From assembly GCA_028695735.1 (NCBI GenBank), contig JAQVIJ010000001.1, forward strand, positions 582,447 to 646,446: DNA of 64,000 nt. Direction: 5' to 3'. The notes below the pieces were generated by a model that worked only from the letters and a program-made list of their open reading frames with translations, ran no database searches and was not told where the DNA came from. This document shows, piece after piece, positions 1 to 64,000 of this stretch; positions within the stretch are counted from its first letter, which is position 1; every line of letters starts with the position of its first letter. Position numbers and translations under genes: made by a program. The DNA is from Deltaproteobacteria bacterium (GTDB taxonomy: Bacteria; Desulfobacterota; Dissulfuribacteria; Dissulfuribacterales; DYLC01).

Positions 1-21
1 GGAGTTCCGCAGGGACGAGAA

Positions 22-54
22 GGGCGGCAGCTGCCGCCCCCTTCCAATTTTTTT
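22..54 (+). terminator. Rho-independent terminator of an off-window upstream + strand gene
   Basis: Perfect palindrome GGGCGGCAG/CTGCCGCCC (22-39), followed by a T-run at 48-54. Confidence 0.55.
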
Positions 55-159
55 GTTCTTTAAATTCAATCACGGCATTTGGGTTGACAGTGGTATATTG
101 CCTAATTCTGCATTATTATTTCTTAATTTAACAGAACAAAATGGCAGGAGGGCCTCTTC

Positions 160-1752
160 ATGGAACCTGAATGGCTGGACGCATTGCTGAAGGTCTCTGG
201 GTCGAACCAAGCGGATACCCACCGTTTGATACAGACCCATATCTCATGGGTTATTTTGACCAATGAGATAGTATATAAGATCAAGAAACCCGTAAATTTC
301 GGTTTTCTTGACTATACCACCCTGGAAAAGCGCAGGTTTTTCTGTGAGGAAGAGGTGCGTCTGAACAGGCGGCTCTGTCCGGAGATATATCTGGGAGTGG
401 CGCCCATAGTCAAAACCCCTGACGGCGCCTATGCCTTTGACGCCCAGGGAGAGACCGTGGAATGGGCGGTCAAAATGCGTCGTATGCCTGAAGACGGCAT
501 CATGACACATCTCTTAAAAAGATATGAGCTCAATTCAGGGCATATCGACGCCATTTTGAACAAATTGGTGTCCTTTTATTCCTTGAATGCCGATGGAGAT
601 GCAAGGCATGCCCAGTTGGCTGCTGAAATGGGCTCCCTCGAGGTGATACGGCACAATACCGAGGAAAACTTTGCACAGATATCGCCATTTGTGGCGCAAA
701 TTATTCCATCCCAACTATACGAGGCCATTTGCTCTTATACTCGAGGCTTTTTACAGACCCAGGCAGACCTCTTTGAAAGGCGGCGCCAGGAGGGACACAT
801 TAAAGACGGCCATGGTGACCTCTATTCCGCCAATATCTGCTTCGATGCCTCTAAAAACCAGGTCTATATCTTTGATTGCATAGAATTCAATGACCGCTTT
901 CGCTACGGAGATGTGGCCTCTGATGCGGCCTTTTTGGCCATGGACCTGGACCTGCACGGCTATCCAGACCTGGCATCCTATTTTGTTTCGCAGCTTTCCC
1001 ATGCCCTAAATGACCCTGATATGCTGAAGCTGATGGATTTTTATAAATGTTACAGGGCGGTGGTGAGAGGCAAGATCGGCTGTTTTACATGGGCGGATTC
1101 AGGCATAGATGCAGCGGCCAGGGAGGCTGCGCTTGACAATGCCCTGCGCTATTTCAAGCTGGCCGGCCGCTATGTGCAGCCCAAGAGACCCAAGCTTTAT
1201 GTGGTTTATGGATTGAGCGGCACTGGCAAGACCACGGTGGCCAATATGTTGGCTGAGATGGCACATCTCCCTGTCTATCACTCGGACCAGGTGCGCAAGG
1301 AATTGGTGGCGGGCATCCCTGCCACAGAAAGGCGCCTGGAGGCCTTTGGTCAGGGCATTTATAGCCGGGAACTCTCTCAAAAGACATATCATGCCATGGC
1401 CCGTCTGGCTGCAAGGCATTTGGTGTTGAATGAGGATGTCATTCTGGATGCCACCTACATAAATGCACTTGAAAGAAAAAGATTGCTGGAGATCGTTGAA
1501 TACTGCAATGCCGAGCCCATATTCCTTCAGACCACCTGCCCTGAGCCTGAGGTGAAGAGGCGGTTGGCGAACAGGCTCAATCAGCCGCAGGAGGTGTCGG
1601 ACGGCAGATGGGAGATATATCTCAAACAAAAGGAACGTTTTATGCATAAAGAAGGTCTGGAAGAGTTGCCTGTAGAGGTGATCCCCACAGAGGACAAGGC
1701 AGTGATGCAGGAACATCTGAAGGCTGTGTTGAGTAAGTATAAAAACAAATAA
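160..1752 (+). CDS. Bifunctional aminoglycoside-phosphotransferase-like kinase / P-loop ATPase family protein
   Basis: 530-aa ORF. The N-terminal half has an APH/choline-kinase-type catalytic loop (GHGDLYSANICF) and a DxxEFNDRFRYGD motif. The C-terminal half has a Walker A motif (GLSGTGKTT). Confidence 0.7.
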   Translation: MEPEWLDALLKVSGSNQADTHRLIQTHISWVILTNEIVYKIKKPVNFGFLDYTTLEKRRFFCEEEVRLNRRLCPEIYLGVAPIVKTPDGAYAFDAQGETVEWAVKMRRMPEDGIMTHLLKRYELNSGHIDAILNKLVSFYSLNADGDARHAQLAAEMGSLEVIRHNTEENFAQISPFVAQIIPSQLYEAICSYTRGFLQTQADLFERRRQEGHIKDGHGDLYSANICFDASKNQVYIFDCIEFNDRFRYGDVASDAAFLAMDLDLHGYPDLASYFVSQLSHALNDPDMLKLMDFYKCYRAVVRGKIGCFTWADSGIDAAAREAALDNALRYFKLAGRYVQPKRPKLYVVYGLSGTGKTTVANMLAEMAHLPVYHSDQVRKELVAGIPATERRLEAFGQGIYSRELSQKTYHAMARLAARHLVLNEDVILDATYINALERKRLLEIVEYCNAEPIFLQTTCPEPEVKRRLANRLNQPQEVSDGRWEIYLKQKERFMHKEGLEELPVEVIPTEDKAVMQEHLKAVLSKYKNK

Positions 1753-1980
1753 AAACAGGTAGTTATGTTAACATTTTTTTGTGTTTCCACAGTGCAAAAA
1801 AACCCTTTACTTTTTTTGAAAAAGGTGTATTTACACTACTCCAGTTTTGGCTGTTACAAATTGTTTTAGCCGGATTGATGAGAGGTTGTGTTGAAATCTA
1901 TCGACAAGGTCATAATATCATTTATGCACCCATTCTTATTTTAGCCCCTTCCTTTTTTTATTCCCCAAGGAGAACAAACC

Positions 1981-4698
1981 ATGAAACCCTCAGGCATGAC
2001 AGTGTGTCTGAACCATTTGAAAACCTGGATCAAGGCCATTGCCGGGTTGGAAGTGAAATCCGTTACCATTCTGGTGATAGCCCTGATCGCCCTGACAAAT
2101 CTTTCCGTGTGGGCCTTTTTCAATCAACCTGCGCATGAAGAAGATTGGCGTGGTGTGATAGGCGGTTTGTCTTACAGCCCCTATCAGCGAGGTCAGGATC
2201 CATTCAAAGAAAAATACCCAAGCATCGACGACATAGCCGGCGACATGCGTTTCCTGAAGGGCAAGGCCTCCTCAGTGCGCACATATTCCTCCATCAACGG
2301 CGTGGAGGAGACGGCCCGGCTTGCTAAAGAGCAGGGCATTTTTGTTACAGCCGGCGCATGGCTGGACAAGCGTAAGGACAACAATGAACGTGAGATCAAC
2401 GGCCTCATTCAGATCGCGAAGAAATATGACAACATCGAGCGTGTGATCGTGGGGAACGAGGCGGTCCTGCGTGGAGATCTGACAGTCAAGGAACTGGCCG
2501 AGTATATCAGACGTGTCAAAAGAGAGGTGAAGGTCCCTGTGAGTACCGCTGAGCCATGGCACGTCTGGTTGACCCATCGGGAACTGGCCGATGAAGTGGA
2601 CTACATAGCCATACACGTCCTGCCTTACTGGGAAAAGATACCTGCCAATCAGGCGGTGGACTGGGCCTTGTCCAGGTATGAACAGGTGAAACAGACCTTT
2701 CCTGGCAAACATGTCATCTTCGGCGAGGTTGGCTGGCCCAGCGGAGGCAACAGATTGGAGGCGGCTGAGCCCAGTCTCACCAATCAGGCCAAATTTATTC
2801 GAAAGTTTTTGAACATCGCCAGCCGTGAAAAGATCGATTATTTCATCATGGAGGCCTTTGATCAGCCATGGAAAAGACCTCTTGAAGGCCCTGCGGGTAT
2901 GCACTGGGGTGTCTTCAATGTGGACCGCATGCCCAAGTTTCCCTTTACAGGAGAGATAGCCGAGAATCCCTTTTGGGCCAGACAGGCCGTAGCCGCCACG
3001 CTGTTCGCCCTGTTGCCCATGTTTCTTTTCCTGTTCGCATTCAAGGAGATTCAGTTGCCGGGCCAGGTGGTGTTTGCCGCCCTGATTCAGATTACGGCCT
3101 CTCTGGCTGTCTGGACCGGTTTCGTGCCTGTTGTTACAGACCTGCCCATAGAGAGCAAGGCCGTGTGGTTCGCCCTTTTCCCGGCCCAGTTGTTGTTATT
3201 GGGTGTGGTGCTTGTAAATGGTTTCGAGTTTACGGAGATGATCTGGAAGCCAGGTCTCAAACGCCTTTTCAGGCCTTTTACAAGATCGGATGTGGTGAAC
3301 AGGCGGCTTCCCATGGTCTCCATACATCTGCCCATCTGCAATGAGCCGCCTGACATGGTGATTCAGAGCCTGAACAGCCTGGCGCGACTGGATTATCAGA
3401 ATTATGAGGTGCTGGTCATCGACAACAATACAAAGGACGAGGCCGTCTGGAGGCCGGTGGAGAGACACTGCGCCAGCCTCGGGGCCAGATTCCGTTTTTT
3501 CCATCTTCCCAAATGGCCGGGCTTCAAGGCAGGCGCCCTGAATTTTGCCCTGACTCAAATGTCGCCCGAGGCCGAGATCGTTGGCGTGGTGGACAGCGAT
3601 TATGTAGTGAGGCCGGATTGGCTTTTGGCCCTTACCCCTTATTTTGAGGACTCAAAGGTCGCCTTTGTTCAGGCCCCTCAGGACAATCGCGATTGGGAAA
3701 ACAATCCCTTCAAGACCATGTGTAACTGGGAGTACAGCGGTTTCTTCCATATCGGTATGATGCATAGGAATGAAAGAAATGCCATTATACAACACGGGAC
3801 CATGACCCTTGTGCGGAAAACGGTTTTAAACAGCATGGGGAACTGGTCGGAGTGGTGTATCTGTGAGGACGCAGACCTGGGGCTTCGTATGCTGAATGCT
3901 GGCTATGACTCTATTTATGTCAATGACGCCTTTGGAAAGGGCGTCACTCCGGATTCCTTTGCTGCCTATCAGAAACAGCGTTTCCGTTGGGCCTATGGTG
4001 CCATGCAGATCATCAAGGGGCACTGGAGGTTGTTCCTGCCTACTTTCAAGGCGAATGGCGAGGACAGACTCAACAATGCCCAGCGTTATCACTTTGCAAG
4101 CGGTTGGATGCCCTGGTTTGCTGATGCCCTGCATCTGCTCTTTGCAATGGCAGGTATCTTTTGGTCTGCGGCCTTGGCCATTTGGCCTCAGTATTTCGAG
4201 TTTCCTTTGGCGGTCTTTTTGGCCCCGACCCTTGGCATATTTGTTCTAAAGGTCTTGCACAGCTTTTTGCTCTATAAGCACAGGGTGCCCTGTACCCTGA
4301 CACAGCGCATCGGCGCTGCCGTAGCAGGCATGGCCCTGACTCATACCATAGCCAAGGCAGTGATAGCTGGGCTGTTTACCTCCAGACTGCCTTTTATGAG
4401 AACGCCCAAGGGAGAGGCCACTGCACCTCTTGTTCACGGATTGTTGGTTGTGCGCGAGGAGTTGGCCATGTTTTTGCTGTTGACCCTGGCTGCCGTCAAC
4501 ATCTGGGTCGTGTATGGGACTCAATCCTTTGAAATAAATGCGTGGGCCGTGATTCTGCTAATTCAGTCCATTCCATACCTGGCCGCCATTGTATGCTCCC
4601 TGGCCAGTTCCATGCCCGATGCCTTCAGCTTCAAGTGGGCCAAGAGATGGCTGGATGCCTTGGCCCCTCAGCTTCAGGTCATCAAGGTGCGTATTTAA
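1981..4698 (+). CDS. Membrane GH17 glucanase-like domain fused to a processive family-2 glycosyltransferase (NdvB-like beta-glucan synthase)
   Basis: 905 aa. N-terminal TM helix, then GH17 signatures (VIVGNEAVLRGD acid/base region; FGEVGWPSGG nucleophile motif). TM helices follow, then a GT2 core (VLVIDNNT, VDSDY, QKQRFRWAYG = Q-x-x-RW processivity motif) and C-terminal TM helices. Confidence 0.75.
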   Translation: MKPSGMTVCLNHLKTWIKAIAGLEVKSVTILVIALIALTNLSVWAFFNQPAHEEDWRGVIGGLSYSPYQRGQDPFKEKYPSIDDIAGDMRFLKGKASSVRTYSSINGVEETARLAKEQGIFVTAGAWLDKRKDNNEREINGLIQIAKKYDNIERVIVGNEAVLRGDLTVKELAEYIRRVKREVKVPVSTAEPWHVWLTHRELADEVDYIAIHVLPYWEKIPANQAVDWALSRYEQVKQTFPGKHVIFGEVGWPSGGNRLEAAEPSLTNQAKFIRKFLNIASREKIDYFIMEAFDQPWKRPLEGPAGMHWGVFNVDRMPKFPFTGEIAENPFWARQAVAATLFALLPMFLFLFAFKEIQLPGQVVFAALIQITASLAVWTGFVPVVTDLPIESKAVWFALFPAQLLLLGVVLVNGFEFTEMIWKPGLKRLFRPFTRSDVVNRRLPMVSIHLPICNEPPDMVIQSLNSLARLDYQNYEVLVIDNNTKDEAVWRPVERHCASLGARFRFFHLPKWPGFKAGALNFALTQMSPEAEIVGVVDSDYVVRPDWLLALTPYFEDSKVAFVQAPQDNRDWENNPFKTMCNWEYSGFFHIGMMHRNERNAIIQHGTMTLVRKTVLNSMGNWSEWCICEDADLGLRMLNAGYDSIYVNDAFGKGVTPDSFAAYQKQRFRWAYGAMQIIKGHWRLFLPTFKANGEDRLNNAQRYHFASGWMPWFADALHLLFAMAGIFWSAALAIWPQYFEFPLAVFLAPTLGIFVLKVLHSFLLYKHRVPCTLTQRIGAAVAGMALTHTIAKAVIAGLFTSRLPFMRTPKGEATAPLVHGLLVVREELAMFLLLTLAAVNIWVVYGTQSFEINAWAVILLIQSIPYLAAIVCSLASSMPDAFSFKWAKRWLDALAPQLQVIKVRI

Positions 4699-4718
4699 CC
4701 AAGCGATGACAATTAGCT

Positions 4719-4763
4719 AACAAACGGCCTTTATTCAGAGTGCAGGAATAGAGGCCGTTTGTT
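4719..4763 (+). terminator. Long-stem hairpin after the GH17-GT2 gene (possible terminator or attenuator)
   Basis: AACAAACGGCC (4719-4729) pairs with GGCCGTTTGTT (4753-4763). The T-run is weak and the hairpin abuts the kup start region. Confidence 0.35.
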
Positions 4764-4766
4764 TAT

Positions 4767-6614
4767 GTGAAGCTAAAGAGAATGGAACCTTCCTTGCCCC
4801 AAAACCAGCAGACCTCATCCATAAAGGAGATAATCCATTCCATGGGGCTGGTGTTCGGGGATATCGGCACCAGCCCCATATATACACTTACCGTCATCTT
4901 TGCCCTGCTGCCGGTCACTGTGCCCAATGTCATGGGCATACTTTCCCTCATTGTTTGGACCCTCATGATCCTGGTAACTGTGGAATATGCCTGGCTTGCC
5001 ATGAGCCTGGGCAGAAAGGGCGAGGGCGGCACCATTGTGCTCAAGGAGATACTGGTGCGGCTTCTCAGGACGGGCAGGGCCGTGGGTTTTGTCACGGTTT
5101 TGTCTTATGTGGGTGTCTCATTGCTCATTGGCGATGGTGTCATCACTCCGGCCATTTCCATCCTTTCGGCCGTAGAAGGTATGAGACTGATACCTGCTTT
5201 CGAGGCCATGTCTCAAACAGATGTGATGCTCATTGCATTTGTGATAGTGGTTTTCTTGTTTTTGATGCAGTCCAGGGGGACCGAGCGGGTGGCGGGTATG
5301 TTCGGACCCATAATGGCCCTCTGGTTTTTTGCGCTGACCGCATTTGGTGCGGTCGCCATTTTGGCCTTCCCTGGCGTACTCAAGGCGGTCAATCCCTGGT
5401 ACGCCGTTTCCTTTTTCAGGGAACATGGTATAGCGGGTTTTTTCATACTTTCTGAGGTGATTCTCTGCGCCACCGGCGGCGAGGCCCTTTATGCCGATAT
5501 GGGACATCTGGGCAAGCGGCCCATCATAAGGGCGTGGTGTCTGGTAATGCTTGCGCTCGTCATAAACTATATGGGCCAGGGCGCCTATGTGATTAACCAT
5601 CCTCAAGAGAGCAATCTGCTGTTTTCCATGGTGAAATGGGAGATGCCTTTCATCTATCTGCCCTTTTTGCTACTTACCATCTCCGCCACCGTCATAGCAT
5701 CTCAGGCGCTCATAAGCGGTATGTTTTCCATAGTATATCAGGGAATAAACACCCGTATAATGCCGCTCATGAAGGTCATCTACACATCCTTGCATCTCAA
5801 ATCACAGATATACATACCATGGGTCAACTGGTCATTGATGTGTGCGGTATTGTTTATCATATTCGTGTTTCAGGCCTCTGAAAGACTTGCCATGGCATAC
5901 GGCCTTGCCGTAAGCTCCACTATGGCCATTACAGGCATCATGATGACCATGATCTTTGGCCGTACCTCCAGGTGGTGGCAGATGGGAATGGCGGCTTTTG
6001 TCACCTTTGTGGATATGTTGTTTTTGATGGCGAATCTCAACAAATTGCACCACGGCGGCTATTGGTCATTGGCGCTTGCCGCCTTTCCGCTTATGACAAT
6101 TTTTATCTGGACTCGAGGGAACAGGGCCCTTTACAGTTCCCTGAAACCCCTTGACAGGGATTCATTCCTGCATGGTTACCGCCAGATATACGAAACGGGC
6201 AGGACCATACCAGGTACGGCGCTGTTTCTGACACGTGATTTCAACAACATTCCGCCCTATGCAGTGCACTGCATTCTGCACAGCAATATCGTTTACGAGC
6301 ACAATATTTTTGTGTCCATTTTGCGCACAGATGAGCCTTTCGGCATCGAGACAGAGCTGAGGCGCGACATTGGCCCCGGCCTGGACCTCTTTATCATCAG
6401 GGCAGGTTATATGGAGCTTATCGATGTGGAGGCCCTGCTGCGAGCCAACGGCATTCAGGAAAAGGTCATATTCTACGGTGTGGAGGATATAGTCACTCCC
6501 AATTTTATCTGGAAGATATTCGCTCTGATCAGGAAGATCGCCCCGAATTTTGTGCAGTTTTACCGGTTACCAGCCAACAAGTTGCATGGTATTATTACCA
6601 GACTGGATATGTAA
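4767..6614 (+). CDS. kup: KUP/HAK/KT-family potassium uptake protein
   Basis: 615-aa polytopic ORF with the family signature GLVFGDIGTSPIYT near the N-terminus and a soluble C-terminal domain. The start is uncertain: GTG at 4767 or ATG at 4782. Confidence 0.9.
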   Translation: MKLKRMEPSLPQNQQTSSIKEIIHSMGLVFGDIGTSPIYTLTVIFALLPVTVPNVMGILSLIVWTLMILVTVEYAWLAMSLGRKGEGGTIVLKEILVRLLRTGRAVGFVTVLSYVGVSLLIGDGVITPAISILSAVEGMRLIPAFEAMSQTDVMLIAFVIVVFLFLMQSRGTERVAGMFGPIMALWFFALTAFGAVAILAFPGVLKAVNPWYAVSFFREHGIAGFFILSEVILCATGGEALYADMGHLGKRPIIRAWCLVMLALVINYMGQGAYVINHPQESNLLFSMVKWEMPFIYLPFLLLTISATVIASQALISGMFSIVYQGINTRIMPLMKVIYTSLHLKSQIYIPWVNWSLMCAVLFIIFVFQASERLAMAYGLAVSSTMAITGIMMTMIFGRTSRWWQMGMAAFVTFVDMLFLMANLNKLHHGGYWSLALAAFPLMTIFIWTRGNRALYSSLKPLDRDSFLHGYRQIYETGRTIPGTALFLTRDFNNIPPYAVHCILHSNIVYEHNIFVSILRTDEPFGIETELRRDIGPGLDLFIIRAGYMELIDVEALLRANGIQEKVIFYGVEDIVTPNFIWKIFALIRKIAPNFVQFYRLPANKLHGIITRLDM

Positions 6615-6732
6615 AAAAGAGAATAAGATATTCCATGCAGCGAAGAGCCGTGGGACTTTTTGGGTATGAGCCGAATACAAGGCAGTTGCCAGGCGCATTT
6701 GCCAAGGAAATTCCGTTGTTGGGCATACTTGA

Positions 6733-8067
6733 ATGATGAAACCAGACGATATTCAATACACAGCCGCCCGGCTTTGGGCATTTATTGCCTATGCCTCGCG
6801 TAAATTTTTAAGTGACCATTGCTTCAGCTTTGCCCAGGCCCTCACCTATACCACCATCTTCTCCATTATCCCCATACTGGCCATAGTATTTTCCATATTT
6901 CATTCATTGGGCGGGTTGGAGTCCCTGCACGATGTCATATTCGGTTATCTCTCAGAGATGCTCACCCCTGGCGGGCAGCACTTGGTTCAGGAGACCCTGC
7001 GGGAGCTTCTGGAAAAGGCACAATCAGCGCCCATCGGCTCCTTCAGTATAGTGTTTTTTATCGTAATTGCATTTTTGCTGCTCATGGAGCTGGAGGATGT
7101 CTTGAATTACATCTGGTCCGCCAGCGGGCACAGGCCGTTTTTGCGGCGCATCGCCCTTTACTGGTTGGCCTTTACCTTGGGGCCTGTGATTATGGTCATT
7201 CCTCTGCTCATGACCTTGTTTCTCAGTTCACAGGCAGAGGCATTCAAGTCTGTTTTGCTGTTCATCGACCCTTTTATGCAGTTTTTACGCCTGCTGCCCG
7301 TGCTGTCTATCTGGTTTTTTCTGTGGGCAACATATATGTTTCTGCCCAACACCTATATAAAGCCCGAGGCTGCAGCCGTCGGCACCCTGGTGGGCGGTTC
7401 CTTATGGCTTTTGGCCGCCAAGATCTATACCATATATAATACCTATGTCCTGACCTATTCCAAGCTATATGGTTCCTTGGGGGCCATTCCCATCTTTCTT
7501 CTGTGGCTGTTTATCAGTTGGTGCATCATCCTCTATGGCGCTGAAGTGGCCTATTGTTATCAGTATTGGCGTGGCATTCAAAGAAGGCAAGAGGGCACGG
7601 TCTTTGAGGAGGTCAATTCCGCCAATATTCTGGCATTGCATCTGGTCTTGTCAGTGTACTGGCGGTTTCAAAACGGTCTGCCAGGGCTCAGCCTGGTGGA
7701 GTTGTGCGCGGAATTGGGTGCCTCTCCCAGGGATGTCAGGCCGGTCTTAAATGCCCTGGAGAGACACGAGATTTTGACATTGGAGGCAAAGAAACACCGC
7801 ATTCTGCCCCTTCAGCCTGCGCATCTCTTGACTGTTTATGGAATCTGGAGCGCCATAGGCCACACCGCATCCAAACAGACTGACACGGCCTTGATGCCTG
7901 AGCCAGGGCCTTTTCATTCCATTCAGAGGCCTTGGGAGCCTGCGATCTCTGCCCTTTTATTGCAAGGAAACGCCTGTTTTTTGGAGAAGACAGGCAAAAT
8001 CACCGTAAGTGACCTGCTCTCTCAGGCTCACGCGGGGCCAGCAACGCCTGTGGATTTAGTGAAATAA
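6733..8067 (+). CDS. YihY/BrkB-family membrane protein with a C-terminal winged-helix-like extension
   Basis: 444 aa. Six predicted TM segments with the typical YihY layout (FAQALTYTTIFSIIPILAI...; LWLFISWCIILYGAEVAY). The roughly 150-aa soluble tail contains LSLVELCAELGASPRDVRPVLNALERHEIL. Confidence 0.7.
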   Translation: MMKPDDIQYTAARLWAFIAYASRKFLSDHCFSFAQALTYTTIFSIIPILAIVFSIFHSLGGLESLHDVIFGYLSEMLTPGGQHLVQETLRELLEKAQSAPIGSFSIVFFIVIAFLLLMELEDVLNYIWSASGHRPFLRRIALYWLAFTLGPVIMVIPLLMTLFLSSQAEAFKSVLLFIDPFMQFLRLLPVLSIWFFLWATYMFLPNTYIKPEAAAVGTLVGGSLWLLAAKIYTIYNTYVLTYSKLYGSLGAIPIFLLWLFISWCIILYGAEVAYCYQYWRGIQRRQEGTVFEEVNSANILALHLVLSVYWRFQNGLPGLSLVELCAELGASPRDVRPVLNALERHEILTLEAKKHRILPLQPAHLLTVYGIWSAIGHTASKQTDTALMPEPGPFHSIQRPWEPAISALLLQGNACFLEKTGKITVSDLLSQAHAGPATPVDLVK

Positions 8068-8746
8068 GCTGATTTATCAAGGTGTTGTGAGTGGAGTGGC
8101 GTATGAGGTGCATCCATCCGCCGATATAAACGGTTAAAAGCCCTGCCTTTGCTATGCGCTTAATGCGTCTGGCCAGGGTCTCTTCTCGCTTGCGCCAAAA
8201 CCCCTCTTCCATCCACTCCATTGAAGGCATGGGTTTCGGCCCCGGCTGTCCTTGTGGGCCTAATTGTGCACACAGGAGCTGTTGGGCTAATCGGTATTGG
8301 CCTGCCAGATATGTGTTGAGCTCAACATGCGGCTGTTCCACCAAGTAATTGAGGTTTTGTGCAGTTAAGAGCTCATTCCTCCACAAGGGCAGTTCCTCCT
8401 TGGCCAGTGAGTTGGAGTCTATGGGAAGCACATGAATGTCGTGTCTTTGGCCGTAGTGTCGGCCTATCTTCCACTCAAAGGGCATTCTGAGCTGTAGTTT
8501 GAGCAGTTCTATGGCGCCATGCCGCCTCTTTTCTTTGGGCCAATCCTTTGTGAGTCGGTATAATTGAGTGAGCCATTTGCGCTCATTGGCCCTGCGAAAT
8601 GCCACTGAAAAGGGGCTGATCTCCACCAAAATGATTTGAGGCCTGATCTGGCATAAAAGCCCGTAGAGCCCGGCCGCCTCTGCCCTTGCGTCCAGGTGAA
8701 CAGTTCCAATGAGATAAAGATGTGGTAAGTGGCATTTTTGTTGCAT
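8000..8746 (-). CDS. TraB/GumN-family-like protein
   Basis: I trimmed the ORF to the internal ATG at 8746, because the longer 349-aa ORF runs through the divergent pseB promoter. The N-terminus HLYLIGTVHLD resembles the TraB/GumN GT(V/I)H motif. The 3' end overlaps the convergent yihY-like gene by 68 nt. Confidence 0.45.
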   Translation of the reverse strand: MQQKCHLPHLYLIGTVHLDARAEAAGLYGLLCQIRPQIILVEISPFSVAFRRANERKWLTQLYRLTKDWPKEKRRHGAIELLKLQLRMPFEWKIGRHYGQRHDIHVLPIDSNSLAKEELPLWRNELLTAQNLNYLVEQPHVELNTYLAGQYRLAQQLLCAQLGPQGQPGPKPMPSMEWMEEGFWRKREETLARRIKRIAKAGLLTVYIGGWMHLIRHSTHNTLINQLISLNPQALLAPREPERAGHLR

Positions 8747-8791
8747 ATTTTTGTGATTGACAATTAACAATAAAAACAGGAGGGAGGCAAC

Positions 8792-9790
8792 ATGGCCAAC
8801 GGCAGTTTTGATTGGAGTAATAAGGTGGTGCTGGTGACAGGTGGAACAGGCACCTTTGGCAAGGCCTTTGTAAGGCATCTTTTGAAGCACCACAACCCCC
8901 ATGCCATTCGTATCTATAGTCGCGACGAGTTCAAGCAGTTTCATATGCAGCAGGAGTTTAGGGACGAGCGCCTGCGTTTTTTCATAGGTGATGTACGGGA
9001 TGGCGAACGATTGATCAAGGCATGTCGTGGTGTGGATGTGATAGTCCATGCCGCTGCCATGAAACAGGTGCCTGCCTGTGAATACAACCCATTTGAGGCA
9101 GTGAAGACCAATATCCTGGGGGCTACCAATGTAATAGATGCGGCCCTGTTCAATGAGGTCCCCAAGGTGGTGGCCTTGAGCACTGATAAGGCCGTAAACC
9201 CCGTAAATCTCTACGGCGCCACCAAACTCTGCTCAGACAAGCTCTTTATTCACTCCAATGCCTATAGCGGCGATAGATCCACCCGTTTTGCCTGTGTGCG
9301 CTATGGCAATGTATTGGGCTCTCGCGGGAGTGTGATCCCCTTGTTCTTGGAGCAGCGCAAGAGCGGCGTCATCACCCTGACGGACGAACGCATGACCCGC
9401 TTCTGGATCACCACAGAGGAGGCGGTGGGCCTGGTGGAGACAGCCCTTCATCTCATGCAGGGTGGAGAGATCTTTGTTCCGCATATCCCCAGTATGCGCA
9501 TTGTGGACCTGGCAGAGACCCTGGCCCATGGCTGCGAAAGACGAGTCATAGGCATTCGGCCCGGAGAAAAGTTGCACGAGGTGTTGATAAATGAGGATGA
9601 AGGCCGATATACCGTTCGATATCAAGGCATCTATATAGTTCAGCCGGCGATTGACCTTTGGAAATCCTCCAAATATGCCTCTGGTGAGCCTGTGGAGGCA
9701 CATTTTACCTATGCGAGTAACACCAATGACTGGTGGCTCTCTGGCGAGGAGCTGAAGGCCATGCTCATTCAACAGGGGATCAACATATGA
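8792..9790 (+). CDS. pseB: UDP-N-acetylglucosamine 4,6-dehydratase (inverting), PseB/FlaA1 type
   Basis: 332 aa. VLVTGGTGTFGKAFVRHLL Rossmann motif, YSRDEFKQ...FFIGDVRD and the YGATK catalytic region are typical of PseB. An AGGGAGG RBS lies upstream. Confidence 0.85.
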   Translation: MANGSFDWSNKVVLVTGGTGTFGKAFVRHLLKHHNPHAIRIYSRDEFKQFHMQQEFRDERLRFFIGDVRDGERLIKACRGVDVIVHAAAMKQVPACEYNPFEAVKTNILGATNVIDAALFNEVPKVVALSTDKAVNPVNLYGATKLCSDKLFIHSNAYSGDRSTRFACVRYGNVLGSRGSVIPLFLEQRKSGVITLTDERMTRFWITTEEAVGLVETALHLMQGGEIFVPHIPSMRIVDLAETLAHGCERRVIGIRPGEKLHEVLINEDEGRYTVRYQGIYIVQPAIDLWKSSKYASGEPVEAHFTYASNTNDWWLSGEELKAMLIQQGINI

Positions 9791-10920
9791 GGCTTCCTTA
9801 TGGCCGGCAACTGGTGGACGAAGGGGATATTCAAGCGGTCTCAGAGACCTTGCGCTCCGACTGGCTCACCACAGGGCCAGAGGTCCGTGCCTTTGAGGAG
9901 GAGGTGGCCAGGTTTACTGGCGCATCCTTTGCCGTGGCGGTGAGCAGCGGCACTGCTGCCCTGCATACTGCCATGCACTGTCTGAACATTGGGCCAGGGG
10001 ATGAGGTGATCGTGCCGGCCATGACCTTTGTGGCCACGGCCAATGCAGTGGTGTTTCAAGGTGGAAGACCGGTCTTTGCAGATGTAGATGCCGATACCTT
10101 GCTTTTGAATTCAGAGGATGTGAAGGCCAAAATCACTGGCCGCACCAAAGGCATCATAGCGGTGGACTATGCAGGTCAACCCTGCGATTATGAGGCATTG
10201 CGAAAGATAGCCCAGGACTATGGATTGTTTTTGGTGGCCGATGCCTGCCATAGTTTGGGTGCGGAGCTGAGGGGAAAAAGGGTGGGGACATTGGCGGACC
10301 TCACGGTCTTTAGCTTTCACCCTGTAAAACATATCACCACGGGCGAAGGCGGCATGGTGGTGACTCATCGAGAAGAACTGGCCCAAAAGGCGCGCAGGTT
10401 TCGCAATCATGGCATAGAGACGGACCACAGGCAACGGGAGGAACAGGGCACATGGCTTTATGACATGGTGGAACTGGGCTACAACTATCGTATTACGGAC
10501 ATTCAGTGTGCCTTGGGCAGGAGTCAACTGAAAAAACTGCCGGCCTGGCTACAGAGGCGCAGGGAGCTGGCGGCCCATTACTCCAGGCTTTTACAGGACC
10601 TTGAGTGGTTGACTCCCTTGAAGGCAGCGGTGGAGGGACATGCCTGGCACCTCTATGTGGTGAGGCTCAAAAGGCCTGAGTGGAGACGGCCTCTTTTCCA
10701 GTTCTTGCGCCGTCGCGAAATAGGCGCCAATGTGCACTACCTGCCCGTGCATCTGCATTCCTTTTATCGCACCCGCTTTGGAACAGGCCCTGGCATGTGC
10801 CCTGTGGCAGAGGCTGCCTATGAACAGATATTAACCCTTCCGCTTCATCAGGCCATGAGCCTTGAGCAGGTGGAATATGTGGTCAACAGCTTGAGGGCAT
10901 TTGAAGCAGAGGCTATGTGA
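9787..10920 (+). CDS. pseC: DegT/DnrJ/EryC1-family aminotransferase, PseC-like (UDP-4-amino-4,6-dideoxy-N-acetyl-beta-L-altrosamine transaminase)
   Basis: The start ATG at 9787 overlaps the pseB stop (ATGA). The N-terminus MRLPYGRQLVDEGDIQAVSETLRSDWLTTGP matches the PseC pattern. The PLP-lysine region is SFHPVKHITTGEGG. Confidence 0.8.
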   Translation: MRLPYGRQLVDEGDIQAVSETLRSDWLTTGPEVRAFEEEVARFTGASFAVAVSSGTAALHTAMHCLNIGPGDEVIVPAMTFVATANAVVFQGGRPVFADVDADTLLLNSEDVKAKITGRTKGIIAVDYAGQPCDYEALRKIAQDYGLFLVADACHSLGAELRGKRVGTLADLTVFSFHPVKHITTGEGGMVVTHREELAQKARRFRNHGIETDHRQREEQGTWLYDMVELGYNYRITDIQCALGRSQLKKLPAWLQRRRELAAHYSRLLQDLEWLTPLKAAVEGHAWHLYVVRLKRPEWRRPLFQFLRRREIGANVHYLPVHLHSFYRTRFGTGPGMCPVAEAAYEQILTLPLHQAMSLEQVEYVVNSLRAFEAEAM

Positions 10921-10922
10921 GT

Positions 10923-12065
10923 CTAAAAGTTGTAAGACAGGCTTCCAGTGCACTCCTCGAGGGTGGTCAAAATCTCTTCCTCAGGAACTACTGTCACCTC
11001 GCAATCCCCAATGCCTTTGTTGAGCACATAGTGAAGCTCACCGTCTTGAACCTTTTTGTCATGTTTCATGATGGTTAGGAGCTGTTGAGGCGTGAAACGG
11101 GAGGGAATCACATAGGGCAGGCCCACTTTCTCCAACAGCCTGACAAAGCGAGAGAATTCCTCAAAGACCATCTGCTGGCGCTTAAAGGCGATGCGGGCGG
11201 CCACCACCATGCCCATGCTCACAGCCTCTCCGTGTGAGATGGTATAATCAGCGGCTGCCTCTATGGCGTGACCGGCGGTATGGCCGAAGTTTAAGACCCG
11301 CCTGAGGCCTGCCTCTTTTTCATCCTGTTCCACTATGTCTGCCTTTATGGCACAGGACATGGCAACGATGGTGGTGATCACATCTGATTTGAGGGCCAAG
11401 ACCTCGTCCCACTGCTGCTCCAATATGCGAAAGAGCCGCGAGCTTCGAATCACGGCATATTTTATCACCTCAGCTAAGCCGTTTTTTAGCTCCTGTTCGA
11501 GTAGAGTGGAGAGGGTGTTGATGTCCGCCAGGACCAATTTGGGCTGGTAAAATGTGCCCAGAAGATTTTTCCCTTCGGGCAGGTCCACACCTGTCTTTCC
11601 GCCGATGGAGCTGTCCACCTGGGCAAGTAGAGTGGTGGGAAGCTGTATGAACGGAATGCCCCTCATATAGATGGAGGCCAGAAAGCCCGTGATATCCCCT
11701 GTTACGCCGCCGCCCAAGGCCAAGAGCATGGTCTTGCGGTCAGCGCCGATGCGTAGCAGCTCTTTGGCAAGGTATAAGATGGTCTCCATGTTTTTGCTGG
11801 CCTCGCCGGCAGGAAATGAGACGAGCTCTGCCTTGATGCCCCTGTCCTCCAACTGGTCTTGAAGGTTGGAGCCATAGAGGGTCTCTACAGTGGAGTCTGT
11901 GACGATCACATACCTGCTGGCCTGAAGGTGCCTTTGTTCTAAAAAGGACGGCAGGCAGGAGAGCAGGTCCGGACCGATGTAAATCTGGTACGAATGGTCC
12001 TTGAGCTGAACGGCAAGGGTCTGGGTTTCAAGGGGTAGATTTTGTGGAGTGAGAGGAGTGGCCAT
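10923..12065 (-). CDS. aroB: 3-dehydroquinate synthase
   Basis: 380 aa. GGGVTGDITGFLASIYMRGIPFIQLPTTLLAQVDSSIGGKTGVDL and NFGHTAGHAIE metal-binding motifs. Confidence 0.9.
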   Translation of the reverse strand: MATPLTPQNLPLETQTLAVQLKDHSYQIYIGPDLLSCLPSFLEQRHLQASRYVIVTDSTVETLYGSNLQDQLEDRGIKAELVSFPAGEASKNMETILYLAKELLRIGADRKTMLLALGGGVTGDITGFLASIYMRGIPFIQLPTTLLAQVDSSIGGKTGVDLPEGKNLLGTFYQPKLVLADINTLSTLLEQELKNGLAEVIKYAVIRSSRLFRILEQQWDEVLALKSDVITTIVAMSCAIKADIVEQDEKEAGLRRVLNFGHTAGHAIEAAADYTISHGEAVSMGMVVAARIAFKRQQMVFEEFSRFVRLLEKVGLPYVIPSRFTPQQLLTIMKHDKKVQDGELHYVLNKGIGDCEVTVVPEEEILTTLEECTGSLSYNF

Positions 12066-12101
12066 GGCTGTCTGTTATTCTTTGGAGTTTGAGTTGAAAT
12101 A

Positions 12102-12199
12102 TGGCGGAAGCGCATGGGAATCGAACCCACCCACGAAGCTCTTCACCCCGTGCACTGGATTTGAAGTCCAGGAGGGCCACCAGTGCCCTTTCCGCTTCC
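12102..12199 (-). tRNA. selC: tRNA-Sec (selenocysteine tRNA, anticodon UCA)
   Basis: The reverse complement reads GGAAGCGG...CCUGGACUUCAAAUCCAG...long variable arm...GGGUUCGAUUCCC...GCGCUUCCGCCA. The anticodon loop is CUUCAAA (UCA). The 98-nt length, long extra arm and GGAAG/CUUCCGCCA ends closely resemble E. coli selC. Confidence 0.9.
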
Positions 12200-12206
12200 A
12201 TTTTTT

Positions 12207-12235
12207 AACATAATGGCTTGTCATATGGTTGTCAA
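12207..12235 (-). promoter_or_regulatory. Candidate sigma-70 promoter of selC
   Basis: On the minus strand: TTGACA (12235-12230), a 17-nt spacer, TATGTT (12212-12207), then 7 nt to the tRNA 5' end. Confidence 0.45.
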
Positions 12236-12416
12236 TCACTGGGCAGGAAGGTGTGAGGGCCAAATATGGTTGCCCTAACGCCAGCCCTTGGTGTGTCTTA
12301 TCAGGTATTAGGCGGTATGTAATGCCCAAGATTAGCGCTGTACTTCCTATTGACAATGAGTATAATAAACATAACATGTAATGACGAGCACTACAAAGTA
12401 ACGTAAAGGGAGCCAT

Positions 12417-12653
12417 ATGAAAACCATCTCTGCTGCCGAAGCGAATCGCCGTTTCTACCCCCTATTGCGCGAAGTCACGGCTGGCGAGGTTATCACCATC
12501 CTCTCTCGCGGCAAGCCTGTTGCTACGATTGCGCCAGTGCAAGCGGACAAAGCCAAACGCGAAGTTGCTAGACTCAGCCTTCTCGAACGCCTGCGTCGGC
12601 AACAACCCCTTGGCGAATGTGATTGGAAGCGCGAGGAACTTTATGAAATTTAA
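12417..12653 (+). CDS. Type II antitoxin, Phd/YefM-like
   Basis: 78 aa. The N-terminus MKTISAAEANRRFYPLLREVTAGEVITILSRGKPVATI is a typical Phd/YefM-type fold signature. It lies 10 nt upstream of a PIN toxin gene. Confidence 0.7.
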   Translation: MKTISAAEANRRFYPLLREVTAGEVITILSRGKPVATIAPVQADKAKREVARLSLLERLRRQQPLGECDWKREELYEI

Positions 12654-12663
12654 GGCCTGATCT

Positions 12664-13134
12664 GTGAGAGTGGCCCTGGATACGAATATTTTGGCCTATG
12701 CTGAAGGGCTCGGGGATGAAGCCCGCTGTAGCGCGGCAATCCGCTTACTGGAACAACTACCAGGTGAAGCGGTATTGCTGCCGGCACAGACCTTAGGAGA
12801 GCTTTCTCGCGTTCTCTTGATCAAGGCCAAGCGCACGCCCAGCCAGGCACGCGAGGCTGTGTTGGACTGGGCAGACAGCTACGCAGTGGCGGACTCCACC
12901 TGGTCAGCCTTTCAATTTGCACTGGACTTGACCGCCGATCACGGCCTGCCCATCTGGGATGCATTGATTCTGGCCGTTGCCGCGGAAAACCATTGCCAAC
13001 TACTGCTCTCGGAAGACCTTCAGAATGGCTTCATCTGGCGCGGGGTGAGGGTGATCAATCCTTTTGTAGAGCCTCGCTCACCGCTGCTGATGAGTTTGTT
13101 GCAAGACTTCGGCAAAGACACAAAAGGCCAGTGA
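12664..13134 (+). CDS. vapC: PIN-domain toxin (VapC-like ribonuclease)
   Basis: 156 aa with a GTG start. PIN acidic residues are in the expected order (ALDTNIL..., ...GE..., DALILAVA, LLSED). Confidence 0.7.
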   Translation: MRVALDTNILAYAEGLGDEARCSAAIRLLEQLPGEAVLLPAQTLGELSRVLLIKAKRTPSQAREAVLDWADSYAVADSTWSAFQFALDLTADHGLPIWDALILAVAAENHCQLLLSEDLQNGFIWRGVRVINPFVEPRSPLLMSLLQDFGKDTKGQ

Positions 13135-13177
13135 AGACACAGATGCCCATTCACATCAACTTACTCCTGTGTTCAAT

Positions 13178-13206
13178 TTGACAAGGTAAAGATGCCTCAC
13201 TATATT
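13178..13206 (+). promoter_or_regulatory. Candidate sigma-70 promoter of the korA-tpx-korB operon
   Basis: TTGACA (13178-13183), a 17-nt spacer, TATATT (13201-13206). It lies about 95 nt upstream of the ATG at 13301. Confidence 0.45.
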
Positions 13207-13300
13207 GACACAAAAGGTCCCACCATGTCCATGTGCTTTGGCGGTAGAAGGGAGAAGATACATAGGCTCCCTTATTCATTCGGCTGATGAGAGGTCTTTT

Positions 13301-14986
13301 ATGCACAAATTAAACATCCTTATCTGCGGCGAGGCAGGCCAGGGCATAGTCACCATCGGCGAGATGTTAGCCAAGGCCATGGTGCGGGCTGGCTATTTCA
13401 TTCTGGTCACTCAGGATTACCAATCGCGCATTCGAGGCGGGCATAACTCCTTTTGTTTACTCGTGGGCACGCAACCGCTTTTTTCGCCCATAAAGACCGT
13501 AAATGTCTTGTTGGCCTTAAATAAAGAGGGCCTATTGTTACATAGAGATGACCTGCATGAAACTGGCATTGCCATTTATAGAAAAGATGCCTCGCTGAAC
13601 CTTCCAGGCCTTGCCGTGCCGTTTCAGGAGCTTGGGTCTGCCACCATGGAAAACACCATTGCCTTGGGTGTGTTATCCGTGCTCCTGGGCATGAATGAAG
13701 GCCTGTTTGTGCAATTGTTTCAAGAGGTCTTTGGCGCCAAACACCCGGAGGTCCTGCAGGAAAATCTCAAGGTCTTTGGCATGGCCAGGGCCTGGGCGGC
13801 GGCACAGCAGGTGGTGATGAATAACCCTCTGCCGGCGCCCATGCCTCAAGAGGTCAGGCGCCTTATGCTAAACGGCAATCAGGCCATTGCCCTGGGGGCC
13901 ATGGCGGCAGGTGTGAAGTTTTGTGCCTTCTATCCCATGACTCCAGCCACATCTATACCCATCTTTTTGGCAGGGCATGCCAAAGATATGGGATTGGTGG
14001 TGGAACAGGCGGAGGATGAGATAGCTGCCATCAACATGGCCATCGGAGCATCTTTTTGCGGCAGTCCGGCCATGGTGGCCACTTCAGGCGGTGGTTTTGC
14101 CCTGATGACAGAGGCTGTAAGCCTGGCAGGCATGACAGAGACGCCCCTCGTGATTGTGGTGGCCCAGAGGCCCGGCCCGGCCACCGGCCTTCCCACTCGC
14201 ACTGAACAAGGGGACTTGGAGTTTGTCCTGCATTCAGGTCATGGAGAGTTTCCCAGGGCCATCTTTGCCCCAGGCACCGTCGAAGAGTGCTTTAACCTGA
14301 TGTATCAGGCCTTTCATTTGGCCGAGGCATTTCAGGGGCCGGTCTTTGTGTTGACGGACCAGTTTCTGGCGGACTCCTATCGGGCTGTTGAGCCCTTTGA
14401 CCTTTCTGCATTAAGGCCAGTAGAATGGGGTAAAGACACGCTAACCGGCATAAAGGTGCCTTACAGGCGCTATGAGCTTACGGAAAATGGAGTGTCTTCA
14501 AGGTTGATTCCAGGCATGACCAATCAATTAGTGGTGGCAGACAGCGACGAGCACACAGAAGACGGTCACATCACAGAGGACCTGTCTGTGCGAAAGGCCA
14601 TGGTGGAAAAACGCCTCAAAAAACTCTGTCTGGTGTTTGAGCGAGTCTTGGCCCCGCAGTATCTGGGCCCTGATTCAGCGGATATCTTGCTTGTGAGCTG
14701 GGGTTCCACATTTGGTGCCGCAATAGAGGCAGGAGAAGAGCTGCGCAGACAGGGGAGGTCTGTGGCGAATCTGCATTTTTCCCAGGTCTGGCCCTTGAAT
14801 GCGGCCCATTTTGCCCAAAGGCTACGAGCAGCCAAACGGATTGTAGCAGTGGAAGGCAATGCCACAGGCCAGTTTGCACGCATTCTAAAGGCAGAGACAG
14901 GTATAGCTGCACACGACTATGTCCTGCGCTATGACGGCCTTCCTTTTACGGCCGAGTATCTGTTAAATAGCATTTCAAAACTATAA
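13301..14986 (+). CDS. korA: 2-oxoacid:ferredoxin oxidoreductase, fused gamma-alpha subunit (KorA-type)
   Basis: I trimmed the start to ATG 13301. The N-terminal gamma-like domain is ILICGEAGQGIVTIGEMLAKA. The alpha domain is NGNQAIALGAMAAGVKFCAFYPMTPATS...SGGGFALMTE...VIVVAQRPGPATGLPT. Confidence 0.85.
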   Translation: MHKLNILICGEAGQGIVTIGEMLAKAMVRAGYFILVTQDYQSRIRGGHNSFCLLVGTQPLFSPIKTVNVLLALNKEGLLLHRDDLHETGIAIYRKDASLNLPGLAVPFQELGSATMENTIALGVLSVLLGMNEGLFVQLFQEVFGAKHPEVLQENLKVFGMARAWAAAQQVVMNNPLPAPMPQEVRRLMLNGNQAIALGAMAAGVKFCAFYPMTPATSIPIFLAGHAKDMGLVVEQAEDEIAAINMAIGASFCGSPAMVATSGGGFALMTEAVSLAGMTETPLVIVVAQRPGPATGLPTRTEQGDLEFVLHSGHGEFPRAIFAPGTVEECFNLMYQAFHLAEAFQGPVFVLTDQFLADSYRAVEPFDLSALRPVEWGKDTLTGIKVPYRRYELTENGVSSRLIPGMTNQLVVADSDEHTEDGHITEDLSVRKAMVEKRLKKLCLVFERVLAPQYLGPDSADILLVSWGSTFGAAIEAGEELRRQGRSVANLHFSQVWPLNAAHFAQRLRAAKRIVAVEGNATGQFARILKAETGIAAHDYVLRYDGLPFTAEYLLNSISKL

Positions 14987-15002
14987 AAACAGGGGGTGTC
15001 TT

Positions 15003-15515
15003 ATGGAACGAAAAGGTCTGGTAACCATTCAAGGAAATCCGCTCACTTTAGTTGGAAATGAGCTGAAAACAGGGGATAGGGCACCTGATTTTCAGGTATT
15101 GAGCAAAGAACTCGCTGCGGTTTCCCTTGCTGATTTTAAGGGAAAAATAAAGGTGATCAGCGTTACGCCGTCTTTGGATACACCTGTCTGTGACCTGCAG
15201 ATTCGCCGTTTCAATCAAGAGGCCAGCGGCCTTTCAGACAAGGTGGTGGTCTTGAATATCAGTATGGACCTCCCTTTTGCCATCTCTCGCTTTTGCACTG
15301 CTGCCGGCATAGACAAGGTAGTGGCATTGTCAGACCACAGAGATGCCTCCTTTGGCATGAATTATGGCGTCTTGATTCAGGAGTTGCGTCTGTTGGCCAG
15401 GGCCATCTTTGTCATAGATACAGATGACTTCATTCGATACATGGAGATAGTCCCTGAAATAACCTCACCACCTGACTATGACAAGGCCATTCAGGCCATT
15501 AAAGGCCTTTTGTAG
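15003..15515 (+). CDS. tpx: Thiol peroxidase (atypical 2-Cys peroxiredoxin Tpx)
   Basis: 170 aa. GDRAPDF, KVISVTPSLDTPVCD (peroxidatic Cys) and ISRFCTAAGI (resolving Cys region). Confidence 0.9.
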   Translation: MERKGLVTIQGNPLTLVGNELKTGDRAPDFQVLSKELAAVSLADFKGKIKVISVTPSLDTPVCDLQIRRFNQEASGLSDKVVVLNISMDLPFAISRFCTAAGIDKVVALSDHRDASFGMNYGVLIQELRLLARAIFVIDTDDFIRYMEIVPEITSPPDYDKAIQAIKGLL

Positions 15516-15534
15516 GTTGCCAAAGGAATTGGCC

Positions 15535-16386
15535 ATGGTTGAGCTGAAAGACTACGGCAGTTTTGAAACAGCGTGGTGCCCTGGTTGTGGCAATTTTGCC
15601 ATTTTAAACAGCCTCAAGAAGGCCTTGGTGGCCTGCGGATTAGAGCCCTGGAATGTGCTGATGGTCTCTGGCATAGGTCAGGCAGCCAAGACCCCTCATT
15701 ACCTTTACTGTAATGTTTTCAATGGGTTGCATGGCAGGGCATTGCCTGTGGCAACAGGTGCCAAACTGGCCAATCCAAACCTAACCGTCATAGTGGAAAG
15801 CGGAGACGGTTGTGTGTACGGCGAGGGAGGCAATCATTTTTTGGCTGCCATTCGCAGAAATCCTGACATCACCTTGTTTGTGCACGACAATCAAGTCTAT
15901 GGGTTGACCAAGGGCCAGGCCAGCCCCACCTCTGAAAAGGGCTTTGTGACCAAGGCCCAGCCCGAGGGAAATCACTCCAGGCCATTTAACCCACTGGCAG
16001 TGGCCATTGTCATGGGCGCCACCTTTGTGGCCCGTGGTTTTGCCGGTATGCCTGAGCATCTCTCATCGCTCATGGTGGAGGCCATCAGGCATAAAGGGTT
16101 TTCCATAGTGGACATACTTCAGCCCTGTGTTTCATTTAACAAGATCAATACCTATGCCTGGTACAGGGAAAGGTGTTACGAGCTTCCTGCCTCTTATGAT
16201 GCCACTGACCGCATGAAGGCCATAGAAAAGGCGATGGAGTTTGAGGAGCGGATACCCATTGGTGTGCTCTTTCGAGGGGAGGATGTTCCATTGAATGAGT
16301 ATTTTGATGCGGTCAAAAACGGGCCGTTGGGGCAGCAGCCCGTAGATTACGAAAAATTACAGCACATTATAGCCGAGCTTGCATAG
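15535..16386 (+). CDS. korB: 2-oxoacid:ferredoxin oxidoreductase beta subunit (TPP-binding, KorB-type)
   Basis: I trimmed the start to ATG 15535. WCPGCGNFAIL, GIGQAAK and the TPP motif ESGDGCVYGEGGNH...HDNQVYGLTKGQ. Confidence 0.85.
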   Translation: MVELKDYGSFETAWCPGCGNFAILNSLKKALVACGLEPWNVLMVSGIGQAAKTPHYLYCNVFNGLHGRALPVATGAKLANPNLTVIVESGDGCVYGEGGNHFLAAIRRNPDITLFVHDNQVYGLTKGQASPTSEKGFVTKAQPEGNHSRPFNPLAVAIVMGATFVARGFAGMPEHLSSLMVEAIRHKGFSIVDILQPCVSFNKINTYAWYRERCYELPASYDATDRMKAIEKAMEFEERIPIGVLFRGEDVPLNEYFDAVKNGPLGQQPVDYEKLQHIIAELA

Positions 16387-16415
16387 GCTCAAGGCATTTC
16401 AAGTCAAACATGAGG

Positions 16416-16456
16416 CACGCCAGAGGCATACATCAAGGCCGCCCCTGGCGTGTTTT
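16416..16456. terminator. Terminator hairpin between convergent korB and katG
   Basis: CACGCCAGAGGC (16416-16427) pairs with GCCCCTGGCGTG (16441-16452) with one mismatch, followed by TTTT. Confidence 0.55.
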
Positions 16457-16477
16457 CAGTGGGTTTGGTAATGGAAT

Positions 16478-18700
<2,223 letters not shown>

Positions 18701-18716
18701 TTACCTAATTGATTCA

Positions 18717-19181
18717 TCAAGTTTTTGTTGATTCAGCTTCATTGGCACACTGGTGGCAGATACCTTTTATCTCCAATTGAATCTTTTGTATCTCACCTAT
18801 TTTTCTTACCGCATCTGGTATGTTAAGGTTACTTAGTTCTTCACTATAGAAGTCGTATATGGTTCCGCAGTTGGTGCAGATAAAGTGATGATGTGGTTTA
18901 GTGTTTGTATCAAAGCGCATACGGCTGTATTGAGTTCCGAAAATATCTATCAGCCCGAGCTTGGCAAAGAGCTGAAGGGTGCGATAGACAGTATCCAGAG
19001 AAATGGTTGGAAGCTTTGAAGCGATATTTTTATAAATGGTTTCAGCATCAGGATGCCCTGCTGTTTTGCAGAGTTCTTTAAAGATCTCAAGGCGTTGGTG
19101 CGTGACCTTGATCCCTGCCTGTATTAAGGTTTTTTGAAATATTTCCAGCAGCGCCTCTGGGTCGGTTTCATGTCTCTGCAT
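18717..19181 (-). CDS. Fur-family transcriptional regulator (FurA/PerR-like), immediately upstream of katG
   Basis: 154 aa. Winged helix (ISLDTVYRTLQLFAKLGLI), HHHFICTNCG...CHQC metal sites. A 46-nt gap separates it from katG on the same strand. Confidence 0.85.
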   Translation of the reverse strand: MQRHETDPEALLEIFQKTLIQAGIKVTHQRLEIFKELCKTAGHPDAETIYKNIASKLPTISLDTVYRTLQLFAKLGLIDIFGTQYSRMRFDTNTKPHHHFICTNCGTIYDFYSEELSNLNIPDAVRKIGEIQKIQLEIKGICHQCANEAESTKT

Positions 19182-19209
19182 TTTGCATTATTTTCCTAAA
19201 TCAGATTTT

Positions 19210-19223
19210 TTCTGAATTAAGAA
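19210..19223. promoter_or_regulatory. Imperfect 14-bp palindrome in the fur-katG promoter region (candidate operator)
   Basis: TTCTGAATTAAGAA (6 of 7 half-site symmetry), about 30 nt upstream of the fur-like start. A TTGACA on the minus strand lies nearby. Confidence 0.3.
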
Positions 19224-19558
19224 TAAATTGTAACATAGTATTTGTCAAGATTTTTTTGAAGCCATAGGCTGTTAAAAAAAAGTAGTATCTTGCTAACCAT
19301 GAAATCGGAAAATATCGCCCGGGGCAAGGTTCCTTTTGAGTCAACATATAGTTTTTGTTACAATGCCGATAGCACGGATATGATTGTATGGTCGGGATCA
19401 AGAGGGTGTTATGTGACAGATACTTCTATCACGGGAGTTATAATTTTAAAAAATACCAGAAAGTTGTCGAATGCCTTGGCCGTTGAATAAAAGGGCATTA
19501 TATTTTGTATAAAGTTAGGGCTGCATAGGCCTTTTGAGCCGCAAATGGAGTGATTTAT

Positions 19559-20185
19559 ATGCCTATAGCCGGTATATCATCGCAAAGCATGGCTGTTCCT
19601 GGGGGATTGCCAAATCCCTTGCAGGCCCAGGTCTTACCTCCATCTGTAGCCGATAATACGGCATCCTCTCTGGTCCAGCCCGATGGCCAGGGTAGATTCA
19701 AGGCCACAGACGAGAAAACGGGCCAGAAGGGCCGCACTGCATTTTCCCAATCCTCCAATGCCTCTAAACAGGAACTCACAGCCCAAGAGATGGCGGTGCT
19801 TCTGGAGCTTAAAAAGACGGATCAACAGGTGCGCCAGCACGAGGCCGCCCACATAGCCGCCGGCGGCAGCTATGTCTCCAAGGCAGCGTCCTATTCGTAT
19901 AAAGTAGGACCTGACGGCAATAGATATGCAGTGGCAGGCGAGGTGTCCATAGATGTCTCGCCCGAAAGGGACCCACGGGCCACGGTGCAGAAGATGGCAG
20001 TGGTCCAGCGCTCCGCCCTCGCGCCGCCGGATCCATCCCCTCAGGACCGGGCAGTGGCAGCCAAGGCCGCCATGATAGCCGCTCAGGCCCAGGCTCAACT
20101 GGTTCGGTTGCAGTATGAAAAGAACAAGGGCATGGCGGTCAGGTGGTCTGTGTCACCTGGCATGACCATCGACACATACGCCTGA
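19559..20185 (+). CDS. SprA-related / putative metalloprotease family protein (CJM1_0395-like)
   Basis: I trimmed the start to ATG 19559 (GGAG 8 nt upstream). The conserved block is ELKKTDQQVRQHEAAHIAAGGSYV...YSYKVGPDGNRYAVAGEVSIDVSPERDP...APPDPSPQD, recalled from the SprA-related family. Confidence 0.55.
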   Translation: MPIAGISSQSMAVPGGLPNPLQAQVLPPSVADNTASSLVQPDGQGRFKATDEKTGQKGRTAFSQSSNASKQELTAQEMAVLLELKKTDQQVRQHEAAHIAAGGSYVSKAASYSYKVGPDGNRYAVAGEVSIDVSPERDPRATVQKMAVVQRSALAPPDPSPQDRAVAAKAAMIAAQAQAQLVRLQYEKNKGMAVRWSVSPGMTIDTYA

Positions 20186-20195
20186 GCCCCTTGCC

Positions 20196-22730
20196 TTGCA
20201 CCATTTTCTATTCATAACAGCCATTTTCTCCTTCTGCCTCGGCATCATAGTCTCCTCCCGTTACTCACCGCTTTTTCTTCAGGCCATTCAAAGTGATGCA
20301 GCCTGGCTGCTCATGGGCTGGTCTTGTGTCCTTTTGGGCGGCTTCGGGCTTGTGTGGCAGTTGGTGCTGTTTGTGCGGCAAAAGAGGCAGGGTGTAGAAG
20401 GGTCTTTGCATATCTCCAGATGCCTGGTGTCCTGCCTTTTTGTGGCACTTTTGTTTTTAGGCATGGGCGGTTTGAATGTCAGGTTTTATGAAAAGGACTA
20501 TTTTGACGCGGGGCGGCCCCTCTGGGATATGGCGCAAAAAAATGAAGAGGTGGTGCTGGTGGGGCAGGTGATTCGCATGCCTGTTTTTAACAGCAGAGGC
20601 GAGACGCGTCTGCACATCGGCCTGTTGGCCCTGGCCGAACCATCGGGCCAGTCGCCTTTGAAGGGCGATATATTTTTGCATGTGAAGGGTCTGCGAATAG
20701 GAGATGTGCCGCCTGGCGATGTCTTGCGTTTTGCGGTGAGGCTGCGGGAGCCTAAGGGGTTTGCTGTGCCCGGGGCCTTTGATTCCAGGCTTTGGATGGA
20801 GATTCAGGGCATCCATGCAACGGCAAGCGTGGTTAGCCCCCTCAAGTGGGCTGTGATAGGCCATTTTCCCTCTTCGCCTGTGCTGCCTTACTGGCGATAT
20901 GTGCTGGAAACGGCCAGAATGCGGCTTGTCAGGGCATTACATCAGGCATTTCCTGCCAATGACACCCGTAGCCTTGCGGTGGGCCTGCTGCTGGGCGAGG
21001 CAGTGGGCATGGACATGAATGTGCTGGAGGTGGCTCAGGCCACAGGCATCAGCCATCTGCTGGCGGTTTCAGGCACCAATATGACTCTGGTGAGCCTTCT
21101 GGCCGGCTGGGTAGTGTATCGTCTCCTCATTCGCTGGCAGTTTCTTGCCTTGAGAACTTCAGTGCGGCGCATAGCGGCAGGTGTGGCTGTGCTGGCTGTT
21201 TTGGTATATGCCGGAATGGCGGGTTTTTCTGTTTCAGCCATGCGGGCTGTGCTGATGACCATCGCTGTCTCAGCCGCCTTTGTCCTGAATCGGCCACAAA
21301 GCCTTTTGAACGCACTGGCCCTGGCTGGTCTGGTCCTGTTGCTGTCTCAGCCGCTTCAGCTTTTCAGCCCATCCTTTCAGTTGTCCTTTGCTGCCGTCTT
21401 CTTTTTGTGCGCCCTGGCCACGCCTTTTTTGCAACAATTTGAAAAAGCAACCGATTTTGACAAGAATAGGCCTGTCTTGAAGAGATTGAAACATCATTTT
21501 GTCTCCCTGTTTGTAGCAGGGTCTGTGGCCCTTTTGGCCACTGCTCCCTTTATTGCATGGCATTTTCAGAGGTTTTCCCTGTTGGCCCTGCCTATAAATC
21601 TCCTTGCCGTGCCATTGACCGACTTTCTTTTGTTGCCTGGCCTTGTGCTTGGGGCATTGGCGCTGCCCTTTTCGCCGGAGCTATCCTTTGGCATCTGGCG
21701 AGTCATGGACTGTCTTCTCACCCTGTGTCTAACTGGTTTGCGGTGGGCAAGCCAATGGGAGTATGCCTCGTTTTGGTGCATCAAGCCATGGCTGTGGCAG
21801 GTGGTCATGGCAGTGCTTGCGCTTTTGTGCCTGGTGCTGGCCGTTCATCACAGGCCCTGGCTAAAGGGATGGCTCACACTCTCCTGTGTGCTTGTGCTGG
21901 TGTGCTTGAGTGGTTTTTGGTATCGCAGTGCCATGTTGGCCAGGAATACCACGCTGCGGCTTCATGTCCTGGATGTGGGGCAGGGCCTGGCCCAGGTGGT
22001 GGAGGGCCCCAAGGGTTTTTTGATGGTCATGGATGCAGGTGGCCTGGTGGCTAGTCCGGATTTCGATACGGGTGAAAGGCTGGTTGCCCCCTTTATTCGA
22101 TATTTAGGGTATAGAGGCATTGACCTGTTGGTGATGAGTCATCCTGAATATGATCACATGGGAGGGCTTCCCTATCTGATAGGACATTTTCCAGTAAGGG
22201 CCTTTTGGGCCAACGGCGATGAAGGAGAGGGCGAGACATGGCTCAGGCTTCAAGCAGCGCTTAATGAAAAAGGGCTTGGTATGCGGACACCGAAGGAGGA
22301 AAGCAGCCTTGAAATAAACGGTCTTGTGATACGCCCCCTTAAGCTTCAGGAATGTGAGGGTCTGGCCACACGCAATGCCCGTTCCTTGGTGCTGCTGCTC
22401 TTGTATCAGGGCCGCTCAATACTGTTGACAGGTGACATGGATGCCCAGAGGGAGGCCTGTATAGCCAATGGGCTCTCTCACATAGATGTCCTGGTTGCAC
22501 CCCACCACGGCAGCAGGTCCTCCAATTCACCCGTTTTAGTGCAGGCGGCCAGACCTGATGTGGTGATCTTTTCTGTGGGCAGGGCCAACCAGTTTCATCA
22601 GCCTCACAAGACAGTGCTGCGCCGTTATGAGGAAGTTGGAAGCAGGCTTTTGAGCACAGAACTGAATGGCACCATTACGGTGGAGGTGAATAAGGCAGGT
22701 GAAGTGGCTGTCTCAAAGACCTTGCCATAG
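20196..22730 (+). CDS. comEC: DNA internalization-related competence protein ComEC/Rec2
   Basis: 844 aa. N-terminal OB-like region, a polytopic competence domain (ATGISHLLAVSGTNMTLV) and a C-terminal metallo-beta-lactamase domain (HVLDVGQGLA...SHPEYDHMGG...VAPHHGS). The TTG start is uncertain. Confidence 0.85.
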   Translation: MHHFLFITAIFSFCLGIIVSSRYSPLFLQAIQSDAAWLLMGWSCVLLGGFGLVWQLVLFVRQKRQGVEGSLHISRCLVSCLFVALLFLGMGGLNVRFYEKDYFDAGRPLWDMAQKNEEVVLVGQVIRMPVFNSRGETRLHIGLLALAEPSGQSPLKGDIFLHVKGLRIGDVPPGDVLRFAVRLREPKGFAVPGAFDSRLWMEIQGIHATASVVSPLKWAVIGHFPSSPVLPYWRYVLETARMRLVRALHQAFPANDTRSLAVGLLLGEAVGMDMNVLEVAQATGISHLLAVSGTNMTLVSLLAGWVVYRLLIRWQFLALRTSVRRIAAGVAVLAVLVYAGMAGFSVSAMRAVLMTIAVSAAFVLNRPQSLLNALALAGLVLLLSQPLQLFSPSFQLSFAAVFFLCALATPFLQQFEKATDFDKNRPVLKRLKHHFVSLFVAGSVALLATAPFIAWHFQRFSLLALPINLLAVPLTDFLLLPGLVLGALALPFSPELSFGIWRVMDCLLTLCLTGLRWASQWEYASFWCIKPWLWQVVMAVLALLCLVLAVHHRPWLKGWLTLSCVLVLVCLSGFWYRSAMLARNTTLRLHVLDVGQGLAQVVEGPKGFLMVMDAGGLVASPDFDTGERLVAPFIRYLGYRGIDLLVMSHPEYDHMGGLPYLIGHFPVRAFWANGDEGEGETWLRLQAALNEKGLGMRTPKEESSLEINGLVIRPLKLQECEGLATRNARSLVLLLLYQGRSILLTGDMDAQREACIANGLSHIDVLVAPHHGSRSSNSPVLVQAARPDVVIFSVGRANQFHQPHKTVLRRYEEVGSRLLSTELNGTITVEVNKAGEVAVSKTLP

Positions 22731-22842
22731 GTGCTGTACATCTTATAAGATGGTAATGGTTTGTTTTTCAAGGAATCCATAAATGTTACCTTGCTGAAAG
22801 ACCACGGGTGCACTTAAACAGAAGTGAATAAGAGGTGAAGGC

Positions 22843-23424
22843 ATGAAAGAGCTGATACAAACCATAGACCAGGCAGTTGAGGCGCATTTGAAGGCCGTTT
22901 CCGTGGCGCGCTCGGCTGCTGAACAGCTGGCCCAAGTGGCTGTTCATATTGGGAATGCCCTGCAGCAAGGGGGCAAGGTGTTGGTCTTTGGAAACGGAGG
23001 CAGTGCCGCGGATGCCCAGCACCTGGCTGCTGAACTAGTGGGGCGCTTCAAAATGGAGCGCAAGGGCCTGCCTGCCATCGCCTTGACCACAGACACCTCC
23101 ATTTTGACGGCTGTGGCCAATGATTACGGTTTTGAGCAAGTCTTTGCCCGCCAGGTTCAGGCCTTGGCCCAAAGGGGTGATGTGCTCATAGGCATTACCA
23201 CCAGCGGCAATTCCGCCAATGTGTTGCAGGCCTTTGAACAAGGCAGACAGATTGGAGCAGGTCTTGTGGCCTTGACTGGCGCCTCAGGAGGCAGACTCGC
23301 TCAACAGCAGGATGTGTTGATGCTGCGCGCACCCTCTTCTGATACCCCTCGCATTCAGGAGATTCACGGGCTTTGGATTCATATCCTGTGTGACCTGGTG
23401 GAGAAACACCTCTTTACCAAATAG
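22843..23424 (+). CDS. gmhA: D-sedoheptulose-7-phosphate isomerase (SIS domain)
   Basis: 193 aa. VLVFGNGGSAADAQHLAAELVGRF, LTTDTSILTAVANDYGF and GITTSGNSANV. Confidence 0.85.
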   Translation: MKELIQTIDQAVEAHLKAVSVARSAAEQLAQVAVHIGNALQQGGKVLVFGNGGSAADAQHLAAELVGRFKMERKGLPAIALTTDTSILTAVANDYGFEQVFARQVQALAQRGDVLIGITTSGNSANVLQAFEQGRQIGAGLVALTGASGGRLAQQQDVLMLRAPSSDTPRIQEIHGLWIHILCDLVEKHLFTK

Positions 23425-23631
23425 CTCGAATCTCAACTCCCATATCGGCTATTCGCACTCAATCATTGGACATCAGATTTGCTTTGATTTGGCATATTCA
23501 AATTTATAAGAGAATGGGAATCGTTCATTTTCTATTTTTTGAATAACAATCACCCATTGTTGTTTAGTTTCTGTAGCAATGACAAGAAGATAATAGTCAA
23601 TTATTCAACTTTTGCTCATTAAGGCTGTTTT

Positions 23632-23662
23632 TGGCATATAGATATAGCAAATCAATATGCCA
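23632..23662. promoter_or_regulatory. Inverted repeat TGGCATAT-N15-ATATGCCA upstream of the cytochrome promoter (candidate operator or activator site)
   Basis: 8-bp perfect arms at 23632-23639 and 23655-23662. A third TTTGGCAT copy lies at about 23489 and a fourth overlaps the -35 element. Confidence 0.35.
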
Positions 23663-23669
23663 TTTGGCA

Positions 23670-23698
23670 TTGACAATTCCAATAGTCTTCTTTATAGA
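23670..23698 (+). promoter_or_regulatory. Candidate sigma-70 promoter of the Sec-cytochrome gene
   Basis: TTGACA (23670-23675), a 17-nt spacer, TATAGA (23693-23698). An AGGAGG RBS at 23722-23727 precedes the ATG at 23734. Confidence 0.5.
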
Positions 23699-23733
23699 AT
23701 GACATTATCAAACTTTTATTTAGGAGGAAGCCT

Positions 23734-25065
23734 ATGAAGTTCAAACAGTTGGGTTTGTTGTGCCTGTGCGGCTGCCTTTTGGCGTCTGCCGCCTATGGCG
23801 CAGCCAAGTCAGAGCCTGCCAAGCCGGCCAAGGCCAAGACCATGGCGGAACTGGCAGCCAAGTACGACTCCAAGTCGTGTGAGGAATGTCATCCGGATGT
23901 GTATGAGCAGTGGCAGAAGTCCATTCACTCCCGTTCCCTTTTGGGTACGGGTCGCACCGCTCCCACCATTCTCACGGCCATTGATATGGGTATCAAGAAG
24001 TTCCCATACTCTGGCGTGAAGGAAGACAAGGACCTGGAGGTGAGACACTTTATGCTCTGCGCTAAGTGTCACCTGCCCCAGATAGATGAGGCAAGTGACG
24101 AGGTGGTGAGGGAGATCATCGCTACCATCAGGGCCTGGCAGAAAGAGGATAATGATGCCAAGAGAGAGGAGTTGGAAAAAAAGATCTCCAGCGTAAATAT
24201 CGGCTGTATGGTCTGTCACAACAAGAAGGCCATCATTCACAAGTGGGCGGACGGCTATCCACAGCCCGATACCGTCTATGGTTCCAAGGCAGGCAAGCAT
24301 GAACACCCCAAATTTGACAAGATGGCCAAGGCACCGGCCCTGGGTGAGTCCATCTTTTGCGGCCAGTGCCATGGTTCAGGCCCGAACTTCGAGTTGGATG
24401 AGCCTTCACAGTGCGCCACACTCTATGGCAGCTATCTCTTTGCCTATGTGCCTGAGGGCGGGCATGAGAGCTGTCAGCAGTGTCACATGAAAAAATCAGG
24501 TTTGGGTCATGACATGGAGGCCTATCGCAGCGAGGCCATGAGAAAGATGGCCGTCAAGACAGAGGTGGATGGCAGGGCATTGTTCTGGAGAAAGAACAAG
24601 AAGGAAGGCGTGGTGCCCATGGGTATTATCAACGTGGAGCTTTTGAACAAGGCTGGGCACGTCATTCCGGATGGGTGACCTACTCCTAATAGAGTGGTCC
24701 TGGAAGTGACCGCCAAAACCAACGATGGAAAAGAGATATACAAGGAACAGAAGATATATATGCCGTTCCCAGGCCGTTTGGGCCGGGGAGAGGAGATGGG
24801 CCGTGGTCCTTATGAAAAGAGCGGCCTGTTGAGGGAGACGAGTCTGCCGCCTCTTCGTCCTGTAAAGGAGACCTTCGAGATACCATTCCCATATGTGGAT
24901 ACCACCAAGGACGGCAAGCCTTACAGGGAGCTGGCCAAGGACGAGATGACTGTGTCCGTCAAGCTCTGGTATGTGCCGTTCGGTGAGTTCGATGGCAACG
25001 AGGTCCTCTTCTTCAGTGAGGATAAAAAACTCGAGCTCAAAGGTGAATGGATGTGGCATAATTAG
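23734..25065 (+). CDS. Secreted pentahaem c-type cytochrome, predicted selenoprotein (in-frame UGA at 24676-24678 read as Sec315)
   Basis: ORFs 23734..24678 and 24694..25065 share one frame and are split only by a TGA. The product has a signal peptide and five CXXCH motifs (CEECH, CAKCH, CMVCH, CGQCH, CQQCH). The 443-aa read-through product is colinear with the 446-aa paralogue at 56261..57601, including across the junction motif. Confidence 0.65.
24694..24713 (+). other. Candidate bacterial SECIS stem-loop
   Basis: GUGGUC (24694-24699) pairs with GACCGC (24708-24713): 5 Watson-Crick pairs plus 1 G-U. The 8-nt loop is CUGGAAGU. The loop starts 24 nt after the U of UGA, within the spacing I recall for bacterial SECIS elements. 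Confidence 0.4.
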
Positions 25066-25094
25066 ACATTAACCCCTTATAAATTCAAAGATGA

Positions 25095-25131
25095 AGCGGG
25101 ATAGGCGGAAAAGGCCTTTCCCGCTTTTTTA
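25095..25131 (+). terminator. Rho-independent terminator after the Sec-cytochrome gene
   Basis: AGCGGGA (25095-25101) pairs with TCCCGCT (25119-25125), with an inner AGGC/GCCT pairing, followed by TTTTTT. Confidence 0.7.
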
Positions 25132-25220
25132 TTTTGATGATTGTTTTTTTAAGCGGAGAGGTTATTGTTAAAAAAATTCATTGCATCTTTGTGTGAAATT
25201 GCCGAAAGGAAAGAATCGCC

Positions 25221-25568
25221 ATGGAAAAGCAACCCATCGCCTTTTGTTGTCTTTCTCTTGTCTTGGTTGCCTTGTCGGCTGGTGCGGAAGCGGATGTCAA
25301 ATGCGAACGCATAGGCAATACCACTGTCTGTTCCGATGGGACAACTTACGAGCATAAGGGAGACAAGACCATACGCTCTGATGGCGTGGTGTATGAGCAT
25401 ATCGGCAATACCACCATCAGCTCCACAGGAAAGGTATATGAGCAGAAAGGGGACGAGGTAAAGGTCTCAGACGGCAAGGTTTATAAAAAGGTGGGCACCG
25501 TCATCATAGGCAGTGATGGAACGGTATGCCAGACCAAAAACGGAGTGGTGGTCTGTGAAAGACCATGA
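25221..25568 (+). CDS. Small secreted protein built of tandem ~13-aa repeats
   Basis: 115 aa. Signal peptide (MEKQPIAFCCLSLVLVALSAGAEA), then 5-6 repeats of G-x-T-x-x-S-D-G-x-x-Y-E-x-K. Symmetric Cys pairs lie at both ends (KCERIGNTTVC ... VCQTKNGVVVCERP). Confidence 0.5.
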   Translation: MEKQPIAFCCLSLVLVALSAGAEADVKCERIGNTTVCSDGTTYEHKGDKTIRSDGVVYEHIGNTTISSTGKVYEQKGDEVKVSDGKVYKKVGTVIIGSDGTVCQTKNGVVVCERP

Positions 25569-25645
25569 AAGCATCTCTTCACACCTTAATGCAAGCCTAA
25601 GAGTGAAGGCCGTGTGTCAGTGACCTTAATCAGGCGTAGGTTGTT

Positions 25646-26104
25646 TTAATTGAAGGCAAGCTCAATGGTGAAGTCGCCGTTCGGTGTGGTAAATGGCATG
25701 GCCACACACGGCCCTTTGCTGATGTGCTTTATGGTATGGCCTTGGCCTGATATCACGGTGGGTGTCCCTGCTTGCAGCACTATACCTGCCGCCTCCAGTC
25801 TTCTTCTTGCATCCCCGCAGATCATGTTGGTCAATTCACCCACAGCGTCTTTGACCTCTTCATTGAGCTCTGTGACAGGGGAGCCAAACAGATTTGAGAC
25901 AATGGCGCAGATACATGGAGTGGAAAAGGAAATGGACATGGACCCCTGTGCCTCACCTGTGATGCCTATGATGCCAGATGCATCGCCGTTGGCTGTCTGG
26001 TCTTTTTTCAAGAAGGGTTTGCCTGGGGTAACCTCCACCATGGCCATGGTCTTAAGCACATTTACGGCTGCTTCCAGAAAGGGATTTATGATCTTTGCGT
26101 CCAT
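25646..26104 (-). CDS. cheX: Chemotaxis phosphatase CheX-family protein
   Basis: 152 aa. The N-terminus MDAKIINPFLEAAVNVLKTMA and the ...GELTNMICG... motif are typical of CheX. Confidence 0.75.
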   Translation of the reverse strand: MDAKIINPFLEAAVNVLKTMAMVEVTPGKPFLKKDQTANGDASGIIGITGEAQGSMSISFSTPCICAIVSNLFGSPVTELNEEVKDAVGELTNMICGDARRRLEAAGIVLQAGTPTVISGQGHTIKHISKGPCVAMPFTTPNGDFTIELAFN

Positions 26105-26190
26105 TCCACTCTCCTGTTTTGTTTATGTTGACAATAATTTTCATTAGATAACCAAAAAATCCATAAAAAACAAGCCTGGTTGAGTGAATA

Positions 26191-26835
26191 TTATAAAAAA
26201 TGTGTTTCAACAGCTGCATAGAGTTCATCTATCTGTGACATGGAAAGCCCTGCCCCCAGGCCTACCTTTCTTGCAAATTCCTTGGTCATGAAGTCAGAAG
26301 GTGCGTGTCCGTCCGAATTGATGACCAGTGGCGCCCCGTATTCCACTGCCAGTCGAGCCACATGGCCGTTGGTGAGGGAGTGCCCTTTTCTGCCGGATAA
26401 TTCCAGAAATACCCCATTTTGAGCGGCCTTTTGCACATCTTCAGGGCTGATCAGGCCTGGGTGTGCCAGTATGTCCACTCCTGCCTCGATGGCGGCCCTG
26501 TTCGTGCCAGGGCATACTGGTTCTACGATGGTTTCTCCGTGGCAGACCACGAGCCTGGCCCCCAATCTTCGGGCCTCCTCTGTCAGGCGTGGAATGACAG
26601 CCGGCCGCACATGAGTGAGCTCCACGCCTGGCAGCAGCCGAGTGGCGCTATATTGATTGATATCTTTCAGGGTCTTTAAGAGATTGCACAGGATGTGCTC
26701 CAGGTTGGAGGCATCGGCATGGTCTGTGATGGCAATGGCCTTGTAACCCAATATCTCCACCCTTCTTACCAATTCTGACGGCAGCAGCTCTCCGTCACTG
26801 AATATGCTGTGACAGTGCAAATCTATCATAATCAC
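26191..26835 (-). CDS. PHP-domain metal-dependent phosphoesterase (histidinol-phosphatase-like)
   Basis: 214 aa. The N-terminal DLHCHSIFSDG motif, ITDHAD and later His/Asp ligands are typical of PHP domains. Confidence 0.75.
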   Translation of the reverse strand: MIMIDLHCHSIFSDGELLPSELVRRVEILGYKAIAITDHADASNLEHILCNLLKTLKDINQYSATRLLPGVELTHVRPAVIPRLTEEARRLGARLVVCHGETIVEPVCPGTNRAAIEAGVDILAHPGLISPEDVQKAAQNGVFLELSGRKGHSLTNGHVARLAVEYGAPLVINSDGHAPSDFMTKEFARKVGLGAGLSMSQIDELYAAVETHFL

Positions 26836-26836
26836 C

Positions 26837-27322
26837 TCACATCTTGTATTTGAAGTGCTCAGGACCCAATTCTTCCAGTACCTGATTCAGGTTTTGCTGC
26901 TGTGATGTACCATTTAGGGCATTTTCCAGCTGTATCACTCGCATCACTCGCTCGTTTACATAGATGGGGGCCTTGGTCTTCAGGGCAATGGCCACTGCAT
27001 CACTGGGCCGGGCATCGATTGTTGAGACGAGATCGTGATTTTTGGCTGTAATAACGGCATAAAAGGTATCATTTTTCATTTCAGAGATCTCTACCTCCAG
27101 GATTTCTATTCCCATTTTTTGGGCGAAGGTGACCAGCAGATCGTGTGTCATGGGCCGGGTAAACTGGAGCCGTTCCAGTTCCGAGGCTATCGCTGTGGCC
27201 TCCATGACACCGATCCAGATGGGCAGGGTGCGGGTCCCGTTCAGTTCCTGCAGAAGCAGTACCGGGGAATTGGAGTCTGGATCCAGTGTGATGGACTGTA
27301 CATATACGGGTATTCGATGCAT
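26837..27322 (-). CDS. Bifunctional nuclease (DNase/RNase, DUF151) family protein
   Basis: 161 aa. PVLLLQELNGTRTLPIWIGVMEATAIA...RPMTHDL...IDARPSDAVAIALK pattern. Confidence 0.8.
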   Translation of the reverse strand: MHRIPVYVQSITLDPDSNSPVLLLQELNGTRTLPIWIGVMEATAIASELERLQFTRPMTHDLLVTFAQKMGIEILEVEISEMKNDTFYAVITAKNHDLVSTIDARPSDAVAIALKTKAPIYVNERVMRVIQLENALNGTSQQQNLNQVLEELGPEHFKYKM

Positions 27323-27341
27323 TGGGCTCTCCTGATCGGTG

Positions 27342-27391
27342 GGGCACGTTGCAACGTGCCCTGTACGGTATCGGACGCGCAGAGTGCGTCC
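27342..27391. repeat. Two adjacent GC-rich palindromic hairpins downstream of miaB (terminator and/or REP-like element)
   Basis: Perfect 20-nt palindrome GGGCACGTTGCAACGTGCCC (27342-27361). A GGACGC/GCGTCC hairpin follows at 27373-27391. Confidence 0.6.
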
Positions 27392-27425
27392 CTATCTATG
27401 AAACTCGCAGTTTTTGTTTTGCAAT

Positions 27426-28748
27426 TCAGCCTTTGATCTGTAACTCGCCTCGCAAGGAATGGCAGAATGCCTCTGTGATCGTTATGTTAATGGTCTGACC
27501 TGTCAAATCGTCTGCGGTTTTGAAGTTTACCACATGATTGCCTCTGGTTCTACCTGCCATTTCCGATATATCTTTTGAGCTGACGCCGTCGACCAATACC
27601 TCGACTGTCTTGCCCAACAAACGCTCATGCCTTTTGCGGCTTATTTCATGCTGCATCTCCACTATCTGTGTGAGTCTGGCGGTTTTGAGTTCAAGGGGGA
27701 GCTGATGAGGCAGCCTGGCCGCGGTAGTGAAGGGTCTCGGTGAATAGTTGAAGACAAAGAGCTGTTCATACTGGACTTCCTGTAAAAGGGACAAGGTTTC
27801 CTGAAAATCCTCTTCGGTTTCACTCGGGAATCCCACGATCAGATCCGTTGTGAGAGAGATTTCAGGACAAAGCTCCCGTAATCTGTGGACCTTGCCAATG
27901 TATTCCTCCCTGGTGTATCTGCGGTTCATGGCCTTGAGAATGCGGGTGGAACCCGATTGCACCGGAAGGTGCAGGTGTTCGCAAAGGCAGTGAATCTCCA
28001 CAAAGCACCTCATGAGTTCCTCAGTCAGGTCTTTGGGATGGCTGGTCATGAATCTCAGTCGTTCCACTCCGCAATCCGCCACTGCTCTGAGCAGCTGTGC
28101 AAAATTAGATCTTCCCTCTTTTTTCCCATAGGAGTTGACATTCTGCCCCAAAAGCGTGACCTCTTTTACCCCTTGCCGAACGGCCTCCTTTACCTCGGCT
28201 AATATATCCTCCATAGGACGGCTGATCTCCCTACCCCTTACATAGGGCACCACACAATAAGAACAGAAGTTGTCGCAGCCCTGCATTATAGTGATGAACC
28301 GTTGAAATGGATGGGCATTAGGCGTGTGAGTGGTCAGAGTGGGGATGTGAAAATCCTGCCTGAGTTCCGTGCGGCAAACCCTGTGGCCTTTTTCAGCCTC
28401 TTGCAGTAAGGATGGCAGGTTGTAGAGGGTCTGAGGACCGAATACCAGGTCCACGTAAGGCAGTTTTTGCAGGAGCCGTTCCCCTTCCTGCTGCGCCACA
28501 CAGCCGCCTATGCCGAGAATCAGGTCTTTTTTCTGTTCCTTGAGCTTTCTGAATCTGCCTGCCATGCTATAGACCTTGTTTTCCGCCTTTTCGCGAATGG
28601 AACAGGTGTTGAGCAGTATCAGGTCTGCGTCTGCCGGGTTGTCCGTGGGCTCATAGGCAGGATATAATAATTGAAATATGCGCTGCGAGTCATGTTCGTT
28701 CATCTGGCAGCCGAATGTGATTATGTGAATGCGTTTAGAGGGTGTCAT
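27426..28748 (-). CDS. miaB: tRNA-i6A37 methylthiotransferase
   Basis: 440 aa. UPF0004 N-domain (ITFGCQMNEHDS), radical-SAM CDNFCSYC motif and a C-terminal TRAM domain. Confidence 0.9.
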   Translation of the reverse strand: MTPSKRIHIITFGCQMNEHDSQRIFQLLYPAYEPTDNPADADLILLNTCSIREKAENKVYSMAGRFRKLKEQKKDLILGIGGCVAQQEGERLLQKLPYVDLVFGPQTLYNLPSLLQEAEKGHRVCRTELRQDFHIPTLTTHTPNAHPFQRFITIMQGCDNFCSYCVVPYVRGREISRPMEDILAEVKEAVRQGVKEVTLLGQNVNSYGKKEGRSNFAQLLRAVADCGVERLRFMTSHPKDLTEELMRCFVEIHCLCEHLHLPVQSGSTRILKAMNRRYTREEYIGKVHRLRELCPEISLTTDLIVGFPSETEEDFQETLSLLQEVQYEQLFVFNYSPRPFTTAARLPHQLPLELKTARLTQIVEMQHEISRKRHERLLGKTVEVLVDGVSSKDISEMAGRTRGNHVVNFKTADDLTGQTINITITEAFCHSLRGELQIKG

Positions 28749-29022
28749 ATCTGGTGATAATTTGATAATCTCCTGTGATTTCGGTCAGTTCTTTTAAAAT
28801 ATCTTGCAGGTCCTTTTCGCTGTCTGTAACATGGCGTATCTCCACGAGGCCACAATCCCTGTCTATGGTGGTCATTATATATAAATTGTCGTAGGCCTCA
28901 AGAATAAAGCGTAAAAAATACACTGCTTGCGGCCGAATCCTGAGCCGCAATACATGCAGGTCTTCGTGTGATCGCACAAGATCATGCCCGTTAAATATAT
29001 GTTGCTTTTTATTCAGGTTCAT
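28735..29022 (-). CDS. Small conserved protein (DUF4911-like) upstream of miaB
   Basis: 95 aa, overlapping the miaB start by 14 nt. The motif YFLRFILEAYDNLYIMTTID resembles DUF4911, which I recall is often paired with miaB. Confidence 0.5.
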   Translation of the reverse strand: MNLNKKQHIFNGHDLVRSHEDLHVLRLRIRPQAVYFLRFILEAYDNLYIMTTIDRDCGLVEIRHVTDSEKDLQDILKELTEITGDYQIITRYDTL

Positions 29023-29079
29023 ATCATATTATCTGCCATACAACATATTTCATAAGAATCTTCAATAAAAGGGCGGCCT

Positions 29080-29481
29080 ATGTCTGAACGAAGAACCACA
29101 AAAAGATATCCCATACATCTGCGCGTATATTTCCCTGAGTATAATCTTTGGGGCTACACTCGTGATATCTCCAGGGACGGCTGCTGTATTCTTTCATCGA
29201 AGCCCCTTGCCGAGGGTATTGTCACCGATTTCTTGCTGGAATTGCCCATAATCGGCGCCATTCCCCTTCAATGTTACATTCAACACCAGCAGGAGGGTGC
29301 AGGCGACCTGGGGGTGCAGTTTGTGCATGTCCGGTTCTCGCAGGAACAGGCCGCCTATTATGAGCTGTACCGGAGCTTCTTCGCCCTGATACCAGCCATG
29401 GAGCAGATTCGGCATTATTATCTCGATCTGGTTGAAAAAGGCAAGATAAAATATCACGAACTTCCCAAAGAGGGGCCGTGA
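29080..29481 (+). CDS. PilZ-domain protein
   Basis: 133 aa. N-terminal RRxxxR-like motif (ERRTTKRYPI) and D-x-S-x-x-G (DISRDGCCI). Confidence 0.65.
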   Translation: MSERRTTKRYPIHLRVYFPEYNLWGYTRDISRDGCCILSSKPLAEGIVTDFLLELPIIGAIPLQCYIQHQQEGAGDLGVQFVHVRFSQEQAAYYELYRSFFALIPAMEQIRHYYLDLVEKGKIKYHELPKEGP

Positions 29482-29538
29482 AAAATTAGAATCTTCATTC
29501 GAGAACAAGGCGCGATGAAAGGCTGAAGATGTGCTGAA

Positions 29539-31092
29539 TCACGACCTCAACCTTATTACCTCAAAACGATATGTCTCATGGTCTGCATGAGAATTATGTT
29601 GTCCCGTGCCGCCTTTGTCTTCATGTCTTTCCCTCAAAGCGAGCATGGCGGGCCCTCGCACCAGAATCATAAACTCCCCTTTCAATGCATGTTGTTTCAC
29701 CAGTTGCTGCGCATAATCCGGCCAATTTTCCGGCAGTTTCTTCAGATAAAAAGGGGCTGCACCCCATGAGAAGAGCAGGTGTCGGCATATCTGTGCCGAG
29801 TCTGTAAATGCCGCCAGCCATACCGGCAGCCTGAGACGGGAGATGCGTCTCACCGTAGTGCCGCTTTGCGTCGGTATCATCACAACGGCTACCTGTAGAT
29901 GTGCCACCGCATTTTTAACGCTGGTGGAGATGATATCCTTCACGGCTGTGGTAGGGGCAATCCCCCGTGCCTGTCCATCAGAATAGTAGGCAGAATGGCA
30001 GGCCGATGTGCCTGCCCCTGCGTGCATCAAAAATCCCTTTTCTGTGGCCGTGGCTATGGCGGTCATCATCTTCACCGCCTCCACCGGGTATTCTCCTATG
30101 GCGGTTTCCTCTGAAAGCATGACACAGTCTGCGCCGTCCAGAATGGCGTTTGCCACATCAGTGGCCTCAGCCCGTGTGGGCCGTCGGTTGTGCAGCATGG
30201 ACTCTAACATCTGTGTGGCCAGGATTACGGGTTTTCCTGCCTCATTTGCCTTTGCTATGAGCCTTTTTTGCACCATGGCCATTTCTTCTATGGGTGTTTC
30301 CACTCCCAGGTCACCTCGGGCCACCATTATGCCGTCCGCCTTTTCGAGGATGTCTTCTATGTCAGCCACAGCCTGCATTCGTTCTATCTTGGCTATAATG
30401 AAGGGGTCATAGCCGAGGCCAGTTAGAATGCCTTGCAATTCATGAATGTCTTTTGCATTCTGGACGAAAGACAGGCTGACGGCATCCACTGCGTGCTGAG
30501 CGGCAAAGTCTATGGCCTCGCGATCCCTGTCTGTAATGGCGCTGATGTCCATATCCACGCCGGGCAGATTTACCCCCTTATGAGACATTAGAACGCCTCC
30601 AACCAGGACCTTGCAGTGAATTAGAGGGGGCTGCACATCTCTTACCGCCAATTGAACCATGCCGTCGTTGATGTAGATGATGTGATCTGGTTTTAATGCC
30701 TTCATGAAGAGGTCAGCGGCGTTTCCCTGATTGTTTCGTGTGCGGGCATTGATTTGAATGGGCAGGCAGGGTTCAGGCGGCGTTGGTTCGATGCTCATGC
30801 ATATCTCGTCATTGGCATGCACTATGAGGGGTTCCTGAGTCAGTCTGCCCAGTCGTATCTTGGGGCCCGGCAGGTCCAGGAGTATGGCCACATTTCTTTG
30901 AAGCTCATGGGCAGCGTGCCGGATGTGCCTTACAATAGCGGCATGGTCTTCAAATGAGCCGTGGGCGAAGTTCAGCCGGGCTATGGTCATGCCTGCCTCA
31001 ATGAGCTGTTTCAGGGCGTCGAATGAACTGGAGGCAGGGCCTATGGTGCATACGATTTTTGTCTTGGGATAGTTGAACATGTGCATAGACAT
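29539..31092 (-). CDS. pyk: Pyruvate kinase
   Basis: KTKIVCTIGPAS, ARLNFAHG, MVARGDLGVE and ATQMLESM motifs. I chose the ATG at 31092 (GAGG 9 nt upstream); 31086 and 31080 are alternative starts. Confidence 0.9.
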   Translation of the reverse strand: MSMHMFNYPKTKIVCTIGPASSSFDALKQLIEAGMTIARLNFAHGSFEDHAAIVRHIRHAAHELQRNVAILLDLPGPKIRLGRLTQEPLIVHANDEICMSIEPTPPEPCLPIQINARTRNNQGNAADLFMKALKPDHIIYINDGMVQLAVRDVQPPLIHCKVLVGGVLMSHKGVNLPGVDMDISAITDRDREAIDFAAQHAVDAVSLSFVQNAKDIHELQGILTGLGYDPFIIAKIERMQAVADIEDILEKADGIMVARGDLGVETPIEEMAMVQKRLIAKANEAGKPVILATQMLESMLHNRRPTRAEATDVANAILDGADCVMLSEETAIGEYPVEAVKMMTAIATATEKGFLMHAGAGTSACHSAYYSDGQARGIAPTTAVKDIISTSVKNAVAHLQVAVVMIPTQSGTTVRRISRLRLPVWLAAFTDSAQICRHLLFSWGAAPFYLKKLPENWPDYAQQLVKQHALKGEFMILVRGPAMLALRERHEDKGGTGQHNSHADHETYRFEVIRLRS

Positions 31093-31174
31093 CACTTGAT
31101 ACCTCACTTTATACTTGACCTTGTCCTTGTTTCCCAATAAGTTGAACACGAAAAGAAGTTGACTACAATCATAA

Positions 31175-32476
<1,302 letters not shown>

Positions 32477-32536
32477 TCACAATGAGATGGAGTAGAGGTA
32501 TGTGCAGACATGCCTCTACTGATGTGGAGGATCCAT

Positions 32537-33058
32537 ATGCAGAAGGATTGGCAGAGATGCGTGGAGTTTCATGGCCATGCCTGTCCTGGTTTGGCCATAG
32601 GTTTTAGGGCTTGCGAGGCGGCGAAACAGGCCATGGACATCCATTTTTCTCAGGATGAGGAGCTGGTCTGTGTAACGGAAAACGATGCCTGCGGCGTGGA
32701 TGCGGTGCAGGTGTTGACCGGCTGTACCTTCGGTAAGGGTAATCTCATTTATCGGGATGTGGGCAAGATGGCATTTACCTTCTTTGAACGGCATTCAGGC
32801 AAGGGTGTGCGGGTGGTGTTCAAGGGTGCCGTTCCCGAGGGCATGGATCGCAATAAATGGCAGGGACATATACTGACAGCGCCGATTCCTGAGTTGTTTC
32901 AAGTGACTGAGCCCAGATGTGAGCTGCCGCCAAAGGCCCGTATCGTTAAATCCGTAGAGTGCGCCTGCTGCAATGAGCGTACGATGGAGCACAAGACAAG
33001 ATTGCATGACGGAAAACCCTATTGCTCCGATTGCTTTGAGGGTGCCTTGAAAAAATAA
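32537..33058 (+). CDS. FmdE-family protein with a C-terminal zinc-ribbon
   Basis: FHGHACPGLAIGFR motif and ACGVDAVQVLTGCTFGKGNL. The C-terminal CxxC...CxxC is CACCNE...CSDC. The ATG at 32537 has GGAGG 6 nt upstream; 32510 is an alternative start. Confidence 0.75.
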   Translation: MQKDWQRCVEFHGHACPGLAIGFRACEAAKQAMDIHFSQDEELVCVTENDACGVDAVQVLTGCTFGKGNLIYRDVGKMAFTFFERHSGKGVRVVFKGAVPEGMDRNKWQGHILTAPIPELFQVTEPRCELPPKARIVKSVECACCNERTMEHKTRLHDGKPYCSDCFEGALKK

Positions 33059-33086
33059 TCCATTACCGTCTTACATAGAGATTCCC

Positions 33087-33479
33087 TTACGATGTCTTGC
33101 GTCTGACCTTCACTCGCTCCACAATTTTTCGGTAGTAAACCTGGTCTGTCTCCAGAGAGACCTTGGTGCGGCGCAGCATGTTCATTTTTGTGATAAGCAG
33201 ATTGAGTTTGTTGATCTGGCGGTAGCGTTCTTCCTCTGTGGAAAGATGTTCTATCATGTCCATGGTGGTGCGAATCTCTCTGGCTGTCTCCAGCTCGGGA
33301 GGCAGATAACCGGCGTTTTTGAGGATCTTGTAGGCCATGCGCAGGTCAGGCGGCACAAAGGAATCGTCTTCGTATTCAATGGGACGGCCCTTGCCTTGTA
33401 GATTGTCGAACTCCCCGCGTTGCATGGCCTCCTGAATGCGCTGCTCCGCGATGTATTCCAGAAAATTCAGGTTACTCAT
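33087..33479 (-). CDS. DUF1992 (YhdN/DnaJC28-like) protein
   Basis: I trimmed the start to ATG 33479. The motif is AEQRIQEAMQRGEFDNLQGKGRPI. Confidence 0.75.
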   Translation of the reverse strand: MSNLNFLEYIAEQRIQEAMQRGEFDNLQGKGRPIEYEDDSFVPPDLRMAYKILKNAGYLPPELETAREIRTTMDMIEHLSTEEERYRQINKLNLLITKMNMLRRTKVSLETDQVYYRKIVERVKVRRKTS

Positions 33480-33510
33480 AAAATCATTATGGGGTTCGGC
33501 AGGCCTACTG

Positions 33511-34869
33511 TCAAGGCAGCAGGCTGTCTTCCGCCTTGCCCTCACGTTTTTCTTTCCATCTCACAGGAAAGGTGCAGGTTACACAGGTGCCTTTGCCCGT
33601 CTCGCTTTCAATGGAGATATCCCCCTGGTGTTCTTCCAGTATCTCTTTGACCAGAAAAAGACCAAGCCCTGTGCCGCTGGGCTTGGTGGTGACAGGCATT
33701 GTAAAGAGTTTTTCTTTTATGCCTGGGGGAATGCCCGGACCCTGGTCGCAGATGATGACAGACGGCCTTCCCTCCTGACGCAGCAGTTTGATTTGAATGG
33801 CGCTGTGTGCAGGCGATGCCTCCAGCGCATTTCTGAGAATGTGAATAAACGCTGTTTTCAGGACTCGTTTGTTGGCCATGATCTCCAGGGGTTCCTGTGA
33901 AATGTCTATAGCAAATTTTATGTCTTTTTTGGCCAGACCTGGCCGCCATGTGTCCACGACCTCAGTGATGATGTTTTTGAGGTCTTCTTTTGTGAACGAA
34001 CGAATCTCTTTTGAGGCCAACTCCTCGAAGTTCTTTACGAAATCAGAGAGTTCCTGAATGGCCTTCTGGATTACTTCAAGTTTTTGGCGGGTATTTTCCG
34101 TTAATGCAGGGTCCTTTCTCAAAATAGTGGAGATGAGGCCTCCTGTCACCATCACAGGATTTCGAATGCGATCTGCGATGCGCAGTGCCATCTGTATGGT
34201 GGAGTGCTCTCTGGCCATCGCCTCCATGTCCTGACTCAGTTGCAGAAGCTCTGCGTTCATTCGGTCCAGCTGGTGGTTTTGCAGACTGGTCTGCTCCAGC
34301 AGCCGCAGCACCTCTTCATGTTTGAGCCGAAGATTTTCCAGATATGACTCTTCCGTGTCTCGAAAGAGTTCGTTTCTGAAGGAGGCCTCTTTTTTTTGGA
34401 TTTCGTCCCACGACTTCTGAATGCCCCATTTGACGGCCCTGATTTCAAGCGGGCTGTCGGCTGTTCCACCGGTTATATCGACCTCATCCAGCACCCTCTT
34501 CAGCCTGTTGATGATAGGCGTCTTTTTTAGTTCCGCCATGTCGGAAGGACATGTATCGCCGTCCGGATTGGCGGCATTGCACAGCCTTTCGCTGCGAAAG
34601 AGGAGTTCGATGCCGCTCTGTTCCTGCGTGCCCTGCATATTGTTTTTTGGATGTTCCTTGCAGCAGAGGATACCCAGCGTGACTGTGCCGGTCCCGGACA
34701 TGTGGACCATCCAGCGGGTCATCTCGGATGCGGATACAGCCACCTGTGTGGTGGCGATACGGTTCAAACCACATATATGGCACAGCAGCTTGCTCTTCAT
34801 GCGCACCTTTGGAATATCCCCCGGTCTTTTTACCACCAGGGTTAGCACATGCAGCCGGTTTATAGCCAT
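33511..34869 (-). CDS. Histidine-kinase-like ATPase with a degenerate H-box (His replaced by Asp) and a Cys-rich N-terminal domain
   Basis: 452 aa. The HATPase_c domain is complete: N box (ILRNALEAS), G1 (DQGPGI), G2 (GTGLGL). The DHp H-box reads ADRIRNPV, whereas the canonical kinase at 50317 reads AHEIRNPL. The start overlaps the upstream gene by 10 nt. Confidence 0.7.
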   Translation of the reverse strand: MAINRLHVLTLVVKRPGDIPKVRMKSKLLCHICGLNRIATTQVAVSASEMTRWMVHMSGTGTVTLGILCCKEHPKNNMQGTQEQSGIELLFRSERLCNAANPDGDTCPSDMAELKKTPIINRLKRVLDEVDITGGTADSPLEIRAVKWGIQKSWDEIQKKEASFRNELFRDTEESYLENLRLKHEEVLRLLEQTSLQNHQLDRMNAELLQLSQDMEAMAREHSTIQMALRIADRIRNPVMVTGGLISTILRKDPALTENTRQKLEVIQKAIQELSDFVKNFEELASKEIRSFTKEDLKNIITEVVDTWRPGLAKKDIKFAIDISQEPLEIMANKRVLKTAFIHILRNALEASPAHSAIQIKLLRQEGRPSVIICDQGPGIPPGIKEKLFTMPVTTKPSGTGLGLFLVKEILEEHQGDISIESETGKGTCVTCTFPVRWKEKREGKAEDSLLP

Positions 34870-36023
34870 CTCAGCACCGCCAGTGAGGAGTCGTCCATGG
34901 GTGTGTTTTTTGGCTGAAACAGGATCTGTGACCAGATGGCGGCGGATGCGCGGTTTGACAGATAATCCGTCAGGTCCGGTGGGTGAAGCACGCCGTCTGA
35001 GTGCATCACGATCAGGAGGTCTTCTGCGATGTCGTTGATGGAAGCCATCTGAATGGGATGTTGGCCGGGGGGTGTGTGCATGTTGCCCACCAGCCCTGGC
35101 CGAGGGACAACAATATGGCCCTTACCGGCAGAATAGATGGTGCATGCTGCGTTTCCCACGCCTACGGCCAGTATCTTTTTCAATCTGTAATCTATGGATA
35201 GCACTTGCACGGATGCCCCGTTTGAACCGGACAATGCTGCATTCAGTGCCTCAATGACCTGATCTGGTTCGTGGCTCACCGGCAGGTCTTCCAGCAGCCG
35301 GGCTGCGTCACGGGCTATGATGGCTGCGGTTTCTCCGTGGCCTGTGGCGTCTATGAGGGCCATACGGCAGAAAGAGCCGTCGTCTTGCAGGCATATTGTG
35401 TCTCCGGATTGGGTCTGACCAGGGCAGGGCCGAACAAGGCCAGAGACATGCAGCGACGGGCCTTTTGGTTTGTTGAATATGTCCGAGGGTTGTTCTTCAA
35501 TTGTGGCGGAGACTATCGTGGTATAGTTTTTATAAACAGGCGGGCGAGGACATGGCGAGAGCCCGAATTGCATGGAACAGATATGGAGCCGGTTTGACAG
35601 GCGTTTCACTGTGCCAAGGCCTATTCCCAGGCCTCCGGAGGTGCTGAAGCCATCTTCCAGGGCCTTTTCCACATTGGGAATGCCTGGCCCTTCATCAAGG
35701 CTCGCTATGGTTATGACAGGAATGCCATTCAGGTACATGCCGCTCATGCGTATCATGCCGTTTTGTGTGGCATGTGCCAGGTGGTTCTGGGCCAGCTCGC
35801 TGGCTATGAGGATTGTTTTCTGTCTGCGGGCAGGAGATGCAAAAAGCTGTCCAGCGGCTATACCCGCAAGCTGTCTGGCTATGGCCACATCCTTGGGCGT
35901 GCTTACAGGAATTTCAGACCATACGAAAGGCAGGCCGTTTTCCAACTGCTGCCCTTTGCGGCCTTCAGGCACATGGTCTGCGTCTATTCTGTCTGTTGTG
36001 ATGTTTGTCATGGCGACAGCCAT
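34860..36023 (-). CDS. Fused RsbT/HATPase-like domain and PP2C (SpoIIE/RsbX-type) phosphatase
   Basis: 387 aa. The N-terminal half has ELAQNHLAHA...DEGPGI...GLGIGLG. The C-terminal half has PPM motifs SGDTICL..., DATGHGETAA and MHSDGV. Confidence 0.7.
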   Translation of the reverse strand: MAVAMTNITTDRIDADHVPEGRKGQQLENGLPFVWSEIPVSTPKDVAIARQLAGIAAGQLFASPARRQKTILIASELAQNHLAHATQNGMIRMSGMYLNGIPVITIASLDEGPGIPNVEKALEDGFSTSGGLGIGLGTVKRLSNRLHICSMQFGLSPCPRPPVYKNYTTIVSATIEEQPSDIFNKPKGPSLHVSGLVRPCPGQTQSGDTICLQDDGSFCRMALIDATGHGETAAIIARDAARLLEDLPVSHEPDQVIEALNAALSGSNGASVQVLSIDYRLKKILAVGVGNAACTIYSAGKGHIVVPRPGLVGNMHTPPGQHPIQMASINDIAEDLLIVMHSDGVLHPPDLTDYLSNRASAAIWSQILFQPKNTPMDDSSLAVLRWL

Positions 36024-36436
36024 TTTATGACCTCGACTCGTGTGCCGTGTGGGAGCAGGTTGTCGATTTGAACCTTGTCAGATAGATTGGTGATGCCCGA
36101 AAGCCCCAGACCAAGCCCATTGTCCTCGGAAAATCCCGGCTGGCTGGCCTTTTTGATGTCAGCTATGCCTGGGCCTGAGTCGGTAGCCACTATCCTGAAA
36201 CCCAGCCTCCCTTCCTGTGTCAGCACCTCCAGGCAGATTTCGCCTCTGCCGGCGTGTCTCAGAATGTTTCCACCCAGTTCGTTTATGATGGTCAGCAGTT
36301 CGGTTGCCGGCTGTATGCGAATATGCAGGGAGTTGAAAAGGGCCCTGGCCTTTGTCCTGATCTTGCTGAGGCTGCTTGAAGGAGTGACGGCCGCGCATAT
36401 GCGTCGGCGGGCTGTGGTTGCGGCAGGGCTGTTCAT
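36008..36436 (-). CDS. RsbT-like anti-sigma regulatory Ser/Thr kinase (stressosome kinase)
   Basis: 142 aa. NELGGNILRHAG, TDSGPGI and GLGLGLSG (GHKL ATPase). Confidence 0.8.
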   Translation of the reverse strand: MNSPAATTARRRICAAVTPSSSLSKIRTKARALFNSLHIRIQPATELLTIINELGGNILRHAGRGEICLEVLTQEGRLGFRIVATDSGPGIADIKKASQPGFSEDNGLGLGLSGITNLSDKVQIDNLLPHGTRVEVIKWLSP

Positions 36437-36786
36437 CGCAATCTCGCAAGTGCCTGCTCCACATCCAGGGCAAACTCTACATTTTTGAGCCGAATGTTGA
36501 AATCTGTCAGTGTGAGGGCTACCGGTACCTGAATGCCTGCCACTACGACTCGCGACCTCAGCATGTGCAGAAAGGAGACAAGCTCTTCGATGTGTTCGGC
36601 AAGAAAGGTGTCCATGACCTCCACGTCGTGCATGTCTATAATTACCGCTCGGGTCTTGTTTTTTGAAACCTGTTTGCCAAGGTGATGGAGAAGGTGTTCT
36701 ATGCTCGAATCATCTATTTCTTCCTGAATAGAGACCAGCAGTATGTCTTCAAGGGAGAAGGTGGAAAAGGGCTCCATGCCGCTCAA
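36433..36786 (-). CDS. RsbS-like single STAS-domain protein
   Basis: 117 aa STAS fold. The phosphorylatable position reads IIDMHDVEVMDTF, with Thr where B. subtilis RsbS has Ser59. ATGA overlaps occur at both ends. Confidence 0.8.
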   Translation of the reverse strand: MSGMEPFSTFSLEDILLVSIQEEIDDSSIEHLLHHLGKQVSKNKTRAVIIDMHDVEVMDTFLAEHIEELVSFLHMLRSRVVVAGIQVPVALTLTDFNIRLKNVEFALDVEQALARLR

Positions 36787-37658
36787 TCCTTCAAAATGTC
36801 TCCATTTTTGAGGACATTCATGTCAGCCTTTCTTTTCTGTATCTCCATGAGGGCCAGGTGCAGGGCATCGCTCATGCGGCTGCGCACGGTTATGGTGGTC
36901 ATATTCACGCCAAGATGGGCCATGGTCAGGGCTATATGAGGCGAGATGCCGGTAAGAATGGCCTCGCTTCCCATGAGTCTCGTGGCGTCAACGGTCTGAA
37001 GGAGCCGGTTTGCCACCTCCGTATCCACAGTTGGAACACCGGTGATGTCGATTATGATAAATGGGGCCCTGGTCTTTTCTATGGTCTCCAGCAGGCGCTC
37101 CATGGCCATGCGCGCCCTATGGCTGTCCAGCGTGCCGATGAGCGGCAGGGCCAGCACACCTTCCCAGAGTTCTATTACCGGCGTGGAGAGTTCCAGCACC
37201 TCGTCTTGCAGGTGGCGGATATTCTCTTCCTGTCTGCGAAGGAGCTCCTCCTGTTGCTTTTGAATCAGTTGTTCCCGTTCAAGGCGTTCAGATATGTCAA
37301 CGAAGTGTTCCACACACCCAACAATCTTGCCCTCATGGTTTTTGAGGGGTCGGGCTGCATATTCTATGGGGATGTCCTTGCCGTTGTGGTGTAGAACCGT
37401 CTGGCCGTGGCACACCTCATCTGTTTCTGTTGCTATGAGACAGGCGCATTTCTCCGTGCCGCACATCTTGGTATCAAATATCTCATTGCATTTGCGGTCA
37501 AAGCACTCCCCTGGTGTCTTACCTACTATGGATGCCGCACTCTTGTTGAGGAGCAGAATGTTGTGTTCCAGATCGGTGACGAAGATGCCGGAGGGCACAG
37601 CGTTTATGATCTCGAACAGAAAGCCTTCGTCGTTTTTGTAATCACTGATGTTTTCCAT
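36783..37658 (-). CDS. RsbR-like PAS-STAS stressosome sensor
   Basis: 291 aa. N-terminal PAS domain with a Cys cluster (CFDRKCNEIFDTKMCGTEKCAC), a coiled linker, and a C-terminal RsbR-type STAS domain (STPVIELWEGVLALPLIGTLDS...IIDITGVPTVDT...ILTGISPHIA). Confidence 0.8.
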   Translation of the reverse strand: MENISDYKNDEGFLFEIINAVPSGIFVTDLEHNILLLNKSAASIVGKTPGECFDRKCNEIFDTKMCGTEKCACLIATETDEVCHGQTVLHHNGKDIPIEYAARPLKNHEGKIVGCVEHFVDISERLEREQLIQKQQEELLRRQEENIRHLQDEVLELSTPVIELWEGVLALPLIGTLDSHRARMAMERLLETIEKTRAPFIIIDITGVPTVDTEVANRLLQTVDATRLMGSEAILTGISPHIALTMAHLGVNMTTITVRSRMSDALHLALMEIQKRKADMNVLKNGDILKD

Positions 37659-37704
37659 AACAGCCTCTCCTTGATTTGATATAAGGGGGCCTAAACCATT
37701 CCTG

Positions 37705-37857
37705 TAACCCCACTCTGGCTTCCCTTATCAGGGTAGGGGATAACCCCACCCCGGCCCTCCCCTTGTCAGGGGAGGGGATAACCCCCCTTTTTCGTTACAT
37801 TCGTCACTGTACAAACTTCCCCCCTGATAAGGGGGGATTGAGGGGGGTTGTTTTTGA
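37705..37857. repeat. Composite G/C-tract hairpin repeat element, copy A
   Basis: Two tandem units of AACCCCAC..CCCTCCCCTTGTCAGGGGAGGGGATAACC, followed by CTTCCCCCCTGATAAGGGGGGATTGAGGGGGGTTGTTTTTGA. Near-identical modules occur at 54081-54267. Confidence 0.85.
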
Positions 37858-37875
37858 CTCATTGCTATTGAACCC

Positions 37876-38559
37876 TCATGCCGGTATGCCTATGGATAAT
37901 TTTTGGGCATCCATGCGCAATGTCCAGCCGATTGCAGCTGTTTTTACTGTAAGATATTTCTTGAGAAGCGAGGCCGGATAGACGGTTTCATAGGCCTGTT
38001 GAGCTGAGTTCGTTTTTTGTTCTTCCGTAAATGGTGAGCCATTCTGGCTGAATGTTATGGAGTATGCCGCAGGATTGTCTGTAATTGAGCAATCTATTGC
38101 AAAATTGCATGGTGTTTTTTGCCGCAGGCTTTCTATGCTCAATGCAATGCAGCTTCCCATGATCCCGCGCGCCGTCGCTTCTTGCGTTATGGTAAACACC
38201 TGTTTCTGAAACAGGTTGATTGTTTTATTTACCTTGTGTTTGAAAAATAAATCCGCATGCCAGAAAGTCAGTTCTTGTTCTATCATTTCATTCAGAATTA
38301 TCGGCTGGTCTTGCGTATTATTTGTGTCAGCATGATTTGCCATGCATTGTATCTGTTGTTGAAGTCTTGTTATGTTTGCTTGCAGATTGTCAATTTGCTG
38401 CTGATTGATGGATTTGATCTTATCTATCAATTCTGTCTGCATGGAGATTACCTGCAATGGACCATTTAGATTGTGGACAAGGCCTTTGATCAGCATGGCT
38501 GTTAATTGGGCTGGAAGATTGTCGAAAAGGTACTGGCATTCATCATTTGTGAGATTCAT
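37876..38559 (-). CDS. Hypothetical protein, distantly histidine-kinase-like (degenerate)
   Basis: 227-aa AT-rich ORF. It has an H-box-like GLVHNLNGPLQVI motif and a coiled region. No recognisable G1/G2 ATP-binding boxes. Confidence 0.4.
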   Translation of the reverse strand: MNLTNDECQYLFDNLPAQLTAMLIKGLVHNLNGPLQVISMQTELIDKIKSINQQQIDNLQANITRLQQQIQCMANHADTNNTQDQPIILNEMIEQELTFWHADLFFKHKVNKTINLFQKQVFTITQEATARGIMGSCIALSIESLRQKTPCNFAIDCSITDNPAAYSITFSQNGSPFTEEQKTNSAQQAYETVYPASLLKKYLTVKTAAIGWTLRMDAQKLSIGIPA

Positions 38560-38571
38560 AACCGGCCTCTA

Positions 38572-39210
38572 TTATATTTTGGCAAACAGTTTCTGCTTCA
38601 TGATATTGAATTCGTCCAGAGATATCAGGCCTTTTTCGTAAAGACTGCTCAGCCGTTCCAGATGTGTCAGCGCATCGTTTCCGCTCTGTGTCTGCGCATA
38701 ATAGGCCGACGGCGGTATGTCGGATGGATAGAGGAATATGGGCTGGCTGGGCTGGACCGGCGGTTCCGTCTGTTTCAGGCGGTCGAGTTCCTCGATCCGC
38801 TTCAAAAGCGCCTGGTTTTCTTTGAGCATCAGGATCCTCTCGCAGGCATTCTGCACACAGATCTCCAGTTCGTCCAGTCGAAACGGCTTGCGGATGTAAT
38901 CGTAGGCCCCGCCGTGAATGGCCTCTATGGCGGTGTCGAGGGAGGCATAGCCTGTCATGATGATTATCATGATCTCTGGATAGAGTTCCTTGGCCTTTTT
39001 CATAACCTCCATACCGTCTGCGCCCGGCATCATGAGGTCGGTGATGAGCAGGTCGTATGGTTGTGATTGGAGGGCTGCTATGGCATCCAGGCCGTTATAG
39101 ACGATCTGGAGCCGTCTTCCCGGCTGGGAAAGGCTGTTTACGAGCAGATCCCCTGTGGCCTTTTCATCTTCTGCGATAAGGATTCTGATGGATGGGCGTT
39201 CATCTGTCAT
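38572..39210 (-). CDS. Response regulator with receiver domain and a C-terminal SHOCT-like domain
   Basis: 212 aa. REC motifs (ILIAEDE, LLITDLMMPGADG, MTGY, KPF). The C-terminus LERLSSLYEKGLISLDEFNIMKQKL resembles SHOCT. Confidence 0.8.
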   Translation of the reverse strand: MTDERPSIRILIAEDEKATGDLLVNSLSQPGRRLQIVYNGLDAIAALQSQPYDLLITDLMMPGADGMEVMKKAKELYPEIMIIIMTGYASLDTAIEAIHGGAYDYIRKPFRLDELEICVQNACERILMLKENQALLKRIEELDRLKQTEPPVQPSQPIFLYPSDIPPSAYYAQTQSGNDALTHLERLSSLYEKGLISLDEFNIMKQKLFAKI

Positions 39211-39659
39211 GTATTCAGCCTGTTGAACGAAGTATGGGCGTATTGCATAGGCCCAGTATAGGGCATGTATAAGTTTATCTTTCAGATATATGACATTTTT
39301 TTTGCAAGATGTAAATGGCTGTCAAGCATTGTTGAGGAAATTATATGGATTTTTGAGCTTGTTTTTTGTTGTGAATGGTGGTAAAGGGCATAAAAATCGC
39401 AGCCTTCTTCATTTGCTGGTGGAGTTAATGATCGAACGCGGGCGACCGAGGAGCATACATACACGCCGCCGGCTCACGAATTCAGGGCCTTTTCATTTCG
39501 AGGTATGAACAAAATTAAATGGAAGACTATCACAGTTTAAGCGTATTTCGTTTGACTCTCAAATTTGGCGCCGCTACGCAACCAAGGCTGCTGCGCATGT
39601 GACGGTTTTGCACGCCCTGATTTACGTGCCTGTTCACTTGCGGCATTCTGGTTTGCGGA

Positions 39660-42338
39660 GTGTGGAGGTGGACAGTGCAAGGGCAAAATTCGTTCAAAAC
39701 AGACCCCCTTTTAAAAGAAAACAATGCAGGGCTCGGCCAGACAGATTCGGCTACAGAGTCCAGATTCATAGAATTCTGTCTATTACCCCTTCAAGATACC
39801 CTCTCAAGGCTTCGCACATCAATAAACGGTCTATCCTCGGAAGAGGCCGTCCGCAGATTGGCTGAATACGGGCCAAATGAGCCTGCCGAAACCAAAAGAC
39901 TGGGCCTTTTGCTGGAACTCCTTTCGAGATTGAAAAATCCGTTGAACCTTCAGCTGGCGGCCATCGCCTTTCTGTCCTTTTTGCTTGGGGAGGGGCTGGC
40001 CTCGGCTATCGTCCTGTCCATGATCGTTCTGAGTATGGGGTTATCCTTCGTGCTGGACAGGCGTTCTACAAAGGCCGTGGAGTCACTGGGTAAGCGTGTT
40101 CAGTCCAGGACCGTTGTGCTGCGGGACGGCGTCGAGACGGAGATTCGTATCTCCGAGGTCGTGCCGGGGGATATCGTGGTGCTCAGCGCCGGTTCCATTA
40201 TCCCTGCCGATGTGCGCTTGATTACGGCCAAGGATTTTTTTGTCAGCGAATCGGCCTTGACGGGTGAGTCCATGCCGGTGGAAAAGACCTCTGCGCCTTT
40301 ATCAGGTGGAGAGAAGAATAGAGCCATTGCCCTGAGTAACGCCTGTTTCCTGGGGACATTTGTGGTCAGTGGAGCGGCCAGGGCCCTGGTTGTCAACACA
40401 GGCAAGGGCACGCTTTTTGGCTCCATTGCCCAGAGCCTTACAGAACACCGGCACGAGACGAGTTTCGATAAGGGGATCAAGTCCCTGACCTGGCTGCTGA
40501 TGCGCCTTATGCTGGTGGTTGTGTCTATAGTCTTTTTAATCGTTGGGTTGACCAAAGGAAACTGGCTGGAGGCCCTGCTTTTCGGCCTTTCCGTGGCTGT
40601 GGGTCTTACGCCCGAGATGCTTCCCATGATTCTCACAGTGAACCTGGCCAAGGGTGCCCTGAGCATGGCGAAAAAGAAGGTCATCGTCAAACAGCTGCCT
40701 GCCATTCAGAACTTCGGTGCCATAGACATTCTATGTACAGACAAGACAGGCACGCTCACGCAGGACCGGGTGGTGCTGGAGAGGCATGTGGACATCATCG
40801 GGAACGAGAGCGAGGATGTCCTGAGCTATGCCTATCTCAACAGTTATTACCAGACAGGCCTTAGAAGCCTCATCGACCGCGCTGTACTCGACTATACGAA
40901 TCTGGATGCGGAACGCAATTGCAGGCTGGTGGACGAGCTGCCCTTTGATTTCCAGCGCAAACGCATGTCCGTGGTGGTGGACTATGAAGGCGACCATGTG
41001 CTCATCTGCAAGGGTGCTGTGGAGGAGATATACGGCTGTTGTACGCACTATCAGATAGGTGACGAGGTATATCCGCTGATAGACCTGCTCAGGGCCGAAC
41101 TCTTTGAGGACGTGGAGGAGCTGGGCAGAAACGGTTTTCGCGTGTTGGCAGTGGCATATCGGGAGTTTTCCCGGACCAAGACATCTTTTACTGTGGCTGA
41201 TGAGAGCAATCTGACCTTGCTCGGCTACATGGCCTTTTATGATCCGCCCAAGGATTCGGCCATGGACGCCATTCGTCTGCTCAAAAAGGCGGGGGTCAGC
41301 GTGAGGGTGCTGACCGGTGACAACGCCCTGGTGACTCAGAAGGTGTGTGTGGATGTGGGGTTGCAGGTGGGCCGCGTGGTGACTGGAAGTGAGCTGGCCG
41401 CCCTTTCTGAAAGGGATTTCGCAAAGGTGGTGCACGACGCCCAAGCCTTCGTCAAGCTCAGCCCTTCACAGAAGGAACAGATAGTCAAGGAGTTGCGCTC
41501 CCATGGTCATGTGGTGGGCTTTATGGGAGACGGTATCAATGACGTCCCTGCCCTGAAGGCTGCGGATGTGGGCATCTCTGTGGATTCAGCCGTGGATGTG
41601 GCCAAGGAGGCCGCGGATATCGTATTGTTGGAGAAGAGCCTGCTGGTCTTGGAAGAGGGGATTTTGGAGGGCAGGCGGGTCTTTATGAACATCATAAAAT
41701 ATATTCGAATGGGCGCCAGTTCCAATTTCGGCAATATGTTCAGCGTGATAGGGGCCAGTTATTTGCTGCCGTTTCTGCCCATGCAGCCCATTCAGATACT
41801 TACAAATAATCTCCTCTACGATTTTTCCCAGACAGGCATTCCAACGGACAATGTGGATGAGGAGCTCATTGCAAAACCGCTCAAATGGGATATCGAGGGC
41901 ATCAAGCGTTTTATCTTTTGCATAGGCCCCATCAGTTCCGTATTTGACTATGCCACATTCGCCCTTATGTGGTTTTATTATCGGGCGAATATCTTTGTGA
42001 ATGAAGCGGCTACGGCGGCCCAGAAGGGTTATGCCGAGCGTCTTTTTCAGACAGGCTGGTTTGTTGAGTCGCTTATTACTCAGACCCTCATCGTGTATAT
42101 CATCAGAACCAAGCGGATTCCTTTTGTTGAGAGTCAGCCGTCCCTGCCCATGCTCCTTGTAACTGTAATGGTTATGGCCTGTTGCGCCTGGTTGCCTTAT
42201 TCACCACTTTCTTCGTATCTTGGCATGGTGCCGCTGCCGGCGTCCTACTGGCTCTGGATAGCCGGATTCATGCTGTCCTACGGCGTTATAACCCACTGGG
42301 TCAAGCTGTGGTTTTATAAAAAATATAGAGGTCATTGA
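39660..42338 (+). CDS. mgtA: Magnesium-translocating P-type ATPase
   Basis: 892 aa. CTDKTGTLTQ phosphorylation site, TGES, GDGINDVPALKAADVGISV and an MgtA-type N-terminus (GLSSEEAVRRLAEYGPNE). The start is non-ATG and uncertain. Confidence 0.9.
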   Translation: MWRWTVQGQNSFKTDPLLKENNAGLGQTDSATESRFIEFCLLPLQDTLSRLRTSINGLSSEEAVRRLAEYGPNEPAETKRLGLLLELLSRLKNPLNLQLAAIAFLSFLLGEGLASAIVLSMIVLSMGLSFVLDRRSTKAVESLGKRVQSRTVVLRDGVETEIRISEVVPGDIVVLSAGSIIPADVRLITAKDFFVSESALTGESMPVEKTSAPLSGGEKNRAIALSNACFLGTFVVSGAARALVVNTGKGTLFGSIAQSLTEHRHETSFDKGIKSLTWLLMRLMLVVVSIVFLIVGLTKGNWLEALLFGLSVAVGLTPEMLPMILTVNLAKGALSMAKKKVIVKQLPAIQNFGAIDILCTDKTGTLTQDRVVLERHVDIIGNESEDVLSYAYLNSYYQTGLRSLIDRAVLDYTNLDAERNCRLVDELPFDFQRKRMSVVVDYEGDHVLICKGAVEEIYGCCTHYQIGDEVYPLIDLLRAELFEDVEELGRNGFRVLAVAYREFSRTKTSFTVADESNLTLLGYMAFYDPPKDSAMDAIRLLKKAGVSVRVLTGDNALVTQKVCVDVGLQVGRVVTGSELAALSERDFAKVVHDAQAFVKLSPSQKEQIVKELRSHGHVVGFMGDGINDVPALKAADVGISVDSAVDVAKEAADIVLLEKSLLVLEEGILEGRRVFMNIIKYIRMGASSNFGNMFSVIGASYLLPFLPMQPIQILTNNLLYDFSQTGIPTDNVDEELIAKPLKWDIEGIKRFIFCIGPISSVFDYATFALMWFYYRANIFVNEAATAAQKGYAERLFQTGWFVESLITQTLIVYIIRTKRIPFVESQPSLPMLLVTVMVMACCAWLPYSPLSSYLGMVPLPASYWLWIAGFMLSYGVITHWVKLWFYKKYRGH

Positions 42339-42340
42339 TC

Positions 42341-43147
42341 ATGGATACACTGTTAGACGCCCTTCAGGAAGGAAGATTGTTTGAGCTGCCGGAGAACGAC
42401 AAGGCGGACGCCATGCAGTTTCTCGCCCACATCATTGAGGCCTTTCCCGACATACCGCCGGGCACTGATATCGTTTCTGATGTCCTGGCCAGGGAAAAGG
42501 CCATCAATTCCTCCATAGGCAACGGATGGGCATGTCCGCAGGCAAAGGTGCCTTTTGAAGGAGACCTCATGTGTGTTGTTGGGTGGAGCCCCAATGGTAT
42601 TGATTACGGGGCCAGGGACGGTCGTGCCGTTTCGCTGATGGTCATGCACCTTGTGCCCATAAACCAGCGGAATCATTATCTGCGTGAGATTTCCATACTG
42701 GCCAAGGCCATAGAGGCCAGACCCGATGTGTCAAGGCTGGAGCGGGCCGCTGATTTGAATGATGTCAGGAATTATCTGCTGGACCTGATCTCCGAGACCA
42801 AGGGCATAGTCGGGCCTGACTCCAGGGCCCGTATGATAAAGCTTCAGGCGAAGATGATGCCCGAACCTCAAGGGGTATGGGATGTAGCCGGCCTGACAGT
42901 GGAGCCGGTTACTCTCATATTCGGGCCTGGTATGCAGAAGCCGCTGGTGTTGGGGCATAACGCCGGACTGGTGGAATGGCTGGACAGCGTTTCGGGTGTG
43001 TTGGAGTCTATCGAGACCGATGGTTTTTATCAGAATGGCAGTTGGCGGATCATGCGCTGGCAGAGTACGAATTTTCAGGGTGGGCGAGTGCTTTACAAGT
43101 GCATCGCCATGGCGACCGGTGGTTTGCCGGTTCGAAAATCCAGATAA
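42341..43147 (+). CDS. PTS EIIA(Ntr/Fru)-like domain protein with a degenerate phospho-site and an unknown C-terminal domain
   Basis: The start lies 3 nt after the mgtA stop. The EIIA_2-like N-domain reads GNGWACPQAK where canonical proteins have G-I-A-I-P-H-A, so His is replaced by Gln. The roughly 130-aa C-terminal region has no motif I recognise. Confidence 0.55.
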   Translation: MDTLLDALQEGRLFELPENDKADAMQFLAHIIEAFPDIPPGTDIVSDVLAREKAINSSIGNGWACPQAKVPFEGDLMCVVGWSPNGIDYGARDGRAVSLMVMHLVPINQRNHYLREISILAKAIEARPDVSRLERAADLNDVRNYLLDLISETKGIVGPDSRARMIKLQAKMMPEPQGVWDVAGLTVEPVTLIFGPGMQKPLVLGHNAGLVEWLDSVSGVLESIETDGFYQNGSWRIMRWQSTNFQGGRVLYKCIAMATGGLPVRKSR

Positions 43148-43523
43148 GTGGACATGAAAGCCTTGACAAAGCAAAAAATGGCGTGTTAACAAGAAGACAG
43201 TTGCCTTTGAAAGGCAGGGCAGATATGTGAGTGCCCGTAAGCGGTGTGTTAACATCTGTTTTTTCCATTGGCCTGATCGAATTGAGGCAGAGGATTCAAC
43301 GGCTGGCAAGGCGCTCATTCTCGGGGCGTAAAAACTGCGCTGCCGTTAGCCCATCGTTATGACGTTCATACAAAATCATAGTCAGATAGGTAGGAGCGCA
43401 TTGCCGGCGCCCTAAAGTGCTTGCAGTTGTCATTGCTATCAAAGCAATTCCATAATTTAATATGGTAATCGGTGCTGTTTATTAGTTGGTAATGTATTTA
43501 ATCCATAAAAAGGAGTCTCACAC

Positions 43524-44072
43524 ATGAAAGAAGTACGACTTCACGGTCGCGGCGGTCAAGGTGGTGTCACCTCCGCAGAGCTGGTGGCCACGGCAGCCAT
43601 AGCTGAAGGCCGATATGCCCAGGCCTTTCCAAGCTTTGGGCCGGAGCGCAGAGGCGCTCCTGTGGCGGCCTTTGTGCGTGTAAGTGACAAACAGATCCGT
43701 ACAAGGGAAAAGGTATATCACCCTGACATCGTATTGGTGCTGGATGCGTCTTTGCCTGGTATTGTAAAGGTTTCTGATGGTCTGAAGGATGGTGGCATAG
43801 TCATCCTCAATTCCTCTCTGTGCGAAGACGATATTCGCAAACAGTTCGGCCTCACGGCCAAGCTGGCTGTGGTGGATGCCAATACCATAGCCCAAGAGGT
43901 GTTGGGCATCCCCATAACCAATACCACCATGCTTGGTGCGCTTTTAAAGGCCACAGGCATAGTGGGGCTGGATGCCATCAGCGACGCCCTGGACAAGCGC
44001 TTCGGCAAGCTGGCGGAGAAGAACAAGGCGGCCCTGAGAAGGGCCTATGAAGAGACCGTGATATACGGTTGA
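43524..44072 (+). CDS. porG: Pyruvate/2-oxoisovalerate:ferredoxin oxidoreductase gamma subunit
   Basis: 182 aa. RLHGRGGQGGVTSAELVATAA... motif. Confidence 0.85.
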   Translation: MKEVRLHGRGGQGGVTSAELVATAAIAEGRYAQAFPSFGPERRGAPVAAFVRVSDKQIRTREKVYHPDIVLVLDASLPGIVKVSDGLKDGGIVILNSSLCEDDIRKQFGLTAKLAVVDANTIAQEVLGIPITNTTMLGALLKATGIVGLDAISDALDKRFGKLAEKNKAALRRAYEETVIYG

Positions 44073-44102
44073 TGGAATCTAACAGTTTTTAAGGAGAAGA
44101 AT

Positions 44103-44414
44103 ATGGCAATAAGCGACGCCATTATAGGATGGAAGACACTGCCTTTCGGCGGCCATGTGCTGGAACCGGGCAGTACGGCCAAATTCAAGACAGGGGACTG
44201 GAAATCCCAGCGGCCTGTCACAGATAATTCCAAGTGTATCAAATGCGGCATGTGTTGGATATTTTGTCCGGAGATGGCCTATCAACAGACCAAAGAAGGC
44301 TTTTATGTGGCAAACCTGGATTATTGCAAGGGGTGTGGCATCTGTGCCCATGAGTGTCCCAAGGGTGCCATCACCATGATTGCAGAGGAGGGCGGAAAAT
44401 GTCAAAGCGCGTAG
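44103..44414 (+). CDS. porD: Pyruvate/2-oxoisovalerate:ferredoxin oxidoreductase delta subunit (2x[4Fe-4S])
   Basis: 103 aa. CIKCGMCWIFCP and CKGCGICAHECP motifs. Confidence 0.85.
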   Translation: MAISDAIIGWKTLPFGGHVLEPGSTAKFKTGDWKSQRPVTDNSKCIKCGMCWIFCPEMAYQQTKEGFYVANLDYCKGCGICAHECPKGAITMIAEEGGKCQSA

Positions 44415-45577
44415 GAGTAGAGGTTTCCATTGCAGTGGCGGATGCCGTGGCCCTGGCAAGGGCCGAGGTGATCCCCGCCTATCCCATAACCCCCCAGACA
44501 CATATCGTAGAGCACCTGTCTGAGATCGTTGCCAACGGTCATTTAGATGCGGAGTTTATTCCGGTGGAGTCAGAGCATGCGGCCATGAGCTGCGCCTGCG
44601 GTTCTTCAGCGGCCGGTGCCCGCACCTTTACTGCCACCAGCTCCCAGGGCCTTTCTTTAATGAGTGAGATTCTATATCACCCGGGTCCCATGAGATTGCC
44701 CATTGTTATGGTGGTGGCCAATAGGGCATTGGCTGCGCCCATCAGCATCTGGAACGACCATCAGGACATCATGGTTCAGAGGGATATCGGCTGGATACAG
44801 ACCTTTGCCGAGAATGGGCAAGAGGCTGTGGACCTATTGCTTCACGCCTTTAGAGTGGCTGAAGACAGGCGTGTGGCCCTGCCGTTTATTGTGAATATCG
44901 ACGGTTTTACCCTAAGCCATGTGATAGAGCCCATCATCATGCCTGATCAGGAAGAGGTGGACAGATATATTCCACCATTCAAACCTCATTATAAATTAGA
45001 CCCGAGAAAGCCTGTGAGCATGGGGCCTGTGGGCATACCCGAGGTATATACTGAAGAGAGAATGGCCCATAATGAGGCATTAAAGGCATCCAAGCGTGTG
45101 ATTCTCCAGGGTTGGAAGGAGTTTGCCGAGATATTCGGCAGGCAGTACAACCCCGTGGAGGTCTATCGCACCGAGGATGCCGAGACCTTGCTGGTCACCA
45201 TGGGCAGCATCTCCGAGACCGCCATGACCGCAGTGGATGAAATGCGCAATGCCGGCAAAAAGGTCGGTCTGGTGCGCATTCGTCTCTGGAGACCATTCCC
45301 TGGCCCGGAATTTAGAAAGGCCATCGGCAAGGCCAAGACCCTGGCTGTCATCGACAGATGCCTGCCTCCAGGCGCGGTATGCGGCCCTGTGGGCGCTGAG
45401 TTGCGCTCCCTGCTCTATCGTGTGCCTGGTGCCCCGAAGATATTCAGCTTTGTGGCAGGTCTGGGCGGCAGGGATGTGACTGTGGATAGATTCAAGGAGA
45501 TAGTGGACAAGGCAGAACTGTATGCCAAGAAACGTCCTGTAGAACTTTATGAAGTGATAGGGGTGCGCGAAAAATGA
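44399..45577 (+). CDS. porA: Pyruvate/2-oxoisovalerate:ferredoxin oxidoreductase alpha subunit
   Basis: I trimmed the start to ATG 44399. AYPITPQT, the pattern TATSSQGLSLM, and a 16-nt overlap with porD. Confidence 0.9.
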   Translation: MSKRVGVEVSIAVADAVALARAEVIPAYPITPQTHIVEHLSEIVANGHLDAEFIPVESEHAAMSCACGSSAAGARTFTATSSQGLSLMSEILYHPGPMRLPIVMVVANRALAAPISIWNDHQDIMVQRDIGWIQTFAENGQEAVDLLLHAFRVAEDRRVALPFIVNIDGFTLSHVIEPIIMPDQEEVDRYIPPFKPHYKLDPRKPVSMGPVGIPEVYTEERMAHNEALKASKRVILQGWKEFAEIFGRQYNPVEVYRTEDAETLLVTMGSISETAMTAVDEMRNAGKKVGLVRIRLWRPFPGPEFRKAIGKAKTLAVIDRCLPPGAVCGPVGAELRSLLYRVPGAPKIFSFVAGLGGRDVTVDRFKEIVDKAELYAKKRPVELYEVIGVREK

Positions 45578-46509
45578 TACCTGAACTCGAAAAATTTGTC
45601 GGCTTTTCCGCCAAGAACCTCCCAAAAGATGAACCCCTTGCCTCTGGTCACAGGGCTTGTCAGGGTTGTGGAGAGGTATTGGCCCTGCGCATGGTCATGA
45701 AGGCCCTGGGCAGGGATGTAATAGTTTGCAATGCCACAGGCTGCATGGAGATCGTCACATCTCCCTTTCCACAGACCGCATGGAATGTGCCGTGGATACA
45801 CATAGCCTTTGAAAACGCCGCCTCTGTTGCCTCCGGCGTAGAGGCCGCCCGCAAGGTCCTGGCCCGCAAAGGTAAGATTCCCAAGAAGCATGTGGACATC
45901 CTGGCAGTGGGAGGTGACGGCGCCACTGGTGACATCGGCCTTCAGTGGATCTCCGGCGCCATGGAGCGTGGTCATGACTTTTTATATGTGTGTCTGGATA
46001 ACGAGGCATACATGAATACAGGTGTTCAGCGCTCAGGTTGTACGCCATACGGCGCCATGACCACCACCAGCCCTCCGGGCTCCCAGAGCTTCGGCCAGGT
46101 GACATGGAAAAAGAACGTGCCTGCCATTATGGCGGCCCATGGCATCAAATATGTTGCCACGGCCTCGCCTGCCTATTACCTGGACCTCATGAATAAGGTC
46201 AAGAAGGCGGCCATGGTCAAGGGGCCTGCCTATGTGCATATCTATTCGCCCTGTCCCACTGGTTGGGGAAGCGCTGGAGAGCGTTCCATTGAGATCGCCC
46301 GGTTGGTCGTGGAGACCAAGGTCTTTCCCCTCTACGAGGTCATAGACGGCAAGTACATAATGAGCCGTAAGATCACCAAACCCAAGCCTGTAACCGAATA
46401 TCTCAAGACGCAACGCCGTTTCCGTCATCTGAAAGAGGAACAGATAAATTACATACAGGCCAGAGTGGATGCCGAGTATGAAAAACTCTTAAAGCTTTCG
46501 GAGATGTAA
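45574..46509 (+). CDS. porB: Pyruvate/2-oxoisovalerate:ferredoxin oxidoreductase beta subunit (TPP)
   Basis: 311 aa. CQGCG, GGDGATGDIG...LDNEAYMNTGVQ TPP motif. ATGA overlap with porA. Confidence 0.9.
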   Translation: MIPELEKFVGFSAKNLPKDEPLASGHRACQGCGEVLALRMVMKALGRDVIVCNATGCMEIVTSPFPQTAWNVPWIHIAFENAASVASGVEAARKVLARKGKIPKKHVDILAVGGDGATGDIGLQWISGAMERGHDFLYVCLDNEAYMNTGVQRSGCTPYGAMTTTSPPGSQSFGQVTWKKNVPAIMAAHGIKYVATASPAYYLDLMNKVKKAAMVKGPAYVHIYSPCPTGWGSAGERSIEIARLVVETKVFPLYEVIDGKYIMSRKITKPKPVTEYLKTQRRFRHLKEEQINYIQARVDAEYEKLLKLSEM

Positions 46510-46538
46510 AATGACTCCTCAAGTCATGTGATTTTTTC

Positions 46539-46571
46539 GCCTCCTTTTTTTGAAAAAGGAGGCTTTTTTTT
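46539..46571 (+). terminator. Rho-independent terminator after porB
   Basis: GCCTCCTTTTT / AAAAAGGAGGC 11-bp stem followed by T8. A smaller ATGACT/AGTCAT hairpin lies just upstream. Confidence 0.8.
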
Positions 46572-46574
46572 GCC

Positions 46575-47507
46575 ATGAACAACCGATTGAGCGTAAAACA
46601 CATATTGGGTGTGGAGCAGCTTACCCTGGAGGATATACGCCTCATTCTTGACACAGCAGAGGCCTTAAAGGAGATATTGGATCGCCCCATTAAGAAGGTG
46701 CCGCCGCTGCGTGGCTGCACTGTGGTGACCCTCTTCTTTGAGCCCAGCACCCGCACACGGCTCTCCTTTGAGCTGGCGGCGAAACGTCTAAGTGCTGATA
46801 CCGTCTCCGTGTCTGCTGCCACCAGCAGTGTGCTCAAGGGTGAAACCCTTCTGGATACCGTCAAAAATGTAGAGGCCATGCGGCCTGACATACTGGTTGT
46901 GCGGCACTCCTCTTCAGGCGCCCCTCATTTTTTGGCCCGACACCTCACCGGTTGCTCTGTCATCAATGCAGGAGACGGCATAAACCAGCATCCCACTCAG
47001 GCCCTGCTGGACCTCTTTACTGTGCGGGAGCGTTTAGGCCGGGTGAAAGGGCTCAAGATAGCCATTTTAGGCGATATCCTGCACAGTCGAGTGGCCCATT
47101 CCGATATCCGTATCTTTAAGGCCATGGGTGCCCATGTCTTTGTGTCAGGGCCCGCCAGTCTGCTGCCCATTGGCCTGGAGGCACTGGGGGCTTGTGTGAC
47201 TACCAAGGTGGAAGAGGCATTGGCGAGTGCGGATGTGGTGATGCTTTTAAGGCTTCAGAAGGAGAGGCAGGGCAGGTCCCTTATCCCTTCTGAGCGCGAG
47301 TATGCCAATTTTTTTGGCCTGGTCCAGGAAAGATGTCTGAATTTGGCCTCCGATGCCATTTTCATGCACCCTGGGCCCATCAATCGGGGTGTAGAGCTCA
47401 CTTCGGAATTGGCTGACTCACAGCAATCGGTCATTTTGAATCAGGTAACCAACGGCGTGGCGGTTCGAATGGCCATTTTGTCCCTTTTATGGGCTGACCG
47501 GAGTTGA
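46575..47507 (+). CDS. pyrB: Aspartate carbamoyltransferase catalytic subunit
   Basis: 310 aa. [16 protein letters not shown] and HPGP motifs. Confidence 0.95.
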
Positions 47508-47519
47508 AGGAGGCTTGTG

Positions 47520-48821
47520 ATGGAGTTGCTTTTTGAAAATGCCAGGTTGATAGACCCTGCCTCAGGCCTTGATGAAATGGGTGCTGTTTTGGTGAGAAAT
47601 GGCCGCATTGCGGGCATATTTTTGCTCAAAGACGGTTTTTCTGGGGAATTTACGCATCTTTTGCCCTCGCAGCGTTTCAATCTAAAGGGCCGTTGGCTGG
47701 TGCCTGGTCTCATTGACATGCATGTGCATCTGCGGGAGCCTGGAGAGGAATATAAAGAGACCATTGCCACCGGCACCAGGGCGGCTGCAGCAGGCGGTTT
47801 TGTGGCCGTTGCCTGCATGCCCAATACCAAACCAGTAAACGACGATGTGACGGTCACCACCTTTATTCGGCATAAGGCCGCCATGGAGGGCAGTGCAAGA
47901 GTCTATCCTGTGGCCTGTATCACCAAGGGCCAGGCAGGCCAGGCCTTGACAGAGATGGGGATGTTGCTGGAGGCAGGGGCCATAGCCTTTTCAGACGATG
48001 GAAGGCCTGTGAAGGACTCGGCTGTGATGCGCCTGGCCATGGAGTATGCACGGGGCTTTGATGCCCTCATCATCTCCCATGCCGAGGAGCTGGGCCTGGT
48101 GGCAGATGGTGTCATGAATGAAGGCCGTATGTCTCAGCTCTTGGGCCTGAAGGGGATACCCTCGGTAGCCGAGGAGATAGCCGTGTTTCGTGACATAGCC
48201 CTGGCCAAATACACGGGTGCCAGGCTGCACATAGCCCATGTGAGCACAAAGGCCGCAGTGGAGCTGATTCGCAGGGCCAAGGCTGAAGGTGTGGGTGTGA
48301 CAGCCGAGACCGCCCCCCATTATTTCACGCTGACCGAGGAGGCCGTGAATGGCTACAACACCAATGCAAAGATGAACCCTCCCCTTCGCACAGAAGAGGA
48401 CCGGCAGGCTGTGATAGAGGGCTTGAAGGATGGGACATTGGATGCCATTGCCACTGACCATGCGCCTCATAGCAGCCTGGAAAAGGAGGTGGAATTCGAT
48501 AGGGCGGCCAACGGTATAATCGGCTTGGAGACCGCCGTCTCCCTTTCCTTGGAACTGGTGCGCAGACACGGCATGAACCCCTTACAGCTCATCGCCTGTC
48601 TTTCCTGGAACCCTGCCCGTATTTTAAGGGTGGCAGGAGGAAGCCTGCGAGTCAATGAACCTGCTGACCTCTGTGTCATAGATGTGGATATGCCCTTTGA
48701 GGTCACAAGGGAAAACCTCTTTTCCAAGAGCTGTAATACGCCGTTTTTAGGACAGCGCCTCACCGGTCGAGTGGTGTTGACCATGAAGGCAGGGGTTGTG
48801 ACACATAGCCTTCTCAATTAG
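47520..48821 (+). CDS. pyrC: Dihydroorotase
   Basis: About 433 aa. IDMHVHLREPG, the carbamyl-Lys region and TDHAPH motif. A GTG at 47517 is an alternative start. Confidence 0.9.
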   Translation: MELLFENARLIDPASGLDEMGAVLVRNGRIAGIFLLKDGFSGEFTHLLPSQRFNLKGRWLVPGLIDMHVHLREPGEEYKETIATGTRAAAAGGFVAVACMPNTKPVNDDVTVTTFIRHKAAMEGSARVYPVACITKGQAGQALTEMGMLLEAGAIAFSDDGRPVKDSAVMRLAMEYARGFDALIISHAEELGLVADGVMNEGRMSQLLGLKGIPSVAEEIAVFRDIALAKYTGARLHIAHVSTKAAVELIRRAKAEGVGVTAETAPHYFTLTEEAVNGYNTNAKMNPPLRTEEDRQAVIEGLKDGTLDAIATDHAPHSSLEKEVEFDRAANGIIGLETAVSLSLELVRRHGMNPLQLIACLSWNPARILRVAGGSLRVNEPADLCVIDVDMPFEVTRENLFSKSCNTPFLGQRLTGRVVLTMKAGVVTHSLLN

Positions 48822-48827
48822 GGACCT

Positions 48828-50315
48828 ATGGCTCTTATCCTTTTGGTGGACGATGATCGAAGCCTGCGGGAGTTTTTAGAGATATTCCTCAAAAAGGAGG
48901 GGTATAGTGTCCTGTCTGCGGCCAATGCCGCAGAGGCCTTGAATCTCCTGAAGGCCCATGAAGGGATTAGAGTGGTGATCAGTGATATCCGTATGCCTGA
49001 CATGAGTGGCATTGAGCTATTAAGGCATGTCAAGGCCTTGAGGCCAGAGTTGCCGGTGGTCTTGATCACTGCCTTCGCCTCCATGGATACGGCCATCTCG
49101 GCCATGAAGGAAGGGGCATGGGACTATCTGACCAAGCCCTTTCGATTAGATGAGGTGCGCAGGGTCTTACAGAATGCCTTAAGTAGTGGCGTATCGTCAG
49201 CAACTACCGCAGGCCCTGATGCAGTGAGTGTTTCTGACCGGATACTCCATGCCCGGGGGCAGACCGCCGAGGCCAGTCCTGGTGTCTGCCCCCCTATACA
49301 TCGTCTGGATGCCATGGTGGCATGCAGTCCTGCCATGCTCAAGGTCTTTCAGCTCATTAAAAGGGTGGCCTCCAGCCCTTCCAGCGTCTTGATAACAGGT
49401 GAAAGCGGCACGGGAAAGGAACTGGTTGCACGGGCACTGCACAACCTGGGCAATCGGGCAAGCCAGCCCTTTGTGGTGGTGAATTGCGGCGGCATTCCAG
49501 AAAACCTGCTGGAGACCGAGCTCTTTGGTCATGTAAAAGGGGCATTTACAGGTGCAGATCGAGAGAAGGTGGGGCTCTTTGCCCTGGCGGACACAGGGAC
49601 CCTCTTTTTGGATGAGATAGGTGAGTTGCCCATGTCGCTTCAAGTGAAGTTATTGCGGGTGGTGCAGCAGAAGACCTTTATGCCTGTGGGTGGCACCAGG
49701 GAACAGCGAGTGGATGTGCGCATCGTTGCTGCCACCAACAGGGATTTGGAACAAGAGGTCATGGCCAAAAGGTTTCGAGAGGACCTCTTCTATCGTCTAA
49801 ATGTCATTCACATACACATCCCTCCACTTCGGGAGCGGCCTGAGGATATCCCTGTGTTAGTTCAGTATTTTTTGGATAAATTTGCCAGGGAACAGGGTAA
49901 GAGCCTTCAGGGTATCTCCAGTTTTGCCATGCAGATTCTGCAGGGGTACTCCTTCCCCGGAAATGTCAGGGAGTTGGAAAACATAGTGGAAAGGAGCGTT
50001 GCCCTGGAGACCTCCGGTATTTTGCTGCCGGAAAGCCTCTCCATCTCCCGTTTCAAAGAGAAGACAGAGACCTCTTTGGCTCAACAAGGGGGAAAAGGGG
50101 AGAGCAGCGAGGAGATATGCGTGATCCCTTCCTTTGAGGCATTTGAGATACCCAGGGAAGGAATGGAGCTGGACGGATTTCTGGCGCGTATTGAAAAGAC
50201 TCTGATTTTAAAGGCATTGCAGGCAGCCCATGGTTCCAAGACAGAGGCCGCAAGGCTTCTAAAGATCAACTTTCGTTCCTTTCGCTATCGTCTGGATAAA
50301 TACGGCATAGAATAA
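48828..50315 (+). CDS. Sigma-54-dependent response regulator (REC-AAA+-HTH, NtrC family)
   Basis: 495 aa. REC (VISDIRMPDMSG), GESGTGKE Walker A, GAFTGA motif and a C-terminal Fis-type HTH. Confidence 0.9.
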   Translation: MALILLVDDDRSLREFLEIFLKKEGYSVLSAANAAEALNLLKAHEGIRVVISDIRMPDMSGIELLRHVKALRPELPVVLITAFASMDTAISAMKEGAWDYLTKPFRLDEVRRVLQNALSSGVSSATTAGPDAVSVSDRILHARGQTAEASPGVCPPIHRLDAMVACSPAMLKVFQLIKRVASSPSSVLITGESGTGKELVARALHNLGNRASQPFVVVNCGGIPENLLETELFGHVKGAFTGADREKVGLFALADTGTLFLDEIGELPMSLQVKLLRVVQQKTFMPVGGTREQRVDVRIVAATNRDLEQEVMAKRFREDLFYRLNVIHIHIPPLRERPEDIPVLVQYFLDKFAREQGKSLQGISSFAMQILQGYSFPGNVRELENIVERSVALETSGILLPESLSISRFKEKTETSLAQQGGKGESSEEICVIPSFEAFEIPREGMELDGFLARIEKTLILKALQAAHGSKTEAARLLKINFRSFRYRLDKYGIE

Positions 50316-50316
50316 A

Positions 50317-52095
50317 ATGCTCAATCATTTTCGCCGCGCCTTTCATTCGAAGGCCTCAGAAGAGGCAAAAGATACCCGCTTTTCCTTTGAATGGGAGTTG
50401 TTTTCTCCTGAACCCCTGGATTATAGGCAGTTTCAATGGCTCACATGGGGCAGGCTGGTCCTGGTGCTTTTTCTGCTTGCCGCCATCTTTCTGTTTTCCA
50501 ACTACCTCGGCCCCATTGGAAGGCTGCCGGATGTCTTGGTCAAGGTGGCCTATCTCTCTTTGGCTGCCCTGGCCGTAACCTATGGTTACATTCAGTGGTA
50601 TAAGACAGGCAAGTGGTTGAGACAGTTGTCCCTGCTTCAGATCTCTTTGGACATTCTGTTTGTAGCAGCGGTGGTCTATGTAACAGGAATGGCATTTAGT
50701 CCGTTTCTGTTTCTGTTCCCTGTCATTGTGGTGGCTGCCTGCCTGTTGCAGGGCAGACAGGGCGGTCAGTTTGCAGCGGTTGCCTGTACTGTGCTGTATG
50801 TGGGGATAGTCGGGCTGGACAGGGCCTTTTTTCTACAGGACACCTCCAATCTCATTGTTTTTTTTGTGAATATCATCGTGGTGAATATCACGGCCCTGTT
50901 GGTAGGCGTCCTGGCCGAGCGCTTGAGGCGTGCGGAACGCCGTCTCTCAGTGGCCGTTGTGGATCTGAGGCGTTTAAGGGAGATGGAGCGGCATCTGGCC
51001 GACAATTTAGTGTCAGGCCTTGTGATGTTAAATACTGAAGGTCATATTTTGGCATTGAACAGACGCGCAGAGGCCATTTTGGGGGTTAGGTCCACTGATT
51101 ATGCTGGCAGGCTGCTTTCTGAGCTCTGGCCTGCCATAGGGCCTGATTTTGATGAGATCAGGGCCTGGTTTGCAAAAACAGAGGGTCTGCGCAGGGAGAT
51201 ACTCCACAATGCACCTTCAGGTGAGATCCTTTTGGGGCTTTCAGGATTTGCCATGCAGGATGAAAAGGGTGGGCTTTTGGGCTATGGCATCATCTTTCAG
51301 GACCTGACCGAGATCAGACGGCAAGAGGAGAGGCTTCGACGAGTGGAGAGGCTGGCCTCTTTGGGCGAAATGGCCGCAGGCATGGCCCATGAGATTCGAA
51401 ATCCCCTGGCCTCCATATCAGGGGTGGTGGAATTTTTGCAGGAAGGGGGCATGGTAACCGCCGATGGCGCAAAACTTCTGGAAATCCTGCAGCGGGAGAT
51501 TCAACGGCTGACCGAGCTCACTCAGGCCTTTTTGTTGTATGCCAGGCCTGAAAGGGGCGGTGAGCAGCCTGTAAATCTCTTGAATGCCATAAATGAGACC
51601 CTGGGGCTTTTAAGCAGCCGCAAGTTGGCTGGCCTGCATGTGAATATACAGGTCCCTTCCGAGCTGTGTGTCGTGGTCAATCCCACCCAGTTTCGTCAGG
51701 TATTGTGGAATCTGCTTTTAAATGCTGTGCAGGCCATGATGCCCAAGCTGGAGAAGGGAGAGGATGTCACGCTATTTGTGGGAGTGGAACCAGTGAGCCA
51801 GGTGGGCGTTTTCGATGCGGTTGAGGCGAAAACTACTCAAAAAACCAGTGAGCAAAAGGCTCTCAGTCGAGTCAGCCTTATCGTGGAGGACAGTGGAGTG
51901 GGGATACCTGAAGGCCAGTTGAGTCGCATATTTGAGCCGTTTTTTACCACTCGAGGCGATGGCACTGGCCTGGGGCTTTCCATCGTGCAGAGGTTGGTGG
52001 AGGCCTGGGGAGGCTCTGTGGAGTGTTCTTCTCAAGAGGGTGTGGGGACCAGATTCAGGGTGCTGTTGCCTGTTTCAGATTCTCCAAAAACCTGA
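50317..52095 (+). CDS. Membrane sensor histidine kinase (multi-TM N-domain, PAS, HisKA, HATPase_c)
   Basis: 592 aa. 5-6 TM helices, canonical H-box MAHEIRNPL and G boxes (DSGVGI, GTGLGLS). Confidence 0.85.
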   Translation: MLNHFRRAFHSKASEEAKDTRFSFEWELFSPEPLDYRQFQWLTWGRLVLVLFLLAAIFLFSNYLGPIGRLPDVLVKVAYLSLAALAVTYGYIQWYKTGKWLRQLSLLQISLDILFVAAVVYVTGMAFSPFLFLFPVIVVAACLLQGRQGGQFAAVACTVLYVGIVGLDRAFFLQDTSNLIVFFVNIIVVNITALLVGVLAERLRRAERRLSVAVVDLRRLREMERHLADNLVSGLVMLNTEGHILALNRRAEAILGVRSTDYAGRLLSELWPAIGPDFDEIRAWFAKTEGLRREILHNAPSGEILLGLSGFAMQDEKGGLLGYGIIFQDLTEIRRQEERLRRVERLASLGEMAAGMAHEIRNPLASISGVVEFLQEGGMVTADGAKLLEILQREIQRLTELTQAFLLYARPERGGEQPVNLLNAINETLGLLSSRKLAGLHVNIQVPSELCVVVNPTQFRQVLWNLLLNAVQAMMPKLEKGEDVTLFVGVEPVSQVGVFDAVEAKTTQKTSEQKALSRVSLIVEDSGVGIPEGQLSRIFEPFFTTRGDGTGLGLSIVQRLVEAWGGSVECSSQEGVGTRFRVLLPVSDSPKT

Positions 52096-52762
52096 TCAAA
52101 AGCCCTTCCAGGGCAAGAAAATCCCCTTTTTTTGAAAATATGGTAGCGGTGTCCTGAATATAGGGCCCCTTTTCATTTGTGGCTTCCGCATCGTTTTTGA
52201 GCATGTCCTGGGCGCTGGCCCAGGTGGTCTCTAAATGAAACTGCAGTCCTACTGCCCTGTTGTCGAGCGTGGCAAAGGCCTGATTGCGACATGCCTTGGA
52301 ACTGGCCAATAGTTCTGCTGAGTCTGGAATCTCAAAGGTATCTCCGTGCCAGTGAAAGGCCTGAAATGTGGAGGGAATGCCCTTAAAAAGCGGGGAGTCA
52401 AGCCCGGCCTGCGTGAGCGTGACCGGAAACCAACCTATCTCCTTGTAGGCGTTTTTTCGCACTGAGGCACCCAGCACACTTGCCAGCACCTGCGCCCCAA
52501 GACAGATGCCCAGCACGGTCCTGGCGTTTTTGAGTGCTGTCTCTATAAAGGCCTTTTCGGTCTTCAGCCATGGAAACTTGTCCTCTTCATATGCGCCCAT
52601 GGAACCGCCCATGACCACAAGCCAGTCAAAGGAGTCAGGGGCTGGAAAGGCATCCCCTTTGTAGATATGAGTGAAGCTGGTGAAGGCGCCTTGTGCCACA
52701 GCCCAATCCAGTATGCCGGCAGGGCCTTCCAATGGTTCGTGTTGTATGAAATGTATGCGCAT
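52055..52762 (-). CDS. Class I glutamine amidotransferase-like protein
   Basis: 235 aa. GICLGAQ nucleophile elbow and HWH...E triad region. The 3' end overlaps the convergent kinase gene by 41 nt. Confidence 0.8.
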   Translation of the reverse strand: MRIHFIQHEPLEGPAGILDWAVAQGAFTSFTHIYKGDAFPAPDSFDWLVVMGGSMGAYEEDKFPWLKTEKAFIETALKNARTVLGICLGAQVLASVLGASVRKNAYKEIGWFPVTLTQAGLDSPLFKGIPSTFQAFHWHGDTFEIPDSAELLASSKACRNQAFATLDNRAVGLQFHLETTWASAQDMLKNDAEATNEKGPYIQDTATIFSKKGDFLALEGLLIRFLENLKQATAP

Positions 52763-52775
52763 TTTTAGCCTCTTT

Positions 52776-53906
52776 TTACTTGAGCAGGTTTTTCATGGCC
52801 TCTCGAGAGGCCAGTTCCCGGCGTTCTTCATATGCCCTTCTGGCGATTCTCACATCCTCAACAAAATACTCCAGTTCCCTCATGGTCAGGGCCTGCGGGC
52901 CGTCACACAAGGCCATTTCAGGCCTGGGATGGCACTCCACCAAGACCATATTTGCGCCTGCGATGACACCTTGGGCGCAGGCTTGAAACATGTCGAGTAT
53001 GCCGTCGCTGCCCCTGTCTTTTGTGCCCACAGCATGGGTTGGGTCCACACACACAGGCAGACGGGTCAGGCGCTTGACCACGGGCACATGAATGAAGTCC
53101 ACCAGATTGCGGTGGGGGTCGCCCAGACGGGTCTTTACACCGCGAAGACATACGATGATCTTGCGATTGCCCTCGCTGGCGATGTATTCGCAGGCATTCA
53201 AGGCCTCTTCCAGGGGTAGGCCCATGCCTCGCTTGTAGAGAACCGGGTATTCCTGCTGGGCCCCCACCTCTTTGAGCAGTTCAAAGTTTTGCGCATTTCG
53301 AGTGCCTATTTGCAGCATTACGCCCGTGGGTCTCCCAGCCTTTTCCAGGGCCTTTTGTATCTCTTCTATATGAATTTCCTTCAACACCTCCATGGCTACA
53401 ACTCGAATGCCGTATTTACCTGCCAGTTCAAAGAGCCAGGGCAGACAGGAGGCCCCATGGCCCTGAAAGTCATAGGGGCTGGTGCGGGGTTTGTATGCAC
53501 CCATTCGAGCGGTCTGTATGCCGAGGCGTTGCAGGTTCTTGAATACGATCTCCACATGTTCACGCGTATCCACCGCACAGAGCCCAAGGAATATGTGAAA
53601 GCTGTCTTGATTGAAGAGAAGGCCGTTGTATTCAAAACCCAGTTGGTCGAGCTGGCCTCCATGCCTGCCGATCTGCCTGTATTTGCTGGAGACCCGCACC
53701 ACGCGTTCCACGCCGGGCATGCGCTCGATGTGTTCTCCTGGAATGTCGTGCGTGGGGCCGATGAGGTATATCTCTGTCACTACGCGGCTGGTGCCCCGAA
53801 CACCCGAAACAGATGTCTTCAGGCCGGGGAAAAGGCTGAGGTACTCCAGAAGATTGGACATTTCAGGGCCGTTTGGGTCTATCTCGGGTTTCATTATGAT
53901 GATCAT
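52776..53906 (-). CDS. 3-deoxy-7-phosphoheptulonate (DAHP) synthase, type I-beta with an N-terminal regulatory domain
   Basis: 376 aa. KPRTSPYDFQG and DPTHA motifs. The roughly 80-aa N-terminal extension (MIIIMKPE...) is like Thermotoga-type enzymes. Confidence 0.85.
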   Translation of the reverse strand: MIIIMKPEIDPNGPEMSNLLEYLSLFPGLKTSVSGVRGTSRVVTEIYLIGPTHDIPGEHIERMPGVERVVRVSSKYRQIGRHGGQLDQLGFEYNGLLFNQDSFHIFLGLCAVDTREHVEIVFKNLQRLGIQTARMGAYKPRTSPYDFQGHGASCLPWLFELAGKYGIRVVAMEVLKEIHIEEIQKALEKAGRPTGVMLQIGTRNAQNFELLKEVGAQQEYPVLYKRGMGLPLEEALNACEYIASEGNRKIIVCLRGVKTRLGDPHRNLVDFIHVPVVKRLTRLPVCVDPTHAVGTKDRGSDGILDMFQACAQGVIAGANMVLVECHPRPEMALCDGPQALTMRELEYFVEDVRIARRAYEERRELASREAMKNLLK

Positions 53907-54080
53907 AGGGCATCCTTGAATTACAGGGAGATTATTAAAATCGCATTGAGAGCAAGATATTTCGAATGATTGCAGGTGTCAATATGAACTCAAATTTCGT
54001 GCCTGAATTTATTGCAACACGATAACATCCCAAATTGTGCGAACAAATGCCGGCTGCCCTTGCCCCAAAATTGTTTCCTT

Positions 54081-54267
54081 TAACCCCACCCCGTCCCTCC
54101 CCTTGTCAGGGGAGGGTGATAACCTGCAACTCGCGCCGGAAGATAACACTATCCGTGCCATCGTAGGGGCGACCGGCCGGTCGCCCCTACTTCCCCCCTG
54201 ATCTTCCCCCCCCCTGATAAGGGGGGATTGAGAGGGGTTGGGGGGATTGAGGGGGGTTGTTTTTGAT
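54081..54267. repeat. Composite G/C-tract hairpin repeat element, copy B, with an embedded 28-nt perfect palindrome
   Basis: TAACCCCACCCCGTCCCTCCCCTTGTCAGGGGAGGGTGATAACC (54081-54124). Palindrome GTAGGGGCGACCGG/CCGGTCGCCCCTAC (54163-54190). Then CTGATAAGGGGGGATTGAG(A/G)GGGGTT with a partial internal duplication, ending GTTGTTTTTGA as in copy A. Confidence 0.85.
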
Positions 54268-54356
54268 TCTGCCTCATGGTTGTTATTCCCTCACCAAATA
54301 GGCATGGTGGCTATGGGGATCGAAAAGAGAAAATTTTAGGAATGCTTGTTTTTTGC

Positions 54357-54385
54357 TTGACATGGCCAATCAAATATGCTTAATA
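54357..54385 (+). promoter_or_regulatory. Candidate sigma-70 promoter of the perR-like gene
   Basis: TTGACA (54357-54362), a 17-nt spacer, TTAATA (54380-54385). Confidence 0.5.
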
Positions 54386-54397
54386 ATAATCATTCAC
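54379..54397. promoter_or_regulatory. Fur/PerR-box-like operator overlapping the perR -10 element (autoregulation candidate)
   Basis: CTTAATAATAATCATTCAC matches 14 of 19 positions of the classical Fur box GATAATGATAATCATTATC. Confidence 0.4.
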
Positions 54398-54414
54398 ATC
54401 AAGGGGGTGTAAAT

Positions 54415-54825
54415 TTGAACACAAGTAGTGGAAAATTACGTAACACAGCCCAACGGACTATTATTTTAAATGCCTTAAGGGGCTTAAAAACCCATCCGAC
54501 TGCGGATGAGCTGTATGAAGTGGTCAAAAAAGAGATGCCGAAGATCAGCCTTGGCACCGTCTATCGCAATCTGGTGATGCTGGCAGAGATAGGCATGATT
54601 CGAAAGCTGGAGACAGCCGGCAAGCAGATGCGTTTTGATGGCGACATCTCTGCCCATGTGCACATCAGGTGTAGCAGATGCGGCAGAGTGGATGACATCT
54701 GGGCAGACCCCATATCCATTCCAGAGCACATGAAGACCATTGACTTTCGCGGCTACCAGGTGACCGGCTATGCCCTGGAATATGAGGGAATCTGTCCTGA
54801 TTGCGCCAAAAAAGGCATGAACTGA
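54415..54825 (+). CDS. perR: Fur-family peroxide-responsive repressor (PerR-like)
   Basis: Fur fold (ISLGTVYRNLVMLAEIGMI) with HIRCSRCG...CPDC sites. The ORF-track ATG at 54376 lies inside the predicted promoter, so I propose TTG 54415 (or GTG 54409) after the AGGGGG RBS. Confidence 0.75.
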   Translation: MNTSSGKLRNTAQRTIILNALRGLKTHPTADELYEVVKKEMPKISLGTVYRNLVMLAEIGMIRKLETAGKQMRFDGDISAHVHIRCSRCGRVDDIWADPISIPEHMKTIDFRGYQVTGYALEYEGICPDCAKKGMN

Positions 54826-54910
54826 TTTCAATTTTTGCATCTTGTCACTGTTTTTTGCCATAATTTTGCCCGTCTTGTCATTTGGATGTGGTAAAGGGCT
54901 TATTCTGCGC

Positions 54911-54925
54911 TTATAATTTTTATTG
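54911..54925. promoter_or_regulatory. PerR-box-like site overlapping a TATAAT -10 upstream of rbr
   Basis: TTATAATTTTTATTG against the B. subtilis PerR box TTATAATNATTATAA (11 of 14). TATAAT lies at 54912-54917. Confidence 0.4.
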
Positions 54926-54959
54926 TCTTTTGATTTGAAATTTACATACAGGAGGAGAC

Positions 54960-55535
54960 ATGAAAAAACTCAAAGGAACCCAGACCGAACGCAACATACT
55001 GACCGCCTTTGCCGGTGAATCCCAGGCACGAAACCGCTATACCTTTTTTGCCGGCCAGGCCAAGAAGGATGGCTATGTGCAGATAGCCGATATCTTTGAG
55101 GAGACGGCCAACCAGGAGAAGGAACACGCCAAGAGGCTCTTTAAGCTGTTGGAGGGCGGCGAGGTGGAGATTCAGGCCGCCTTTCCCGCCGGCATCATCT
55201 CCAATACCTATGACAATCTCATAGCCGCAGCCAATGGAGAAAACTATGAACAGACCATCATGTATCCTGGTTTTGCAAAGATAGCCATAGAGGAGGGCTT
55301 TCAGGAATTGGCCTGTATCTTTGAGGCCATAGCCGTGGCCGAACGCCAGCACGAGAAGCGCTATAGGGAGCTGGCTGCCAACATAGTGGCGGATCGGGTC
55401 TTCAAGCGGGATACAGAGGTGGTCTGGCGCTGCCGCAACTGCGGTTATCTGCATAAGGGTAGTGCCGCTCCGGAAAAGTGCCCTGCCTGTGCCCATCATA
55501 AGGCACATTTTGAGCTTTTGGCAGAGAATTGGTAG
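54960..55535 (+). CDS. rbr: Rubrerythrin
   Basis: 191 aa. Diiron four-helix bundle (E..E..H pairs: [29 protein letters not shown]) and a C-terminal rubredoxin-like CRNCG...CPAC. Confidence 0.95.
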
Positions 55536-55593
55536 TTTTTTGTATTTGCAACTCAAACCATATCAAACTAAATCAAAAAAGGAGGTACTTGTC

Positions 55594-56232
55594 ATGTGTG
55601 AGTTTGTTACCAACGAGGCACCTAACTTCAAGGCAACCGCTGTAATGGCCGACAATTCCTTTAAGGAGATCAGCCTGTCGGACTATAGGGGTAAGTATGT
55701 GCTCCTGTTCTTCTATCCGCTGGATTTTACCTTTGTCTGCCCTTCCGAGATACTGGCCTTTGACAGGGCGGTTGACGAATTTCAAAAGAGAAACTGTGAG
55801 GTGATCGGTGTGTCTGTGGACTCCCATTTCACTCACTTGGCCTGGAAGGAGACCCCTGTGGAAAAGGGCGGCATCGGTTCTGTGAGATTTCCATTGGTGG
55901 CCGACCTGTCCAAGTCCATCTCCCGTGACTATGGCGTGCTTTTGGAAAGCGGCATAGCCCTTCGCGGCCTGTTCCTCATAGACAAGGACGGCATTATTCG
56001 CCACATGCTGGTCAATGACCTGCCCCTGGGCAGAAGCGTGGATGAGGCCCTGAGAGTCCTGGATGCCCTCCAGTTTGTGGAGAAGCACGGAGAGGTCTGC
56101 CCTGCCAACTGGAAGCCTGGCGAAGAGGCCATGAAGCCTACCAAGGAGGGGGTGGCGGAGTACCTGGCCAAACATGCCAAGCCGGCTGCCTCCTGTTGCT
56201 CCACCGGCGGCGGTTCCTGTTGCTGTTCATAG
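55594..56232 (+). CDS. Typical 2-Cys peroxiredoxin (AhpC/Prx1 type) with a Cys-rich C-terminal tail
   Basis: I trimmed the start to ATG 55594 (GGAGG at 55581). The peroxidatic site is DFTFVCPSE and the resolving site is GEVCPANW. An extra tail follows: [18 protein letters not shown]. Confidence 0.9.
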
Positions 56233-56260
56233 TTACAGATTCCATTCATAAGGAGGACAT

Positions 56261-57601
56261 ATGAAGAGACTTCTATCAGTTATGGCTGTGAGTGCTGTGG
56301 TGGCGGCGCCTCTGTTTGTAGGCGCGGCAGAGATGGGCAAGTTCAAGTATGACGACTTTCAAAAACCCACTGACTGTGGCATGTGCCATACAGAGATATA
56401 TCAGGAGTGGAAGCAGGCCATGATGTCCCAGTCTTTTACCCATGAGTGGGATGAGGTGGAGTACTTCAAGTTGGCCCTGCCTCATTCTCAAAAATTGGAG
56501 AAGGTCTCTGGCGTAAAGGGGGGGTGTGTCGCCTGCCATGGGCCGCTGGCCTTTTTGTCAGGTGATATTCCGCCCAAGCCCGTAAAGGCCGGAACGCGCG
56601 CCAACGAAGGTGTCTCCTGCGAGATATGCCATAACATCACAGGCTCCACCGAGCAGACGCCCTTTAACTTCAGCTTTGTGATTCAGCCAGGGGATGTAAA
56701 GCAGGGGCCCAGAAAGGATGTGAAGTCTCCGGGCCATGGCGTGAATTTCTCTGAGTTTACTCGCAGTCCTGAGCTCTGTGCCACCTGTCACGATGAGCAG
56801 AGCCCTTACGGGGCATGGGTCAAGGAGACCTATCGGGAATGGAAGGCAGGCCCTTACAGCAAAGAAGGTGTGCGTTGTCAGGACTGCCACATGTATCGGG
56901 CGCCTGGCGTGCCTGGCATGGGTGGTCAGGAGCGCCCTGACATGGCGCATCACACCTTTCATGGCAGCCACTTCCCCAGCAAGCTGGCAGGGGCCATTGA
57001 TCTGGCCCTCTATGCAGAAGAGGATGAGGTGTCGCCTGGTAAGGGCCTCACAGTGCGTTCAGAGCTCTTTAACGGCAAGGCAGGGCATTATGTGCCATCC
57101 GGTTCCACTGAGGAGCGCATGCTCTGGTTAGAGGTGTGGCTCACCGATGCCAAAGGCAAAAGATATGCCTTAAAGGTGCAGCCCAAGGGCTTTAAGGGTG
57201 AGGAATACACGGTGGCTGATTCCAAGGCCATGGCCTATCAGGACATAGGTGAGATCATGGACCTGGCTAACTTTAAGGGCCTGAAGCGGGACGGCAATGT
57301 GCCCGATGGCTCCCGTATCTTTAGGCGCCCGTTCTTCAATCCCAAGGGCGAGATGACCGTAGCCCAGTGGTATACTGCCAAAAACGATGTGGTGGACTAT
57401 CGCATAGGGCCTCGTGAGACCAAGATTGAACACTTTAAGCTGGAACTGCCCAAGGATGTGGCAAAGGGCCAGGCCACTGTGACGGCACGGCTCCTCTATA
57501 GCCAGATTCCCAGTTCTGTAGGTGAGTTTTTCAAGCTCTCCAAGGAGGAATACGCCCCCATTTTGGTCAATGAGGCCAGAGTGATGGTGAATGTAAAATA
57601 G
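56261..57601 (+). CDS. Secreted pentahaem c-type cytochrome (paralogue of the Sec-cytochrome at 23734)
   Basis: 446 aa. Signal peptide ([10 protein letters not shown]) and five CXXCH motifs (CGMCH, CVACH, CEICH, CATCH, CQDCH). The conserved motif is [22 protein letters not shown], followed by a C-terminal non-haem domain. Confidence 0.8.
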
Positions 57602-57616
57602 TTGTTACAAAAGGCA

Positions 57617-57645
57617 CTTCGGCCTGTCTTTGGGGCAGGCCGAAG
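57617..57645 (+). other. Intra-operon 10-bp stem-loop between the cytochrome gene and dfx
   Basis: CTTCGGCCTG / CAGGCCGAAG with a 9-nt loop. No T-run follows. Confidence 0.5.
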
Positions 57646-57686
57646 CGAATTCAATCCCAAAACATACCTTGAAAGGAGGTATTCCA

Positions 57687-58061
57687 ATGACCGAAAGATT
57701 ACAGATTTACAAGTGTGAGATCTGTGGAAACATGGTGGAGATGGTGCATACAGGCGCGGGCCAGCTGGTCTGCTGTGGTCAGCCCATGAAGCTCATGACA
57801 GAAAATACAGTGGATGCGGCTAAGGAAAAGCATGTCCCTGTCATCGAAAAGGTAAGTGGCGGCTATAAGGTCAAGGTGGGCAGTGTAGCCCATCCCATGG
57901 AGGAAAAACACTACATCGAGTGGATCGAGCTCATTGCGGATGGCAAGGCATATAGGGAATTTTTGTCCCCTGGCCAGGCACCTGAGGCCTTTTTCTGCAT
58001 TCAGGCCGACACCGTGACCGCACGGGAGTTCTGCAATCTCCACGGTCTCTGGAAGGCATAA
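57687..58061 (+). CDS. dfx: Desulfoferrodoxin (2Fe superoxide reductase)
   Basis: I trimmed the start to ATG 57687 (AGGAGG upstream). The N-terminal desulforedoxin motif is [27 protein letters not shown]. The neelaredoxin domain has [14 protein letters not shown] and a C..H site. Confidence 0.9.
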
Positions 58062-58141
58062 AAGGGCGTTTTGTTGACAAGGCGGCGGCAGTTATCTGCC
58101 GCCATGTGAAATGGGGTTTTACCCATAAATAAGGAGTGCTT

Positions 58142-58663
58142 ATGTTGAGTCCTAAATTAGAAGAGGCATTAAATCAGCAAATAAACGCCGAATTGTATTC
58201 GGCATATCTATATTTTTCCATGGCAACCTATCTTTCTTCCATTGATTTGGCCGGCTGTGCCCATTGGATGCATGCCCAGACGCAGGAGGAGCTGCTTCAT
58301 TCCTCCAAGATGTATGAGTATGTAAATGAGCGAGGCGGCCGCGTGGTTTTGAATGCAATAAAGGCCCCCAAGACTCAATGGGCCTCCCCCCTTGAGGTGT
58401 TTGAAGACGCCTATCGGCATGAGCAGCATGTGACGAGCCTCATAAATAGCCTCATGGAGTTGGCTATCTCAGAAAAGGACCACGCCACTCAGATCTTTTT
58501 GCAGTGGTTTGTCTCCGAACAGGTGGAGGAAGAGGCCTCTGCCAATGGTGTGGTGCAGCGTATGAAGCTGGCTCAGGCCTCGCCTGGCGGGCTTTTTATG
58601 ATAGACAAGGAGTTATCCACTCGTCCCGTGCCTTTTGTCCTGGCAACAGCCAATAAGGCCTAA
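58142..58663 (+). CDS. ftn: Ferritin (non-haem, Ftn-type)
   Basis: 173 aa from ATG 58142 (AAGGAG 5 nt upstream). Ferroxidase residues sit in NAELYSAYLY, EELLHSSK and QWFVSEQVEEE. Confidence 0.9.
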   Translation: MLSPKLEEALNQQINAELYSAYLYFSMATYLSSIDLAGCAHWMHAQTQEELLHSSKMYEYVNERGGRVVLNAIKAPKTQWASPLEVFEDAYRHEQHVTSLINSLMELAISEKDHATQIFLQWFVSEQVEEEASANGVVQRMKLAQASPGGLFMIDKELSTRPVPFVLATANKA

Positions 58664-58686
58664 GAATTTATTGAAGGAGATTTTAT

Positions 58687-59082
58687 ATGAGCAGACCTGA
58701 AGATATGTGGCAGTGTCAGACCATCAATTGCGGTTACATCTATGACCCTGACAGAGGTGATAGAAAGGGCAAGATTCCCAAGGGGACCCGCTTTGAGGAC
58801 CTCCCCGATGACTGGAAGTGCCCTGTATGTGGGGCGGGTAAGTCCATGTTCAGGCCATTGGCCGGCCCTGGCTCGGTGATGGAGCGGGATAAACAGGAAA
58901 CTGTGGCCCCACAGGCCGATGCAGGTCCTAAGTATAGATGCAATGTCTGCGGCTATATCTATGACCCGGCGGTGGGGGATGCCTCACAGGGTGTGGCGCC
59001 TGGCACTGCCTTTGAGGCACTGCCTGAAAATTGGAAGTGCCCTGTGTGTGGCGCAAGCAAGGAGGAGTTTGAGGAGATCTGA
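58687..59082 (+). CDS. Tandem rubredoxin (CX4C-type domain plus canonical CX2C domain)
   Basis: 131 aa. Domain 1 is [14 protein letters not shown]...WKCPVCG, with four residues between the first Cys pair. Domain 2 is [12 protein letters not shown]...WKCPVCG. Confidence 0.85.
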
Positions 59083-59083
59083 C

Positions 59084-59437
59084 ATGACGGCCCAACGAAC
59101 GGTTATATTTGCGTTTAAGGGAGAGCCCATGTGTTTTATACATGTGCTTTTAAATGCCTTGGACATGCAGAATAAGGGCATGGCATGTGAGGTCGTTATA
59201 GAGGGTGAGGCCACCAAACTCCTGCCTGAACTGGAGCAACCATCCCATTTTTTGCATGACCTTTATACACAGGTCAAGACAAAGGGTCTGATAACGGCTG
59301 TGTGTAAGGCCTGTTCCAAGAAGATGGGGGTCCTTGAGCAGATTCAGGCCTTGAGTCTGCCTTTAAGTGACGAGATGTCAGGACACCCTTCCATGGCCAG
59401 GTTTATTTCACAGGGTTTTCATGTGATTGTAATGTAA
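59084..59437 (+). CDS. DsrE/DsrF-like (DrsE_2) small protein
   Basis: 117 aa, starting 1 nt after the rubredoxin stop. The pattern is VIFAFKGEPMCFIHVLLNAL...VVIEGEATKL...ITAVCKAC. Confidence 0.5.
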   Translation: MTAQRTVIFAFKGEPMCFIHVLLNALDMQNKGMACEVVIEGEATKLLPELEQPSHFLHDLYTQVKTKGLITAVCKACSKKMGVLEQIQALSLPLSDEMSGHPSMARFISQGFHVIVM

Positions 59438-59465
59438 TTTTACGTAAAAAAGGAGCAAAAAGGCA

Positions 59466-60662
59466 ATGATTACAGAGATCAAGAAGGATATCTATTGGGT
59501 GGGCGCCATTGATTGGACCATCAGGGACTTTCACGGCTACTCCACCTATGAAGGCACCACTTATAACGCCTATCTCTTGAAGGACGAGAAGACGGTACTC
59601 TTTGACACGGTGAAGAAGTCCAAGATGAGTGACCTGGTGCACCATATCCGTTCCCTTACCGATCCTCAAAAGATAGACTATATCGTGGTAAACCATGTGG
59701 AGATGGATCACTCAGGTTCATTGCCTGAGATGATAGACCTCATCAAGCCTGAGAAGGTGATCTGTTCCAGCATGGGCAAAAAGGCCCTGTTGGACCACTT
59801 TCATCGAGAGGATTGGCCCTATGAGGTGGTAGCGCCGGGTCAGGTGATCAGCGTGGGCAAGCGTTCCATTCAGTTCATCGAGACCCGTATGCTGCACTGG
59901 CCTGACAGCATGTTTTCTTATATTCCAGAGGAAAAGCTCCTCATCTCCAGCGATGCCTTCGGCGAACACTGGGCCACCAGCGAACGCTTTGACGACGAGG
60001 TGGACTTCACCACCTTGATGCAGCACAATGCCAAGTATTATGCCAACATACTGCTGCTCTACTCACCCCTGGTCGCTAAGCTCATCGAAAATGTGAAAAA
60101 GCTCGGCCTTCAGATCGATATGATCGCCCCTGACCACGGCCTCATCAAGCGTAAACATGTGGCCGAGATCCTGCAGGCATATGCAGACTGGGCCAACCAC
60201 AAGGCCAAGAAAAAGGCGGTGGTGGTCTATGACACCATGTGGCACAGCACAGAGATGATGGCCAAGGCAGTGGCGGACGGCCTCATGCGTGAGGGCGTGA
60301 GCGTAAAGCTCATGGACCTGCAGGTCTGCCACAGAAGCGATGTGATGACAGAGGTCCTGGACGCCAAGGCGGTTGTCCTGGGCTGTCCGACCCTGAACAA
60401 CGGCCTGCTGCCACGCATGGCGGGCTTTCTCATGTATATGCGGGGGCTTAAGCCAGGCGGAAAGATCGGCGCTGCCTTTGGTTCCTATGGCTGGAGCGGC
60501 GAGGCGGTGAAGCTCATGAACCAGGCCATGGAGGAGATGAAGTTCGATATCGTGCACGAGGGGATTCGCGTAAAATATGTCCCTGTGCACGAAAACCTCA
60601 AGGAATGCGTGGAATTGGGCAAAAAGGTCGGACAGGCTGTAAAGGCCGCTTTAGGAGAGTAA
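59466..60662 (+). CDS. Flavodiiron protein (rubredoxin:oxygen oxidoreductase / FprA type)
   Basis: 398 aa. Metallo-beta-lactamase-like diiron motif NHVEMDHSGS and a C-terminal flavodoxin domain (VVVYDTMWHSTE..., GCPTLNNG). Confidence 0.9.
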   Translation: MITEIKKDIYWVGAIDWTIRDFHGYSTYEGTTYNAYLLKDEKTVLFDTVKKSKMSDLVHHIRSLTDPQKIDYIVVNHVEMDHSGSLPEMIDLIKPEKVICSSMGKKALLDHFHREDWPYEVVAPGQVISVGKRSIQFIETRMLHWPDSMFSYIPEEKLLISSDAFGEHWATSERFDDEVDFTTLMQHNAKYYANILLLYSPLVAKLIENVKKLGLQIDMIAPDHGLIKRKHVAEILQAYADWANHKAKKKAVVVYDTMWHSTEMMAKAVADGLMREGVSVKLMDLQVCHRSDVMTEVLDAKAVVLGCPTLNNGLLPRMAGFLMYMRGLKPGGKIGAAFGSYGWSGEAVKLMNQAMEEMKFDIVHEGIRVKYVPVHENLKECVELGKKVGQAVKAALGE

Positions 60663-60997
60663 TGCCTATGCGTATCAATATAGACAAAAATGTGGTGGAA
60701 TTTATTCCTGAAAATCAGCAGGAGACCGCCTCCTTGGAGGTGCTTTGGCGCATGGTCTTGGACTGTGCCGGCGGCAACAACAAGAGTTTGAGCCCCATCG
60801 GCGAGTATGTGCCACAAAAGGAGAACCTGGCTCGCTTTGTGATAGAGGGGGCTGCCGGCGGAAAGACCGTGTTTTCCGAGATGGTATCTGAGGCAGAGTG
60901 CACCTACCTTTGCACCATCTGTAATAAATATATCCATATACATGTAGGGCAGGCCATTCCATACTGTTGTGGGCGCCTGATGGAGCCTGTGGATTAA
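60662..60997 (+). CDS. Hypothetical protein with a C-terminal desulforedoxin-like Cys4 domain
   Basis: 111 aa. The ATG overlaps the FDP stop (TAATG). The C-terminus YLCTICNKYIHIHVGQAIPYCCGRLMEP parallels the Dx motif of dfx in this window (YKCEICGN...VCCGQPM). The N-terminal ~75 aa has no motif I recognise. Confidence 0.55.
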   Translation: MPMRINIDKNVVEFIPENQQETASLEVLWRMVLDCAGGNNKSLSPIGEYVPQKENLARFVIEGAAGGKTVFSEMVSEAECTYLCTICNKYIHIHVGQAIPYCCGRLMEPVD

Positions 60998-61133
60998 ATG
61001 GGAAGACTAACAAAGTCGCAAGACTGCCTTTTACATTCCGATCAAGCAAGGTTCAAAGGGCATGTGGTGTTTTTAAGCGTCTTCTAATCTGGGCTTGGGG
61101 TCCCCGAAGGAAGATGAGTGGCCGGTGTTTGTG

Positions 61134-61186
61134 TTTGTGGAATAGACGCCACGAGGGCGCTGGCCACACATTACCGTCATAAAAGG
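61134..61186. repeat. Left copy of a ~53-bp inverted repeat pair flanking the 61319-63699 gene pair
   Basis: TTTGTGGAATAGACGCCACGAGGGCGCTGGCCACACATTACCGTCATAAAAGG is about 80% identical to the reverse complement of 63739-63792. Confidence 0.7.
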
Positions 61187-61195
61187 TGGTTATAT

Positions 61196-61232
61196 GTCGA
61201 AGCAATCTCCCGTTTTCAAGGGGATTGCTTCG
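61196..61232. repeat. 13-bp-stem hairpin element (CGAAGCAATCTCCC...GGGGATTGCTTCG) followed by GCTTCGCTCGCAATGAC
   Basis: The long imperfect inverted repeat is visible in the sequence. Its reverse strand translates to the SLRAKRSNP-type spurious peptide seen in ORF 61053..61265. Confidence 0.6.
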
Positions 61233-61318
61233 CTTCGCTCGCAATGACACCAAACTCATCGTCAAGCCAGGATCGCACTTAAGAGATTGCCTTTAATCGC
61301 CCAAAAACAAAATTTGTT

Positions 61319-61885
61319 ATGGCCAAATTCAGACACCTTTCCCATCAGCACATCAAAAAGGCCTTTTTGACTCAGGGGGTTGAGGAGTTGCTGGCTCAAT
61401 TGTCGGTTTTCCCCGTGAAAACTGCCCTTCATTCGGTGCTCTCCGCCCTCTATTCCACAGATGAAGCCGTTCGCTTCAAGTCAGTGACCCTCTTTGGCCT
61501 TTTGATGTCCAAATTGGCTCAAGAGGATATGGAGGCCGCCCGGCAGGTGATGCGCAGGCTGATGTGGAGCCTGAATGACGAATCCGGAGGTATCGGCTGG
61601 GGTGCACCCGAGGCCATGGCAGAGGCCATGGCCATGGACGCAGGTTTGGCACAGGAATATGCGCATATCCTGCTTTCCTATGTATGGGAGGAAGGGAACT
61701 ATTTGGAGTACCTACCCTTGAGACGAGGGGCGCTTAAGGGCATTGCCAGGCTTGCATGCGCCAGACCCCAGTTGTTAAATGCCCTTCAGGCACAGGAGCG
61801 CCTGCAACCATACCTAAATGATGCAGACGAGGAGTCCAGAGAGGCTGCTCAAAGCGGTCTTGCTTGTTTGAGACAGGCCAAATGA
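61319..61885 (+). CDS. Helical-repeat (HEAT/armadillo-like) hypothetical protein
   Basis: 188 aa, predicted all-alpha. No catalytic motif. The stop overlaps the start of the downstream sigma-54 activator (ATGA). Confidence 0.5.
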   Translation: MAKFRHLSHQHIKKAFLTQGVEELLAQLSVFPVKTALHSVLSALYSTDEAVRFKSVTLFGLLMSKLAQEDMEAARQVMRRLMWSLNDESGGIGWGAPEAMAEAMAMDAGLAQEYAHILLSYVWEEGNYLEYLPLRRGALKGIARLACARPQLLNALQAQERLQPYLNDADEESREAAQSGLACLRQAK

Positions 61886-63699
61886 AATCCATACTATTTT
61901 TTTCCTCAGACATGTTGTGTGCCGCCATGGCTGCTGCCATGGCCCATGCAAGGGCCACACAGGACCTGAAGATAGTGGCTGGCTGTGTTGGTAATCCTGT
62001 GATTACTCAGGAGATTCTGCAGTTCATGCGGCAGAAGGGGCTTAAAATCCCCTCCGATATTCTGAGCTTGGAGGATGTGGAGTCTCGCGTCTTTGACATC
62101 GTCATTCATGTAGGACGGGCAACTCTATCCCCTAAATTCTCAGGCAACCCCATTTTGGTGCAGTGGAATCTGAAGCAAGAGGCTGGTTACACAGAAGGGT
62201 GCTGTGGCGCCCTTTACTCCCCACTAAATGAACTGGTGACGCACCTCTTTGAGGAGGGTTATCTTGCCGCCCTGCTTCAGGCCAGAAGAAACCTCTTTTT
62301 GATTCTGGATAACCTGCGTGAGGGCATCATGGCCCATGACCTGAATCGTCGTATCTTTTATTTCAATAAGGCAGCAGAGGAAATAACGGGCTATAAAAAA
62401 GAAGAGGTGTTGGGCAGGGACTGCCACGAGGTATTTCCCAATAAGTTTTGCGGCAAGAGTTGTGGATTTTGTAATGGAATAAACAAGATACCCCTCTCTC
62501 CCTACTCTTATGACATCTCGGTTCAGACCAAGGACGGTAGCCAGAAGCGCCTTGGCATGTCTGTGGTGCCCATCTTTGCCTTTGAAGGCGAGGAGAAAAA
62601 GACAGAGGAGGTCTTGGGGGTGCTGGCCACCTTTGTGGACAATACTCGGGAGTTTGAGTTGTCTTCCCGTTTGGGGGAATTGAAGGAGTTTGCAGGTATA
62701 GTGGGCAATTCACCTGCCATGCTGGAACTCTATGAGATCATCAGGGATGTGGCCAATAGTGACATACCGGTTTTGATACAAGGGGAGTCTGGAACAGGCA
62801 AGGAACTGGTGGCTGCTGCCATACATAACGAGAGCCACAGGAGTCAACACCTCTTTGTGCCGGTCAATTGTGCGGCACTGCCCGACAGCCTGCTGGAGAG
62901 TGAGCTCTTTGGCCATGTAAAAGGTGCCTTTACCGGTGCCATTCGTGACAAAAAGGGGAGGTTTGAGTTGGCCGACGGCGGCACCCTTTTTTTGGACGAG
63001 ATAGGCGATATCAGCCCTGCCATGCAGGCCAAGCTTTTGCGAGTCTTGCAGGACGGGGTATTTGAGCGTGTGGGCGGCGAAAAGAGCATTCGAGTGAATG
63101 TGCGCATCATCTCAGCCACCAACAAGGACCTGCGAGAGGAGGTGAAGGCAGGCCGATTCAGGGAGGACCTGTTTTATCGCATCTGTGTCATGCCCATTTG
63201 GCTTCCTCCCCTGCGAGAGCGTGCTGCGGATATCCCGCTCCTGGTGGAACACCTGCTGGAACGCATCAAAAAGACCAGCTCCCTTGCCTATGAGCCGTCT
63301 GTTACTCATGAGGTTATGGATATCTTTTTGCAATATCACTGGCCTGGAAATGTGAGGGAGTTGATGAACTGCCTGCAGTATGCTGTGGTGCGGGCACGAG
63401 GCAGGGCTATGGAGCCTCAGCACCTGCCGTCGGCCATTTTATCTGCGCTGAAAGATTCAGGGCCCATGTCTGTGCAAGCCAGACCATTCAACACATCAGG
63501 CCAGCCTTTGGAAAGGAGACTCAAAGGAAATGAGTCTTTATTCCTGCGGCCCCGCACCTCCATTGTAACACCTCAACGAATTCAAGAGGCCTTGCAAAGG
63601 TTCAATGGCAACAGGACATTGGCGGCCAAGGCCCTTGGAGTCAGTCGCGCAACCTTTTATCGCCTGTTAAACAAATATGACTCAACATTTCGCGATTGA
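61882..63699 (+). CDS. Sigma-54-dependent transcriptional activator with a degenerate LMW-PTP/ArsC-like N-domain and a Cys-rich PAS domain
   Basis: 605 aa from ATG 61882. The N-domain ILFFSSDMLCAAMAAAM aligns to the CX5R P-loop of LMW phosphatases but lacks the Cys and the Arg. The PAS domain has CHEVFPNKFCGKSCGFC. The AAA+ domain has GESGTGKE and GAFTGA. A C-terminal HTH follows. Confidence 0.8.
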   Translation: MKSILFFSSDMLCAAMAAAMAHARATQDLKIVAGCVGNPVITQEILQFMRQKGLKIPSDILSLEDVESRVFDIVIHVGRATLSPKFSGNPILVQWNLKQEAGYTEGCCGALYSPLNELVTHLFEEGYLAALLQARRNLFLILDNLREGIMAHDLNRRIFYFNKAAEEITGYKKEEVLGRDCHEVFPNKFCGKSCGFCNGINKIPLSPYSYDISVQTKDGSQKRLGMSVVPIFAFEGEEKKTEEVLGVLATFVDNTREFELSSRLGELKEFAGIVGNSPAMLELYEIIRDVANSDIPVLIQGESGTGKELVAAAIHNESHRSQHLFVPVNCAALPDSLLESELFGHVKGAFTGAIRDKKGRFELADGGTLFLDEIGDISPAMQAKLLRVLQDGVFERVGGEKSIRVNVRIISATNKDLREEVKAGRFREDLFYRICVMPIWLPPLRERAADIPLLVEHLLERIKKTSSLAYEPSVTHEVMDIFLQYHWPGNVRELMNCLQYAVVRARGRAMEPQHLPSAILSALKDSGPMSVQARPFNTSGQPLERRLKGNESLFLRPRTSIVTPQRIQEALQRFNGNRTLAAKALGVSRATFYRLLNKYDSTFRD

Positions 63700-63738
63700 A
63701 TTGGCCAGAAGACAATAACCCCTTTCCACATTAACTGC

Positions 63739-63792
63739 CCTTCATGGCGGGGAATGTGTGGCCGGCGCCCTTCACAGCGCCTATTCTACAAA
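63739..63792. repeat. Right copy of the inverted repeat pair
   Basis: CCTTCATGGCGGGGAATGTGTGGCCGGCGCCCTTCACAGCGCCTATTCTACAAA is the reverse complement counterpart of 61134-61186. Confidence 0.7.
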
Positions 63793-64000
63793 TACTTCAC
63801 CGCTGCCGCCCAAGAAGTCTCATAGATCTTTTTTGTTTTTCAGATTCAATCGTGGATTTTAGGATTGAACGCCGGAGAATGTGCCTTTTGGTGCATATAA
63901 CTATTGATTATCAAAAATAATTCTTTTTTTCACAAGAATCTTTTTATTTGTATCAATGAATGACAATTCATTTTTTTCTTGACATTCCTGCAATCACCAT

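Follow-up and report, generated by a model that had tools for sequence, protein, structure and literature searches.

The one assayed relative of the cytochrome considered here is MccSep (= ExtKL, GSU2937/2936) of Geobacter sulfurreducens, a pentahaem selenoprotein and periplasmic polysulfide reductase for S0 respiration with crystal structures in PDB 9WT8/9WT9 (Mihara et al., Sci Adv 2026, PMC13510729). Its five-haem core superimposes on that of NrfA-type enzymes, and a loop of the Ig-like domain covers the active site at haem 2 (PMC13510729). Sec325 is located six residues past a conserved His in the distal pocket of this catalytic haem and is essential, as are Cys239 (the distal haem-2 ligand), Arg83, and Lys372 (PMC13510729). 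The low-potential cytochrome c552 of the purple sulfur bacterium Thermochromatium tepidum (5ZE8; Chen et al. 2019) also joins a five-haem domain to an Ig-like domain; its function is unassigned, and it is not connected with oxidative-stress genes. The PHC family of cable bacteria (sPHC/lPHC) belongs to the same superfamily and consists of ExtKL-/c552-like pentahaem proteins with an Ig-like domain, which Digel et al. (2025, PMC11976967) describe as "potential catalytic" cytochromes and credit with a pentacoordinate haem. For fusions of PHC to truncated haemoglobin, a role as periplasmic O2 reductase has been suggested (Kjeldsen 2019; Digel et al. 2025, PMC11976967). This proposal is the only published link between the superfamily, which is functionally diverse and comprises 2634 clusters at 50% identity, and periplasmic O2 reduction.

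Other systems resemble the cytochrome in how they may work. Dihaem cytochrome c peroxidases (CcpA/MacA) are periplasmic c-type haem proteins that reduce H2O2 with electrons from periplasmic cytochromes. Multihaem enzymes with the same five-haem core are able to reduce both ROS and RNS, and NrfA serves Wolinella in defence against H2O2, NO, and hydroxylamine stress. Cytochrome c554 of nitrifiers has four haems, no Ig-like domain, and a role in ammonia oxidation; it carries electrons, has a reactive five-coordinate haem, and is both the partner of HAO and a NO reductase.

The window (the whole 64-kb stretch of DNA that was analysed) encodes an exported pentahaem c-type cytochrome of 446 aa at 56261..57601, assigned to a Ser-type subfamily of the PHC/c552/MccSep superfamily; all features given here are on the + strand. 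The preliminary description of a pentahaem gene between prx and dfx was accurate throughout, including the five CXXCH motifs, the AGH motif, the beta-rich C-terminus, and the intergenic distances. The prx stop (56232) is followed by a 28-nt gap that has no terminator and contains a strong Shine-Dalgarno sequence, AAGGAGG (56250..56256), 4 nt before the ATG. Downstream, dfx starts at 57687 after 85 nt, and this gap includes a 10-bp hairpin (CTTCGGCCTG...CAGGCCGAAG; 57617..57645) that has no T-run and is not a clear terminator. As read from the sequence, the protein begins with a Sec signal peptide (56261..56329; aa 1–23) with no lipobox Cys, predicted to be cleaved between VGA and AE to give a mature start of AEMGKF. 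In the family alignment the N-terminus is variable and the AEMGK start is conserved.

All five haem motifs are invariant in the family and fall within one ~220-aa N-terminal domain: CGMCH39-43 (56375-56389), CVACH89-93 (56525-56539), CEICH120-124 (56618-56632), CATCH173-177 (56777-56791), and CQDCH206-210 (56876-56890). Pfam c554, c7, and c3 models match this domain, with PF13435 (c554) scoring 32.5 bits over residues 39-124 against a cut-off of 20.8 bits. The AF2 model (pLDDT 93.5, pTM 0.89) has a helical haem domain followed from approximately residue 246 by a beta-sandwich. This C-terminal Ig-like domain (56996..57598) carries a large, highly conserved insert (aa 307-386), and the G-H-x-x-P-x-G motif that marks its start across the superfamily is present as KAGHYVPSG (residues 273-281). 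Cytochrome c552 (5ZE8) was the only strong PDB fold match in Foldseek (E 1.5e-19, TM 0.62/0.71) and the only PDB sequence match, at 20% identity. Membership in NrfA was rejected, with all five motifs being CXXCH and none CXXCK and no match to PF02335 at threshold, as was membership in CcpA/MauG (no PF03150 match at E <= 0.01); the target has no sequence or family relationship to CcpA/MacA or NrfA. OmcA/MtrC membership was rejected too, these families giving only generic multihaem Pfam matches or none. A domain search of ten longer relatives identified no globin, SOR, or peroxidase fusion. The target likewise has no globin and sits in a PerR-type operon, whereas in the cable-bacteria fusion, compared here by description only, the O2 chemistry is assigned to the truncated haemoglobin domain.

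A second pentahaem gene in the window (23734..25068) codes for a selenoprotein paralogue of the MccSep/ExtKL type, a predicted polysulfide reductase. Its open reading frame continues in frame through a TGA (24676-24678), has five CXXCH motifs and the sequence KAGHVIPDG-U, and scores 580.9 bits on NCBIfam model NF040886 (cut-off 250). The hairpin that follows the TGA folds no more stably than shuffled sequence does (z = 0.02); the Sec assignment is based on the full-length NF040886 and PDB matches and not on a SECIS fold. Homology between this protein and the target, as first noted from shared motifs, was supported by profile alignment (hhalign probability 99.4%). Both MccSep and the target are ~445 aa long and have a Sec signal peptide, and in both an N-terminal haem cap is joined to a C-terminal Ig-like domain. 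The order of the five CXXCH motifs is the same, and the motif N-x-(K/H)-A-G-H-x-x-P-x-G immediately precedes the active-site residue. Identity is only 24%, and the target scores 58.5 bits on NF040886 over residues 118-326 only, short of the cut-off of 250. An invariant Ser282, neither Sec nor Cys, occupies the position of MccSep Sec325. The 12-residue loop that bears the haem-2 ligand Cys239 in MccSep is missing from the target, which has no Cys between haem motifs 4 and 5. MccSep His74 corresponds to an invariant Met55, Arg83 to a gap, and Lys372 to Thr372, where the alignment is moderately reliable. Where MccSep has its catalytic Sec and Cys, the target has a conserved Ser-x-Glu-Glu-Arg-Met loop and a Trp-Val-Lys hairpin. 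Genomic context differs as well, with the target among ROS defence genes and MccSep in sulfur respiration.

The low model score, the Ser at the Sec position, and the missing Cys loop rule out the target as an MccSep orthologue. The same three differences bear on the earlier argument that a Sec-bearing paralogue implies catalysis near the conserved His: it is borne out for MccSep, where Sec325 lies in the haem-2 pocket (PMC13510729), and does not extend to the target. Nor does the proposal that the whole family works in peroxide or O2 reduction stand, since the Sec member is a polysulfide reductase (PMC13510729) and the superfamily is diverse. Whether the target could itself reduce sulfur compounds was considered, because it has the same fold and superfamily as MccSep, its hosts (Dissulfuribacterales and Thermodesulfobacteriota) are sulfur specialists, and a gene for a DsrE-like small protein (59084..59437, profile match) is part of its cluster. 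Under this reading it would act on polysulfide, persulfide, or selenite, and a stress cluster would house it because its sulfur-disproportionating hosts face reactive-sulfur stress. We regard this as very improbable: none of the residues shown to be required for MccSep activity is present, replacing Sec325 by Cys or Ala (U325C, U325A) already leaves MccSep nearly without activity (PMC13510729), and the genome retains a genuine MccSep at 23734.

The genes surrounding the cytochrome code for a Fur-family, PerR-like regulator (54376..54825; 105 bits on PerR models, below the equivalog cut-off), rubrerythrin (rbr, 54960..55535), an AhpC-type 2-Cys peroxiredoxin (prx, 55594..56232; Cys-type here, with a Cys-rich C-terminal tail), desulfoferrodoxin (dfx, a cytoplasmic 2Fe superoxide reductase, 57687..58061), ferritin (ftn, 58136..58663), a double-domain rubredoxin (rd, 58687..59082), and a flavodiiron protein (fdp, an O2/NO reductase, 59466..60662), with rbr, dfx, ftn, rd, and fdp identified by profile matches. 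Two further genes travel with the cluster, for a small conserved Cys-motif protein of unassigned function (60668..60997) and a conserved HEAT-like protein (61319..61885). By reading of N-termini, no neighbour has a signal peptide, in agreement with the view that the cytochrome is the sole exported product of the cluster. Promoter and terminator scans gave background-level hits inside coding regions. A k-mer scan for a PerR operator upstream of rbr and perR at 28-31 loci found no convincing palindrome and none that is conserved.

Synteny was compared across 80 species-level genome loci of the subfamily plus the window (81 in total). The subfamily is tightly conserved (62-90% identity). A locus was scored as carrying the ROS cluster when at least two of rbr, prx, dfx, ftn, rd, fdp, and perR were present in conserved order and co-oriented. 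The cluster perR-rbr-prx-cytochrome-dfx-ftn-rd-fdp was found at 38 of 81 loci, or 26 of the 42 with adequate flanks, so the embedding among oxidative-stress genes first seen in the window recurs in other genomes. Independent gene calls with Pfam labels gave the same gene order. On the cytochrome tree the loci with the ROS cluster group in a single large clade and are therefore not independent observations. The block is kept as a unit: it persists with cytochromes of as little as 62% identity and PerR of ~45%, and between outer flanking genes that differ. The directly upstream Prx is the most persistent neighbour and is retained even in the Thermodesulfatator clade, which is without the rest of the cluster. 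Often the next gene codes for a Tat-exported superoxide reductase (TAT-SOR; PF01880 plus an RR signal), which directly follows the cytochrome in 18 loci and on one extra metagenome contig. A reciprocal search from TAT-SOR returned 12 close relatives, and all those checked adjoin the cytochrome; with only these close relatives returned, the search is no independent test. The subfamily is thus a core, co-oriented member of a Fur/PerR-linked operon, perR-rbr-prx-cytochrome-(TAT-sor)-dfx-ftn-rd-fdp.

Other neighbours of the subfamily include an HAO-like octahaem protein (PF13447, 8 CXXCH) of two types in 19 loci, cytochrome P460 (PF16694) in 4, and a SorA-like Mo enzyme in 3. Only 4 of the 42 loci with adequate flanks are without any of the associations. 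The cytochrome resembles c554 in its PF13435 match and in its adjacency to HAO-family genes. Adjacency to HAO-like and P460 genes raises the alternative of periplasmic reactive-nitrogen detoxification, in which the cytochrome would reduce NO, hydroxylamine, or nitrite or be the dedicated redox partner of HAO-like and P460 enzymes. Its link to ROS would then be secondary, by way of the flavodiiron NO/O2 reductase in the operon, and the double role of c554 as HAO partner and NO reductase offers a precedent. This alternative appears improbable, as the most persistent neighbours (Prx, Rbr, Dfx, and TAT-SOR) are all ROS-specific and neither HAO-like nor P460 genes were found in the 64 kb of the window or beside its closest relatives, L001 and L002. 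MccSep, moreover, has no nitrite activity (PMC13510729).

The range of unrelated periplasmic redox neighbours (TAT-SOR, HAO-like, P460, and SorA-like) is explained by a shared electron carrier no less readily than by a dedicated enzyme. A soluble hub of the c3 or c554 kind, with no catalysis of its own, would pass electrons to or from whichever periplasmic redox enzyme adjoins it, and in the window that partner would be encoded elsewhere. Matches of the haem domain to the c554, c7, and c3 models agree with this, and very high conservation could reflect multiple docking surfaces. Approximately half of the ROS-cluster loci, however, encode no periplasmic partner in the cluster, including the window, L001, and L002.

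Haem ligation could accommodate a carrier. Six invariant candidate distal ligands are available for five haems (Met55, His61, His159, His231, His237, and His276), and all five could therefore be six-coordinate. Such sequence counts are ambiguous for assigning ligands, since MccSep has six conserved non-motif His for four bis-His haems; the main text of the MccSep paper names no distal His (PMC13510729).

The distribution of conserved residues argues against the carrier. Residues 173-193 (56777..56839), the counterpart of the MccSep haem-2 Cys-ligand loop, are 80% invariant and form the most conserved stretch in the family, and residues 271-290 are 60% invariant, compared to 36% for the haem domain overall and 0-23% for the Ig strands. 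By alignment, these two most constrained segments correspond to the Cys-ligand and Sec loops that form the MccSep catalytic pocket, and not to generic surfaces. The second contains the loop at aa 271-287 (57071..57121) with the superfamily-invariant His276 and with Ser282, present in 24 of 24 family members. Neither His276 nor Pro279 varies across 50 diverse superfamily members or in a 118-sequence table. An Ig-like domain of 200 residues with an insert that is 35% invariant would also be unexpected baggage for a simple carrier. On balance, the carrier is possible but on the unlikely side. Judged by aligned residues, the pocket is under strong constraint in this subfamily and the selenium-sulfur chemistry has been removed, with Sec replaced by Ser282 and the Cys-ligand loop deleted.

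We return to ROS defence as the preferred setting. Periplasmic reductase or electron donor for ROS defence is the best reading of the sequence data, with H2O2 and O2 as likely substrates. More specifically, the target, a soluble, Sec-exported periplasmic pentahaem c-type cytochrome of the c552/PHC/MccSep fold and of a distinct subfamily, is tentatively proposed, at somewhat short of an even chance, to form the periplasmic arm of ROS defence by reducing H2O2/O2. The export signal, the five haem motifs, the fold, homology, synteny, and pocket conservation are directly supported; what the protein reduces, what donates its electrons, and how haem 2 is ligated are inferences. Electrons would reach the cytochrome from the low-potential periplasmic cytochrome pool, the loops of the Ig-like sandwich would close over haem 2, and H2O2 and/or O2 would be reduced in the haem-2 pocket. 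Where TAT-SOR adjoins, the cytochrome may donate electrons to it and remove its H2O2 product. This neighbour counts toward the role because an SOR in the periplasm depends both on electrons supplied there and on removal of H2O2; its absence from the 64-kb window counts against the role. A more far-reaching version is rather unlikely: that the cytochrome founds a haem enzyme class of its own, one that reduces H2O2/O2 in the periplasm with multiple haems, is unrelated to CcpA, and was built on an MccSep scaffold stripped of its Se/S chemistry, and that it is also the physiological electron donor of Tat-exported SORs. If so, cytochrome and TAT-SOR would together take superoxide all the way to water in the periplasm of strict anaerobes, as a counterpart to the cytoplasmic Dfx-Rd-Rbr pathway of the same operon.

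Oxygen defence in strict anaerobes is understood almost wholly as cytoplasmic, through SOR, rubredoxin, rubrerythrin, and FDP. O2 first reaches the periplasm, a compartment rich in low-potential cytochromes and hydrogenases that are prone to autoxidation. Tat-exported SORs have been on record since 2011, and to our knowledge no electron donor has been identified for them. The cytochrome may be a previously unrecognised periplasmic arm of the anaerobe oxygen-defence operon. Fixed in its operon across dozens of sulfur-cycling genomes, and often followed by TAT-SOR, it is a testable candidate for periplasmic protection and for SOR electron donation. The earlier statement that the protein is undescribed applies in part: the c552 fold (5ZE8), the PHC family (PMC11976967), and MccSep are published, and a description of the ROS-operon subfamily was not found in the literature searched, where no paper dealt with both a pentahaem cytochrome and rbr, dfx, or fdp clusters. 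The subfamily also amounts to a natural experiment on MccSep, whose scaffold was solved only recently: the pocket is kept and the catalytic Sec and Cys are replaced. It cautions that not every ExtKL-like pentahaem protein is a polysulfide reductase or a component of extracellular electron transfer. Outside the subfamily, outgroup contigs were generally too short for context; one outgroup member (40% identity) adjoins an o60605 homologue.

The cytochrome gene at positions 56261–57601 (+ strand), read from the sequence as an open reading frame of 446 amino acids, starts 28 nt past the prx stop codon behind an AAGGAGG ribosome-binding site and stops 85 nt short of dfx. The protein is exported: its N-terminus is a typical Sec signal, with no lipobox cysteine in the sequence read, and the mature protein is predicted to begin with AEMGKF. 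It has five heme-binding CXXCH motifs (residues 39–43, 89–93, 120–124, 173–177, and 206–210), a KAGHYVPSG motif (273–281), and a C-terminal beta domain, which confirms the features and spacing given in the preliminary description. Neighboring genes in the window code for a Fur/PerR-like regulator (54376–54825), a rubrerythrin (Rbr; 54960–55535), an AhpC-type peroxiredoxin (Prx; 55594–56232), a desulfoferrodoxin (Dfx; 57687–58061), a ferritin (58136–58663), a two-domain rubredoxin (Rd; 58687–59082), a DsrE-like protein (59084–59437), and a flavodiiron protein (FDP; 59466–60662), the same identities as assigned before. Since all of these lack an export signal, the cytochrome is indeed the only secreted product of this reactive oxygen species (ROS) cluster.

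Pfam matches of the cytochrome were limited to generic multiheme domains (c554, c7, c3, and MtrC domains II/IV), and its sole NCBIfam match was weak (NF040886, multiheme c-type cytochrome (seleno)protein ExtKL; 58.5 bits vs a cut-off of 250). AlphaFold2, run on an alignment of 50 sequences, gave a confident model (pLDDT 93.5, pTM 0.89) in which a helical heme domain gives way near residue 246 to a beta-sandwich bearing a long, ordered insert. Among the structures of the PDB library, just one matches strongly, the penta-heme cytochrome c552 of Thermochromatium tepidum (5ZE8; E 1.5e-19, TM 0.62/0.71), which is also the sole PDB sequence match; the remaining structural matches are confined to the Ig-like domain. 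With 2634 clusters at 50% identity (E <= 0.001), the wider superfamily is very large; its members have an N-x-x-x-G-H-x-x-P-(T/S)-G...R motif in common. Digel et al., who named it the PHC family, regard these proteins as potentially catalytic cytochromes with a pentacoordinate heme and recall an earlier proposal that fusions of PHC with truncated hemoglobin in cable bacteria act as a periplasmic O2 reductase (PMC11976967). The AGH histidine is invariant over the whole superfamily and most likely serves as an axial ligand of one bis-His heme.

The selenocysteine (Sec)-bearing paralog at 23734–25068 (+ strand) was identified as a full-length MccSep/ExtKL selenoprotein. Read through its in-frame TGA (24676–24678), it gives ...NKAGHVIPDG-U-PTPNRVV..., and it matches NF040886 over its full length (580.9 bits) and PDB entries 9WT8/9WT9, "multiheme cytochrome c selenoprotein (MccSep)" (506 bits). 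This match identifies it as a known enzyme that serves sulfur respiration rather than oxygen defense. MccSep was characterized in 2025–2026 as a periplasmic homotetramer with five hemes per subunit, with bis-His ligation at hemes 1, 3, 4, and 5, His122/Cys239 as ligands of heme 2, and Sec325, borne on a mobile Ig-like-domain loop, in the distal pocket of heme 2 (PMC13510729). The enzyme acts as a reductase on polysulfide and less readily on selenite, S0 respiration depends on it, and nitrite, sulfite, thiosulfate, and tetrathionate are not among its substrates (PMC13510729). In the alignment, the paralog retains equivalents of Cys239, Sec325, and Arg83 and is on this basis predicted to be a polysulfide reductase of the periplasm. 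Its gene lies beside those for a SIS-domain protein and for a secreted repeat protein of small size; no ext-type porin-cytochrome cluster was found around it, and the hairpin following its TGA has no stability beyond that of shuffled sequence.

Sequence comparison indicates that the cytochrome and MccSep are true but distant homologs (hhalign probability 99.4%, BLASTP identity 24%). The proposal that the cytochrome belongs to the same family as the Sec protein thus holds for homology, but every residue known to matter in MccSep differs in the alignment. Sec325 is replaced by Ser282, which is invariant in the cytochrome's subfamily; the loop with the Cys239 ligand corresponds to a 12-residue gap, and no Cys occurs between heme motifs 4 and 5; Arg83 falls in a gap; Lys372 is Thr372; and the distal-type His74 is Met55, also invariant in the subfamily. 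A Ser aligned with Sec is unremarkable in itself because this position, six residues downstream of the conserved AGH histidine and catalytic in MccSep, varies freely over the superfamily (S, L, V, I, M). A role as a sulfur reductase like MccSep is very unlikely, since none of the catalytic residues is present and MccSep itself keeps hardly any activity in its U325C variant. The paralog was previously taken to support a catalytic redox role; it does support the view that the scaffold can be an enzyme, but it does not argue for peroxide reduction because it is a polysulfide reductase whose chemistry the cytochrome lacks.

A word-indexed search found 1902 relatives of the cytochrome. The best 120 of these are all full length (about 446 aa), 62–99% identical to it, annotated only as "multiheme c-type cytochrome" or "hypothetical," and mostly from Thermodesulfobacteriota (Dissulfurimicrobium, Thermosulfuriphilus, Thermodesulfatator, and many MAGs). 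In a 24-sequence alignment of the subfamily, 136 of 446 positions are invariant, and these are unevenly distributed: 80% of residues 173–193, 60% of residues 271–290 (NGKxGHxxPSGSxEERMLWL), 36% of the heme domain overall, 35% of the insert (307–386), and 0–23% of the Ig-like strands. The two most conserved segments are the exact counterparts of the Cys-ligand loop and Sec loop of MccSep, so that constraint is strongest on the homologous pocket. We read this, from homology, as a heme-2 pocket that is retained but chemically remodeled, which would make the subfamily a natural active-site swap on the freshly solved MccSep scaffold.

Genomic context was compared across loci of the subfamily using tblastn with the window proteins and unbiased ORF clustering. 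With one genome per species, 173 loci were found and 80 kept; 42 loci had adequate flanks (2.5 kb or more upstream, 4 kb or more downstream). Of 81 loci, the window included, 38 carry two or more of the genes rbr, prx, dfx, ftn, rd, fdp, and perR, as do 26 of the 42 with adequate flanks; the loci are phylogenetically non-independent. In these 38 loci, the order and strand of the ROS-cluster genes are the same as in the window, while identity falls to 62% for the cytochrome and about 45% for PerR and the genes outside the block vary from locus to locus. The same order occurs on an independently annotated contig (FUR, wHTH, Rbr, Prx, cytochrome, SOR, Dfx, ferritin, Rd, FDP, HEAT protein). The argument from genomic embedding is far stronger than one locus suggested; it is valid for this subfamily and not for the family as a whole.

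In 18 loci, the cytochrome is directly followed, before the cytoplasmic Dfx, by a superoxide reductase of 148–153 aa with a twin-arginine signal (TAT-SOR; for example, at 6652–7101 in locus L010, 11323–11784 in L022, 7001–7447 in L085, and 507–935 in L083). This enzyme matches PF01880, has all center II ligands, and belongs to the one-iron, TAT-SOR class of SORGOdb. The pair recurs on a metagenome contig with a SOR that is just 45% identical; TAT-SOR is absent from the 64-kb window and from its closest relatives, L001 and L002. TAT-SORs are a recognized class with no known electron donor (PMC3116461). The cytochrome is linked within an operon, over the long term, to ROS enzymes and a periplasmic SOR. 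We tentatively propose, at somewhat less than an even chance, that it is the periplasmic arm of ROS defense. A low-potential periplasmic pool would reduce the cytochrome, and its heme-2 pocket would reduce H2O2 and/or O2, with conserved Glu284, Glu285, Arg286, Lys188, and His61 as plausible acid-base residues. Where TAT-SOR is present, the cytochrome may also supply it with electrons and remove its H2O2 product. In strict anaerobes, the cytochrome offers a specific candidate, open to testing, both for periplasmic ROS defense and for the missing electron donor of TAT-SOR. The protein had been thought undescribed; its fold, its superfamily, and MccSep are all published, but no description of the ROS-operon subfamily or its TAT-SOR pairing was found in the searchable literature, the coverage of which is incomplete.

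Outside the ROS-cluster clade, the cytochrome adjoins HAO-like octaheme cytochromes of two types with eight CXXCH each (19 loci), cytochrome P460 (4 loci), or a Tat-exported SorA-like molybdoenzyme (3 loci); examples of these neighbors are at 11383–12846 in L032, 4823–6106 in L003, 1477–2016 in L054, and 2627–4018 in L026. The HAO-like and P460 neighbors could indicate a role with reactive nitrogen, which we consider improbable. The variety of periplasmic enzyme neighbors, together with six invariant His/Met candidates for five distal positions, would also suit a non-catalytic electron hub, the main alternative to a reductase; we rate this somewhat less likely than the reductase, as many loci, including the window, lack a partner gene in the cluster and the pattern of constraint favors the pocket over docking surfaces. 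Only 4 of the 42 well-flanked loci have no association with a ROS cluster, TAT-SOR, other periplasmic redox proteins, or an upstream Prx.

The most persistent neighbor is the Prx directly upstream, which not even the Thermodesulfatator clade lacks. At the peroxidatic Cys position, this Prx has TGA in 20 of 31 loci (D-F/Y-T-F-V-TGA-P; 9168–9881 in L048, 8307–9029 in L075, and 18 others including L018, L020, L032, and L049), and it is therefore of the Sec type (PrxU-like). The window Prx has TGC at this position and a Cys-rich C-terminal tail (56190–56232) that is otherwise found only in L001 and L002 and is missing in all other homologs.

Several smaller features accompany the cluster. The 85-nt spacer before dfx contains a perfect 10-bp hairpin without a T-run (57617–57645), which may act in RNA processing or stability or as a weak attenuator. 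The DsrE-like gene (59084–59437), one nucleotide past the rubredoxin gene, is conserved in just 7 of 80 loci. A HEAT-repeat-like protein (61319–61885) co-travels with the cluster in 34 of 80 loci, as does a small protein of about 108 aa (60668–60997) in 20 of 80; the latter has CxxC...CCG motifs, no Pfam match, and a homolog adjoining a 40%-identical outgroup cytochrome in L082. An 82-aa winged-helix protein with an N-terminal MACxC motif, absent from the window, is encoded between perR and rbr in 13 loci (8180–8428 in L070 and 12 others). Upstream of perR in the window, a 469-nt gap includes G/C-rich repeats (~54100–54270) made up of GGGGGGATTGAG units plus a GGGGCGACCGGCCGGTCGCCCC palindrome.
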